From Kudoa neothunni (Eukaryota > Animalia > Cnidaria), in NCBI GenBank assembly GCA_964304625.1, contig OZ199839.1:7280407-7344406 (forward strand): a stretch of 64,000 bases of DNA. Direction: 5' to 3'. Below are positions 1 to 64,000 of this stretch, one piece after another (the first letter of the stretch is position 1; the number at the start of each line of letters is the position of its first letter). Made by a program: the position numbers and the translations under genes. A model generated the notes under the pieces. The model saw only the letters and a program-made list of their open reading frames with translations. It was not told the origin of the DNA and searched no databases.

Positions 1-1411
1 TGGAGGTGACAAATGCTATAAATATTGTGGTGGAGCTACTACTTTACATAAGTCAGGTACAACCAATCCTCTCGATGATTATACTGTCAAAATAACTACT
101 AGACATGGGAATGAAGAATACAAAATTAAAAGTATTTTTTAGACGAATTAATGATTCACAATTTTTTATAGATAAGAAAAATATTGTTGTGATATCTGAT
201 ATCACACCAACCTCAGCTAGTTATATAGTTAGTGAGCTTGGAACGAGTACCCATAAATGTTTTCCATCATTGGTACACGCGAAACTTCCTGGTATTCCAA
301 TGAGTAACATATGCGGAGAAGGGAGAAATGTAATGTGTTCTGAAACATGCACCACAAAGACACCACTAAATCTCTTAACCCCAAACACAGCATATATACT
401 TGAGATGATAATTGGCACAGCGAAAGATGTTGCTACAGACAAACACGTTGTTAACACATTTTTCGCCACAGGTATTCCTATAGTATATTATAAATATTCA
501 ATATGATTAGAAAAAATAAAATTTGAGAAAACGAAGACATTGTTCTTCAATGACACAATGATTTTGACTCCAGGAACAGAGAGTGATTATGAGTCGTATC
601 TCTCAAAAATGAAATGTTACGTGAGATACTTCAGATTCCAAAGACCAAGAAAAATAATAGCAACCTGTTCTGATGGAAAACAATGTTGGGGTCTATGTTC
701 CCAAAGATTTGAAGTTGTGAATTTGCCAGTAAATGTCACACTGAATATTGAGTTGGTTCACGCTGGTCATGTTGATTATCCAGTTTATCAAGTGTCAAAA
801 TTATTAAGTGAATAAATATTGATGTTACAACATTAAACTACGACATTTTAGGACCAAATAATAATAAAGCTGAATCAGAAATAACTTTTGATTATGATGA
901 AAAGAAATTAACAATAATACCAGACAAAAATCAGCCAGGGAATTTATGTAACGTGGTTATTTACGCAGTCAACCCTAAAGACCTCGAGGATAAATTCTTA
1001 TTTGAGAAGATAGGAAAACCAACTGATCAGGATATTGATTGTGAAAACCCCGTTGTATTTGATAATATAGATATAAATTACAGTTATCAATTATTATCTG
1101 GCGATGGACAATCTGCAGAACTTATTGCAGAAATTGAAGTTGGAAGTAAATTATTACGATATTTATTTATTGTTATATAATTTTGTATAGGACAAGGATC
1201 TGGGTAACAATAATAATTATATGAGTTATGAATCCTAACTATTTATTTTATATATAGTGGTTGGATGAAGAAGAACTGGTGGATGTAATTTTCATATGAA
1301 AATACACTACAATATTTCATCATTCTTTTATTTAGTATCTTCGCAGTGTTGGGTGCTTTGGGTGTGGTTATTGGTGCAGTTGCCTATGTAGCGAATAAAT
1401 CCAATGACTGA
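1..1411 (+). CDS. 5'-truncated multi-exon gene for a type I membrane protein with repeated Cys-containing FN3-like modules (paralog of 54506-57416)
   Basis: Manual splicing: exons <1-131, 172-471, 511-807, 852-1145 (phase-1 GT-AG introns, ~300 nt modules), micro-exons 1191-1203 and 1258-1284, last exon 1336-1411 encoding TM IIFAVLGALGVVIGAVAYVA + NKSND*. FN3-like motif LLTPNTAYILEM. Confidence 0.8.
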
Positions 1412-1661
1412 ACGTCCTTCTTCTGTCTATTAGGAAAAACATAATTTTACTTTGTATGAAACAGTAGACATTATTAGCCTTTTTAAAAATTATTCATTCG
1501 TCACGACAAGTGATGTCTATCAATTTTTTGACCTTTTGATAAGTGATGTTTTAAAACGTATTAAACCAATGATAAAATTCGGATTTACTCACTCCTGTTT
1601 TTCGAACTAGTATATTTGAAGAAAATTTCTTATAAAATTATATATTTATTAGATATATTCT

Positions 1662-1710
1662 TTAACCCTTACGGGACCATGCGGGGTCTGGGTCTGCCGC
1701 GACCCCAAGT
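1662..1710 (+). mobile_element. piggyBac-like terminus (partner end not found)
   Basis: TTAA followed by CCCTT and a GGGGTC...GACCCC subterminal palindrome. Confidence 0.45.
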
Positions 1711-2294
1711 ACGTCTTTTTGATCATAACTTTAAAAATTGGCTTCCGTTGATGTTAAAATTTTTAGAATACTCATAAAACACGTAAGCCTATATATGGAG
1801 AAGAAAATTTTTTCTCTCTGTTTTGTTTAACTTTATAATAAAACACAATATTTTGATTTCATGCAATTATAAGTGTTCGTAACCTCAATTATTTATTTTA
1901 TAAATATTAATTTTTGTGAAATATTACATGTGTATGAAAATAACGACAAAAATCTCAGAAGATTGCCGTTATAAATTAGCGATAACTAATCCGATTGATC
2001 TTCTACGTTTTGTTTCTTATCCTAATAAATTAAATGTGGTGCTTTCAACAAATAATTAAAATCATTCTGAAGACTACATCGATGATTATTCTGCGGTTGA
2101 GGAAATGTCTGGGTATAACATGTCTCAATCAGCCCTGGAAAGCATGAATAAATGTGTTATGAGATTGAGAAATGCGATGACCAATCAGGTGGTACTGATT
2201 ATTTACATGAGCATGTTGAAAATGCTTCAATGTTTTTCTGATCACCTGGACTGGAATGATCTTTTGAAATTTGTAGGTTCACGAAGCGTTATTC

Positions 2295-3315
2295 GGTTAT
2301 TCTTTACAAACCGGGACGTCAGTCGGAAAGTGGAAAACTTTAGGAGAAATTTTGATTAGGAAAATATTAATTCCATCAATATGATGAAATATACATTTTT
2401 TAATATAGATATAATATATATTATTAAAACATTGCAGAATCTTGATCTGATTTCATCAGAGAAGAATTGTGTTTGTGAGACGATGATGAATCTAATATAA
2501 ATAAAAATTGCCAAGACCTCTTTTTGTTCCGATGTCCTGATTGCTTAAAAAATGCAAAATCTACGAGTTGGATAAATATTTCGCGTTCCAAACTGCCGCT
2601 GTGGAAACTATTTGTATTTTTCATCGTAAAAATTCAATTTAGCAAGGTTGCCCACGAAGAAATTCAAAATCACGTTGGAATTCTCCCTTCAATGACAATA
2701 AGTGATAGTTCTGAATTGTTTAGAAGCATTGTTACATTGAAGATTACGGATGAACAAAAAAAATGGCGGTACAAATGTCGTTGTCCAGATCGATGAAACT
2801 GCGCTGACTAAAATAAAATATAATGTTGGTAGACTGTCAAAAACCCAGTAATATTGGATTGTTTGTGGTATAGATGAGGAAGATTGTTTTTTTTGGAACA
2901 GACGAAGAGAAGAAGCCGTGATGTGCTTGAAAAAATTATTCTTGATGATGTTAAAGAGAATTCTGTTATCTGGACAGATAAATGGAGGGGCTTCAATCGT
3001 CTGAACGATTTAAGATTTTTTCACAATACAGTTTGTCACAAATATTCGTTTATTTCTGGTGCTGGTGTACATACAAATAAAATCGAAGTTACATGAGGAG
3101 GATTTAAATGAAAGTACCGGAACATTACTAATGAAAATGAAGAGTCATTACATGACTTCATTTCGGATTATATATTCCGTAAAAAATATAGAGGGGTCGA
3201 ACTTAGTACCTTCTTTAAATAAATAATGAGTAATTATTTAATACAATTTATTTTGCTGTTTCCGCGAATTTGTCCATAAGTTTCCGACTATCGTCCCGTT
3301 TTGTAAAGAATATCC
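2295..3315 (+). mobile_element. Merlin (IS1595/ISXO2-like) DNA transposon with decayed transposase
   Basis: TIRs GGTTATTCTTTACAAACCGGGACG / GGATATTCTTTACAAAACGGGACG; 8-bp TSD CGTTATTC/CCTTATTC; motifs VVQIDET, IWTDKWRGF, VCH, GVHTNKIE with stops and frameshifts. Confidence 0.85.
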
Positions 3316-3419
3316 CCTTATTCTCTAAATATTAATTACGCGGATTTCTAAACTCGAATCGTCATATCATTTGGATCACGATTATTTATAGCCCTTAATA
3401 TGAAAGAATATTTGGTAAC

Positions 3420-6400
3420 CGTAAACGAGACGGTTACTAAAATTCAACGACTAAACTTCTTTTTTTTCCTCCTATTCTTTCACGATATTTTTTTACAATT
3501 CTAAATGTGGGGCAGGGTTATTCAATTCTTAAAAAATGTAATTATAAATTTTAAGAAATCTTCGGATTCATCTACCAGTTGTTTATTTAAGCCTGTACAC
3601 AGCAAGCTCAGTGGTGTGATGACTGAACTCAATACCCTAAGGTACTAGTTACATTCCCTGCCTCCGATAAGTCGACTGTTTCCTTACGAGTGTATCTATC
3701 CTGTATGGGAAACTGTAACTAGAGTTCAATTATTAAATAAGTGTTCCCTTACCTACAGTCATAGTATGATCTAACAAAAGAGGTTTAATTAGATATCTAA
3801 AACGTAGGGGATGCGCTATGGCAGACTTGAAATATCTGTAGAGTCCAAATCCTTATGGATAGGGTTTAGGGTGATGGTTACCTCAGAATGGGGATGTTTG
3901 GAAGAGTAAACTCCTACAATACCATCGAAAGATAAGGGGCAAGAAGTAGACGTTACTCGTCCTTTGGTGCTTATAGCGATAAAAGGGATGACCTAATCAG
4001 GCTTAACTCTACAATCTAAAAATCCTCTAGTTATGTTTAGTATGTTTTTTTAATAAATGGGTTTTTTCATCCCATTGAGTTTTATTTGATCTTTTATTCA
4101 TCATAACAAATATTTTTGTTAATTTTGTCTGAATAAGTCGATGAAACTGTTAAAGATGATCATAAGTGATATTGCGCGTCAGAATTTAGTCGATATAATA
4201 ACACGTATGGCTGTCGGTACTTGCTATAAACATGGCTATTATACGAAGCGACGACGAATTTTCTATTTGAATATCTTATTTTAAGAATATTAATTGTTAA
4301 CGTCCCTAAGAGGTTCAAGAATTTCAGGAGTCGCGGTTCTATGTATTTATCAAACAGAACGAGAGATAAAAAGGACTCCGAAATTGACACGCATCCTTTC
4401 TCATTAAATAACAATGATAACTAACTTGTATATGTGTGCGGAAAGTAATGTCAAACCTTTTTACTGTTTAAATTATAATAGATGTAGAATTAAATATTGT
4501 CCAATAAGAAATACTTTTTTTCTTCTAGTAATTCAAACTCGAGGATAAAGCTATCATTAAAGATAATAATGAAAATTATACAATATTGGGTATTGGAAAA
4601 TACTATTCGTTCGGCTTCAGAAATGGTAGCAATATCGAAGCCCAACACTCCCTTGTGATTTTACAGGATTTGCGATGTTTGTTCCAAATTATTTAATATG
4701 AAAAACCCCTTTTGAGGTGACGGTTTCGTCAAAGAAATGGACGAGAGCTTATTGCATAGTAAAAGAAAGAATAATAGGAGGAGGTATCTCAAAGGGGACA
4801 ACTGGAAAAAATCAACAGTTTAAGAAGTTTTGAGATCATTACCTGAATTGCAAGATGTAATATTATATATTGTTACCTTTAATATTTCTATTTTTTAGGA
4901 GGATATGAGCAATAGTGGATACCATCCCAATATAGACGAATTATCTGATGAATATATGTGTAACGATGTTTACATAATATAAAATCGTAAGTTTTAAATA
5001 GCGTTTTGTACAAATCCAGATAAATATGACAATAGAATCGATGGACCATGAGCGTTTCGTCAATGTTTATGTCTGGTTGATGCAAATAAGAAAAGAAAAC
5101 TTTAAAGGTTCGATACTTTAAAGTTCCCAAGCGTAATATGGAAACGTTACTCACCATTATAAACAATGAAGTTATTCCTGGGTCAACAATATTCAGTGAT
5201 GAATGGCCCGCTTACAACAAAGTGAAATATTCTGTCGCCTACGTTGTTGGAGGAAATCATTCTAACACGATTCGATCATGTTCGGGATGGTTAAAATTGA
5301 AGATATTCAAAATAGAACATGATGTAAGCGATTTGTATTTCGAAAGTTATCTCCACGAAGAATGGTTTCGTTCCACAAATGGAAATAAATTTGAATTATT
5401 AAACAATTTTATGGATATTGTTGGCAATTTTTATGCTGTTGAATAAAATATGAGTTTTTATTGGTTAAAATGTTATGTAATTAATTAAATTTTGATGTTA
5501 GTACCTTACAATAGAAAATTAGTCCTTATACAGTTGTTGTAAGATTCTAATTAAATTTAAAAAACTAACGTACCAGAAAAAATTTAAGCAATATGACTTT
5601 TACGAATAAAAAAATTGAAGATATTCTTTGTAAAGGGATTCTAACACATATTCATATGTATGACGAGACCACTTAGCTAATTAACTTAATAAAAAAACTA
5701 TAAATATATAATTTATCCAAATAATGTAATAAAAAAGTTGAAAGTGTGTTTTACATCAAATGCGCCATTATTTGAAATAAATAAGAAAATATTACTTAAA
5801 TTGATGTTATATGTTCATGTAAATTAAGTTGTTAAAATACCACTGTTCTCTAATGACTTAAACAATAGAAAATGGAACATAATATGACGGTATAGGGTAG
5901 GATGTGCCGCTTAAAAACATTATTTTAAGTTTGTTTTTTCTCCAATCCTTTCATGATTGTTCCTAATAAATAAATAAATGAATATCATGGATTCAGCTAA
6001 TTTTGACAACCTCTTATTTGGTTACCAATACCAAATAAAACATTTTCGGCACCCGTGAAATCTTCGTTAAATTTCCCAAAACAAGTGAAAACACGTTTTT
6101 ATTTTTTTATACGCTAACTTCCAAAATGATTATGCATCTTAATAGTATTTTTAATAATAGATCGTTCCTAAATTATACGAATCAGTCGCTTAATTAAACT
6201 TGATTCATCTTATTATAAATTATCTTCTCTATTATTTTTGATATATCGACTATGAGCCTTCTAAAATAAAAATACAATAATTTATCACTTACTTTAGTTT
6301 ATATATTTTTTTGGATAATTTATTCCAATTTCAAAAAAAGTTATAATCATTTTATCATCGAAATTTTATGATAAAATTTTTTATAGTGTCAATTTAAGTA

Positions 6401-7945
6401 ATGTTCTAAGTTTATTACATTTAATAACTCTATTAAAAAATATTGCAACAATTAAAATTTGAAGGATTATTTTTTATATATGATAAACATACAAAATAAA
6501 ATGGGCGATGTAAAATGGAAATAAATAATAAATAGTTTGACAAGTGTTGTACTTGTCTTTCGATTTTTTAATACATATGAAATTTTAAATCTTCTATCAT
6601 AATGTTTAAAGTTTTTGAAGAAAATTTACAAATAATTATGGTTTTTCTATATTTCCATAATATTTTAGTATTTACCAGTTGGTTTAACATTAGAGTGTAA
6701 CTTAACATTAATTCTTTATTCACAGTAAATTGATATAAAAATTATTTAAATGAAGCAGTTACTACGACATATAATTTTCAAAATATTTCATTCAAGGTAC
6801 CGGTCACCGGCCCCATAATTTTTCTTTTTCACATGAATATTCCTAATTTTTAAAACCCTAGCCCGCTGTTTTTGTGGTTACATCAAGATTTTCGAAGGCA
6901 GATATAATTGTTTCATCCATGCTTCAGTTATAAATAATCTTATATATTTTCTCCATCGTTATGTTTGGGAAGTGACGAAATAAATTTAAACCCCAACAAG
7001 TTCTACTTCGAGAAAGTACCCTAGTTTTACGGCTCAAAATTGTGAAACTAGTATTTAGGCCTGTAATAGTTGATTTTAACAAAAATAACTAAATGAATAA
7101 TTTGCATCATTCTTTTCATATGATTTTATTTTATACATTGACCTTTTAAGGTTTGGGTTCCTAGAAGAAAAAAGGAAGCAAATATCCTTTTTCTAAAAGT
7201 ATATTAACCAATTTAAGGGGGTTATCAATCAATAAAATAATGTTCGTCGTCAAAGAAACTCGAAGAATTCATTTTCTCTAACGCGCGGGTAATTTGATAA
7301 ACTATTAGCTTAAATATTTTATACCTTGTTATTTCAATGTAATAAATAATTAATAAAATGATCATAAGTCATATAATTAATTTATAGGTTAGTGTGCGAA
7401 CAATAAAATGGGGTTTCATCTGTCTTGGGAAATTTAACGAAGATTTCATATGTACCGATGGTGAGGTATTGTGGATTTTGTAACAAAATAAGACGATATC
7501 ATAATTACCTGAATTCTTCCTCACGGTATTCACTTATTTTATTATACACAATCGTGGAAGAATCGACAAAGAAACAATGCGCGGTAGCGTTTATTCGAGG
7601 TGCCACATCCTATCCTATTAACTTTGATGTTTTCTACCATTTACACGAAATACTCCATCTCATCAAGAGAAAAAAATTATCCGATTCATTTTCGAAAATA
7701 GAATGTATGCAGTTCTGAAATATACGTGGTATAAATATGAAATAACGATAAAAATACTAATAAAATACAGGCTTAAATAACACAACTGGGGATTAATCCG
7801 GAGATTTCTAAAAATTTATAATGAAATTTTTTTAATAATTGAATAACTCTACAAACATTTAAAATTGTAAAAAAAATTATTGTGAATGGATTGGAGGAAA
7901 AAAAAGAAGTTTAGCGGTTGAATTTTAGTAACCGTCTCCTTTACC
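3420..7945. mobile_element. Large TIR element (probably Merlin) bounded by ~180-bp imperfect inverted repeats, with nested debris
   Basis: 3420-3597 is the reverse complement of 7766-7945 (GGTAAAGGAGACGGTTACTAAAATTCAAC terminus); encloses the Merlin-type transposase remnant at ~4560-5446; no TSD recognised. Confidence 0.55.
4560..5446 (+). pseudogene. Merlin/IS1595-family DDE transposase pseudogene
   Basis: GDGFVKEMDESLLHSKRKNNRRR and IPGSTIFSDEWPAY...SYLHEEWFR motifs, interrupted. Confidence 0.75.
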
Positions 7946-8491
7946 ATTAACATATGTTTTGACCATATTTAACTATTTTTAACTAGTCGCTTCGCTCTAA
8001 AGGGAAAGAAATATTTAAATATACCAGATTCTAAAAAAATTAATTTGTATACAGCTTGTGGATAGGAGTTGGTTGGACTAAAAATTTCGAACGCGCAAGC
8101 GCAAATGTGTTTGGGATTCAAATTTACCATGTAAATAGCGTCTGCTAATTTTATGTTTTAGTTAACAAAAAATGTTTTGATTATTGATGTTATATAAGGA
8201 ACTTAATTTTATATGATTAACTTCAAGATTATCATGTTTAGAGTACAGCGGTGAGAGAATAATCTTTTATTTAACCTAAGAAAAAACTCAATACTTGGGC
8301 AGAAAAAGATTTTGGACATACGTTTGAATCAAATCAATCATATTCCAGTTTAATAAAATCAATTAATTTTTTAAAATTATGTTCACTTGTTCTTGTTTAA
8401 CTTAGTATTTTTCTACTACGTTTAAGGCTACATTTGTTTAGTTTTAAATTTTAATGTCAGAATATCCAAAAATTCTACTCAGTACCTATAT

Positions 8492-8980
8492 CAGTGTTTC
8501 CCAACGTGAATCCCACATCCTGCCGTTAGGACGCGGAAAATCCTGGGTATTGGTGTGACACGGATAATGGTGAGATAATTTGGAGGTATGACGTACTTTG
8601 AAGTCAATCTCGCTTATTATTAAGTGACGGTTAATACCATGATAAATACAAAAAGCAATGATTAGTTATATAAAAATTAATAACAATATTTAACGTCTCC
8701 TTCATCCCAATAGAATCATACATCCCCTCTTTTTAATTGAATCTAATAAAAAATATTGATTAACTTTGTATATATATTATTTATTTTCGATTCATTAGCC
8801 CCGTATACAGGAAAATCTTTCCTAATGAAGATTGGATTATCACGAGTTTCGTTTGACGCTGTTTTTGGTAGAATGAAAAACTAAACACTTTCAAATTTTA
8901 TGAGGATAGGAAGTCTTATTTAGGTTATGGTAGTTTAAATTGAAACATCAATATTATTAAAAAAAGTTTGGGAAATATTC
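8492..8980. mobile_element. Degenerate hAT (Charlie-like) MITE
   Basis: CAGTGTTTCCCAAC left end and TTTGGGAAATATTC right end. Confidence 0.45.
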
Positions 8981-9182
8981 TAATCTCAAACTTCCTGATT
9001 TGAAAAGATTTTACCATAAATAGGTGTAGAAGATTGAGGATAATATAATTAAAATGCTACTTTAAAAATGCGAGGAATCATAGTGGCCTCTTTCGAAAAA
9101 AAAGTTAAGCCAAAAACTTAATCGCTGCTGCAATTATCACAATAAAATGATAAAATATAATTAAAGTCTCAATCAAATCAGC

Positions 9183-10142
9183 TCAGTTTTTAGAAACAAT
9201 GTTTTTTAGATTCGTTAAGCGTGTAGCAATTGAGAGATCAAGGTATTTATCATCCAACATAACCGTCATTCCTCAATAATTGAATCATCTACCTACACAG
9301 ATTCAATCGGAGCTCAAAATCAAACCAAAGTACCACGTAGGTCACAAACAGTTTTTGGTCCGGCTCGATTAGCTTTTCAAGACAATCTTCAATCATTTTT
9401 TTCTTAGATCCACTCAAATCCTTATAAAAATAAATAATAACATATTATTTGATGATCGAATACAAAATGGTTACGATTGCTGTGGTAACAACAGAATGAA
9501 TTTCCTTTCTTGTCACTTGCATCATGGTAGAGAAGTCATGAAGAATTTTGGCCAATAAACCCATTCGATTGTTATCACAAACAGTTTCTTCATAAAGTAC
9601 AAGTAAATTACAATCGGTATTAAGGCCAATTGAAAATTACCAAAAAACTGTTTTGTCACCTCGTCAAATCCATGTTTTTCAGCAAGTTTAAGCAGCACAT
9701 CTAACACAAAATAATCAAGAATGACAATTTAATCACAAAAGTGACATCTACCTTTTTTACGAATTCCCGGAAAAAGCGGGTTCTTAGCAAAAGACTGGTA
9801 CACAGGATCCAAATGTGTCATATCCTAAACAGCTCAGTTGTTTTTAGTTGATATGATAAAAAGTCACATGGAATTTCTTTAAATCTTTCTCAACAATGTC
9901 CAGTTTCTTCTTTTTGGATGCAGAAGAATACAGAGCAGTGGCATATCGACCAGAAATACTCAATATTTTTATTGGTGGCTAAAACAATTGTCAAACACCA
10001 TTTCAATACCAGCAAATCCACAAACTCTGATCATATCCACATCATACACTGATGCAAACCTTTTCAAACAACTCTATAGAATTTTAAAATATAAAAATAA
10101 TTCATAGAAAATTCGAATTATTACAGTCAATGGACCAAACAT
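9183..10142 (-). CDS. ATP5PO: Mitochondrial ATP synthase subunit O (OSCP), 8 exons; apparent 1-nt deletion near 9274 in the last exon
   Basis: Spliced translation MFGPLT...[33 protein letters not shown]...DNNRMGLL...VDDSII[GG][18 protein letters not shown] matches the OSCP family; GT-AG introns. Confidence 0.9.
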
Positions 10143-10495
10143 GTTTGATTTAAAAATCGGTACGGGACGTAATCTTTCGTACAGCAACAAATTTCGTGAA
10201 TAATATGAAATAGCATCAATGCTTCTGTGTATCCTTATTATTTAGAATTTATTTTATGTGACGTCAAGTCAAGTAAATTACCTCGAGATATTAGTTGAGT
10301 TTGGAATAAATATGTTATGTTTTTTAGCTTCAAATTAATGTTTATTTTGTAGAGGCTGTGATAAGTCGGTGATTGAGAATTAAATAATTTTAAACCATTA
10401 TATATAGAAATAATTTTTTTATAAAGAGGTGAATTTATTTTACATTGTGAACACGTGACTTTAAAAGAAAGTTGTTTCTATTCAATGTTGTAGAG

Positions 10496-11780
10496 CAGTG
10501 TTTACTTACAGGGGGTGCCAGCTGCCGCCAGGGATGTAAAGAGTCATCATTGGGAGTGCGGGGGTCATTCAAGAATACATTTAATAATTAATCTTAGTTT
10601 ATTCATTTCATAATTTTCGTTAGTCCCCGTTTAAATCATGTGAGGACGTAATGCGTACAATAATATCTCTGGTTGTTTTGATATCAGTCAGTTTCGGTTC
10701 AAAAATGGGGGTTGATAATTTATTTAATTTATAATTTATTCTGTTTGATTCTATGAAATAGCGCAGTAAGATAATAGTTTATTTTAAGTCTGTTCAGCTT
10801 ACAAAATCTAACTATCGCTATTTTCAAAATAACATATTTATATGAACAAGTTGTAATTAGGTTGTCAGCATTTTTATCTACCTAGAAATAAACTATATCC
10901 ATAAAAATAAAACCACGATGTGGTTTAAACTTTGTCTTCTGTCTAAATTTGAGATCCCTCATTTAATTGTATATGCTTTATTATGTTACATTTTAAGTTT
11001 TATGCTCGAATTTGTAACTGGCCTTTTGATATGAATTTAAGTTAAATTTTCTTGAAAAATATTGGTACAACAAAAATCCGAGCATTCATTTATACATTAA
11101 AATAGATGAATGTCAATTTTAACAATGTATATATTAGTTATTTACTCAAATATATATAGAAGGCATATTTTTTGAATATATTTAATTTTAATTAACCCAT
11201 TGCTTCTATGTTTAAATTAAAATGACTCAATATATACAAATAATAAGTATCTTAATTCATTAAACTCCGAAAACGATTTTCATGTTTCATAGTCCAACAA
11301 AATCTCCTGCTTTGAATTACTTGTGAAAACAAAGCTAGAGCAAGAGAACCGCCAGATCAAATAAATAGTAAATAACAATTGATTTTGAAATAATTATATT
11401 AACATAATTTAATAGAAATATTTGTTACTTTACATAAAAATGGTATATATGAGCAGGAATGAATAATAGCTCCAATCATTGAGTGTTAAGTCATGAGGAG
11501 TGAAAAGATAATGTTCATCCTTTTTCTATTATACATAGCAAATTGAGTTAACCAAAACATTTTGGTTTTAATTTATTTTAGAAGTAAATGGGGAAATTTG
11601 AAGTTCAAATATAAACTAAAATAATAAAAATTATTTTAAGACATTTTTCATTGATATTGTTGTTATCGCATTTAAATAAAAAGTATAATTGAGTCTTGAC
11701 ATTCACATGGAGGAGGGGGTGCGTAGCGAACGTGGAAATTAGGATGGGGGTACGGGTGTAAAATTTGTAGGGAAACATTG
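10496..11780. mobile_element. Non-autonomous hAT element
   Basis: TIRs CAGTGTTTACTTACA / CAATGTTTCCCTACA; degenerate 8-bp TSD TTGTAGAG/TCGTAAAG. Confidence 0.6.
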
Positions 11781-12466
11781 TCGTAAAGAACGAATCTATT
11801 ATTTGACAAAATTATGCATATTTATTTTGTACCAAAAATTTTTCAGTTCTCAGATGAGCAATTTTCTCGTGAACTAATAAAGTTGATACTGGCAGAAAAA
11901 TTAGGATTTTAGATAAACAAGAAATGTTAAATAATTTCAGCTTTGTTTCATTGCTCGACGCTTTTAAATATCGTTCTTCGGATTATAAATCGTAAATTTA
12001 GTATAATAAGTCAAGTTAGTTGTTGAACTATAGCCTTAAAATATTTTACTGACATAATGATAGTAGATATCTATTTATAGCTAAACCGTGCTGTCATGTA
12101 TATGAATTTATATTAAATCTAGTTGTTGTGTATAGTATGTTTGAATATTGCACATATATGTTCTAGAATAGAAATTGGGAGTACAATTCTATCAATATAT
12201 ATTATTGTCAACTATAATTAACTATCCTATAGTTAATTAAATAACAACGGTATGTACTAATTTATGCGACATATATTACCTAAGATCAATTGATTGATCA
12301 ATAATACAAAAGGGTGTAAAATTAATATCATATCCAATTTGATACTTTAAAAATGCAAGTTGATGATATATTTTCAAAATTAGGAAATAATTTAATAAAT
12401 AAAAAGCGAGAAAATATCTATAAAAATAAGATAAATTCTATAGAAACAAGGATGTTTGATTGTAGA

Positions 12467-15397
12467 TCAAAGGAAGTAGGGAATGGTTTGGGTTGGTGGA
12501 ACTTTCCTTTTGTGTGATGAAACTGCATCGAAAAGTAAGGGACGATGGTTGGTGGCAGTTTTAAATTCCATGATCGAAGCAATATTTCCACATCTATAGC
12601 AATAGTTGGGGGCGGACCACACTGTGACGAGTTTCTCTCCAAACATAAACTTGTAGCCCTCATTAACTAGTTGATGTGCTCTGCAGATGAGAGAAATATC
12701 GTTCACATGCATAAACTATCAAGAAAAGCATTATAAAAATAGCAGCGCGTATTGAATTCTCTAAACTATTTTGCAATATTTAATATCTGATGATTATTCA
12801 TAAAAATTTGAAACTCAAACAGATTGTTTAGTAAACAAATTCCATATTAGCATTATATATGACGCTTCGAATGTATATAAGCATATAATCTGCGAGAAGA
12901 ACCCAAAATTGTTGATTATTAAACAATTAATTAGACGAGATTTCAGCGTTAAATTCAAGACTAAACTAAGATTATTTAGCTTAGTCTTGACAATATTAAG
13001 TCAACCTAATAAGTTTAGAAACTTTAATTTTCAAATATTGTTTATATCTATTTTAAAAATATACAAAAATGATATGGGCTTAAAGATCGCTATTAATTTG
13101 TTATATTCATTTATAAAACATTTGATTATCTTTTTTAAAATCTTGATCAGCGCATTCCTACCGTATTCTCATTCTCATGAACAAGGCAGGATTAAGTAAA
13201 AGTTTTCTATAACGCATATCTGCGAGCTCAATAATGATTATTTAAGCTTGTGTGACTCATTGTTTCCGCATCTTTATTCATAAAAAGGACCTTTTTATAT
13301 TATTAATTACAGAGTTTAATCTATTCGCAACCTTTACGTTTGTATAAATTAAGATTTTATAAATTGTTTGGCCCATATTACCAATAATTATTTGAAATAT
13401 CGCTCATATCCCTTCAAAAATATTATTTGGATCATTTTCTAGAACTTCAATATCGCTATCTTTTATATATTAAGTTATGCTTTGATTTGAAAAGTGGTAA
13501 ACACGAACGAGGAGGTTTAGACGGAATTCAACTAGTATGTGTGCTACATTTAAAAAATACATAAAAAAGGCATTAGAGTAAGAAAACAAGAAATTAGGAT
13601 TAATTTTTAGATTTGGAGTTATTCCCTCCTTTAGCGATGGACAACCAACACAGGCGGCTTATACGGATTCGTAACAATCTGTATAAACTCCCGAAATAAA
13701 CGTTGTAGAATTTAATCGAAAATCGCAAGGCTAAATTATCATATAAAACGTGGCTATTGGCCGACAATAAAATAATTTCTCTAAAGGTTGAGAGTTTCCA
13801 CGTTATTTCGATAAAATTTTATATATTATCTTAATTCTACATAAAATTTTAAGGGTAATAGTCATACAACTTTGTATGTTGAGCGAGGTACTCATTAGCT
13901 CTATTTTTATTAACTAGTGCAGATTATGATAAAAAATATTCTCGTCATATCTGACCTTTTTTACCCTCGAAAAATCATAGTGAGCTAAATTTTAAATAGT
14001 AGTTTCTGCACTAACTATTCACTACTTTTACAACCCCGCCATAAACCCTGTATAATTGAATTAATTAATTAATTAATTATTCCAAAAATTTACTATGTAA
14101 TTTATTTGATTTAAAACTGAATTTTTGATAACCAACGATATTTAAACTCTCGATTTAAAATAAATGTATAAATAACAAAAAGAAATCGGTACCTCCTTGG
14201 TAACCGACTCTCCGAACAACCAACCGGCCCCTCTAGGACTAATTTCCCAATTTTCGACTTCCTCAGGGTCGGACCAAAGTAAATCTAACACAATTTATAT
14301 CGTGTTATTGCTTAATGTAAGATTTACCACAAAATCCACCCTTGTTTGGAACTTCTACTTTACGTTCTATAACTTGGATCTAAAGATGAGTAATTAGTAA
14401 AGTTAACCCACGTATAAAATCCCAAAAAATTCGTACCATTTCGAGCGTATTCAACAAAGGTGATAAACCACCATGAACACACATTACACTATTGTCAATT
14501 ATCTAAATTTAACAATATAAACAATATTTTGATTGTTATCTAGCCGATAGAGTTTTATGAACAATGTCATAAATTATTAGAATCTATCAATATATAAAAT
14601 TCTATCGACCCAATTTCCCAATAAATAATCATAAAAAAGTGTTGTGAGGTCTTAATTAGAAGAGACCAATTACCGCAGCTATAGATAAAAGATCGAAAAG
14701 CTTGCAACAAAATTTCCATGGATTCGCGTTCCCATACTTTCTTATACATTCATCTATTCGAAATTTGGGTAACTGATTGAAAGGAAACACATGCCAACCA
14801 ATTACCATAGAAGCCGTAACTTTGAGTTATACCACGACTTTCATGATTACCACGGATGAGGAAAATATGATTGGGATATCTAAATTATTTCAGTATGTTC
14901 GATGTGAACAAAATATAAAATTACTTGGCTTTCAGTATGATTAATTTGGTCCATGTTTCAAGACTGTAATACCCACGATCAACAAAGTCCCCCTACATAC
15001 ACACATACACACATACACACATATCACAATATCTCACACACTCAATTAAAATAAAAGCTACCATAAAAATGTATTTGGTGTCAGGTATTAGACCTCCAGT
15101 TCTGAATAACTCTTCCACATCATAAAACTATTTATAACCGAATTTAATCGCTCCAAACAAATTCTATCAATTCCTAATTATACCTGGCCATGAACATCAC
15201 CACATACAGTTATGGGAGCAGAAGTGGAAATGATATTAGGTTCTTCGATGAGGATGTCCGCTACATAATCACATAACTCCTATTTTGTGATAATAAAACA
15301 GGTATCATTTGAGAGTGTGATCCACTTTGAGATCGTTTTCTGGTAGGTATTTACAATCGTTAGCCCATTCTAACCATAGATCTAAATTTAAGGGCAT
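12467..15397 (-). CDS. PPP6C: Serine/threonine protein phosphatase 6 catalytic subunit, multi-exon
   Basis: [25 protein letters not shown]-terminus, [40 protein letters not shown] and C-terminal PYFL; canonical introns including a ~1.5 kb one before the last exon. Confidence 0.93.
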
Positions 15398-15458
15398 TGC
15401 CTTGAATTTTATTGTTAGTTAAATTGTTCCGACAAACCCCGAGGTCTATCCGAAATAA
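15398..15458. promoter_or_regulatory. Putative ultra-short bidirectional promoter/5' region shared by PPP6C and CSTF1
   Basis: Only 61 bp separate the two divergent ATGs (15397 minus, 15459 plus). Confidence 0.55.
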
Positions 15459-18400
15459 ATGGCAGATTTTGAGGTGCTTCGAAACCATGTTTACCGACAC
15501 ATTATTTCGTAATTATATTGTTTGTTGGTCGGATGTGATTAGCTTGTGGTAGGCAATTATTGTATGATGGGTTGAATGCTTTTGCGAGCGCAGTTGCTCA
15601 CACAATCGGCATCGACATTAAAACTATCGGCCCTAGTTGTGACCTATATCGTATATGTACGAATAAATTTAATGAGGATAAAAAGTTCAAAAAAGGTATT
15701 TTACCAAAATTACTATCAAATGTCATAGAATTCTTGTTATCTCTTAGTGAATAATAGTTTGGCGCCAATCGACAATGTCGACATAAATTTGGATAAAATT
15801 CCCGATTACGGTGTCGACATACGAACAGCCACCACATACGATACAGATAACACAACTAAACACGGTATCTTGTTGTGACTGCACTTTGTTTCTTATTTGT
15901 TTCAACTGGAATTTAGATTGCTTCACAACAACAACGCTCAACGACTACGAAACAGTTTATGTCACTTCACATAAAGCCCCTTGTACGGTTGGAGTGTATT
16001 CTAGGAATGGTATTGTTTTTATGTCTGAATTGGATATACTGTGAATTTATTTGTGTAGGCGACCTGATTGCCACTGGTTCTGAGGACACTTCGATTAAAG
16101 TAATTACGGATGTTAGTTACAGCTCGAAATGTGGCGGTTCTAGATTCTGGATCCTCATAAAATGCTATTAAAGGCATCAGAAACTAGAGCTGAAAAGCAA
16201 CTTATTGACACCAAGGAAGACGATCCGGCTGCTGCTTCCAAAGGTCACCCAGTTATTAAAACACTTTATGATAACACTGCTGTACATTATTTGATCTACA
16301 GTTAGGTCAATATTTATTGATAATACGTTTTAGCCTGTTACATGTTTGGATTTCCATCCAACAATCAACTACCTAGCCTCCGGGGGCAACGATAATATTA
16401 TACGAATATTTGACATTACTAAAACATCCTCGAAGAAAGTTCTGAAGGCGATAAATGTATGATTTCGATTTTTAATTGATGATTGTAATATATTCAACAC
16501 TACATTATATATTCAACATTAAAGGAGGTGGAAAATCTACACAGTTTGGCATTTCACCCCACCGGTAACTATCTGATGGTCAGCACCAAACATCCGACAA
16601 GTAGTTTCTATGTTTTTATCTTAGTGTTATTCGCGTATTTACTTTAAAGTTCGTTTGTACGATTTGAGCAATTTAAAATGTTTTGTGTCCGCCAACCCTG
16701 CCGATCAACACACTGGAACTGTTCTCTCTATCAAATACAACCTTTCAGGTGGAACCTACGTTAGTGCCGGAATGGATGGTTGCGTTAAGGTTGTCATAGA
16801 TATTTTCCGTTTTTGTTGGATTATCTAATTTTGTCACTTTGTGTAGTTCTGGGATGGTTCAAGTAATCGCTGTTTCAAGACAATCTCCAGAGCTCATAAT
16901 GGAACCCCTGTAATTTTTCGATTGAAATCTACATTATTGGAATTGAGTCGTGAGAATTTAAAAAATGTTCCGACTTGGTTATCCAACGTTCAATTGCCTC
17001 TTTATAAATTTTTAATATCTAATATTTGATGATTTTTTATGGCATGTCACAAATTAGTTTATTTTAATTTGATTTCTGATTAATAATTATTTCCAATTTT
17101 TTCATTTAAAGCAAGGCTCCCCGATTAGAATTACGGGAGGTCTCAGAGATAGTTAAGGGGGTTCCGAGACTCACACCTAGAACCAACCATAAAACTGTGT
17201 GGTTAAGCATGCTTTCTACATAATCTACCGATTCTAAGTAATCAAAATCTCACTCGAAAATATATCATGCGCGATCGAAGCCGAAATATGCCTGGTAAAC
17301 ATGATTCATTTGATGAATCTTACTAAAAATTAATTTTCTTTGTCAGTTACTATATTCTATTTACTCACCCTCGAATACCTGGAGGTGGCCAATCAGCGCT
17401 TATTGTATCAATAACTTTTACGAAATATTTGATTTCCTTTCCCAAATTGTATTATATAATATATTGATGTTTTTAAAAATATTTATATTTTTTTTAACTT
17501 AATTTTTTCGCTTAAAATCACTAAAATATACTCAAATTTTAAAATGCCCACCATATAAATAATAACGTTTGGATAGTTAAAATATATAAACAAGCTTTTC
17601 TGCGGTAAAGTAAAAATTATAAATTTACTTTGAAGAAGGGGAATGTTTTTAAATTCATTTTTTTTCTATAACAACTTGGTTCTGTGAACTAATTCTATCT
17701 GTCGTGTGAATCGCGCCTATTATAATAATTTTATTAAATTGCATATCAACAAGTAGTCAGTTAAATGTAGTTGTCTAAAGTTTAAGTTATCCCATCTTAT
17801 CATAACTTAAGAATTCGAATTCTAAAAATTCTTAGACTATATATATATTTATGGTCATTTATATTTCTTGTTCATAAATTAATTTATAATGTCAAATTTC
17901 AATTTATAAAGTACGAATCTATATATTTAACATATTTCTGTCAACAGGGAAGAGGTTTCATAATAAAATCATTTATTTCGAATCATTCACGTTATCCAAA
18001 GTATATACAGGCATAATTATTCCTGTTCTTCTTAATTAGACCAAATAACGTCACAAAAATGCATCGTTGATTTATTTTTATTGAATTTATTATATTTTAA
18101 AATATTCAAAATAACGTTAATAATTATGTTTTTAGCCTGAAATGCAACGATTTCTATTATTTTAATACATTTTTGCGTGTGGTCACAGGTATTCGCGTAA
18201 CTTTTTTCATAGCTGTTTGAGGGTTGATGTATAAAACAAAAATTATAATTTATTTCTTTTCATTCGTAAATAAATTATTTGGTTAAATTTTAAATGGTAC
18301 AACTTAAAAAGATTTGACAAATTTACTTTTTAATAAGAAGATAAATGACTTTAAAGTGTTTTTTTAATGGGTTAAATTATTAAAAATTGTATTCATTATT

Positions 18401-19350
18401 TTTAAATAAACTTTAATTAGCGTCAGGATTAAGTGATTTATTTTTTTGTTAGATTATTTATAATTTTTATATCCGATTAAAATCAATTTCTTCTAACAAA
18501 TTTTATAAATTAAAAGTTTAAATTTATAGTTAAACAAAAATTCAAAATTTCGCCTAAACTCAACTACCCACATCTGATATTTTGCACAATAATATTAGCA
18601 CATCCAATTCATTTACAAATTATGATTTATTTATATCTTTATCTGATAAAGATTCTCGATTCTAATTAATTTTTCCCCAATAAAGATAAGAAAAAAGTTG
18701 AAACGTTTAATTTTTTTAGTTGTATTTATTTTATTCACACTTGTTTTTTTGTGTATGTAGACGGCTTTTTCTTGTTCTAATGAATTAATGGAATATTTTT
18801 CCCACCTAAAAATGAAGCCATTTTAAATATCTTTTTTGAGAAGGGGTGCGGAAACTAAAATGAATGGGGAAACGGTGGTCTAAATCTTTTTTAGGTGGTG
18901 AGTGTTGCTATCAAATCCGACTCTCACACTGTACTTACCGCCGGTAAAGATAATAAGGTTCTATTGTGGGATATGCGAAATTGTATGAGATTATTTGTGA
19001 GCTCACCAATCTCATTTGTTGTCATAGTTTCTTATTTTCTTGAAGTTGACTGCCCTACGCAAATGTATGAAAATTGTTGTCCCGCCGCTTTCAACCACAC
19101 TGAAGATTCTAGTATACTTTTTAGTCGATGAGATAGATTTTTATTGTTGTGCTGTGCTTAGTTTTTTTACATAGAGGATAAAAACTTTGCTATCGGATGT
19201 TTCAATATTAAAACTGGAGACAAACTCCCCCCGATACCTTCTTGCCATTCGAGTTATATTCGAAATTTTGCACATTCACCTGTAGATGCTTCACTCATCA
19301 CGTGTAGTGATGACAATAGAACTCGTTTCTGGTATGCTGGGCACATTTAA
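15459..19350 (+). CDS. CSTF1: Cleavage stimulation factor subunit 1 (CstF-50, WD40), multi-exon; apparent extra T at 19162-19168
   Basis: YRHIISQLLYDG, YETVYVTSHKAPC, ATGSEDTSIK, HPVIKTLYD, ANPADQH, WDGSSNRC, FNHTED, TCSDDNRTRFWY motifs; ~2 kb intron 16909-18894. Confidence 0.92.
17370..18197. mobile_element. MITE in CSTF1 intron, same family as 22983-23917 in the opposite orientation
   Basis: Short TIRs CGAATACCTG...CAGGTATTCG; internal sequence is the reverse complement of 22983-23917. Confidence 0.7.
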
Positions 19351-19793
19351 TTGTACCTATTGTGATTTTTCTTATTTTATTCACGCGAGTTTTTTTTTCA
19401 TTCTCGGCTAACTCATATTAAAATTTATAAAAAATAGCTCCAATCCACTTTTTCCTCTTTTATTGCATTTGTTTTTGATCAACCATTATTAAAACATTTT
19501 TGGTAACATATTAGACTTTTTTAAAAATACGACAAAAAAGGATATCTTCTGAATGTATCATAGTGGGCGTGAATAAAATACAAATAATAACGGTCGTTTT
19601 CGACCAAACAAACAACCCAGATCTGAGCTTGCGCTAGTAATAAAACATTCAGGGCATCCATTGCTTGAGTTTTTTTCATTTTTCTTTAAAATATTGTGTT
19701 TTTTATAATTATAGAATTTATATAAATTAACGTAATTTTTCATGATGTAAAGTACGTCCTTAATACTTTTTTTATCACGTATCACGCTACAGT

Positions 19794-21069
19794 GGTAATG
19801 GTAAAGTATGCGGCACCTAGAAAATGCCGTTATACGCACGTTTTTTCACAATTGTTCATAATAAAATAAAAGAATATGAAGAGCGAAAATTCAGCTCAAA
19901 ATAACGTTAAAATTCTCAGAATTTTTTATCGGAACCCTGTCAAGGTGCGTGCATGTGAGATTTCCATATTTTTTCAATATATTTTGAATTATTTGGTTTC
20001 TTTCTTAGTTGCTAATTTAAAAGTTATTTATTATTACCATTTAGATTTTTTACTATTGATCTATAACAATTTTATATAAACTAACTTTAAAAATAAACTT
20101 AATGTAAGTTTCACAAAAACACCTCATTTTTTTACTATAATAAAAATATTTTGCGAACTTTCAAATATAGATATTAATGTAGCAAGATTTATTTTGGTTT
20201 TTAATTTTTTTTAATTAAATATTTGTTAGAAATTAAGAAAGTATTCAGTTTTCATTATTAAAATTCGGAAACCTAATTTCTAATAACGATAATATTAATT
20301 TTGGTTACCTTGAAATATGTGTAAGCATCTAAAAAAAATTTTTAAATTATATTTTTATTATTATATAAGTTTTTATTGTATGTCAAAATTTCCTAACAAA
20401 CAAGTTCGGCAATATTTACTGATTGAGAATATTTCGAGATGTTAACACAGTGTGCTAAACATGTTTTTTTCAGCACAAATAATGACTTACTAAAACTAAT
20501 AATTTTATAGAAAATGTAGTGGGGAGTTTAGATTTTATTATAACAACATTTTTACGTTTATCGAATGCAATATTAAACACAAACGTAAGAATTCCTCTAA
20601 TAAAGTAATAATTTCATATAATCAAGGCTGAATTAACGATCTCCTGAAATTAAGTGTTTAGCTAAAATATAATGTTTGATTAATTACTAAAAAGACATAA
20701 CAGCTCCAAGAAAATTAAGAACATATTTTGATAGCACGTGGCTAAGTCGTCTCTCTTTTAAACTATTCATGCTTAAACCAATATAATTAAATTTGGTATT
20801 GTAACATTTGTGTTTATATGATAACAAATATGAAATATAACCAATTTATGAATGATTACCGGTATAAATTAGAGATTAATTCAATGTTTGTTGAAAAAAT
20901 ATGGAGATTTCACATGTATCCAACAGGGTTCCGATAAAAAATTCTGAGAATTTTAACGTTATTTTGAGCTGAATTTTCGCTCTTCATATTCTTTTATTTT
21001 ATTATGAACAATTGTGAAAAAACGTGCGTATAACGGCATTTTCTAGGTGCCGCATACTTTACCATTACC
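19794..21069. mobile_element. Young non-autonomous TIR element (Merlin- or Mutator-type), 147-bp TIRs, 9-bp TSD
   Basis: 19794-19940 and 20923-21069 are apparently perfect inverted repeats starting GGTAATGG; TSD CGCTACAGT at 19785-19793 and 21070-21078. Confidence 0.9.
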
Positions 21070-21568
21070 CGCTACAGTCATAATATAAGGGGTAATAAAT
21101 ATGCATGTGCCGAATGGCATCATGTTTGATTTGTTCAACATAGCACTGCCGCATTGTCACCCACTAGTCATTTCTGCATGCTATTTCACATAGTAGCTTT
21201 AAATCTTAAGTAATAAATTGTAAATATACTTGCCTATATTGTATATTAAGCATGCATGATAGTACAAATCAATGCTTTCAAACATAAAAATACCGCTAAA
21301 CTACAAATAAGATTGACTACCATTTTATAAAGTAGAATTTATATTATGAAATAATATTAATCATTGATTTGTTTGATAAAATTAAAATATACCATAGGGG
21401 TTTAAATTTTTAATTAATAAAACGTATTTAAATCGCGGCATATTAATAAAAATCTAAGTTATCGGCTTATAAACAGTTTAAAAATTGTTGTTGATTAATA
21501 TTTATATGAAAAATTTCAAAATTTTAGTTCAGAAATCCATATTTCGTCAGTTCCACTCGCGCAACCAA

Positions 21569-22838
21569 ATGAAACTGGACGAACAGTTGCTTGGGTCATT
21601 TAAAAGTCTCAAATCATTCAAACAAAATCAACGAATTAATAGCATAGATTTTCATTATGAAGGATCTATTTTGGTGGTGGGTTGTGATTCGACTATCGAA
21701 TTTTTCGATTGCCACCAGGGGGAATCACGTATGATATCGTCAGTATTAAAGTACGGATGTGCTATTGTAAAAACTGTCCCAGCAAAGAATTTCGTGTTGC
21801 ATTCATCTACAAAATTAAATCATGATGTTCGTTGTCTACAAGCAGAAAACCAACAGCTACTTGAGATATTTCTCCGGCCACACTGATATAGTTTATGATG
21901 TGGTACCATCGAAAGTGTGTGATACCTTTATTACTGTGTCGTTGGACAATACAATGAAATTTTGGGATATAAGAATTCCAGAATACCAAGTAATTGTTCA
22001 TTCATTTTACTTATAATTGAATTTCTGTTGTTGTTGTTGTTGTTACGATTAAACGTTAATCTCTATCAACACAATAATAGGGGGAAATCAAAGCGTACAG
22101 CTATCCAGGGTGTACATCAATAAGTTCAACTGGATTGGTCTTTTCGACGGTTTCAGGTCCTGATACCATTGAAATGTATGATCTACGAAAATACCAACAA
22201 GGACCTTTCTCTGTAATCAATTTTAAAACTCAATCTAATGAAGAACAACCGCCTTCAACCGCCAATAATTATCATCCAAATGATCGTTTGTCCCATTGTC
22301 TATCTTCGGACAGTAGTTTAAATGATAAATACATTTATGTGGCGCTTGCCAACGATTCCAATTATATAATCCATACAATTGATTCCTATAAGGTATTTGA
22401 CTGAGTTTTTGTGTTGACTGTAAAATAAACAAATGCTGTGTTTATTAGGGTAAAACTATATCAACCAAAGTATTTCCACTACCGGGACTTTTATCCTTTA
22501 ACGATTTGAGACATATTCCTCCAGCAAAGGCAGGTCTCTTTCCAAAATTGGAGTCAAAAATGGGATTTACTTTCAGTGCCGATTCTAACTACATTCTTGG
22601 ATTCTCACCAAACGACACTCTTTCTGGTATTTTGAATGGTTGGACTTCAGAAACTGGCAAAGATATCACGTTCAAAAATCCATTAGTTTACAAGTATCAA
22701 ATTGCTCAACATGAAAAGAATGAGAGATGGGTCCCTTCGCCCTCGGTATGTAATATCAAGTTCAATCCAAGGTATATGATGTTGGCGACCAGTTTTGACA
22801 ATATTTTGAATTTGTGGCAACCTTGTGGAGAGGAATAA
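21569..22838 (+). CDS. WDR82: WD repeat-containing protein 82 (Swd2), 3 exons; apparent extra A at 21846-21849
   Basis: MKLDEQLLGSFK, INSIDF, KYG, YLRYFSGH, SLDNTMKFWDIR, MYDLRKYQQGPF, KFNPRYMMLAT motifs; two short GT-AG introns. Confidence 0.88.
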
Positions 22839-22982
22839 ATTCTGTTTTTAATGTGTGTGTTTTTTCGTGCTGTATTTTATGGAGTTTTTAAAGATTAATC
22901 ATTATTTTGATGAGAATTATTTGTTACCGTTTGCTGACTTAATTAAAAGCTAAAACATACACAATTATTAGGAAAAACGTTA

Positions 22983-23917
22983 CGCGAATACCTGGGGGTG
23001 GCCACTGTGATCGCTACGCAAAAATGTATCAAAATAATAGAAATCGTTGCACATCAGACTGAGAACATAATTATTTACGTTATTTTTACATTTTAAAATA
23101 CGATAAATTTAATAAAAATAATAAGTGGTGCATGCATATTTGTGACGTTTATTTGAGCAAATGCGAAGAACAGGAATAGTTATGCTTGTGTATAGTTTGA
23201 ATGGCGTGAAAAATTAGAGATAAGATATTTTTTATTATTGTTTCATTTTTTAAATTTTCTTCTTATTATTATTATTTTAACAGCTATGGTTTTGTTTTAT
23301 TCTCGAAATCCATGATTTTATTATGAATCTCTTCACCTGTTGGCAGAAATATGTTAAATATATATGCTCGTATTTTATAAATTGAAATACGGAATTATAA
23401 CTTAATTCATGAATAAGAAATATGTGTGTATAGTGTGTAGATTTTTAGATTTCGAATTCTTAAGTTATGATAAGATGATATAACTTAAACTTTAAACAAC
23501 TACATTTGACTTTCTACTTTTTATTGATATGTAATTCAACAAAATTATTATACAGTAGGCAATCGATTTTTCTTCATTTGTAAACTTTTTTCAATTAACT
23601 TTTAATATGATATTATAATATTGAATCTTTACTTTCACAGAAACTTTCAGAGTAGACGAGAAACAAAAAGTTAAAAAGTACGAAAAACCCATAGCACTAC
23701 AAATTGATTGATTGCCCTACTGTAATCTGCGCGATTCACATGTAAGATTAAATTAGTTAACAGAATTAAGCTGTTATAGAAACAAAAAAAATGAATTTTA
23801 AAAACATAATTATACTATAAAATACAATTTGGGAAAAAAGGAAATAAAATATGTTGTAAAAGTTATTGATATAATAAGCTCTGATTGGCCTCAATGAACA
23901 CCCTCCAGGTATTCGTG
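22983..23917. mobile_element. MITE, same family as 17370-18197, with a nested smaller MITE
   Basis: TA-CGCGAATACCTG ... CAGGTATTCG ends; colinear reverse-complement similarity to the intronic copy. Confidence 0.7.
23553..23722. mobile_element. ~170-bp Tc1/pogo-type MITE nested in the larger MITE
   Basis: TA-CAGTAGGCAATC ... GATTGCCCTACTG-TA; absent from the sister copy at 17370-18197. Confidence 0.7.
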
Positions 23918-24620
23918 AGTTAAATCATTGGAACTATAATATGCACCCCTTCATATCGCAAGTTAAAATTTTCTGCAGTCATAACTTTTTTAAAATTTAA
24001 TTGTTTATCTATAAAATCGTACATTCTATTTTTTTCCCGCGCAAAATAAAGTTAGAATTAATTTAAACTGGATTTTGGAGAAGTACATTTCAAGGATTAT
24101 GATATTAACATAGAGAAATTAAGTACCGTCGTAATGAGCCCAAAAGTAATTCTCCACATTTTATTACTTAGGTAATAAAAATTTAACTCATATGTATAAG
24201 TTAGTTTCCCTTTTGATAATTAATAACGAAATAAAGTACTGAAATAAATAGATTAAATAATAGATAAAGAGAAAATGTTAAATTACGCAGTATCGAACCT
24301 TTACTGTACATACATAGTAGATATGCGTGCACATTGGCGCCCTCATAATACAGTAGAATCGGACGTGACTTGGTAGCGTCATTGATCATCGATCGCGTCG
24401 TTTGAGGTCGTCTCTGAATGTTACGATGAATCAACTAATAATAAGATGCACACGCTAACAAGAAGTAAGAAAAAAATTAAAAATGAGGAAGAAAACCAAC
24501 GCGGCAAACTTCAGTTCCATCACAAATTTGAAAAATGTAGCAACTTCGAAGTAACCCACAAAAAGCCAATACTTTTCTGATATAAAATTTGCAAAAACTA
24601 TTCGATAAACTATGTATTTA

Positions 24621-24656
24621 GAGCCGGAATAAGGATCGAATAAAACGCATCAGCAC
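24621..24656 (-). pseudogene. Strongly decayed tRNA-Ile-like 3' half at the 3' junction of the older retrotransposon
   Basis: GAGCCGGAATAAGGATCGAATAAAACGCATCAGCAC vs TAGCCGAAATGGGAATCGAACCCACGACCTCAGCAT: 23/36 ungapped identity, same strand and same position relative to the element. Confidence 0.5.
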
Positions 24657-27600
24657 AAACATGTTTACCAGAAAATAATCATGTTTAATGTTAGAAAATA
24701 TTATATTATGTAGGAGAGTCAAAATTTGATGGTTTGGACAATGGGTGAGGATTGAACAGATAGGTCTATCGGCGGAACTTTAGGAGAAAGGGCGTTATGC
24801 TTCCAAATTTTGTTGTGTCCATCCAGCCCAGATATGGTAATTTTCCTTAAAGATCCTTGCCTGTTCTTTTTGTGGGGTCCTTTTTTAATGGACGAAAAGA
24901 TGTCTGTTCAAATGGTGTTGAGGTCTGAGAGCCATGAAATTAACCCCATATCTCAGATCTTGTAGTAAGCCCAGGTTCCGGCTGGTATTTCTGTTCTTTG
25001 CGTTTTCTAGCGTGGTCTTTTCAATTAATATCGTTTTCTTAACAAAATATTACGACTGTAATGTAATATCGGCCTTCTTTTCCTTATTGTTAACAAACGA
25101 AATATCCAGGCGACCATTCAATAATATATATGAGGTCGCTTGAATGACCCTAAATGTCCAATCTCTCTTGAGTTTGAGTGTCTTTGAAATTATTTCAAAT
25201 ACTTAATCATGGTGGCGCCTAAATAGACACCACAACATAGATATGCGCTGTGTGGACCACCTTGGAACATATGCTTCATAGATCCAATTCCGCGGGGATA
25301 ACGGGGACAATGGATGTTGGAAGCGATATTTAAAGTTTAACTGCACATTTTGGAACGATACATACCCTCCCTATCATAGTGAACCTATAACTTTGAATAG
25401 CAATCTATTCAATTCGTAACCATGAGTTGGATTCCTTAAGTAGGAGGAAATAGTCCACAAACCTGCGTTGGTCCAGAAGAACTCACCGAGCTTTATTTTT
25501 ATTTTGCTAGCATCAACGAAGTCGCTTGATGCGGGAAACTTTATGAGTGCGGAAAGTTGAGATCTTTGGAGGGGGAGTGTAATGTTGGAATACCTAGAAC
25601 GGTGTTTCCTTATTGTTTTAGGAGTTCGCATCTCCTACAAAGGACAAATGCGGCTTCTATATTCCCATATCAAAAACTAATCAAGACTTGGATGATGGGA
25701 AACATTACGATAAATATTTTCTTGGGTTAAGCGTCACATATGCTTTAATGAAACAATGCATTTATTTTGCAAAGAAAGTTAATAATATGTTGAAAATAAA
25801 GAATGATAAAATATATTTTTATAAATAAAAAAAATATTTATTATTTTTTCTTGAAACCATACCATCCCAGACTCTTCTTTCTTGACAACTATAGCTATAG
25901 ACAAAAGGTCATTTAATGGGGTTTACAAGGAATTCTTCTACTTGTTCACACTAACTTATCTATCTAAACTAACCATCGTGAAAAATTAATTAACTTCAGT
26001 GATGTGATATTTTATTTTCTATATCTTATGAAAAATACGTTGAATTGTGGACCTCAAATAAAGAATTGAAACTAAAATATATTACGGGCTTGCCGGAATA
26101 AAGATTTTACTATAATTTGTAAATTATTGCGGCCAGCTAAATGTTTTCTTTTGTCTTTTCTTTATTTAAAAATAATTATTCATAAAGTTCCACATAAATC
26201 ACATCTGTCCTGTAATTTTGTTTGCTTCGAAACATATTTTTGTTAAAAATTAATCAGGATAATCTCACACATGATCATTGTTGTCATTAACTCGTTTCTG
26301 CGTCTCTAATAGGGAAACCCTTCTGTATAATTAATAAACACGCATCGAAATCGTCATCCATGGCGAAATCAAAAAAAACATCCCCGGTCACGCCCAATTT
26401 TATGATTAAAAGAATAACGCCAACGAGATCAAATAAATTATACTAATAGTCAAAATAAATTGTAGGGAAATAGCACCCCATGACCTCAGTATGCAAAAAC
26501 CGGTATTTCTACTTGTAAATAAATAAAGTGTTATAATTTAATATTTTTGTGTGTAGAACCAAGATTGATGGATGGGTGTAGTTGGGTGGACGTAGGTGTA
26601 GGAGATACGTTTGGCCTCTTCTTGAGGGGCTTCTAACAGCATTCGTTATTGTTGACGATGGGAGGTGTATAGAATATTTTCATTTCTTTAGCCTACTACG
26701 TAGCAGCATCCATAAAACAATTATATCAAAGATCACTATCACCATGATCGGTTCTACACAAAATGTTCCTTAGGACCGGTGTCGTCTCTTCTAAAATAAG
26801 GCTTTGTTATTCCTTCTTTTTCTGGTAATTCTCCAAATAGTTTGAGTTTGATCTATTTGGATTTCCACTGGTCGATGTGGTAGGAACAGCATTGGGAGGG
26901 CCATCAATAACTTGAGGGGGATTAGCAACGTCGTTAATTTCGTCTTGAGTTTCAACTGCAGCATTGCTGTCTTCATCAATCTGAGGTTGATTAACGTTGC
27001 TATCAGTCGATTGAAATGGAGATGATGGGTTATTTCGTATTTCAGAAATAAAAGCGGCAACATCTTGCGAAGTTACGTCAATATTACATTCTTCAACTCG
27101 AGGAGTTTTGAATGTATGTCATCATCAGAGGAAATGTTTGTAAACATTGTGGCAAAATATGTAGAGGTGTTGGATGGCATTGATCTTTTGGTAACCATTG
27201 AAAAGTTATCATCAAAGTCAGAAGAATCATCCAGAATGATATTGATATTTTAATTTTGGGGAGTTGATTCAGTAATTCAGTAGTAATTGTTTAGGTGGGA
27301 ATTTGGGGAGGAATTTGTTTTGATGGGAGAATGGTAGGAGGTGTAGTTGTAGAAGAAGATAGGATCATCACATCTTCATTACTGGAGTTAGAAGAGGTGG
27401 ATTTGGAAATTGTAAGTTGGTTAGAATCGGTATCAGTAGTTAAGGTATTTGAGACATTTTCATCAGCAACTAGCTCATCTACATTAGTAGATACTACATG
27501 AGTAGATCCTTGCGGAGCCTCCTATTTAGCGTCACTGGCGAAAACAGAATATAAATCGTCATTAGAAGCAATTTCAGAAACAGCAACAACAACGGAGTTT

Positions 27601-28250
27601 ATGTTTATAGGCTTGACGTTGGTTGCTTCACAATTAGTGACTGAGTCGTTCGTAAGAGTTAGATGGGTAGCTGGCTCATTAGGAGATAAATTAGGGAGCA
27701 AATCGTCAATTATTATTGATAGATTCGTGAAAATCTTCAACGTTTTACCATCTCCTTCAAACAAATGTCTGTTAAAATACAATTTAACGGCTTATTCACG
27801 TATCTAATTGGCAAGGATGAAAAGTTTCGAAGAGAGATTGTTAATACACACTCTCTGACGTTTATCCTACAAAACTAACGGTGGTAGTTCTTCTGAAACA
27901 TTGTCAGAAGGGCTACTAGTGATATTAATCAATGCTCTGCGATGTTCTTTGATAATGGAGTCCTCGTCGTCGACCAACTTAAGTTCTCTCCACACTGTAA
28001 AACTTCGGACGTATTCACCTACCACTTTCAACAGTTCAGGCAGACGTAACTTTGGACGGCTCCTTTCTTTAAATTGTTGGTATTTAAAGTAATAACAACG
28101 AATGACGCGCGAGAGACCATTGATCGCATCGTGTGTGTCCATTACTGAAAAGTACGAAGAACGAACCGGCGAGCACGTAGACTGAACAGTGATCGGCGAA
28201 TTTTGCGTACCTTTGCGCACATGCGTAATTTATTTTCTTCGTTTATAAAT
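24657..28250 (-). mobile_element. Old, internally deleted RLE-type non-LTR retrotransposon related to 31638-38557
   Basis: 3' part ~24750-25650 has remnants of the zinc knuckle/RH and RLE motifs (CPRYP..KHMFQGGP, RRHHD, ADIT, ARKRKEQKY); 26790-28220 is low-complexity S/N/T/P coding sequence; N-terminal block QFKERSRPKLRLPELLKVVGEYVR resembles QVKDRGKKLPPVVKSVAKFVR of the younger copy; RT not found. Confidence 0.7.
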
Positions 28251-28548
28251 TTGATTTTTTTCTATCCTTATACATAAATTCTTTGCATTTCAATGCATTA
28301 TCGTAACTATCTGATGAAGACATAATTTAAAAATTCCAAATATTCCTGAGTGTGAGCGGAAATCGTTTGAATATTCGCAACAAGATTGTAATAATTTAAT
28401 GCGTAATTTCACTTAATTTAGTTGACCTCACTCTTTAAATATACCTTCGAAAATATTCGTCTAAACCACATTTATTTTATCCAAAAAATATACAAAATAA
28501 AAATTATACTACGATTTATCCGATGTTTTGGGGAAGAAGTTTGTTATT

Positions 28549-30343
28549 TTAGTTTGAAGTAAATTTTATGTTTATATTTCCGACATCATTTTCTTCATTA
28601 TTCAAAAGAAGTCCATAATATTCAAGTCTATTATTTCTAAAATAGGTTTTCAATTTATTTATACACTCTAGTGCGCATTTTGAAGTGGCGCTGTCTTCGA
28701 CTTCGAGTTGGAACTCCTCATCTGATTTATTATCCAGTTCGTCAGAATATTGTTCGAAATCTTCAAGATCAGCTTTAGTTTGTTCCTGATCTTCCTCATT
28801 TATTATTTCGTCAATTTCCAAAGACAATTCAGGCTCTATCCTTTCATTTGCTTGAGTGAGTGATGTTGACTTCATTTAAAATATTTGTATCTTGTTTGAT
28901 AAAACCAGCTTTTTCAAAACAGTTAATGACAGTCTGTTGATTAACATCATGTCAAGCATTTTTTATCATTATCAGAGCATTTAGAATATCTGGAGGGTTA
29001 GGAGTCATTTTGGCTTCAACATACGCAATATTCCTTTGTATCAATTTTGAAATGTACGAAACCTTAAAGGAACGAATAATCCCTTGATCAAGGGGCTGCA
29101 ACATACTCGTATTATTCTTGGGTAGGTACTTGAGAGCGATATTACTTGGGTCGGAATGAATATGGCAACCTGCATTGTCGACGAATAGTAGGAGTACTTT
29201 TTTGTCTTTACTCCTGAAAAAACTATTCAATTTTGACAGATATCTCCTAAAAATGGCTCCATTCAACCAAGCTTTTTATGAATGTTCGTAAGCGACTAGC
29301 AAATTAGGCACATTTTTTAAAACATCGAGGTTTACAAAAATGTCTTATTACAAGCGGATCAAACTTTTCACCAGTCGTGGAAGCACCAAATAAAATGGTC
29401 ACTCTTATTTCTGATTTTTTTAGGCATCCGTTATTTCGTTCGTTAGGTGCAACATAGCTTTTACCTGTGAAATGCTTGTTAATATTTAATTATTAATTGT
29501 TTACCTCTCTGCTATTGGTAATAAAGTGCCGTTTCGTCTAAACTGTATACGTAATCAGGAGAGAAACCGAATGAAACATCAGCTAAACGTAGCTTCCAAT
29601 CATCTACAACCGTTGGATCTACCGAGGCAGATTCACCATGGAAGGTAACCCCTCTCAGGTTGAAGCAAGTTTTAAATCCTCTGAACAAACCTGTGATAGC
29701 AGTAGAATTATCGCCCCTCGATTTTGCGATATTGTTTCGTTTAGAAATAGTATCGTATATAGATAGTTCGACGTTTTTGCTCCTCGTGACATTGAACCAG
29801 TTAAAAACAGCGTCATCGGTATCATTCTCCTTCCTCAGTTTTAAATTTTTTCTTTTCGACGAAATTAGACCAGACTCATCCTTCGTTGGTCTCAATTTCT
29901 TATCCTTTATCGAGAATGCTATTCAAGGATGATATTGTGGGTAAATTAAATTTTTTAATTGTGGCTGCTTTCGCTCCTTTTTTTTGGTAGCGTACCATAA
30001 TATTTTATGATATCGAGTTTATCTTTTAATGTTCGATGTTTTTTTATTGTTTTAGCCACTCCAGAGTCTTCGAAAGGGGTAAAAAAACGTGCGCAACGTG
30101 TTTAAAAACGTACGTGAAATCGGTCAACAGACCTCGAATCAGACTCTAAAAGGTAAGTAAATCGGTATGACCGATTTTACATACTTTTGATTTCTCTATT
30201 AATCAAAAAAAAATTTTAAATTAGAATTCGAATAAATATTAATGAATAAACTATCTATCATTTGGTTTGTATAGTTTTTACACCAATGAATGTCTACATA
30301 AAAGTGCATAAAATCGGTACTACGTAGAATCCGTCAACCACTG
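28549..30343 (-). mobile_element. pogo/Tigger (CENP-B/DDE_1) transposon, decayed
   Basis: FNWF..R HTH region, HGESASVD, YSLDETALY, VLLLFVDNAGCH, LPKNNTSMLQPLDQGIIRSFK; terminus TA-CAGTGGTTGACGG at 30343. Confidence 0.85.
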
Positions 30344-30353
30344 TACTTCTAAG

Positions 30354-31391
30354 GGTTAACTACACTATACGTGTACCAACCTTGGAATCCGATGAGAACG
30401 TTCGGTAAAAATTGGAGATGCATTTAATTTGTATATAATATCAATAAATATCTACAATGTATGCATAATTCTCGTTTGTAATATTTCTTTCGAAAAAGAT
30501 AGTCTGATATATACTCAGGCAAGGTTTATGAGTTTTTGTTTGTGGCTTCTTCGTATTTACGTTTAAAAGCGCCCCAAATAGACTCAATCCGGTTGGTATG
30601 GACTCCTTCACTTGAAACAAACTGTCATTTATGGATAACTCTTCCATGAACGAAACCTAGACCCTCTAACCTATTGTATCCAGCCCAACCGTCAGTACAT
30701 ATTGTAGAACCTTCTACGTTATCAACTATTATGTTCTCAAGAACATTCTGATTCCTGTAACGGGATATTTTAAAAAAACAATCACCATTTTTGTCTATTC
30801 CCCAATTAACCAGAACTGTTGGTTCTTCAAAATTCTCCCCATGTTGTACTTTCTTTTGGAGACAGCAGTCTCGTCAATTTGAACTACAACGTTCTCGTCT
30901 CCAATTTTTGTGCACTCTCCATCCAATTTCAAATCACATTTTCCCATTCTGCTATGGTAGAAAAGGATGCGATATCGATATGATGTTGTATTTCTTCATA
31001 GGTGGTGCTGGGACTTTTGACAGTATAGAGGAGAAAGACCAAATATTTCCACAATGGAAGGTTTGATCGTTCGAAAATATTGTATTTTCTAATTGAGCAT
31101 CTTTTTCGGCAAAATTTGCAATAAAACTGATGACTATTACCAATGTCCTTCCTTGTCACTATTTTCGTCATCGAGCCACAAGAACATTTAAGATAGCTCC
31201 TCAAAAGTCCGATATTGATCAGAGTTTCAATTATATAATTTATGTCATCTCGAAAATAACCATAGTTAAGTATTGTTATGATATTTATATTTTCCAAAGT
31301 GAACATTCTTTTAAAACTCGACGTGGCGCAATTATTTCCCGAGAATATGTGATAGCTCGCTAAGTTTATATACATATACTGTAGTTTGGCC
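30354..31391 (-). mobile_element. Internally deleted Merlin element (same family as 62607-63645)
   Basis: GG-starting ~30-bp TIRs, perfect 8-bp TSD CTTCTAAG (30346-30353, 31392-31399), CSCG...YCKFC...SIRK..IFERS zinc-ribbon N-terminus and fragmentary DDE region. Confidence 0.85.
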
Positions 31392-31601
31392 CTTCTAAGA
31401 ACAAGCAAGCAAAAGTAGAGTGGGAAAACGTTAAAATTCTAAGAGAAAAACGAGTCGTCAAACTTCGGTTTGCACCCAAAAAACGCAACTTCCCAAATAA
31501 GCTGGTTACAACAAACCTGGGAACACCAATAGAAAGCACTAGTCTTCTAGATACAGAATATGCCAAATTCAATGCATAAAAAGATCGCGAATACGAAAAA
31601 T

Positions 31602-31637
31602 TAGCCAAAATGGGAATCGAACCCACGGCCTCAGCAT
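31602..31637 (-). pseudogene. tRNA-Ile 3' half (nt 38-73) at the retrotransposon 3' junction, followed by T5
   Basis: 34/36 identical to 38564-38599; starts at nt 38 of the anticodon loop; ATTTTT follows the discriminator. Confidence 0.92.
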
Positions 31638-31790
31638 AGAAATAAAACTACATAAACTAATGTTTTTTATCTAATAGCCATTTTTATTTGAGTTTGGATC
31701 CATACCTGCAGCAGTTTGGCTAAATATTATGCACACCCGCGGTTTCTCGCATATGGCACAATATATTTCTTGGGGGAAGCTATCTTCAGG

Positions 31791-34700
31791 TTATTTGTTT
31801 ACGTGGTGTTTGAAAACACCATGGCTTGATACCAAAATTTGGGTTGTTATCGTCTTCTTCAGACGTTTCGCAGCTCGTTTCGGAATCCCAAGCAGTTTGA
31901 ATATCTCATTATTGGTTGAGAGATGGCTTCCGAGAGATCCAAAGACGAAGCATTTGTTTTCCACTTTAAAATTTAGTCGCTCTAAAAACAAAGTTTCATC
32001 CTTGTACTTTCCTTCTTTTTCGTTTCTGACTTCTACCAATCTCTCAGGGTTGGATTCATATGGGATGGTTATGTCGGGAATGAAGACAGTCATTTTATGT
32101 TCATTAAAAGGAACCAGATCCGAGCGTCTGTCAAAGCCGTCAATGAATATTTGATCCTTGAAGAGTGTTTGATTTCTCTTCGGCTTTATCTTGTCGCAGA
32201 TGAATTCAAGAATTTTGTTGTGGCGAGAAATTATTGTTTGTTTATTGTAGGGACAGCCATTCAGAATATGTGATAGATTCTCATGGGGATGTGAACAATG
32301 GCGGCAGTTTGAGTCTTGGATTCGCTTGATTTTGTATAGATTGCTCTTTGTTGGGAGGACGTTTAACTGAGCGTGTATGGCAAATTGGGCTGAACTAACG
32401 CTTATGTGCCCATTATGTATCCACGCGTTGAAACATTTGTCATCCGATAAGGAGATGCACGCCTTGCCATGTTCAGGGAGGGACTTCCAGTTTTCATAAT
32501 GTTGTGCTTGAATGTACCACCGCAAAAGTTTTATTCGGGCGGGTGTAAGAGTTGGGTTGATCCGCGCTGTAGAAGGGGGTTTCTTCAAAGTGGACTGCTC
32601 GAATCCGATGTACAAGTGAGGAACGAAGACAGATTTAAATTTGAAATTTAACTACTTCCTATATTTTCTTTTCGTAGGGTGGAGAAGAGGGATTTGACGT
32701 CTCGAATTCTTGGTAGGTTTTCATCTGAATTGAGAAAGTCAGCAACCCGTGGAACTTGGTTTGGGTCTGGGATTCTCTTGAGGACGACGTTTTCCAGAGC
32801 ATCGATGGCGAGATTGTTGATTCGATCATCATCACTTGCAATTAAGCCCAGTGCGGAAGAGATTCTCAGTGCTCAATGATCGCTGACATTATCACGTATG
32901 CCGAAGCCTTCGAGTTTGGTTGGGGTGTATAATGAGGATTTGTTAGTTGTTTTATGAAGTCGATACCAGTTGCTGACATGAGAGTTAATAAAACGTTGGA
33001 GCGACTTGAGTTCTTCAATGCGGAGCTGCGTAGTTTTGAATTTAAAATCCAGCATTGGCAACAAATATATTTTTAGAATTTGGAGTTTCATGTAGGGGTA
33101 CAGGTATGAATTGGAAATTTTAGTGAGTGCAGACTTGAATTTGTCAATGGTTGTATGGAGGTCTTGGAAAAATTCGAGATTCTTATTGGTGCCCAAGTAT
33201 TTGTAATACTCATGCAGCTTCATCATGGGGATATTTTCTCCAAAGAGTTTGAGTGGCTTGTGGAAAGATGGATGGTTGGTAACTTGAAGATGTCGATGAT
33301 ATTGGGATTGGATTGATGCACATTTGGAGGCATTAGCCTTCGTATCTATTTTGTTTAGGAATTCCTCCAGGAGTTTGAGAGATTGTTCCGCGTTTTTTCT
33401 AGAGTTAGACATTAGAACTATATCATCTGCATATGCTAGAACCGTTAATTTTGGTCCAAATTTGAGTTGATAGCCGAGGTCTCGTGTGTCAATATCTTGT
33501 AGGAATTGGTCAATTGCCAAATTAAAAAGTAGAGGAGAGAGAGGGCACCCTTGACGTACACCTCTGCCATTCATGTAGTGTTTTGCTGTGTTTTGTTTTT
33601 GGTCTCTCACAATGTTGAATGAATTCTTGTATAGATGATTCACCAAATGGATAACTTTGTGTGGAACTTGTTGGCTTATAAGTTGACTGATAATTTTCCA
33701 ATGCGGAACGGAATCAAACGCTTTCCGTAGATCAATCCATGTGAGATAGAGGTGAGTATGGTTTCGTTTATGATCATGAAGCACTTCTTGTAAGGTGTAT
33801 GCGTGTTCGATACAACCCTCACCAGGTTGGAAGCCTTTTTGGTTAGGGGATAATTTGATTAATTCACTGGTTTTGGAATTTAGAGCAGACATAAAAATTC
33901 TGTAGATAGTTTGTGTAACACAAATAGGTCTATAATCGGAGGTGGAGTTTGGATTTGGAGATTCACTTTTTGGAATTAGGACCATTCTCGCTTCCAACCA
34001 TTGTTTTGGAACTTGTTGGGCATTGAGGATCTTGTTGAAGATGGGCGTGAGGACGTGTTCCACGGTAGGCAGCGTTTTCCAGAATTTCATGATAATGCCA
34101 TCCATTCCAGAACTTGTATCAACTTTAGCGCGGAGTACAGCATGACGTATTTCGTTTTCAGTAAATATAAATGCATCATGTGAATTTTCTGGATAGATTG
34201 AAGGTTGGGATAGGTTTGGCGAATTTGAGGGATTGGTTGATGGTGACTTGTGTGTGTGTGTGTGTGTGGCTTTTTGGAAGAATTTGACTGTACATTTGAA
34301 TTCTGGAAGGTTACGTTCGTTGGTTCTTTATCAGATTCATCGTGCATGAATTCATTTGGGTCTGTGTGGAAACCATCACTCTGAGCTTCAGTGGTTTGAT
34401 TAGTGTTGTTACAATCGTCTTTCATCATTTGAGTAAGGCTTTCGATACCTTCAGCGAATTCATCTGGTGGGACTGGTGGTGGGAATTTCAGGGACTTGAC
34501 GATTTGTTCAGCCGGAGCTTGACACCAGATTGGTTTTGGTTGGGTGATTTCTCGGACACACTTTTTGGGATTCAATTTAAATAAACTGCGTAGGCGTTTT
34601 GCATCCTCGTCATTCCATGGGCTAGTTGGGTTGTGTACATCAGTCGTCGGTTCCTCGTTTAGGCCATCTATTACGACTGGTGTTTGATTTGTTTTGTCAT

Positions 34701-37700
34701 GTTGAGAATTTTGGATGATCACATCGCTGTCATTATCATCTTGGATTTTGGGAATTAATTGATCATTCACTGTAAGTTCATTCAAAACAGGTATATTTTC
34801 TGGATTTTGTGGATTATTAGAAGACTTTGGTCGGAAAGGGTAGGAACTATGAGCCTGTTTTGTAAGGATAGGATTTTTGATTTTGGGGATGTAGAACATT
34901 TTAAGTGACTGAGCATGGGCAGTCGCCTGGCGAATAAAATCGTCATAATGTTCATCAATTGGCATATTTGAAGAGTCATTCTTAACATTAAGAGCTACTA
35001 ATTCATTCATGCATGCATCAAGCTTTTCGCTGAGCTTCTGTTTATGGTCATAGTAGTCTGGATATTCTTTACTGTTAACATTATCATTGTTATTCTCCAC
35101 ATCTTGATTTTTGTCGTTATCAGCAATAGTCTTATCTGTATCATGTTTATCATTATTATTTAGCATAAAATCATCGAATTCAATGTCAGTTGGATTATTT
35201 GTGGATATGTAGGAAGGTTTGTCGTTGGGTATTTTGGGGATCGATGGTTTATGGGTATCATTATCGTTGTTGTTTGCTGACACTTGCGAAGAGGTGGGGT
35301 CGTTTTTAGGCCGCTCTTTAGAATGCTTGGAGGTTGGAGGTTTTTTGAAAGTTGATCTTTTGAGCGGTTTGATGATAAATTTGGCTTTTCCTTTAGAAAT
35401 GATGGACTCCATAATTAGCGAGTCTTTTGTTTTCGGATTTGAGTTAGAATTGGAGTTTGAGATAGTTGGAGGCAAAATCGTAGTTGGAAGTATTTGATTT
35501 TTGGTCTTCTTTTTTGATACACTTTTAAAAATATTTTGCAATAGAACAGATTTGATGTTGAAGATGTTTGGAGTAGAGCTTTCTTGGGAGTTGACAGATT
35601 CTAGTTCTAATTGATTGTTAGTGATTGGTGTTTCAAATTCTAATTGTAATTGTTCGGCTGCAACTCTATTCATGGCTAGCGCGAGTTCTCTTATATGATC
35701 ATCATTATTACAAGGAGTGAGTGATGGGGTAGACGGATTTAGGAGATCATAAGTTGATGTTTGAGTTTGGATTTGGTCAGAAGATTCCATGACTGATTGC
35801 TGTGTTGAATCAATAATGATTGTTTCAGGGGATTCATCATTTAGATGATTTTGGTTATTGAATGACTTTTGTTTCTGCTCAGATAAGAATTCGTTCACCT
35901 CTTGAGAGTCCAACTCCATCACTTTGCAGAAACCATCATTATAATCGGAATCTGAATCTGGGTCAGATTCGGAGAGTTTGGAGAATTTAACTTGTTTGGC
36001 TTTAGGGTGGTACAATATGCTCAATTCTTGGGATTTGGATTTCTTGCTAGTAGAGCGTAGGTTAATTAGGTTTTCTTTAGGAGTAGTGGCTTGATCTTTT
36101 AAAGTGGAATTGTCCCTTTTGCATGGGGCAGGAATAGAAATAAATGCTGCGGCTGTGGGTTTGGAGGAAGAAGAAGAAACATGAGGATTTTTATTGGACA
36201 GTCTAGGGGATTTATCCAACGAGCTATCTTGATTATTAGGGGAGGTGGGCTCATTTGGGGTTGTGTTAGATTGAGGATTATGATCAGAGTCAGGGAATGA
36301 ATTATTTAAAAGGGAAACCTTATTGAGGGAAGGGTTCGAATTAAGATTAGATTTCTTAGAATCATGAGTAGGATCGATATTAGATATTACACTTTCTGCA
36401 CGAATAGTGGCAGAAGAGGTGTTATTAACACTAAAAGAGGAAAAAGTTGCACTAGATTTATCTATGGAATTAGGATTTGTGTTATTATTAGAATTAGATG
36501 TGTTAATATTTTCAGAGGTAGTTTTATTATTGCTATTAAGGTCGGCTATATTTTCAATATTATAATTAACTAAAGTAGAAGTATTAAAAGTAGTAAAATT
36601 AGAAGAAAAAGAGGAAGAAAGGTTAATATTAGAATTAGAATTAGTAGAACTATTAATGTTTAATTTGCTTCCTACTAGAGTGGAATTTGTATTAATATTA
36701 AGGTCGCGCTTCTCATTAAAAATAGAATCATTAGAAACGTTAGAAATACAAAAGTCTTTTGTTTTGTCAACAGAGATACTTTCGGAAAGATTCTCATGTT
36801 GACTAACAGAAGATTCTGTATTTAATGAATTATTAAAAGAGTCATGTAAATGATTATGTAAAGAAACATCATTGCCACATTGAGAATTTGCTAAAGAGAA
36901 AGAGTCGCGTTGAACAACGCGAGAAGCTTGATTAGGGGAGAATTTGGGTGGAACGTTGTGATTCCTTGGAAGCGGCCAGTTTGCGTCAGCAGATGAGGAG
37001 TCATCATTAATGTCTTGATCGGAGTTGTAATTTGATTCATCCTGATCGGAATTGGAATTGGAATTGATGGTTTCGGTAACAGCGTACCTTGAGTTTTTGT
37101 CAACATGATAAATTTTGTAGTTATTGTTAGATGAGTTGATCAGAGATTCATTAATTAAGGGACTTTGTGCAAAGTCATCAATATAAGAGTGGTGAATGTC
37201 TTCAAGGATTTGACGATATTCATCCTCATCAATTTGATGCTCTGGCTCCTCTATAGATTCCATTGTAGAATTTCATTGTAGATTCCACTGCAGATTCCAT
37301 TGTAGATTTAGCGGGACTTTCACAAATTTCACCAAATAAAGGATGCTCGTCGTCTGGTAAAATTTGTGGTGGTGTACGGGATTTAATGAGATGTTGGGTT
37401 AAATTTGAAAAAATTCCAGAATTATTAGTTAAAGTTTGCGGACTCAGCGGCTTACTATTCTTAATGCGCTCTAAATTTACTTGAGGGAAACATTCCAAAA
37501 CAGTATCAAAAATTTTAAATGTTTTATAATACGAATTGTTGGTTAAATCAACTACACCACACGCTTGCTTAATAATATTATCATTTAAAATTGGTTGCTC
37601 AGGAATATATTTGGAAAAATCAGTATTAATATCTGTTAAAGTTAAATTTAAATTGGATGAATTGTTAGCCAAGTTAGAGCGATCATGTGTATTGTTAGAA

Positions 37701-38430
37701 ATTGAATTGTTTTTAACATTACCTATAAGCGAAATGCTATTGGAAATTACATTAAGATTAAGATTATTAGAGATATTGTCAGTTAAATTAGTCAAATCTG
37801 GAGAGTTTTCAAAATTGTTAATATTTTCAACAGATTTAAGATTAGTATTACTATAAGCAACGTCATCAGTTTTATCGTGATCAATATTTTTAAGATTTTT
37901 ATGTAAAGATGGATTATTACTCTCTAAAGTACAAAAGGGTGGATTATTGTTAGAATCAGGAAAATTAAAATTGGATTTTGAAGGATTATATACGGAAAAT
38001 GATGGAGTTTCTAAAGAATTACTTTGAGGGAAAAGGGAGTCAATGTATTTTTGGTAAATAGAATCTGATGGAAATTTTGGCCAAAGCTTCAAATCAGATT
38101 CAATCAAAATGCAGCCATCCCTTTCTATTAACTTCTCTGGAAATTCACATAAATCTATCTCATTTTGGATAGTATCGAACAAATTGGACAAAATAACATC
38201 TCTAGAAATGAGTGATTCATCGATAGCTTTCATGAGGAGTCTCTCACGAGCATCTTTAGATACGTTTGAAGATGACGGCTCGTCAAATTGTCAAGCTGAA
38301 TATGATAAATCTTCAAACGCTCCATCAATCTAACAAATTTGGCCACCGACTTCACCACTGGAGGTAACTTTTTACCCCTGTCTTTAACTTGAATACACGC
38401 CGTATAGTGAATTAGCATACACCTCGGCAT
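31791..38430 (-). pseudogene. Interrupted single large ORF (~2200 codons) of the retrotransposon
   Basis: ORF pieces 38230-38430, 37229-38233, 34087-37263, 32873-34105 and 31791-32615 can be joined through small indels (~38290, ~37270, the (CA)10 tract at 34249-34268, ~32650) and one in-frame TGA at 32873-32875. Confidence 0.8.
34249..34268. repeat. (TG)10/(CA)10 microsatellite inside the retrotransposon ORF
   Basis: Directly visible; (CA)9 would fuse the upstream ORF to the RT frame. Confidence 0.9.
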
Positions 38431-38563
38431 ACTCTCCGTCGAAAACTCAGCTTACTGCATCGACATAAACACCATTAGACCCAGGACAATGTAATCAATC
38501 AAAAGCAACTAATGAAAAATAAATTCAACTACTTTCTTTCAATAAGCGAAAAAAAACAAAAAC

Positions 38564-38637
38564 TAGCCGAAATGGGAATCGAACCCACGACCTCAGCATT
38601 ATTAGTACCGCGCTCTAACCGACTGAGCTATCCGGCT
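38564..38637 (-). tRNA. tRNA-Ile, anticodon AAT, intronless, with downstream T5 and T8 Pol III terminator runs
   Basis: AGCCGGA-TA-GCTCAGTCGGTTAGAGC-G-CGGTA CTAATAA TGCTG-AGGTC-GTGGGTTCGATTCCCAT-TTCGGCT-A folds into a full cloverleaf with A and B boxes. Confidence 0.95.
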
Positions 38638-41499
38638 GCCTACGTTTGATTGTGGTTTTAATGTTTGCTTATAAACCTTTTCAAGTTATTGGTTTTTTAT
38701 ATATTGTAATAATAGTTATATTTCATTAAAAAAATGATTTTTTCGAAATTAAGTTTTTTATATTGTGTTCCTAGACTTTATGGTTTTAATCTATGAACGA
38801 AAAATTATGCAATATTCTAGTTTATTTGATATCCTACCCTCTTAATTATAAATTATAACATAAATGACCGAAAGTTTCCCTATTCATAACATGTTTTTAT
38901 TTTCCTTTGTAAAGTTTGAAATACATGAAATTTACACTGTAATAACTTTGCAGAAGGAAATATTAACCTTAGGCATTTACGCAATAAATGATCTTTATCG
39001 GTTATAATTGCCATTATATTTAATTCTAATCACGTCGCCCTCCTACAAATTCGTTTAAAACGCATTTTATGGCTTCTTCGGTCTCCTAGTATAAAATACG
39101 TCCGCTAGCAATATTTTGAACTAAATCAAACGAGTCTGGCTTTTTCGTCAAATAAGGAGGAGCTCTACGATGGAAAGTATCGCTTGGTTATCAAATATGT
39201 TTTTTGTAGCTATCATTGATATTGTTTATATGCAGCATTAATAAATAAAAGCGCAGGAAAATATTAAGAATTTCGTTATCATCAATGAAAATATCATTAA
39301 CAGGATTTTTATTCTGTACTTGTAATCTTTTTTTAGCAACGTTATCAAGGAGTGAACGTCTTTGTCTATATAATAGAACAAGTGGTTATATTATGGGGGA
39401 TTTCAGTTTAATTTTCTTTTCAGTTTACATTGGATCAATCTTTCGTTTATTTCTAATTGTATTAATTCCGATATTATGATATTACAAAACTTAAATTTTC
39501 TTTCTGGGGGATCTTAATTATCCCCCTAATTGCTTTGTTATCACGTTCAATTCTTATATTGTCGATATACATAAATAATTTCTTGAATAATTCTTGGAAT
39601 GACTAATAAAATGAAATTACTTGCTTGATTTTAGAATTTACACTCTCAATTGTATTGTTAGTAATGTTTAAGGACATCCCGCTATTTCTTCTTGAATTTG
39701 TAGTAATCAATTCTCCTTTTAGTCTTTATTGTTTTTTAAATAATTATAGATGGTTTCTATAACGTATTCTTCGAGCTTTTGTTTGTTTCTATAATACTTT
39801 TCTGTGTTCTTTGAATATCCTATATTTTGGAGGTGTAATCATGACGTTTCCTTTTCTTGAAAACTAATATTCATTCGTTCCATTTGAATTTTGTGAGCGG
39901 ACGACTTTAAGATATGATACAAACATATCTGAAGAGTATTATATTTTTAACTTTATCTTTCAACCGTAACTTTATCGATCATAAAAATATTTGGATATTT
40001 ATTTTCATTGTAGGATTCTGTTTTTGACATATCGATAAACAATCTGAAATTTTTTTGGTCTCTTTCACCAATATTCCGGTTCCCGCCATTTCTCTTAGAT
40101 CTATAACATCCAAAGCAGCCGGAAAATACAAAGGCGCTCTAGAATCCAATAATTTGTACATAGCGTCGATAAAAAATGATTTTAATATTAGTTTTTGAAA
40201 TTGATTTATGTCTATATTATGGTAACAAATTCTTTGAATTTAGAGTCACCTTGAAAAATTTCAATAAATGTTGCGTTTCTTTGAGTGGCATCAAAAATTC
40301 AATATTTTTTGAAGATGAATTCCTAAAATATTCAATGTTTTCCAGTTGCTTCGTTAAAACAAATTTTTCTTACTCTCTCAGTATTTTTTCTTGAATGGCT
40401 TTAGAATTTTTATTATTCTCCCAGTAACGGTTTAATACATGAAACCTCCTGTTGATTTATTTCCATGGCTTTAAATAAAAACTTTTGGAAAAATATTATT
40501 GAATCGTGATTATAAGCTAATTGTGAGATATCATTAATTGCTTTGATCATTTTCATCTACTGAAATTTTCAAAGCATAATGACATACTTTAAAGTAAAAA
40601 CTTGTATTTATTTTACTAGATGACCACTTTAGCTGTATTCATATGTAAATTAATTTATAAAATATCTTTTATGATCATACAATTATTTTAATATATTAGT
40701 TAACAAATAAATGCAAAAATCATGAAAAGTCAAAAATTATAAAAAAATGTCTTTTCCTCCATGAATATAACAGTTTTTGGTTTGGTATAATTTAAGGTCA
40801 GACTTTAATACTCGATCACTACGTTTTCGAGCTATTTCAGCTGTCTTTCAACCCAGTATGGACAAACTCTTCATTTCATTTAATTCAAGTTGTTCATTCT
40901 TCAAGTCTAATTCCTTATATCTTTTATAAGCATCACCCAATTTTAAAATATTGTTATTCACAATAACGTTGGAGTCAATATTCCTACAACTTGCACCAAC
41001 GTTATAAGGCCAATGTGATCACGTTCAAACACTCGTACGTCTTTATGGGTATTTGAGCTCACGATACATTACTTAACCCATTCAGGTTCTAGTTTTCTAT
41101 CTGTTGTAAAATTGTAATTTTAGGTAAAACTAACAGTGTTATTTTTGATTTTGAAAAAACTATTCTAAAGCGTTAACTCCCTATAAATATAAATATACAT
41201 AGGTTTTTGTAATGTTGTGAAAACGCAACAAAAAACTTATGCAGTATATAAATTTTTGAGTAACTTGACATAAAGAAATTAGCAAAAACACTGTATTTAA
41301 ACAACGATTGAGTAATTTTTATGTGATGTATTATCGTGGAATTTATATGATAATGTTTTCTGTATCTTTTAAAAATGTGTGATGTAGTACTTTAAAATAT
41401 AAATCGATATTCTTGATCCAGATTCATAATAAATAATTATTTTTGGTTTATATTTCAATAATAATTTCTTACTGGTAGTAAAAACTCTTACAAAATAGC

Positions 41500-42666
41500 T
41501 CTTTTACTCTAGGAAATTCAGTTTTACACCATTAACTCATTCATTTCCCAATTTTGTAGTTTTTACAAATCTATTATTTGGCTTAAATAACTATTATAAT
41601 AATCATCTTAAAAAATAATTAGTGGAAATTAAATTATCGAAGAAGATGTTAAGAGTTTTCACATTTTTTATTTCGTCCGCGAAAGAGATTACGACACTAC
41701 CACCCGAACCATATTTTTTATCATAATTTGCTGACTTTCCAGTTTACACGTCAAAACTATACATATAACCAGAGGATGATATAACGCATTGCTTGAAGCC
41801 GAATCTAATTGGTTTATTTTTCATAAACATTTTAGCGGAATGCCTGCTGGTGGTATTAGGTATCGTCTGTTCATCCATCAATATATATTTTTCAAATATT
41901 CCAAACTTTTCGAAATTTTTTTTAGTTATTGAATTAAAGGGTATTTCTTAAAAAATCTATCAGTGATGAAAACATTGTAATTATTGTTTATAAGAATGTA
42001 TTTTTTATAGATTTAAAGCGTTTGTAAGTCCATGAAGTTTTTACGAGTTCAACATCAACGTCTGAAGAAGATTCCAGTGCATAGGTTGGCGTGCTAATCT
42101 ATGATAACCGGACAAAATCAAAATGCCAATCGAAGATTTCATTTCACTTGTCGTATCATGAAAGTCATAGTTGTTATTTTTACTCGTGTATAAATTATTT
42201 TGTTTCACGATGCGTGTAAATAAATTTTCATCGAATAACTCCAAAAAAGTTCCATAAGAACTTAAATTCCTTTCAAGTATTGAAGAAAAATTATCCATAT
42301 TCCGACTGATTGACTGATCGATATAGTCTCATTCTGACGAAAAAATTTTGATTTTTCTTGAGAAGAAACGATATTAGTTTTATCAGTCCATATCAAGGTA
42401 TCATCGTTTACGAAGGATTCAGTCACCTCAGAAAATACTTCAATTTTTCCACACGTCTCAGGAATTAAATTGATGTCACCTATGCTACTAGAATCGGATT
42501 CAATAATATCCTCAGTATCCGTAAGAGTGTCGACTTTTTCAGCAGGTAGTAACCCAAAATAAAACGACCCTAGATTTTCGATGTCTTCATACCTTTTAGC
42601 ATAATCAAAAAGATTCGTATACGACTTTGGTTCCATTATACAGTGATATTTAGAGCAGCCCCACAC
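41500..42666 (-). pseudogene. piggyBac (PGBD3-like) transposase pseudogene
   Basis: EMKSSIGILILSGYHRL, MDEQTIP, KMFMKNKPIRFGFK, SSSGY, FFDN motifs with frameshifts. Confidence 0.8.
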
Positions 42667-43849
42667 AATTAATCAATTCGGAGTTTTCGTTGCGTTTTTG
42701 CTACATGTGTTTTTTTAAAATGAATTATTTATTCATTTCTCCTTTGATGCATTCATAATCGTATATAGATATTAACTGATAAATAACATTTGATATGTTT
42801 ATTACCATGATTTTCATTATCTGTGTTAGTCCAAATTTTATTTGGTGTTTGTCTAGTTGGAATTTCAATAATAATATATAAAATCATATTTTGTCCAATC
42901 TTAAAATACAAATTGATTTCAATAATATTTGTTTCCATTAATTGTTATTTTTAGGGAGCAAAAATAACAGAATACAATTAAATTAACAATTTTATATTTT
43001 TTTATAAAATCAAATATATTTTTTGATTATATAACGAAACCCTTGATTAGAATAAAATAGATGGAAGTCCCCATTGGCATAATACATAATATTCAGGTGA
43101 CATTAGTTTTGACAATATTTAATTATTTCTGGTCTACCACTTCGTCCTTGGCGGAATAGAAACAATTAAATATAGAAAATTCTAAAAAACAAATCATTAA
43201 ACAGCTTGCAAGTAAAAAGTTATGAAATTAAAATTGCCAGTGCGCATGCGTACATGCCATTAGAATTAAAAACTTCCGTGTCAATAGCCTCTGCCATAAT
43301 AAATTGAATATTTGAAAAATAAACATTCAAATTTTAAAGCAAATATTAAAAAAATTTTTTGATAACAACTAGCTCTAATACCCAGTTTTTCCTGGTAATC
43401 AATGAATTTTTAAAATTTTAATTTTATTTTAAATCGATAAATCTCAGACTAAAGTATATTTTAATAGTCTATTAAGATTTCAAAATTGTAGTCCTCCTTT
43501 TTTCTCCCCTTTTGATCCAATTTCAAGTTCCTTACTATTTATTTAACATCATTCAATTATTTCCTAGATTCAATTTCATGTTTGTTACTATAGTCGCACC
43601 TAGATATTGCGTAATTTCACAAATTTATTGAATTATAATGGATATTTTCAATTTTTTACTCTTAATTTGCTTTTATATTATTTAAATTAACATTAACTGA
43701 GCAAGCGAAGATAAAAACTTTTTATTAAAGAAATATAAATTTGAGTTAGTGTGTTAAAACTAATATCTTGTCACTGCGTAACATTTTGTTCAGCTTAACC
43801 CTCAATTAATTATCTTTTTTAATTCTGCGAAACAAAAATGGTAAGGAAT

Positions 43850-44300
43850 CAGCAAACAGTGACTGAATAAATTGAAATAATCGAATACTATAATTCGATT
43901 AAATCGCCCAAAGGAGAAATAGGGGTCTTTTAGACTTCTCAAGCCATCTAATAATATAAAATTATCCAAAACCAATATAATATATTTGCAAAGAATTATG
44001 CAACTAATGGAATTTTAGCCTCTCAAAACGATATTATTAATTCTATTATTCCAACTTCAAAAAAGAATACAAGAAGACAAGTACACGGAATTAATTAATT
44101 TGTTCTACACATGAATAACTAAAATGCGGAATGAAATGAAGGTTGTTCCTGCTTATTTAATTGTTGAAAAGACAAAAAAAACCCGCTAAATCCATAGGTA
44201 TTGACAAATTTAGAGGTAATAACGGTTGGTTCGTCGGATTTAAAAATAGATTTGAAATTAATTTAAAAAATTTCACTACGATACTAAGAGCGCAACGTAA
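43850..44300 (+). pseudogene. pogo/Tigger transposase N-terminal remnant
   Basis: FRGNNGWFVGFKNRF CENP-B-type HTH motif near 44210. Confidence 0.45.
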
Positions 44301-46188
44301 TAAATATGGATAATTCAGAATTAATTAAGTATATCATTTTGGTTTCATTAAAACTTAAAATCAAGCATGGGAAAACGTATCATCGACTATAATTCCAAAC
44401 TGATTAAGAAAATCTAGACTTTTTGAACATTATACTTTGATACGACAATACACCAAATTAATGATTAATTAATAGATAATGAAAATTTTGTCACATTATT
44501 TAATTGTTTATTAACTTTAATTTTTAGATAAAAATATGACGAAACCAACAATATTGAAAAGGTGGGAAAAATAAAAATACATGAGGAATCAATAGCTTTA
44601 CCTGAGGCGTATGCAATTGTTACATTTAAACAAAATATCGATCCAACTTTTGTAAAAGATGAAGCGCTTGTGACAACTGTGGAACTCACACGAACAATTA
44701 ATTTAATCAGAAAATTTTTATGTTCGAAAACTCAACAGCATTATTTTACAAACACACAGCTATCGAGTCCACATATGAAATAATCCGAAAATGGCACAAA
44801 AAATTGAGATTACTAGTTATTTTAAAACCCATTAGTTTTTTGTTTTTTGCACATAACGCGCAAGCGCAAGTAGCATATATTGCAGGGGTGCGAGATCCGA
44901 TCAAAATTGAAAATAATTTTTGATAAATTTTAAGTCAGTTACACCTTATCGTATACAAAAGGGTGTGAATTTCGTTTTGTCAAAAAATGGGGGTGCGAGT
45001 CCAGTTTTAGTTGGGAAGCGCTGCTGTATTTCGTAAAATCTCCCTATCTCGTAATTTTCTCCTATTCCCGAAAAATTACGCAATATCCAGTTTAGATTGC
45101 ATTTTTTAACTTTATCGAATTATTTTCTTGATCCATTTTCATGTTTGTTATTATGTTTTGACCCTATTTAAATAACATTAATCCAAATATGAAGTGATTT
45201 TCAGTCCATATGCGAATAAAAGAATATTAAGGAAACTTTTAAGTTTATTTTACATGTTATTTACATTAGATAATGACTAATATGACTAATCTAAATAATG
45301 ATGAAGACAAATAATCTTAACAGCAAAATCAATACTTAACGTATTATAACCTTGTGTACTTTCGAAAAATTTCCAAACAAATAAATTATTTTAGTTATAA
45401 AAAATATAAAAGTCTATAAACTATAAGAAAAGAAATAAACAATGAAATTACGTTAGAATACCGGATTCTAATAGCTGTTAAATACACCATTACCAATAAC
45501 ACCTCTTAGAAAAGATGTTGATGTTCCTGCGTAATTTATCCAAAAAATCGTGTAACATTGATCTGGATTATCTCTAATCAATTAATCAATTTCTATATTA
45601 AATATATACAGTTATTTAACTAGATAATTTTAAATACCAACCCAGTCATTAACTATCTAAAGTTTGGTTTATATCTCACATAGTAATGCAATGACGGACA
45701 ATCAATTTTTATCTTTTATCGTCTACTAGAAAAATCTAGAAGAATCAAGAATTGCATATCGACTCTTAAAATTGGATATAATACTTTGTATATTATTTGA
45801 CCAGATATTGTTCATTCATTCAAATGAATAAATTTAAAGGAATGATTCTCGCGCACTTTAAAAGATTTAATATATTATCCCTATGTATTGATTCCATACG
45901 GTCTCATATATGAATCATTAATTCTGGCAAAGTTTGCATTTAATTACTAAAAATAGTCATGCCCGCGCATCATACCTAATAAAGTACCATTGAGTAGAGG
46001 GGTTACTAAGTCGGATATTTCTAAGTAAATTACTTAATTGTTACTTTAAAATTTTAATCTCACACATAAAAACTCAAATATGGATGTATTTCTTTAACTT
46101 AATAATGGAATCAGTTGTTTCTATGTTAAAATTCAAAAAACATTATTTTATTTCGAAAAATTAAACTTAGGTCGATGCCCCATAGGAA

Positions 46189-48620
46189 ATGTCCAACAAC
46201 TATCTTGTAGATCAGATCGAAGCTTCGGGGGAGAATGTTTTAATGAAAATTCCCCTAAAGGAAAATACTCATAAAAGTTTTCAATTATTATTTTCAACAG
46301 AGCGTAATTTTGTAAACTCATACTATATTGCTAAATTGGAGAATATACGTAATATCCGAATTCCAAACGAAGTAAATATATATCGAAGTTAAATTGTAAT
46401 ATATGTTTACGTTAGATTGAAGAGAAAAATATCGAATACAAACTTAAACTCGAAAACAATCGACCTGGAAGACTTTTATCATTAGGAACACAAATGCACT
46501 GGCGATTAAATGAAGGCAATGGTATATGCTATTATCTAATAGGAGTGTCTGATGACGGAAACCTTGAGGGAATATGTTTGGATCTGTTTTCCGATTCGAT
46601 CTCTACTCTAAACCAAATGACTGCAACAAACAAATCTCACATTAATACTATGACTATCATTGAAATTCAAAAACACAATGATCAGCATATTAAAGGTGGA
46701 ATGTTGGTGAATGAACAACAAACACAAATTTTGCGAAATAATAGTGTTTATATTGGTTCGGTGGAGATTTTCTCTGACAAAGTTAGAACTAATGTAAATT
46801 TTTGTTGGATAGATACAAACCTTTTGATTATTTTCGTAGCTCTCCGAATTGAGAATTGCTGTGATTGGTAACTCATCTTCCGGCAAAAGTACGCTAATAA
46901 GTGTGTTGGTCAATGGGGAATTAGATGATGGATATGGTAGTGCTAGGATGGGGCGTTTCCATCATTTTCATGAAGAAATATCCGGACAAACATCATCATC
47001 TGTAATTGATGTCATTGGTATAGATTCTACTAATTCGGTATGTTTATCATGCACATAAAATTAAATATATATTGTAGGTGAGAACTAGTGTTATTAATGT
47101 CATTTTTAGCTTCAAAATTATTCAAGTCAATCCACTATGGAATGCATTGTGGAATCGTCTAGTCGTATAGTCGCATTTATTGATTTGGCCGGCGATTCCA
47201 AGTATCTTCGTACAACATTGCTTGGTATCACGTCACATCATCCTCATTTCTGTATGTTGGTGTTGGATGCCTCCTCCAAAGATATATTAGGTAGTTTATG
47301 CACTGTAGTCACAACAATCTGATATTACCAATTAATTGATATGTCATTGTTAGACGAAACCTCGATGAATCATCTCGAATTCTCAGTCCATCTTAGAATA
47401 CCTGTAATTATAGTTATGAATAAGGTAGACAAATGTGAATCGACTACCAAACAAAAGGAACTAATTCATAATTATCTTTCGACTCGTGGACTCTCTTACA
47501 AATTCATATCTAATGAGAATCTTAGTGGTCTTCTTGATCACGATTATAATCCTAACATAATTAAAATTCTTGAAACCAGTTGCACCAAAGGACTGGGAAC
47601 TGATCTTCTCACTCAGTATTTTGCATCGCTCAATTTTGATTCTATAAATAATATCGCATGTTCCGTGCAAAATTTATCCGAGTTTAATTCCAAAAGTGTA
47701 TTGCCACTTTTCAAGGATAGATCTCTTTTTCAGGTAGAACCTTTTAGATTTCATCAGTTATGTATACATATGTTTTAATTACGAGTTGTAACTTAAAGAT
47801 TTTGATTATTTTAACATTTTCATTATAAAAAACTAGCATTTGCACGTTTAGATTAACAAGATATTCAAATCCAGCGATTCCACAAAACTTGTTGTAGACG
47901 GAATTATGGTGAGTGGTTGTTTTGTAGAGAATTCGACTGTGTTTCTTGGCCCTTTGAATAAACATAACGAATTCAAGAGGATAGATATAGTTTCCATTGA
48001 AAGATATCGTTCTACCTCAAATATGGTTGGTTATAGTCAAGATGCTGGGATCAGTCTCAACATGGATTGGAATATTAAATTGCCCAAACAAGTATATTTA
48101 CTTCTCATATCATATTTAGTTAGATCGGGACATTAATTTAAGAGTTAAGTGGAGTGTTTTAATTATTTGGCTTCATTTTTTAGTTTGTTATCTATTAGGG
48201 ATTATATCTTCTTGATGATATTGATTTGGTCAAAACCTCAGGTTCTTTTATGGCAAAAATATTTCCTAACAGCAAGCGTCACCTACTAAAACGTGGTTTT
48301 CGTGCAACCATGCATTTTATGAATATTATTCGTGCAGTAGTTTTAGTATCAATACGAACAACTAACAAAGTACCACAAGCGATCTTAATGCAATTATACA
48401 TTTTCACATCATTATTGTTGATTTGATGTCAAGTTTTCGAATATTTCATAATATTTTTTTTCTATTTTAGAGTGACTGTTTGACGTCAGAAAATAGTGTA
48501 ATTGCCGAATTCGAATTTGAAAATGGAGTCAAACAATTATTGGTCGGCCAATGCTTCTTGCTTAGATACTCAGTTGATCAATACTTTCAAGGAATTATTA
48601 TTACTGATGCATTACTATAA
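46189..48620 (+). CDS. GTPBP2: GTP-binding protein 2 (translational GTPase), multi-exon
   Basis: NIEYKLKL, TQMHWRLNEGNG, IGVSDDG, P-loop GNSSSGKST, GELDDGYGSAR, SGQTSS, FIDLAG, NKVD; GT-AG introns give a continuous frame to TAA at 48620. Confidence 0.88.
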
Positions 48621-49361
48621 TGCATATGCAAACAATCCTAAACCCATTCTTATTAGATTGTACATACTATATTAATAATTTTTAACAATTTCCTAACAAA
48701 TTATGGAATAGATATAAAAAAATTTTTTTTGAATTAATCTGTCAAATTATTTATAATTCATTATTAATTTCTTATGTTATTTTTCCTGATTAAAGTCATT
48801 CGTCTTAAATTTGAAAGAAATAAGAGAATCAATAGAAGAATCATAAATAATTTAATTATATTTAGTTTTATAGCGGAAATTAAATAATTTAGTTCATTGA
48901 AATTTTTCTTTGGCTAAAAAATATACGAATAATTCGAAACGTCGTTTTAATAAATGGCGCGAAATCCCGGTTTTGTCTGGTGGTGTGCGATGTTTTGGGC
49001 TCTTAATTATACCTAATTTTTTGAAACGAAGTCATATCGAATATATTCAAATATTAATTATATTCAAATAGCGACGTGGAAACTACAAAAGTTGACTTCT
49101 CCTTTTGTCTTGATGCACTTACTTGCATTAACCTGAATACGCTTAAATTTTTTGTTAAAATATTAGCTGAAGAATATAATGAAAATTAAGCAGCGTTTTT
49201 AGGTTTATTTTCCAAATTATTGACAATAACATTCTATTTCGATGAGTAAGTTAAATAAGACTGAAAACAAATCAATATGACAAAACCATTCCGTATTTGA
49301 ACGTATTATAGCTTGCTATAGTTTTGAGAAGTTTTTCGAAATAAATGAAATCTATTAATTA

Positions 49362-49936
49362 CAGTACAACCTCGGAATTCGTACAACTTTGGTTCGACCA
49401 AAAATTTTGGGTCAGAAACACTTTTGAGTTCGAACACATAGAAAGGGTATTCAGAACAAATCCAGTCGGAGCAAAAACAGAGAAGAAAAGAAATTCTAGA
49501 AGGAGATTCGCTCAATCAAATTATGCGAACGTCATCAAAAGAAAACCCCTTATAATCTATCGTATGCCGACCAACAAATATTTATCCTAAATAACATATG
49601 GATTATAATGGTTGTAATCCATCAATCATATGCATGATCGTGAGCAAGGCGTTATGGCACCAACGCCTTTTAAATACTAATAACGCAGGTTCGAATTCCA
49701 ATTCGGAGTTTACGTTACATTGTATATCTCTTTTTTTATTATTTATAATTTTTACTTGTTATATATATAAACACAAGGTATGCTTGGATTTTTATAAATA
49801 CGAATAAAAATAGTAATCCATTTGATGAGCGATAGTACGGATTAAACTAATTTTCATTATTTTACATGTGAAAAATTGATTCGGAGTTCGAACACATTTC
49901 TAGAACGGATTACGGTCGAAGTCTGAGTTTGCACTG
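49362..49936. mobile_element. pogo/Tigger-type MITE
   Basis: TA-CAGTACAACCTCG ... CTGAGTTTGCACTG-TA. Confidence 0.65.
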
Positions 49937-50170
49937 TATATGTTTTCTCAATTGAACTCGACATTTTTTGGTTCTGGCCTAAATTCGTATTTAAACATTT
50001 TAAATCTCTATTAATAAATATTTTTTATGATTCTTTTTAAACAAACCCCAATGAGAAACACATATATTCTTATATTTTATAATTAAATTCACTTCGAGTA
50101 TCAAGAAAAGTTCTTATTCGCAATCTTTAATAGATCGATACCATTTAATTATTCGTAGGGACATTATAAC

Positions 50171-52205
50171 TAGGGTTGGAAATTTTCGACGTTTATTTTT
50201 CTGTAAATCGACGGTATTTATCGATCGAAATAAAATTTTTTTCAAATTCGACTTGTATCGGCTTATATGTAAATAAAATTTGTAAACTCGATTTTTATCG
50301 ACTTTTATTAAAAGAAAGAACAACGCTAAATAAAAAGAAACCAAAACAGATTCGATAATCGTGAATTAAAATAATTATAATGGACCATTGAAATTTAGCA
50401 TCGCCAACATTGTAAGGCGATCATCACCTAAATTTATTCTTTCTTTTCCGAAAACGTATCGGAGTTTTGAGAAACTCCTTTCAACATTGATTGATGACAC
50501 TGGCAGGGTCAATATATCTTGACAAGGTATTGAAAGTTGAGGTAAAACGTTTGATCGCGTTTTCCAAAAGTTAGGATCGACTGATCTTGTTAAATCTTTC
50601 GCATCTTTACATAACAACTCGAATTCATTCTTAAGTTGTTGTCTGTCTTCAATCTGTAAAAAGTAACAAAGATCATCAACATTCAAATGTTCAATTGAAA
50701 TTATATCGTTTGAATCAAGATTTTTCACAGTTTCAAAAAATGCACTTGAGGGTAAACACTCATTTAGATTGTTAGATATTGAACATTTTAGTTCATTAAT
50801 AATTTTTTCGCATAAATGCTCATATTTAAACAGAAAATTACTTCTACATTGAAATGGAATGAGACCGATAATGTCCTTGTGATTTTTTAGCAAATAGTTC
50901 TCGTCGATTCCAAAGTCATTCTTTATCCAGTCACAAACTTTCGAAATACAATTCTCTTCGGTTTCAATTATTTTTGAAAAATCAAATGATGGAGTAAGTG
51001 CATCGATTAAAATATTTAAAGAAAAGTAAAAAACATTAAGGTCAACTGCTTCTGTTTTTAAAAACTCATTAAGTTTTGCTCCAAATTTATCTCCTTTTAT
51101 ATCTTTTAAAAAGTCGACAACTGCTGGGTAATACTCCTTTACTTGCTTTATACAATTAAAGAAATTATACCACCGTACATCTAATACTCTCGGAATTTCT
51201 TTGAAACTATCAAAATTATTATTCTTAAGGTGTATCAAAAAAGAGTGTTTTGCTTTCCTATTTTATGACAGTAGGGATGAAAATTTCATGCAAAAATTTC
51301 TAACATCCTTAAAGTAAAGGTCAACAGCTTTTTGAACAGCTCCATGAATAACATGTGAAAAACAAGAGATTCTGGCGATATGAGGATATATAACTTTCAA
51401 TTCGATATAATATTTTTTCATGTAAGATGCCGAGTCAGAAATAATAGTGATACAATTTTTCCAATCCAAATCATATCGTTTTAGAATTTGAGACAAATGG
51501 CTAGTAACAATAACAGAATTACATTGTATAAATCGCGAAGAATCTAACATAATAGTTTTGCGTCTATCTGAGGAACTATCACGGAAGCAGGCCAAAGTGT
51601 TAAAAATTGGTCGGTTTTTAGCATCTGGGGACTCGTCAATTATTAAACTAAAACGTAAATCAGACATCATTAGTTTAATAGTGGTCACGGCTTCCTTATA
51701 TATCGTTGGAAGATGCTTTTCAACTAAATATTTTCCTTCAGATAGCGACCGTGACGCAGGACAATACGTAGAAATAAATTTCCTTAGATTGCTTTCTTTA
51801 TTAATCGAAGAAAATGGGAGGCCATCAAAAGCAACTATTTTAACCATATCTATTTCTATTTTATTTGAATTCGTCGCGTCTCGATAAAATATATTAGTTA
51901 GAGGGTTTATTTTCGACAAATTCGACTTGATGGAACAATGTTTTTGAGAATTAACGTGCTCCTGTAGTCTATTTTGTTTCGTAGGTATCGACATTTTGCA
52001 ATATCTACATATTAGTACATCACCAGCAGCTTCTAAATCACTCCATTCAGTTAAATAATTGGTTATTCCACGTCGTTTCCTTCCCATTTTTGCATGTGTC
52101 TAATGCGGTAACAACCGTCGAAAAAAAATAAAAACCGGGGAATTTTTGCAAATTCGACGATTTAAATCAACGAAAATCGATTTAAATCGAAAATTTCTAA
52201 ACCTA
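50171..52205 (-). mobile_element. Near-intact hAT transposon; ~570-codon transposase (50375-52087) with one in-frame TAA at 51263-51265
   Basis: TIRs TAGGGTTGGAAATTTTCGA / TAGGTTTAGAAATTTTCGA; perfect 8-bp TSD ATTATAAC; CRYC..H..H finger, IIDES, SDSASYM, CFSH, RW, LPVSSINVERSFS dimerisation motif. Confidence 0.93.
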
Positions 52206-52530
52206 ATTATAACTAAGGCATGCAATTTTTGACGTTTATTTTTGGAACAATTAATGGTTTTAATCGAATTCTTTAAATAAATGTCGAGTTTCTCGTCGTT
52301 TTTATGCATAAAAGAAATTATACATAGATCTGCACAAAAATCTCTATAACGCAAAAACACAAATGAGCAATACACAGAATATAATAAAATTATATTCTTA
52401 TTTCATTATTTAATACAATAATGATATTATAAGGATTCCTCCCCTAGAAAGAGATGTTTTTTCATCTGAAATATCATGACTGACCCCAAAAAAAAGTTTT
52501 TATTGCAATTAAAGACAACGGTTTGTTTAA

Positions 52531-53241
52531 TCGTCTAATGGTTTGGGGGTAAAATATACCCCATGTTTTTTTGGATTAAAAATACTTTAAAAAATGTAAA
52601 AAAGTTCAAATTTAAATATAATGAAATTCTTAGGAGTAGTTTTTGTAGAAAGTAAGGAAATATTAGATAAATTAATTAAATCGCATGCGCGAATTATATG
52701 ATGATGTGTGATTCTAGTGATTTCATTGATGAATTTTGTCGTTTAGAGAATGAATATCACATTATTGGCGAAAATTTCTTCTTTTCGATATTTCTTGTTG
52801 AAAAATTATTGAAAAAATTCAATCATAGAGACATTACGGGAAAAAATAAAGTGATAGCATGCCTCCAATCATCACCAAATAGAGCCTGTTGTGGCTGCAT
52901 TTTTGTTTTCCCATGGAAAATATATAATTCTTTCTAAATTTGGTTTAAATACTTCAACTGGAGCAACACATTTAATTTCGCTGCATCAACGCGATTACTT
53001 TTTTAATGAAACCTCGATCTGTACCGACGTAAGATGGATCCTAAACGAAACCGATTATCACAGGGATTACGTCCAAATTTAATTCGTATTTGCCAGTGTT
53101 TCATCCATAGGAATTTAAAATTATTCCACGAAATTGATTATTACATTTTTTAGAATGTTATAATTCAAAAAAAATGTGGGGTAAATTTACCTCAAAGTCC
53201 ATTGCCATTACACGTTCATCGTTTTTGAGATCATTAGAGGG
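52531..53241. mobile_element. piggyBac-type MITE
   Basis: TTAA flanks, right end CATTAGAGGG-TTAA, degenerate left end, GGGGTAAA..TACC subterminal palindromes at both ends. Confidence 0.55.
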
Positions 53242-54505
53242 TTAAAAATTATTGTTGGAATGGTTGAGGTGGTTAAAATCATTTTTTTCAGAAAATATAG
53301 GTAAGAGCCTATCAACGGATGTTTTAACACTAGAAAGTGAACGTGCCGCAGGATAATATTTTTAGAAAAAATTTCTAAGGCGTGTGTGATTATCTATTAT
53401 TTAAAGTGGTAATCTATCATATGCTATAACTGAAACAAGATAACTTTTTATTTTTTGAATTTTATGATCTCTAAATAACGGAAGGGACTAGGAAAGACAT
53501 GCTTTAAAGATCCTATTATTGTATGATGCTTCAATCACGCAAAAAATGTTTCTGAGCATGGTTATGTTTTTTAGGCAGCTTTAACTTTCAGTATTTATGA
53601 ACAGATTCATTTTTAATAATTTCTAAATTAATTCAATCCTCAATAAATAGTCCAAATCACATATTTTTCTTCCAATTCGAATTAAGGCGCCCTTTCCAAA
53701 ACAATCCGAAAAAATATACAACGAACCATCCTGATAACATTGACGGTTTAAATCAATCGAAAATGATTTAAGTCGGAAATTACACACTCTAGTCATGATA
53801 AAGTGAAAATTCGTTACATTATTCGGATAACACAAATAATCTTAAAAAAAGGGGAAATTACTTTGACAGAAAGAGAATAATTGTAAACTGTATGTTTGGA
53901 TTGCTTCACAGTTATAAGCGATTAATACTTAACATTGGATATTTTCTCTAAATAGCACTTGAATAATTGTATAGCAACAATCCCAAACTCACTTTTTGAA
54001 TACACAGGACAAAGATAGCTAGTTTGGAATGTCTACGTATTTTTAAAAATAATTATATTTAATTGATTGATTAATAGCAAATAAAAATACAGCCGTTCAT
54101 AAAAATTGATTTTTAAAGAACTTAGATTTAATAAAATTCTCAATAAGTATCTTTATAGAAAAACAATAAAAATTTGTCACAAAAGTTTTGTAGTGTTATC
54201 TCCAGCCAAAAATTATAAATGAATAAATAATTTTCCGAATAATATCTACTACGTTCAGAATAGTCGACCTATACTACAAATGTCTTAATATTGTATTGTA
54301 GTTCAAATATTTAAAAAATTATTATTACCTATTTAGTACAGTATGTATATTGTAAATTGAATGTGAATGGTTTCTTATAGTATCCAAATATAGCAAAACA
54401 TTTCGCGATAACTCGAATGCATTCACCAATTTATTTTGAATAGGTTTTATAAAGTTCACAAGAGAGAAATAATACAGATTAGAAGTTATTGTATTTGTTA
54501 AGGTG

Positions 54506-57416
54506 ATGAAGAAGGACCTTATAACTTTACTCATCGTTGCGTCACGTATATAAAATACCTGTTACTTCAGTCACAAAAATTTAGTTGCGGCTATCTGCTT
54601 GGCAACCGATGCTCCAACCGTTGCTAGAGAAGTTTTTTATCAAATAGATGACTCCAATCCATCTGTTAGAAAGATTCACATTGAATTAAAAGGAACAGAG
54701 TATACAATAAATAAGAAATGTCGCGTTATGCAAGAAAAAGCTGACGGAAGTACATATGATGAGATAGTGACTTGTGAAGATAACATTGGCAATAATAATG
54801 ATAAATGTGTAAGAATTTGTGCTGGAAACAACAATAAGTTGGACTATTCAAAGCTTTCACCGAGAGCAAAATACATATATATAAAAGATGGAAACGCAGA
54901 GGGTGATGTTAACACAGAAAACAGTAAAAGAGGAGGAAATGTATTTGGGCTAACGATACGTAAGATAAATATTTTATCTGTAATAATAATATGTATTTAG
55001 CACTTTTGGTAGACCCTGACATAAACGCATCAACACACAACAATTATTTATTGAAGTTTATTGTAAAAACTTGTAAGTCAGTGACATGCCCTATTCATTA
55101 CAAAGGAATAAAATACCAGGAGGTCACTGCAACAAACAACTGTAACGCACCCACCAGTGACAGTAATATATATTCCGTTGAATATGGACAAAAAATCCCT
55201 TATTATGAAATGAGGTGCACTGATTATCCAATTTTCTATTACCATATGCCCAACATTTACATGAAAGAAAATATCGATATTTATAAGCCTCAATTCTACG
55301 TTAAGTACAAATCTAGTGATGCAAAAACTAAATATTATCTTAAATTTACCAACCCACTTCCAAATGAAATATGTCTATTTGGAATAAGAGATGGGGCGGA
55401 TGTTTCCGCTGGCGCTAATGCCCCTGATTACATTTCGAATTGCGGAGAAACCAACAAATCATGCTATGCTCCGTGTGACGATGTGGAGCTTGCTCTTGAC
55501 ACATTTAAGTCAATTGTTGAGGTATTGGTTCAAAAACGGCAGCACAAATTAGATAAAAAGACTGATCATTCATTTGAGGGATATACTCATAAAAAATTCG
55601 GTAGCATTAATAGTTGCCGTTTATTTTTAAACTTTTTTAGCTATCATCGAGCCAGCTGAAGCCGCGAATGCTTTTATATCTACTGCGGATACTGGAATCA
55701 AGATAAATACACCATTACTTGCGCCCACTATAACTATTACTGGTGCTGTTGCTTTTAATCAATGCACTGTTAAATACTATATTGCAGACACCGTCAAAAA
55801 TCCGACTTTGACCAATGCACAATGTTCATCCAGCGGAAGCTGTCCAAGTGAATGTAATGATGCTAGAACAATTCAAACGCTACCCGAAGGTAAACCCATT
55901 ATGTTCGAAATTACTCCGGGCACTATAGCTGGCCATTCGAACTTTAAGGAATACATATTCGTCAAAACTAGTAAAAAAATTAAATTAATTTCTATAAATT
56001 CTTTACCTAATTAAGATAAAAAATTGGGTAAAGATTTCAACACAGCTAAACCAAGTGCAACGGATACGACGTCCTTAGTGAAAGCAATCGACGAAACTAT
56101 AGGAACAGATGCAACAGAGCCAACATGTGATTACTTGGTTAGTAAAGCTGGGAAGAATATATTTGAAGAAGCAGCATGTGCGGATAGTAGTCCTTGTAGA
56201 GGTTTGTGCAAGGAACCCAAAACGCTAATCGATCTCGACCCCAATACCACCTATGATATCAAGGTGGTCGCTTATTCAGACTATGGTTCCACTATATTCG
56301 CTGACATTAAAACAAGTACAATAATGGTTATATTTAATGTGTTATTTACGAATATGATAGCATTTTCGACTCTAACTCTAACAAAAAAAATGTTAGACAA
56401 AGGCTTTAAAGTAGTAGGAACTCTGTCAACTCCAAAAAACGATGCGAAGTGCAATTATAAAATAACGGCAAAGAATAAAGAAAAATGGGAGACGATTTAT
56501 TCGTGTCCAGCTGAATTGTCAAACTCAGCATTGCCGACAATGTTGAATAATGTTGCAGTAGTCAACGTTGCTAGATCCGGCTCAGGGCAGCAGCCATCAG
56601 CAACCAAATCTAGCAATACTCCGACATGCACTGAAGTACCAAACTGTAATAATATTGTATTCAGTGATGGTTATGATGCTTCAAAAGAATATAAAGTTTT
56701 GGTTACTGCAATAGACCGATCCAATGAAACTCCGATTAGCATACAACCAAGTAAATTTCATATAAATATTATAATATTTAGTAATTTAGTTAATTAATAA
56801 TTCCAATATTTTTTATAATATCCGTTCTAATCAGTACATACCAAACTATTTAGAACCAATAATTGAAACTCCAACCGATGTGACCAAAATAATATTAGTT
56901 TATATTGTGCGTGATGAGAAGACATTAAAGATAACTACCACATTGCCTGCTGGCAAGAATGAAGAATCTACTTGTAAATGGATATTGATTAATTCAAGCG
57001 ATGTTGCAAGACCAACCGTAAAAAAATGTATCAGTAATACAGGCGGCGACTGCAAAGCATTTCCACGTTGTAAAAGTTTTACAATTAAAAATGTCGTAGA
57101 TCTAAACGATTATCATTTAATTGTATATCACAGTGAAGATGAATCAGTACTGGGAACAGCAGAAATAAATCAAGGTATTTACATACTTAATTCTCATTTA
57201 AATTGTATCATAGGAGCATCTGGAAGTAAATCTACGTAAATTATACTATTAACTTTTTATCATATATTAATATTTTTTAGATCAAGAAATACTACAATGT
57301 ATTTGGTCGTGTATGGTAATATATTAATATTTTATTTTAGTATCGTAACATCGGTTGTTGCAGTGATTGTGGTGATTGGAGGGATTGGAGCATTCATCGC
57401 ATTTAGAAAAAAATGA
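54506..57416 (+). CDS. ~823-aa type I membrane protein: signal peptide, tandem Cys-containing FN3-like modules, micro-exon stalk, TM, RKK tail
   Basis: Exons 54506-54545, 54585-54959, 55001-55600, 55641-55970, 56016-56315, 56361-56750, 56854-57174, 57214-57235, 57281-57298, 57341-57416 sum to 2472 nt in frame; signal MKKDLITLLIVASLAAICLA; FN3 motif DLDPNTTYDIKVVAY; TM IIVTSVVAVIVVIGGIGAFIAF. Confidence 0.82.
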
Positions 57417-57624
57417 TAAATTTCATGAAATTAATTTAGAATGGAAATAGACATTCATTTGAATTATTTTCTTAATTGCTTATAATTAGGTATTTTAAAG
57501 TCAGGTATTGATTTTAGGCAACGACTATTGACTAGACAGATTATCATAGCGCGTTTTATAAATTTACCTTAAGTTTATATACAGTTAAATTTAACATTAC
57601 AAATGACATTCCAATGATAAATAT

Positions 57625-60327
57625 GATGGCGCCCCTTTCCATAATAATTGTGCATACGCGAGGATTATAAAATTAATGTTATTTCCATTAATTGTATAGG
57701 TTACAAAGCGAATAACTAAATAATAATCAATCACATTATCTCTTTATATTTTATGCTACCATAAAGACCATGTATGTGACTAATTATAGTGCTTTAAAAT
57801 AAATACTACAACATAGAGAGAATTTATATATTATATGAAAGTTTTGGAATAAATTATTGATCGTAGTTAATTTTAAAATTAATTATTAATATTTAAACGT
57901 GGTAAGAAACATTTTGGAAAGCGAGTTTATTATTAACCCTGTATGTACCGAGCGCGTGGCCATAACGCGGAAGCCGATGGGGTCATTTTTGACCCCAGAT
58001 AAGAATAATCTTAAAAGCTTAAAATTTTTACTAAATTAACTTAACACATGTTCTGATATAATGTCACTCTATAAATAGGCAAATTGGATTTTAATTTTTG
58101 ATGTGAATCGTGAGCACGCCCAAGTAGGTCAGCTACCTCCAATTTCATTAGATTTTTAACTCCAAAATCCATGAGAGATTAACGTGAGTTACAAAAACAA
58201 AAATAATCGCCAAATTAATCAATTAAAAATTATAATGAGCTGAAATGAAATGAAATAAGAAAATGACTTTGCTCGGACAGCCGATGTGACAAGCATCAGT
58301 GTTGTCTTTCGGAAAACTCAGATTGGATTAAATATATTCGAATCGTCTCAGTGCTTTTCAAAACATTGTACTAAGGCGGCATTGAACATTAATTTTTCGA
58401 TTTCATGTCGAATTATAAAAATATTTATGGTGATACGAAAAATATAGATATTTTGCTAAGACGTTTGAAGAGGTTATTATTGTTATAAACAGTATGCGGT
58501 TGAATATATTTTTGATTATTCTTCATCATTTAATTTTTTTCTGACTTTTCAAATACAATATATAATCAAATATAGCCGAGTATACTAAGTTAACTGAACG
58601 ACTCACCAAATGGTAGGGGTAGGAATCGTGTGTATTAAAATAGCCCCATTAAATTAACACTTCATTTATTATAGCGTACTGAAAAATCTCCACTCAACGG
58701 ATTTTACAATAATAATAACAAATTTATATGACAAAACTATTCGAGTCACTTGCCACATGAGACAACTTACCTTTACATAGCATCGTTCAGGCAAATAAAT
58801 TTACCGCAATTAGAACAAGGTTATGTGGACTCTTTAGTTTTGGTCCTTGGGATGTGAAAGCATCTATTACGATATTGTTTTCTTGAATAACAAAAATCAT
58901 CTTTATAGGAAATTTTCAGATTCTGATATTTTAAAATCAGAATTATCACCGGAATTTGAGTTAAGATTATTTTGTATAAGCTATTCAATATCGTTGTATT
59001 ATTCGAAATTATATTATTGAGTAATATGTAAATATTATTTTTAAAAGAAAAGTTAATATAAAAACATTAAGAAAATTACTTTTCACTAACGCAGAAGGAA
59101 TGTTATTCTCGTTACAGTTTAGCTAGAAAAGAAACTGTATTTTTTGAGTTATATAAATAAAACATTTAAAATCTAATTCCATAAATTAAAAAAAAATAAA
59201 TAAAAATTGACACATTTATACTCTTTTTGTTGAAAACTACAGAAAAAAAATAATCTTTCCTCATAAAATATGTGGTATAGCTATTTTTTAAATGTTTAAA
59301 ACGAATAAAAATTTATTTATTTCAAAATTCGTAGTTTCTTCGAGGCATTCCTAGATGCATTAAGTGGTGGGATTAGAATTCTTGGAGTTAAAACAAAATA
59401 GCTCGCGCGAGGTCACAAATGACCCACTTCGGACCGGGAGGGTTAAGGAAAACAAGTTATCGATTAGTACTTACTAGATGACTGATGTTGTAATAGTGAG
59501 CACACTTTTAGGTTTTTTCTCCTCATAGCATAAAAATTTTTTTGTGGAGATTCGTAACTCTAATGATTTCGTAATATCATAGACATCAAAGCTTAATTAT
59601 TGTGTTTACTTGAATCTTAACGATGTCATGATCATTAAAAGTTTGAAAGCAATTTTTTGCGACATTTAATTCGTTATTTAGCAACAAATACCGCATAACT
59701 ACCTATTAAGGCTGGTAAAACTATCTGGGAGCAGTGCAGAAACACTTAAAATCCTCATATGAGTTCTAAACAATAATTCAATTGACTCAAAACGTAAGAT
59801 TGCATCTAAATACGGAGAATTAATAATGAACGCCGATATATCAACTGACCCGAAAGCATACAGCGAAGAAGATAACGAATCGAATTGTAATGATTTCATT
59901 AGAATCCATAGTGTAACAAAAATGTATGAAAATACTAACTACGAAAAAAGCAAAAAGCTGACAGACAGATTATTTCATGCATTAAATTAACTTGGTGGGA
60001 GTGACTATAGCAAATTATTTAATGGGCTTGGCCTCTCTTCGCGGCAATATGAGAATACTTATACGTACTACTATGCAAATTCCACTCTTACCGATCAACT
60101 TGTACTTAATTTTGTTGTGAGAGAAGTAAAAACTCTAGGTAGATCCAAGGCGATGAATGATTATTTTGAATTTGATAAATAACTTCTTTTTATCCTTGTG
60201 GTATATTGGAAAAACTATTATCATTTTTTGTGAAAAATTGTTGTGGGTTATTCGCCTTATAAGTTATAACATACAAAATTAATCTTATAATCCTCGCGTA
60301 TGCATCATTATTGTGGAAGGAGACATC
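57625..60327. mobile_element. Mutator-like TIR element with nested piggyBac MITE and an unidentified ORF remnant
   Basis: ~55-bp imperfect TIRs sharing TGCATACGCGAGGATTATAA; 9-bp TSD GATAAATAT/GATAAATAC. Confidence 0.7.
57937..59442. mobile_element. Non-autonomous piggyBac element
   Basis: TTAA-CCCT ... AGGG-TTAA with GGGTCA....TGACC subterminal palindromes at both ends. Confidence 0.75.
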
Positions 60328-62606
60328 GATAAATACATCTAGCAATAAAGTTGCATTGAAGAATATGTAGGAAGACCTTATTTAGAAAAGGATCACATTA
60401 AGATTCTCCAGTTGAAAATTGTGAAACGTTATATCCAAGCATAAAATGTCATATTTTTGAATCAAAGAATTTACCAAGGTGAATTTTTTCACTAAAATTT
60501 AAAGTTCGTATTTACATATTCAGGTAACTTAACTTATTGTTATATAGACCATTGAAGCGCATCTATAAATAGTAGTGATCAAATATAATTTACCCTATTT
60601 TCAAAAACAGGAAATTATTATTTATATCAATCCGATAATTTATCGATATTTAATTTCAACGAATTATCATTAATTGGCTAGTTCACACGATGCTTAACAC
60701 ACAAATTGTTCATTTGGTCGAACAAATGTATATCCCAACATTTATATTAATTATATTTACTATTTACATTAAGTAAGCATTGGTCAATATCTCAACAGAG
60801 TAATTATTCATAAATATTTAATTTTTAAAGAAACCATATTAATTATAATAGAATATTCTTAAACGTTGAGCTTATATAATGTTGGTTACGTGTAAGATAC
60901 CATGATTATTGACACTTAGTATCTAAATATGCAACAGCATTATAGAAATATATTGAGATTTAAGAATTTAATTCAAGAACGATACTTCTGAACAAATCCG
61001 TCTTATAATAACTAGGTCTGCTTACAAAAGAACGAGTATTTACTCTGTAATTCAAATACTTAAATAATATTAAAGGTACATTTTTACGTGGCATTATATT
61101 ACTCGATGATATCGTTTGTATGCGCTCTCAATTACTGCAATTTAGTATGGAAATGTTATTTTTATACCCATATTAATATATTTAGATTTTCAATTTTAAC
61201 TCTTCGATGTGAAAAAATCTTATCACCGATGTTAAAAATATTATTCTCCTTAGCGTTAGCATTATTATCTTCTACACCACCTTCGATTCTGTTCATTGTG
61301 TATGCACAACCACACTATCCTGGATACAAATTTCATAAAATATAACGTTACAGTTTGTGTAGATATTAAAACTAATTACTCGATTTTTTCATAATTATCC
61401 ACTAAAAGTAAAACAATACAAAGTTAATTAAGATAATAAAATCTGCATGTCATAATCAAGCTATATCGGTGATATTTCCCCACTGGAATGACAAACATAT
61501 TAAATGTATGGTTTTAAACGTTGCAACATAATAATCAAAAAGTAACTAATCTTATTTTACTTTTTAAGATGTCAACAAAAACTAACCGATCATAAAACTT
61601 ATCTGCCGGGCTAATACACACAGCTTTTATTTAATATTAGAAAATGGGACCACAAACAGAATTCTTTTATTCCATTAATCACATGTGACGGATACTGACC
61701 AAGCTCCTTGGTTACTAGGATTGAGTTTGCGTGGAGAAATTATTCTAGAATATAACCTATAAAAATATTAACAATAAAGTTTTTTGTTTCTTTTTTAATA
61801 ATTTCAGAAAGTTGTTAACAATTTTTTTGAATATCAACATTAAAATTTAATCCGAGCACCAGCTTGATGAAAATATTTAATTTATTAAAATAAAGATTGA
61901 AAATGAATAATTTGTAAGCGTAAGACATAATTCTTTAAGAAAAATTTTTCGGGTATATAAAGTAATTCCTTCCTATGATATTAAGATAAACCAGATATAT
62001 AAAAGAATAGCGGAAATTTCCCAGCGTTTCTTGGGGAAGATTTTGCCTAGATACGTTTTTAATAGCATTCGAAAAATATATTGAAATTTCGAATTAACCC
62101 TAGAAATAATATAATTAATAAGTTTTAAGCAATATACTTTAACGATTTGGATTACGAAATTTAAATTATGATCATTTCTTTGAAGGAGTGTTCCAATCCC
62201 GGCGTTCATTTAAAAATTCCGTGGTTCGGCACCAACGCTAAATACGTTAAGGTCATCGTGGAATTTTTTTCATTCTCGAATTATTTAAATCCCGATAAAG
62301 TGTCATCTAAAATGTTATTTTTTGGCCCGGAGGATTGTTAAAAGGCGAATTCTGCCCGGCTCGGGAACTATATGCACCACTAACTTTTTAAGAGAAAAAA
62401 GTAGAAAATGTAATAGAGATCGAAGAAGCCGTATGAAAATTAGTTGATAGTGCCAAAATTAGCATCGCTTGGCCCGGCAAGAATTTAACGCACTTTTTCC
62501 CATAAACAGCCACAAATCGCGTAAACTCCAACATAAACAATTTAAATAATTGGATGAAATAAAAGTACGACCATCCGCATTGAATTTAATCACGGAACGT
62601 TAAACT

Positions 62607-63645
62607 GGCTAAATTACAGTATATGTGTACCAACTTCGAGATCAGATGAAAACGCTCGGTACAAATAGGCAATGCATTTAATTAGTATATAATATCAATA
62701 AATATCTACAAAGTGTGCTTCATTCTCGTTTATAATACTTCCTTCGAAATAGGTAGTCTGATATATACTCAGGCACGGTTTCTGTTTTTTTTGTGGCTTT
62801 TTTGTATTTACGTTTAAAAGTGCCCCAAATAAACTCAATCCGGTCGGTGTGAACTCCTTCACTTGAAACAAACTGTCATTTATGGATAACTCTTCCATGA
62901 ACGAAACCTAGACTCTCTAACCTATTGTATCCAGCCCAACCGTCAGTCCATATTGTAGAACCTTCTTCTACGTTATCAACTATTATGTTCTCAAGAACAT
63001 TCTGATTTCTGTAGCGGGATATTTTTAAAAAACAATCACCATTTTTGTCTATTCCCCAATTAACCAGAACTGTTGGTTCTTTAAAATTCTCCCCATGTTG
63101 TACTTTCTTTTGGAGACAGCAGTCTCATCAATTTGAACTACAACGTTCTCGCCTCCAATTTTAGTGCACTCTCCATCCAACTTCAAATCACATTTTCCCA
63201 TTCTGCTATGGTAGAAAAGGATGTGATATCGACATGATGTTGTATTTCTTCATAGGTGGCGCTGGGACTTTGGATAGTATAGAGGAGAAAGACCAAATAT
63301 TTCCACAATGGAAGCTTTGATCGTTCGAAAATATTGTATTTTCTAATTGAGCATCTTTTTCGGCAAAATTTGCAATAAAACTGATGACTATTACCAATGT
63401 CCTTCCTTGTCACTATTTTCGTCATCGAGCCACAAGAACATTTAAGATAACTCCGCAATAGTCAAAAATTGTTCAGAGTTTCAATTTTATAATTTATATC
63501 ATCTCGGAAATAACCACAATCAAGTATTGTTATGGTATCTATATTTTCCAAAGTGAACATTCTTTTAAAACTCGACGTGGCGCAATTATTTCCCGAGAAT
63601 ATGTGATAGCTCGCTAAGTTTGTGTACATATACTGTAGTATAGCC
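62607..63645 (-). mobile_element. Internally deleted Merlin element, second copy of 30354-31391
   Basis: Colinear high identity to 30354-31391; TIRs GGCTAAATTACAGTATATGT / GGCTATACTACAGTATATGT; no TSD visible. Confidence 0.85.
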
Positions 63646-64000
63646 GAGAAGTTAATGTTCTCCTTGGCGCCAAACAATGTAATTCTCTTACTAATCTACT
63701 AAGAAATCCCCTAAATCCAATTCGCCGCCCGCATAAAACATAAAATGGGCTATATATCAGTTAATAATAATGCAGATGTGTATTAAGTTGATTAAATTCC
63801 CAGATAACAGCGGTTAGATCATGTCTGTTTGGTTTAAGATTTCAGCATATATTCCTGTAAGGAAATAGATTTTTCCCCTCATGCGTACTTCCCCTGTTAC
63901 ACACACACGGACACTACTACTTTATATAATAGAACTAGCACGAAAACTACGCTTCCCTTCTGCTTCCTTGCTCGATCACGCAAACTGAAACCTTAAGTAG

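Follow-up and report, generated by a model that had tools for sequence, protein, structure and literature searches.

RLE-type retrotransposons of Kudoa neothunni linked to tRNA genes, with an apparently gene-restoring insertion at tRNA-Ile

A complete tRNA-Ile(AAT) gene of Kudoa neothunni is followed on its own strand, the minus strand of the window (the whole analyzed stretch of 64 kb), by a 6,926-bp element and then by a copy of tRNA nucleotides (nt) 38-73; the gene is whole because its 3' half is duplicated. Sequence comparison places this copy in a clade of at least 13 lineages, each of which apparently keeps to a single tRNA species and enters it at the same position. Retrotransposons with a restriction-like endonuclease (RLE) that are specific for tRNA genes are already known as such: families of the NeSL clade were published for tRNA-Pro, tRNA-Arg, and tRNA-Glu (Kojima and Jurka 2015, PMC4640811). 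What appears new here is the tRNA-Ile target and the gene-restoring register. The sequence-only reading of this DNA had named a few tRNA-targeting families as existing and no tRNA-Ile target, and this was borne out: beyond PMC4640811, neither a tRNA-restoring RLE family nor a tRNA-Ile target was found in the literature, a weak absence, as Repbase and many subscription papers lay outside the search.

The tRNA-Ile gene was the sole tRNA called in the window by ARAGORN and Rfam, and a DNA search of the 40-Mb genome with this gene returned one full-length gene and one half, and nothing else (Table 1). Nucleotides 38-73 of the complete gene form the upstream copy of the duplication. The downstream half, which runs from tRNA nt 38 at 31637 to the discriminator at 31602, is identical to the gene at 34 of 36 positions; both differences are transitions, one of which makes the G5-C68 pair G-U. 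The element terminus abuts nt 38 directly, without poly(A). ARAGORN, Rfam, the repeat finder, and the sequence itself confirm the architecture proposed earlier (whole tRNA-Ile, element, 3' half from nt 38, no poly(A)). Its placement of the insertion in the anticodon loop also holds, since the junction at nt 37/38 is the 3' edge of the loop, and the target gene was rightly described as intact, the upstream tRNA-Ile being complete by ARAGORN and junction alignment.

In the interval 31000-39200, the repeat finder reported a single long-range direct repeat (31596-31637 versus 38558-38599; 42 nt, 39/42 identical, spacing 6962) and neither LTRs nor inverted ends. The 42-bp duplication with three mismatches claimed from the sequence was in this sense recovered, but the T-run is not clearly within the exact duplication, because beyond the discriminator xTTTTT is all that the two copies have in common before they align only with indels. 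The trailer of the whole gene resembles, but differs from, the trailer behind the downstream half, where about 15 nt beyond A+T5 match the upstream trailer only with indels. The Pol III terminator of the whole gene is supplied by its own trailer. Chance is unrealistic as an explanation of this layout, because it recurs, mostly with perfect duplicates, at ten further loci of the genome.

Table 1. Features of the tRNA-Ile locus and of a decayed relative, in window positions
Feature	Position	Strand	Evidence
Complete tRNA-Ile(AAT) gene	38564..38637	-	ARAGORN; Rfam RF00005, 64.5 bits; own-genome DNA search
Trailer of the whole gene: G, T5, G, T8, CGC	38546..38563	-	Sequence; junction alignment
Non-LTR retrotransposon body, 6,926 bp	31638..38563	-	ORFs; tblastn to intact relatives; repeat scan
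Remnant of conserved N-terminal helical domain, frameshift-split	38033..38460	-	tblastn to Asn2 relative; family alignment
Long Asn/Ser-rich low-complexity middle region	34087..37263	-	ORF; Pfam
Reverse transcriptase (RT) domain	33308..33970	-	Pfam RVT_1, 1.8e-39, residues 46-266 of the 34105-32873 ORF
CCHC knuckle and RLE motifs	32001..32306 (approximate, from ORF positions)	-	Pfam zf-RVT; phmmer
3' UTR with family CATTAG motif, terminal ...TTATTTCTA	31638..31790	-	Sequence; family 3'-end comparison
Downstream copy of tRNA-Ile nt 38-73	31602..31637	-	Sequence; repeat finder; own-genome DNA search
A+T5 behind the downstream half	31596..31601	-	Sequence; junction alignment
Probable older, heavily decayed relative	24620..28250	-	tblastn; weak

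The Ile element was originally one open reading frame (ORF) that has since been split into at least five frame segments (tblastn to intact relatives; frames 2, 1, 2, 1, 0), with ORF pieces at 38233-37229, 37263-34087, 34105-32873, and 32615-31791. The copy, with at least four frameshifts, is old and dead, and it is unique in the genome. Its N-domain remnant is 34-47% identical to residues 1-138 of the Asn2 relative (tblastn), and the middle region, in which Pfam found no domain, contains a short conserved block directly ahead of the RT. In the C-terminal part, the knuckle pattern CRHC...H...C precedes the RLE motifs RRSDLV ... PDITIPYE ... KEGKYK; the 32615-31791 piece matched Pfam zf-RVT and, by phmmer, the C-terminal CCHC+RLE region of the R2 proteins 9nl3/9dou (5e-19). 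The earlier assignment to RLE-type non-LTR retrotransposons is upheld by RVT_1 and by this alignment to R2 proteins.

The non-LTR RT, the C-terminal CCHC and PD-(D/E)XK RLE, the lack of LTRs and inverted ends, and the precise 3' junction are RLE-group features of the Ile element and its family. Many relatives keep intact ORFs of 1,638-2,238 aa, and the CCHC-RLE motif was present in 7 of 8 intact relatives. The RT and CCHC+RLE regions of an intact relative matched R2 proteins at 2.6e-77, the C-terminal region of a Gln relative matched that of R2 at 3e-12, and phmmer matches of an intact relative comprised R2 and LINE-1 ORF2 structures. In the Ile ORFs and intact relatives, Pfam detected RT-related domains only, with no AP endonuclease, integrase, or transposase; the tyrosine/serine recombinase gene of recombinase-driven elements was likewise absent (Pfam).

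Features of particular RLE clades were found to be missing. The target is a tRNA gene rather than the 28S rDNA entered by the R2 clade, and the N-terminal C2H2 zinc finger(s) and Myb of that clade are absent in the family (Pfam on five intact relatives; C2H2 pattern search), as are the N-terminal zinc fingers or nematode Ulp1 protease of the NeSL clade. In five intact relatives, Pfam had no match within the N-terminal ~1,000 aa. Instead of zinc fingers, the N-terminus has a ~150-aa helical domain, modeled by AlphaFold as three long helices (mean pLDDT 69), for which Foldseek against the PDB returned nothing below E 0.29. In a quick tree (midpoint-rooted, with SH-aLRT support only and without Repbase references or named NeSL, R5, or LIN sequences), R2-type sequences of Triops, Anthophora, and Mnemiopsis fall outside the group that joins the tRNA clade and Utopia-like sequences. 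The nearest outside relatives by sequence (~30% identity) are U2-flanked and form U2-element-U2 arrays; one outside relative carries Myb and zinc-finger Pfam domains. Of the R2/NeSL-type label given earlier, the RLE group stands, and the nearest outside relatives are Utopia-like (NeSL-clade) elements rather than true R2.

Of 18 fetched relatives, 12 directly follow a different tRNA gene in the same orientation, and the relatives behind these 12 other tRNA genes show 40-59% RT identity. In 10 of the 12, the 3' 30-mer of the tRNA recurs 4.2-7.5 kb downstream; no recurrence was found for the 5' 30-mer. In every one of the 11 lineages whose junctions were compared, the duplication begins at nt 37-40, so that the junction lies inside the tRNA gene and not at a fixed distance outside it, as in TRE/Ty3-type insertion. 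The family 3' ends have ...TTGTAT(A)ATTA in common, and more than 10 loci, spread over three chromosomes, show this layout. The Lys-TTT site is occupied by two distant lineages, and in the quick tree the Ile and Met lineages nest inside the Asn lineages. Specificity cannot be read from the junctions of the Ile copy itself, which is dead and occurs once; the lineage was probably site-specific, judging from its 12 sister lineages at other tRNAs. DNA searches of the genome found one full-length gene each for tRNA-Ile, tRNA-Phe, tRNA-Gln, and tRNA-Cys (38 tRNAs were recorded among the 63 best candidates scored). The four tested targets are therefore single-copy genes and not multicopy safe harbors, a correction to the sequence-only reading, which had cited multicopy RNA genes as frequent targets of RLE elements.

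Several relatives are tandem arrays with tRNA halves between the units, each unit being followed by the matching half. Recent activity of the family is suggested by the intact ORFs and by three Gln units (u1, u2, and u5) that show 100% identity over >4 kb. The short Gln unit u4 was considered as a 5'-truncated insertion, and this was ruled out by its full 5' end and internal deletion; u4 therefore says nothing on whether the upstream tRNA half is filled in at a staggered cut or copied from element RNA. In raw reads of run X1, k-mer depth at the tRNA-Gln locus steps from 4.6 to ~27-33 exactly at nt 37, and 98% of the words sampled from the Ile stretch occur in this run. Three further runs filed under this species label, a foreign DNA run and two metatranscriptomes, gave no reads on the tRNA-Gln element; they contain no reads of this organism and are no test of silence.

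By this evidence, an insertion would leave two copies of nt 38-73, one completing the gene upstream of the element and the other stranded downstream. The gene would stay a whole Pol III unit, its T-run terminator being the first ~20 nt past the tRNA, at the 5' end of the element. Members of a lineage would re-enter their own locus, which would produce arrays of head-to-tail units with tRNA halves in between. We infer where the nicks fall and that TPRT is used. The two origins proposed earlier for the upstream half, a long staggered cut and a half borne by the element, both remain live. We lean, with a probability of roughly 0.55, toward the upstream half, or at least the terminator-bearing trailer, being copied from the element RNA and joined by annealing to the 3' half of the target, and favor this over pure fill-in of a 36-bp staggered cut. 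The proposal is modeled on R2, for which work of the Eickbush laboratory reportedly indicates that a stretch of target co-transcribed at the 5' end of the RNA can assist in making the 5' junction.

Several observations were counted for copying from RNA. Gln units u1 and u2 have the same sequence but unlike flanks, the half differing at two acceptor positions and the trailer at 10 of 22 nt, and the trailer variants of the Gln and Lys-TTT arrays go with whichever element stands behind them. For Lys-TTT lineage a, the sole in-frame ATG ahead of the conserved N-domain sits inside the tRNA half. In Met and Phe, the duplicate halves are 36/36 identical, yet the trailers differ by several indels. Against this reading, unequal crossing-over in the arrays could give the u2 pattern, and the family 5' UTRs are short (50-170 nt) and contain no recognized promoter or ribozyme; likewise, at the 5' ends of the elements in the window and in the loci of 15 relatives, Rfam detected neither a ribozyme nor any other RNA family. 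Since the T-runs behind each half would stop Pol III, a transcript including the half needs a Pol II start, and none has been placed.

Clearly less probable, though a serious contender, is a pure target-site duplication, in which an antisense nick at nt 37/38 and a sense nick ~36-38 bp downstream, at the tRNA 3' end, are followed by fill-in that duplicates nt 38-73; the RNA would then start just past the tRNA and begin with T-runs by chance. The ~40-bp duplication made by LIN15_SM inside planarian tRNA-Arg, where the 3' junction falls near nt 26 and the 5' one near nt 65, reads most simply as such a cut and also weighs against copying from RNA; the 3' end of LIN15_SM (aattgtataataataa...) is similar to that of the tRNA-linked family. 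Reptile Utopia families duplicate 20 bp, no more than 1-2 nt separate the end of the exact duplication from the tRNA 3' end in Met, Phe, and Asn, and the first 9-20 nt of the trailer are common to distant lineages at one tRNA. The unlike halves and trailers flanking the zero-mismatch copies u1 and u2 tell against fill-in, as do the start codon inside the half in Lys-TTT lineage a and, more weakly, the Lys-TTT head unit; moreover, fill-in ending at the tRNA 3' end leaves the native-like element-side trailer in Met, Phe, and Ile unexplained.

Copying from RNA can be extended in a way that we regard as rather unlikely: the element RNA would carry the tRNA 3' half with a replacement terminator, insertions would overwrite the 3' part of a single-copy, essential tRNA gene, the carried half would guide the element to its target by pairing with that gene, and capture of a new half would retarget it. 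Such guidance, if true, would explain the spread over at least 13 tRNA species without recognizable DNA-binding fingers.

It is improbable that retrotransposition is not ongoing and that, after a single old entry per tRNA, the arrays and identical units arose at a fixed locus through DNA-level gene conversion and unequal crossing-over alone. The single locus per lineage, the mosaic units (the unit behind a young copy matches its first 223-924 nt and then diverges), and the tRNA-Gln-linked tandem units also present in contig ERZ795007 of a relative would fit such a history, but many lineages have intact ORFs of ~1,600-2,200 aa with conserved RT, CCHC, and RLE, the Lys-TTT site is common to two distant lineages, and the nesting of Ile and Met inside the Asn lineages requires moves to new tRNAs. 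Scarcely credible is that the tRNA is part of the element, as a Pol III head or carried gene, or that a recombinase integrated the element as in bacterial tRNA-site islands: a 3'-half duplication at a tRNA is a hallmark of integrase-mediated islands and a tRNA heads every element, but the array structure contradicts this, each locus containing just one tRNA 5' half and repeating tRNA halves between its units, T-runs right after the tRNA would stop Pol III, and Pfam found no integrase or transposase domain. A collapsed or chimeric assembly join that fakes the duplication is equally far-fetched: the read check covered the tRNA-Gln locus and neither Ile junction, but the same architecture recurs at more than 10 loci on three chromosomes, and both the depth step at tRNA-Gln nt 37 and the recovery of the Ile words in run X1 speak against it.

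Among published systems, LIN15_SM and LIN25_SM of Schmidtea mediterranea (R5/LIN lineage, NeSL clade) are specific for tRNA-Arg and tRNA-Glu (PMC4640811). LIN15_SM is like the tRNA-linked family in its ~40-bp tRNA duplication, its A/T-rich 3' end (aattgtataataa...), and the lack of poly(A), but cuts near nt 26 and nt 65, leaves neither tRNA copy whole, and targets multicopy tRNA-Arg paralogues. In the K. neothunni family, compared with it by description, the duplication runs from nt 38 to the 3' end, the gene would be rebuilt, each tested target has one copy, and the elements use at least 13 tRNA species. NeSL-1_TV of Trichomonas vaginalis is similarly an RLE element with a tRNA gene (tRNA-Pro) as its specific target, but the available portions of its description (PMC4640811) report neither target restoration nor a multi-tRNA radiation. 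Utopia, of the NeSL clade, is specific for the U2 snRNA gene and has N-terminal zinc fingers, variable 5' junctions, and duplications up to 20 bp (PMC4640811); it differs from the family in its target and in its fingers, which the family lacks.

R2 is like the family in its single ORF with RT, CCHC, and RLE and provides the best solved-structure matches, but targets 28S rDNA; the family has no ZF/Myb N-terminus and no HDV-like ribozyme match. R9 of bdelloid rotifers, reportedly found by Gladyshev and Arkhipova in 2009 to make a 126-bp target duplication, is a precedent for very long duplications by an R2-group element, although it targets 28S and no restoring role is known for its duplication. 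Integrative elements of bacteria and archaea that sit at tRNA 3' ends also supply or duplicate the 3' part of the tRNA so that the gene survives, but use tyrosine/serine recombinases and att sites instead of an RT and RLE. In compact genomes, Dictyostelium TRE, yeast Ty3, and Dada, as described in titles and abstracts, likewise have tRNA genes as their landmarks or targets; TRE and Ty3 differ in landing outside the gene via Pol III factors, and Dada is a DNA transposon that occupies multicopy genes.

Site-specific retrotransposons are thought to persist by using multicopy genes whose loss is tolerated. The four targets tested here are single-copy tRNA genes, and the element would persist by rebuilding the gene that it splits. 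One clade with the same cut position over at least 13 tRNA species offers a natural series on target change in RLE retrotransposons, a question central to the current retargeting of R2-type proteins for gene insertion. A eukaryotic retroelement with unrelated machinery would have come to the same solution as bacterial tRNA-site islands, and, if the upstream half is copied from RNA, a mobile element repeatedly rewrites part of a host tRNA gene.

Some minor observations were also made. The tRNA-Gln gene contains two G-U pairs; under the rather unlikely extension of copying from RNA, these would hint at a tRNA 3' part evolving as retrotransposon cargo. The decayed relative in the window was detected weakly by tblastn (E 3e-8 for the RLE part, 0.015 for the N-domain) and ends near a marginal tRNA-Ile-like half at ~24620-24655, with a local alignment score of 26 against a shuffle maximum of 24. 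Among the other long ORFs of the window, Pfam recognized hAT transposase only.

On the minus strand, the Ile locus consists of an entire tRNA-Ile(AAT) gene, G-T5-G-T8, the element, tRNA nucleotides 38-73 and A-T5. The sequence-only reading had described a complete tRNA-Ile, a restriction-like endonuclease (RLE) element and a duplicate of the tRNA 3' half; all three were confirmed by ARAGORN and Rfam, a repeat scan of 31000-39200, reading of the sequence and the protein-domain matches of the ORF pieces, and its interpretation of the locus is supported. A 42-nt direct repeat is the only long-range repeat in the scanned interval, which contains neither LTRs nor inverted ends. The element terminates in ...TTATTTCTA without poly(A). 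The downstream half is identical to the upstream gene at 34 of 36 positions, and one of its two differences weakens the acceptor pair G5-C68 to G-U; of the two copies, the canonical one lies upstream. Past the discriminator, both copies share xTTTTT, and further alignment requires indels.

Coordinates of features in the window and in further fetched loci or contigs (L handles)
Feature	Position	Strand	Remarks
tRNA-Ile(AAT) gene	window 38564-38637	minus	ARAGORN; Rfam 64.5 bits; sole tRNA gene in window
Ile element	window 31638-38563	minus	6,926 bp
Direct repeat	window 31596-31637 and 38558-38599		39/42 identical; spacing 6962
3'-end probe	window 31638-32400		763 bp
Older-relative remnants	window 24620-28250	minus	weak: N-domain E 0.015, RLE E 3e-8
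tRNA-Ile-like half	window ~24620-24655		marginal
Two adjoining ORFs	window 50375-52087	minus	hAT dimerisation domain, DUF659, C2H2 finger
tRNA-Gln(TTG) gene	L040:2382-2455
Variant Gln halves	C2:7579644 and C2:7605288		end positions
Lys-TTT array	L044, L043; C2:1.006-1.039 Mb
Intron-like segments	L040:2542-2575; L053:119-153; L053:5155-5188		Gln-lineage 5' UTRs
Start-codon motif	L042:3882-3897		example
Repeated element starts	L042:8029-8950; L048, L046, L045		85-99.8% identical
Tandem junction	L052:3540-3600		ERZ795007 contig
U2 arrays	L055:334-8664; L054, L057		other public assemblies

Pieces of the Ile ORF match Pfam RVT_1 (1.8e-39) and zf-RVT, and the final piece can be aligned to the CCHC and RLE region of R2 proteins (5e-19), with the motifs C..C...H...C, D-L-V, D-I-T and K..KY all kept. 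Mapped onto intact relatives, the former single ORF now occupies frames 2, 1, 2, 1 and 0, which implies at least four frameshifts, and one stop lies within the reverse transcriptase (RT) match. The genome search with the element end, proposed in the sequence-only reading, matched only the window's own copy. The Ile copy is old, dead and single; the clade to which it belongs is unusual and live. Eight relatives have an intact single ORF, and units u1, u2 and u5 of the tRNA-Gln array are identical across 4.0-5.3 kb. In read run X1, which may share the assembly's sample and thus provides raw-data support rather than an independent individual, k-mer depth is 4.6 over the tRNA-Gln 5' half versus 27-33 from nt 37 on. 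The unique-to-repeat boundary falls exactly at the tRNA-Gln junction, and the depth step is consistent with a Gln array of six to seven units.

A search of the genome (40.26 Mb; three chromosomes and an 18-kb contig) with an RT piece gave approximately 60 matches with identities of 40-59%; many of them fall in open frames 1,600-2,240 aa long, and several are spaced at 5-6 kb. Flanks were studied for 18 of these loci. In 12 of the 18, a tRNA gene on the element's strand lies immediately 5' of it, and the tRNA species differs from locus to locus (Asn, two Met, Phe, Trp, Gln, Cys, Lys-TTT, Lys-CTT, Ser-AGA, Thr-TGT and Thr-AGT); the remaining loci come from the interior of tandem arrays. The final 30 nt of the tRNA are repeated 4.2-7.5 kb downstream in 10 of the 12, mostly mismatch-free; the first 30 nt recur downstream in none of them. 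A matching half stands behind every array unit, and each array has a single tRNA 5' half, at its head. In every lineage the duplication starts at tRNA nt 37-40, and element 3' ends share a terminal ...TTGTAT(A)ATTA, which is preceded by a small hairpin and the conserved motif CATTAG. The genome-wide list contains three more tRNAs that are followed, 2-2.6 kb downstream and on the same strand, by a degenerate RT match. In addition, the proteins encoded on two contigs of ERZ795007, an unrelated public assembly, share 82% and 66% identity with those of the Gln elements, and one contig has tRNA-Gln-like halves between two tandem elements, so the tRNA-Gln association is not confined to the Kudoa genome.

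The customary explanation for site-specific retrotransposons, a multicopy safe harbour, fails for the four tested targets: DNA searches of the genome with tRNA-Ile, Phe, Gln(TTG) and Cys each recovered one full-length gene. Their other matches are halves of nt 37/38-73 only, except that the Gln search also finds one 83%-identical tRNA, itself adjoining an RT match. Insertion without rebuilding of the gene would mean loss of the sole detected copy of that tRNA gene. An Rfam scan scored 38 tRNAs among the 63 best candidates, which suggests a small tRNA set; with four tested species single-copy as well, the tRNA gene complement of this 40-Mb genome seems close to minimal. RT elements stand behind 15 of the 38 tRNAs and behind a second tRNA-Met locus, giving at least 16 occupied loci.

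tRNA-specific RLE retrotransposons with a long duplication are already known. NeSL-clade relatives include NeSL-1_TV (tRNA-Pro), LIN15_SM (tRNA-Arg) and LIN25_SM (tRNA-Glu) (Kojima and Jurka, PMC4640811). LIN15_SM has its 3' junction near nt 26 of tRNA-Arg and a 5' junction near nt 65 (PMC4640811, S6 figure); its 3' end is similar to that of the Kudoa family, but its duplication of ~40 bp within the tRNA does not rebuild the gene, whereas the Kudoa family does. A literature search found no gene-restoring register, tRNA-Ile target or many-tRNA radiation. The gene-restoring register, the single-copy tRNA targets and a target range of at least 13 tRNA species appear to be new.

The RT-CCHC-RLE part of an intact relative aligns best to R2 structures (2.6e-77). 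The N-terminal ~1,000 aa, in which neither a Pfam domain nor a C2H2 or Myb motif was found, comprise a moderately conserved helical domain of ~150 aa, whose model gave no meaningful fold match, and ~800 aa rich in Asn and Ser. Outside the tRNA-linked family identity falls to about 30%; three of the nearest outside proteins are flanked on both sides by U2 snRNA genes, a position that marks them as Utopia-like. In a quick maximum-likelihood RT tree (SH-aLRT only, midpoint root, Artemia row left out), a single clade (support 100) unites all tRNA-linked elements and adjoins the Utopia-like group, with the Triops, Anthophora and Mnemiopsis R2-type sequences outside both. Copies at the same tRNA mostly group together. 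Two distant lineages occupy the Lys-TTT array, and Ile and Met are nested in Asn lineages, so target switching has occurred. On contigs of other public assemblies, alternating full-length U2 matches and RT elements (U2-RT element-U2-RT element-U2) form a Utopia-like counterpart of the tRNA-linked tandem arrays.

The upstream half could originate from a staggered cut or from the element RNA, and both routes yield the same layout. We slightly favor an RNA-borne half, or a hybrid of the two routes (probability about 0.55): the half and/or the trailer, i.e. the sequence directly 3' of the discriminator with its T-run terminator, would be the start of the element RNA, and the cDNA end would be joined via annealing to the target's own 3' half. 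Gln u2 is a copy of u1 with zero mismatches, and the half and trailer before it are those of the head gene; after it stand a half that varies at two acceptor positions and a trailer different at 10 of 22 nt. Since a fresh staggered-cut insertion should give identical flanks, these unlike flanks argue for the RNA-borne route. The variant half precedes the diverged u3, and its overall difference from the head type is similar to that between u3 and u1. Likewise, trailer variants in the Lys-TTT array follow the lineage of the element behind them. At Met and Phe, the halves are identical (36/36) and the trailers clearly related, yet several indels apart, as would fit trailers that travel with the element and were acquired long ago, rather than trailers duplicated in the course of insertion. 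In Lys-TTT lineage a, the sole in-frame ATG before the conserved N-domain is within the tRNA half, and the ORF is open from this T-arm ATG across the terminator T-runs. Finally, the acceptor stem of the working tRNA-Gln(TTG) gene contains two neighboring G-U pairs; the variant half, deeper in the array, would restore Watson-Crick pairing to the 5' strand of the gene, and there is a third half of intermediate type. The G-U pairs may thus reflect an imported 3' half. However, units could be shuffled by unequal crossing-over in arrays, mosaic units are present, and no promoter that would include the half can be placed. A pure staggered cut, with an antisense nick at nt 37/38, a sense nick at the tRNA 3' end and fill-in, is a less probable though serious contender: it has the precedent of the LIN15_SM duplication, and exact identity ends sharply at the discriminator (Met +1 nt, Phe +2 nt, Asn +1 nt). 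Any explanation other than these two is improbable. By both routes, the working terminator of the rebuilt gene is within the first ~20 nt after the tRNA.

Several further features were observed. In the Lys-TTT head unit, the frame is open across the entire tRNA. An intron-like segment (GTAAGTT...TTTTTAG), conserved between the Kudoa genome and an ERZ795007 contig, lies just 5' of the Gln-lineage start codon; it is odd in an RNA-copied retroelement, unless the template was unspliced RNA. In the Cys, Ser, Thr-AGT, Phe, Lys-TTT, Trp and second Asn lineages, whose UTRs are otherwise unalignable, a motif approximating GAATCTAACGATG is conserved at the start codon or immediately 5' of it. Behind some downstream halves, the element's first 223-924 nt are repeated and then diverge or stop sharply; ordinary 5' truncation cannot produce such 5'-end-only units. 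On one ERZ795007 contig, an element starts at most 40 nt after the preceding stop codon, with no 3' UTR, tRNA half or 5' UTR between; a genuine deletion could account for this, or else a short repeat at which the assembly was joined. In the window, the weak older-relative remnants ~3.4-7 kb downstream of the Ile element end near a marginal tRNA-Ile-like half, and ~3.4 kb of unexplained sequence separates the remnants from the half at 31602. The two adjoining ORFs with a hAT dimerisation domain probably represent a hAT transposase gene split in two.
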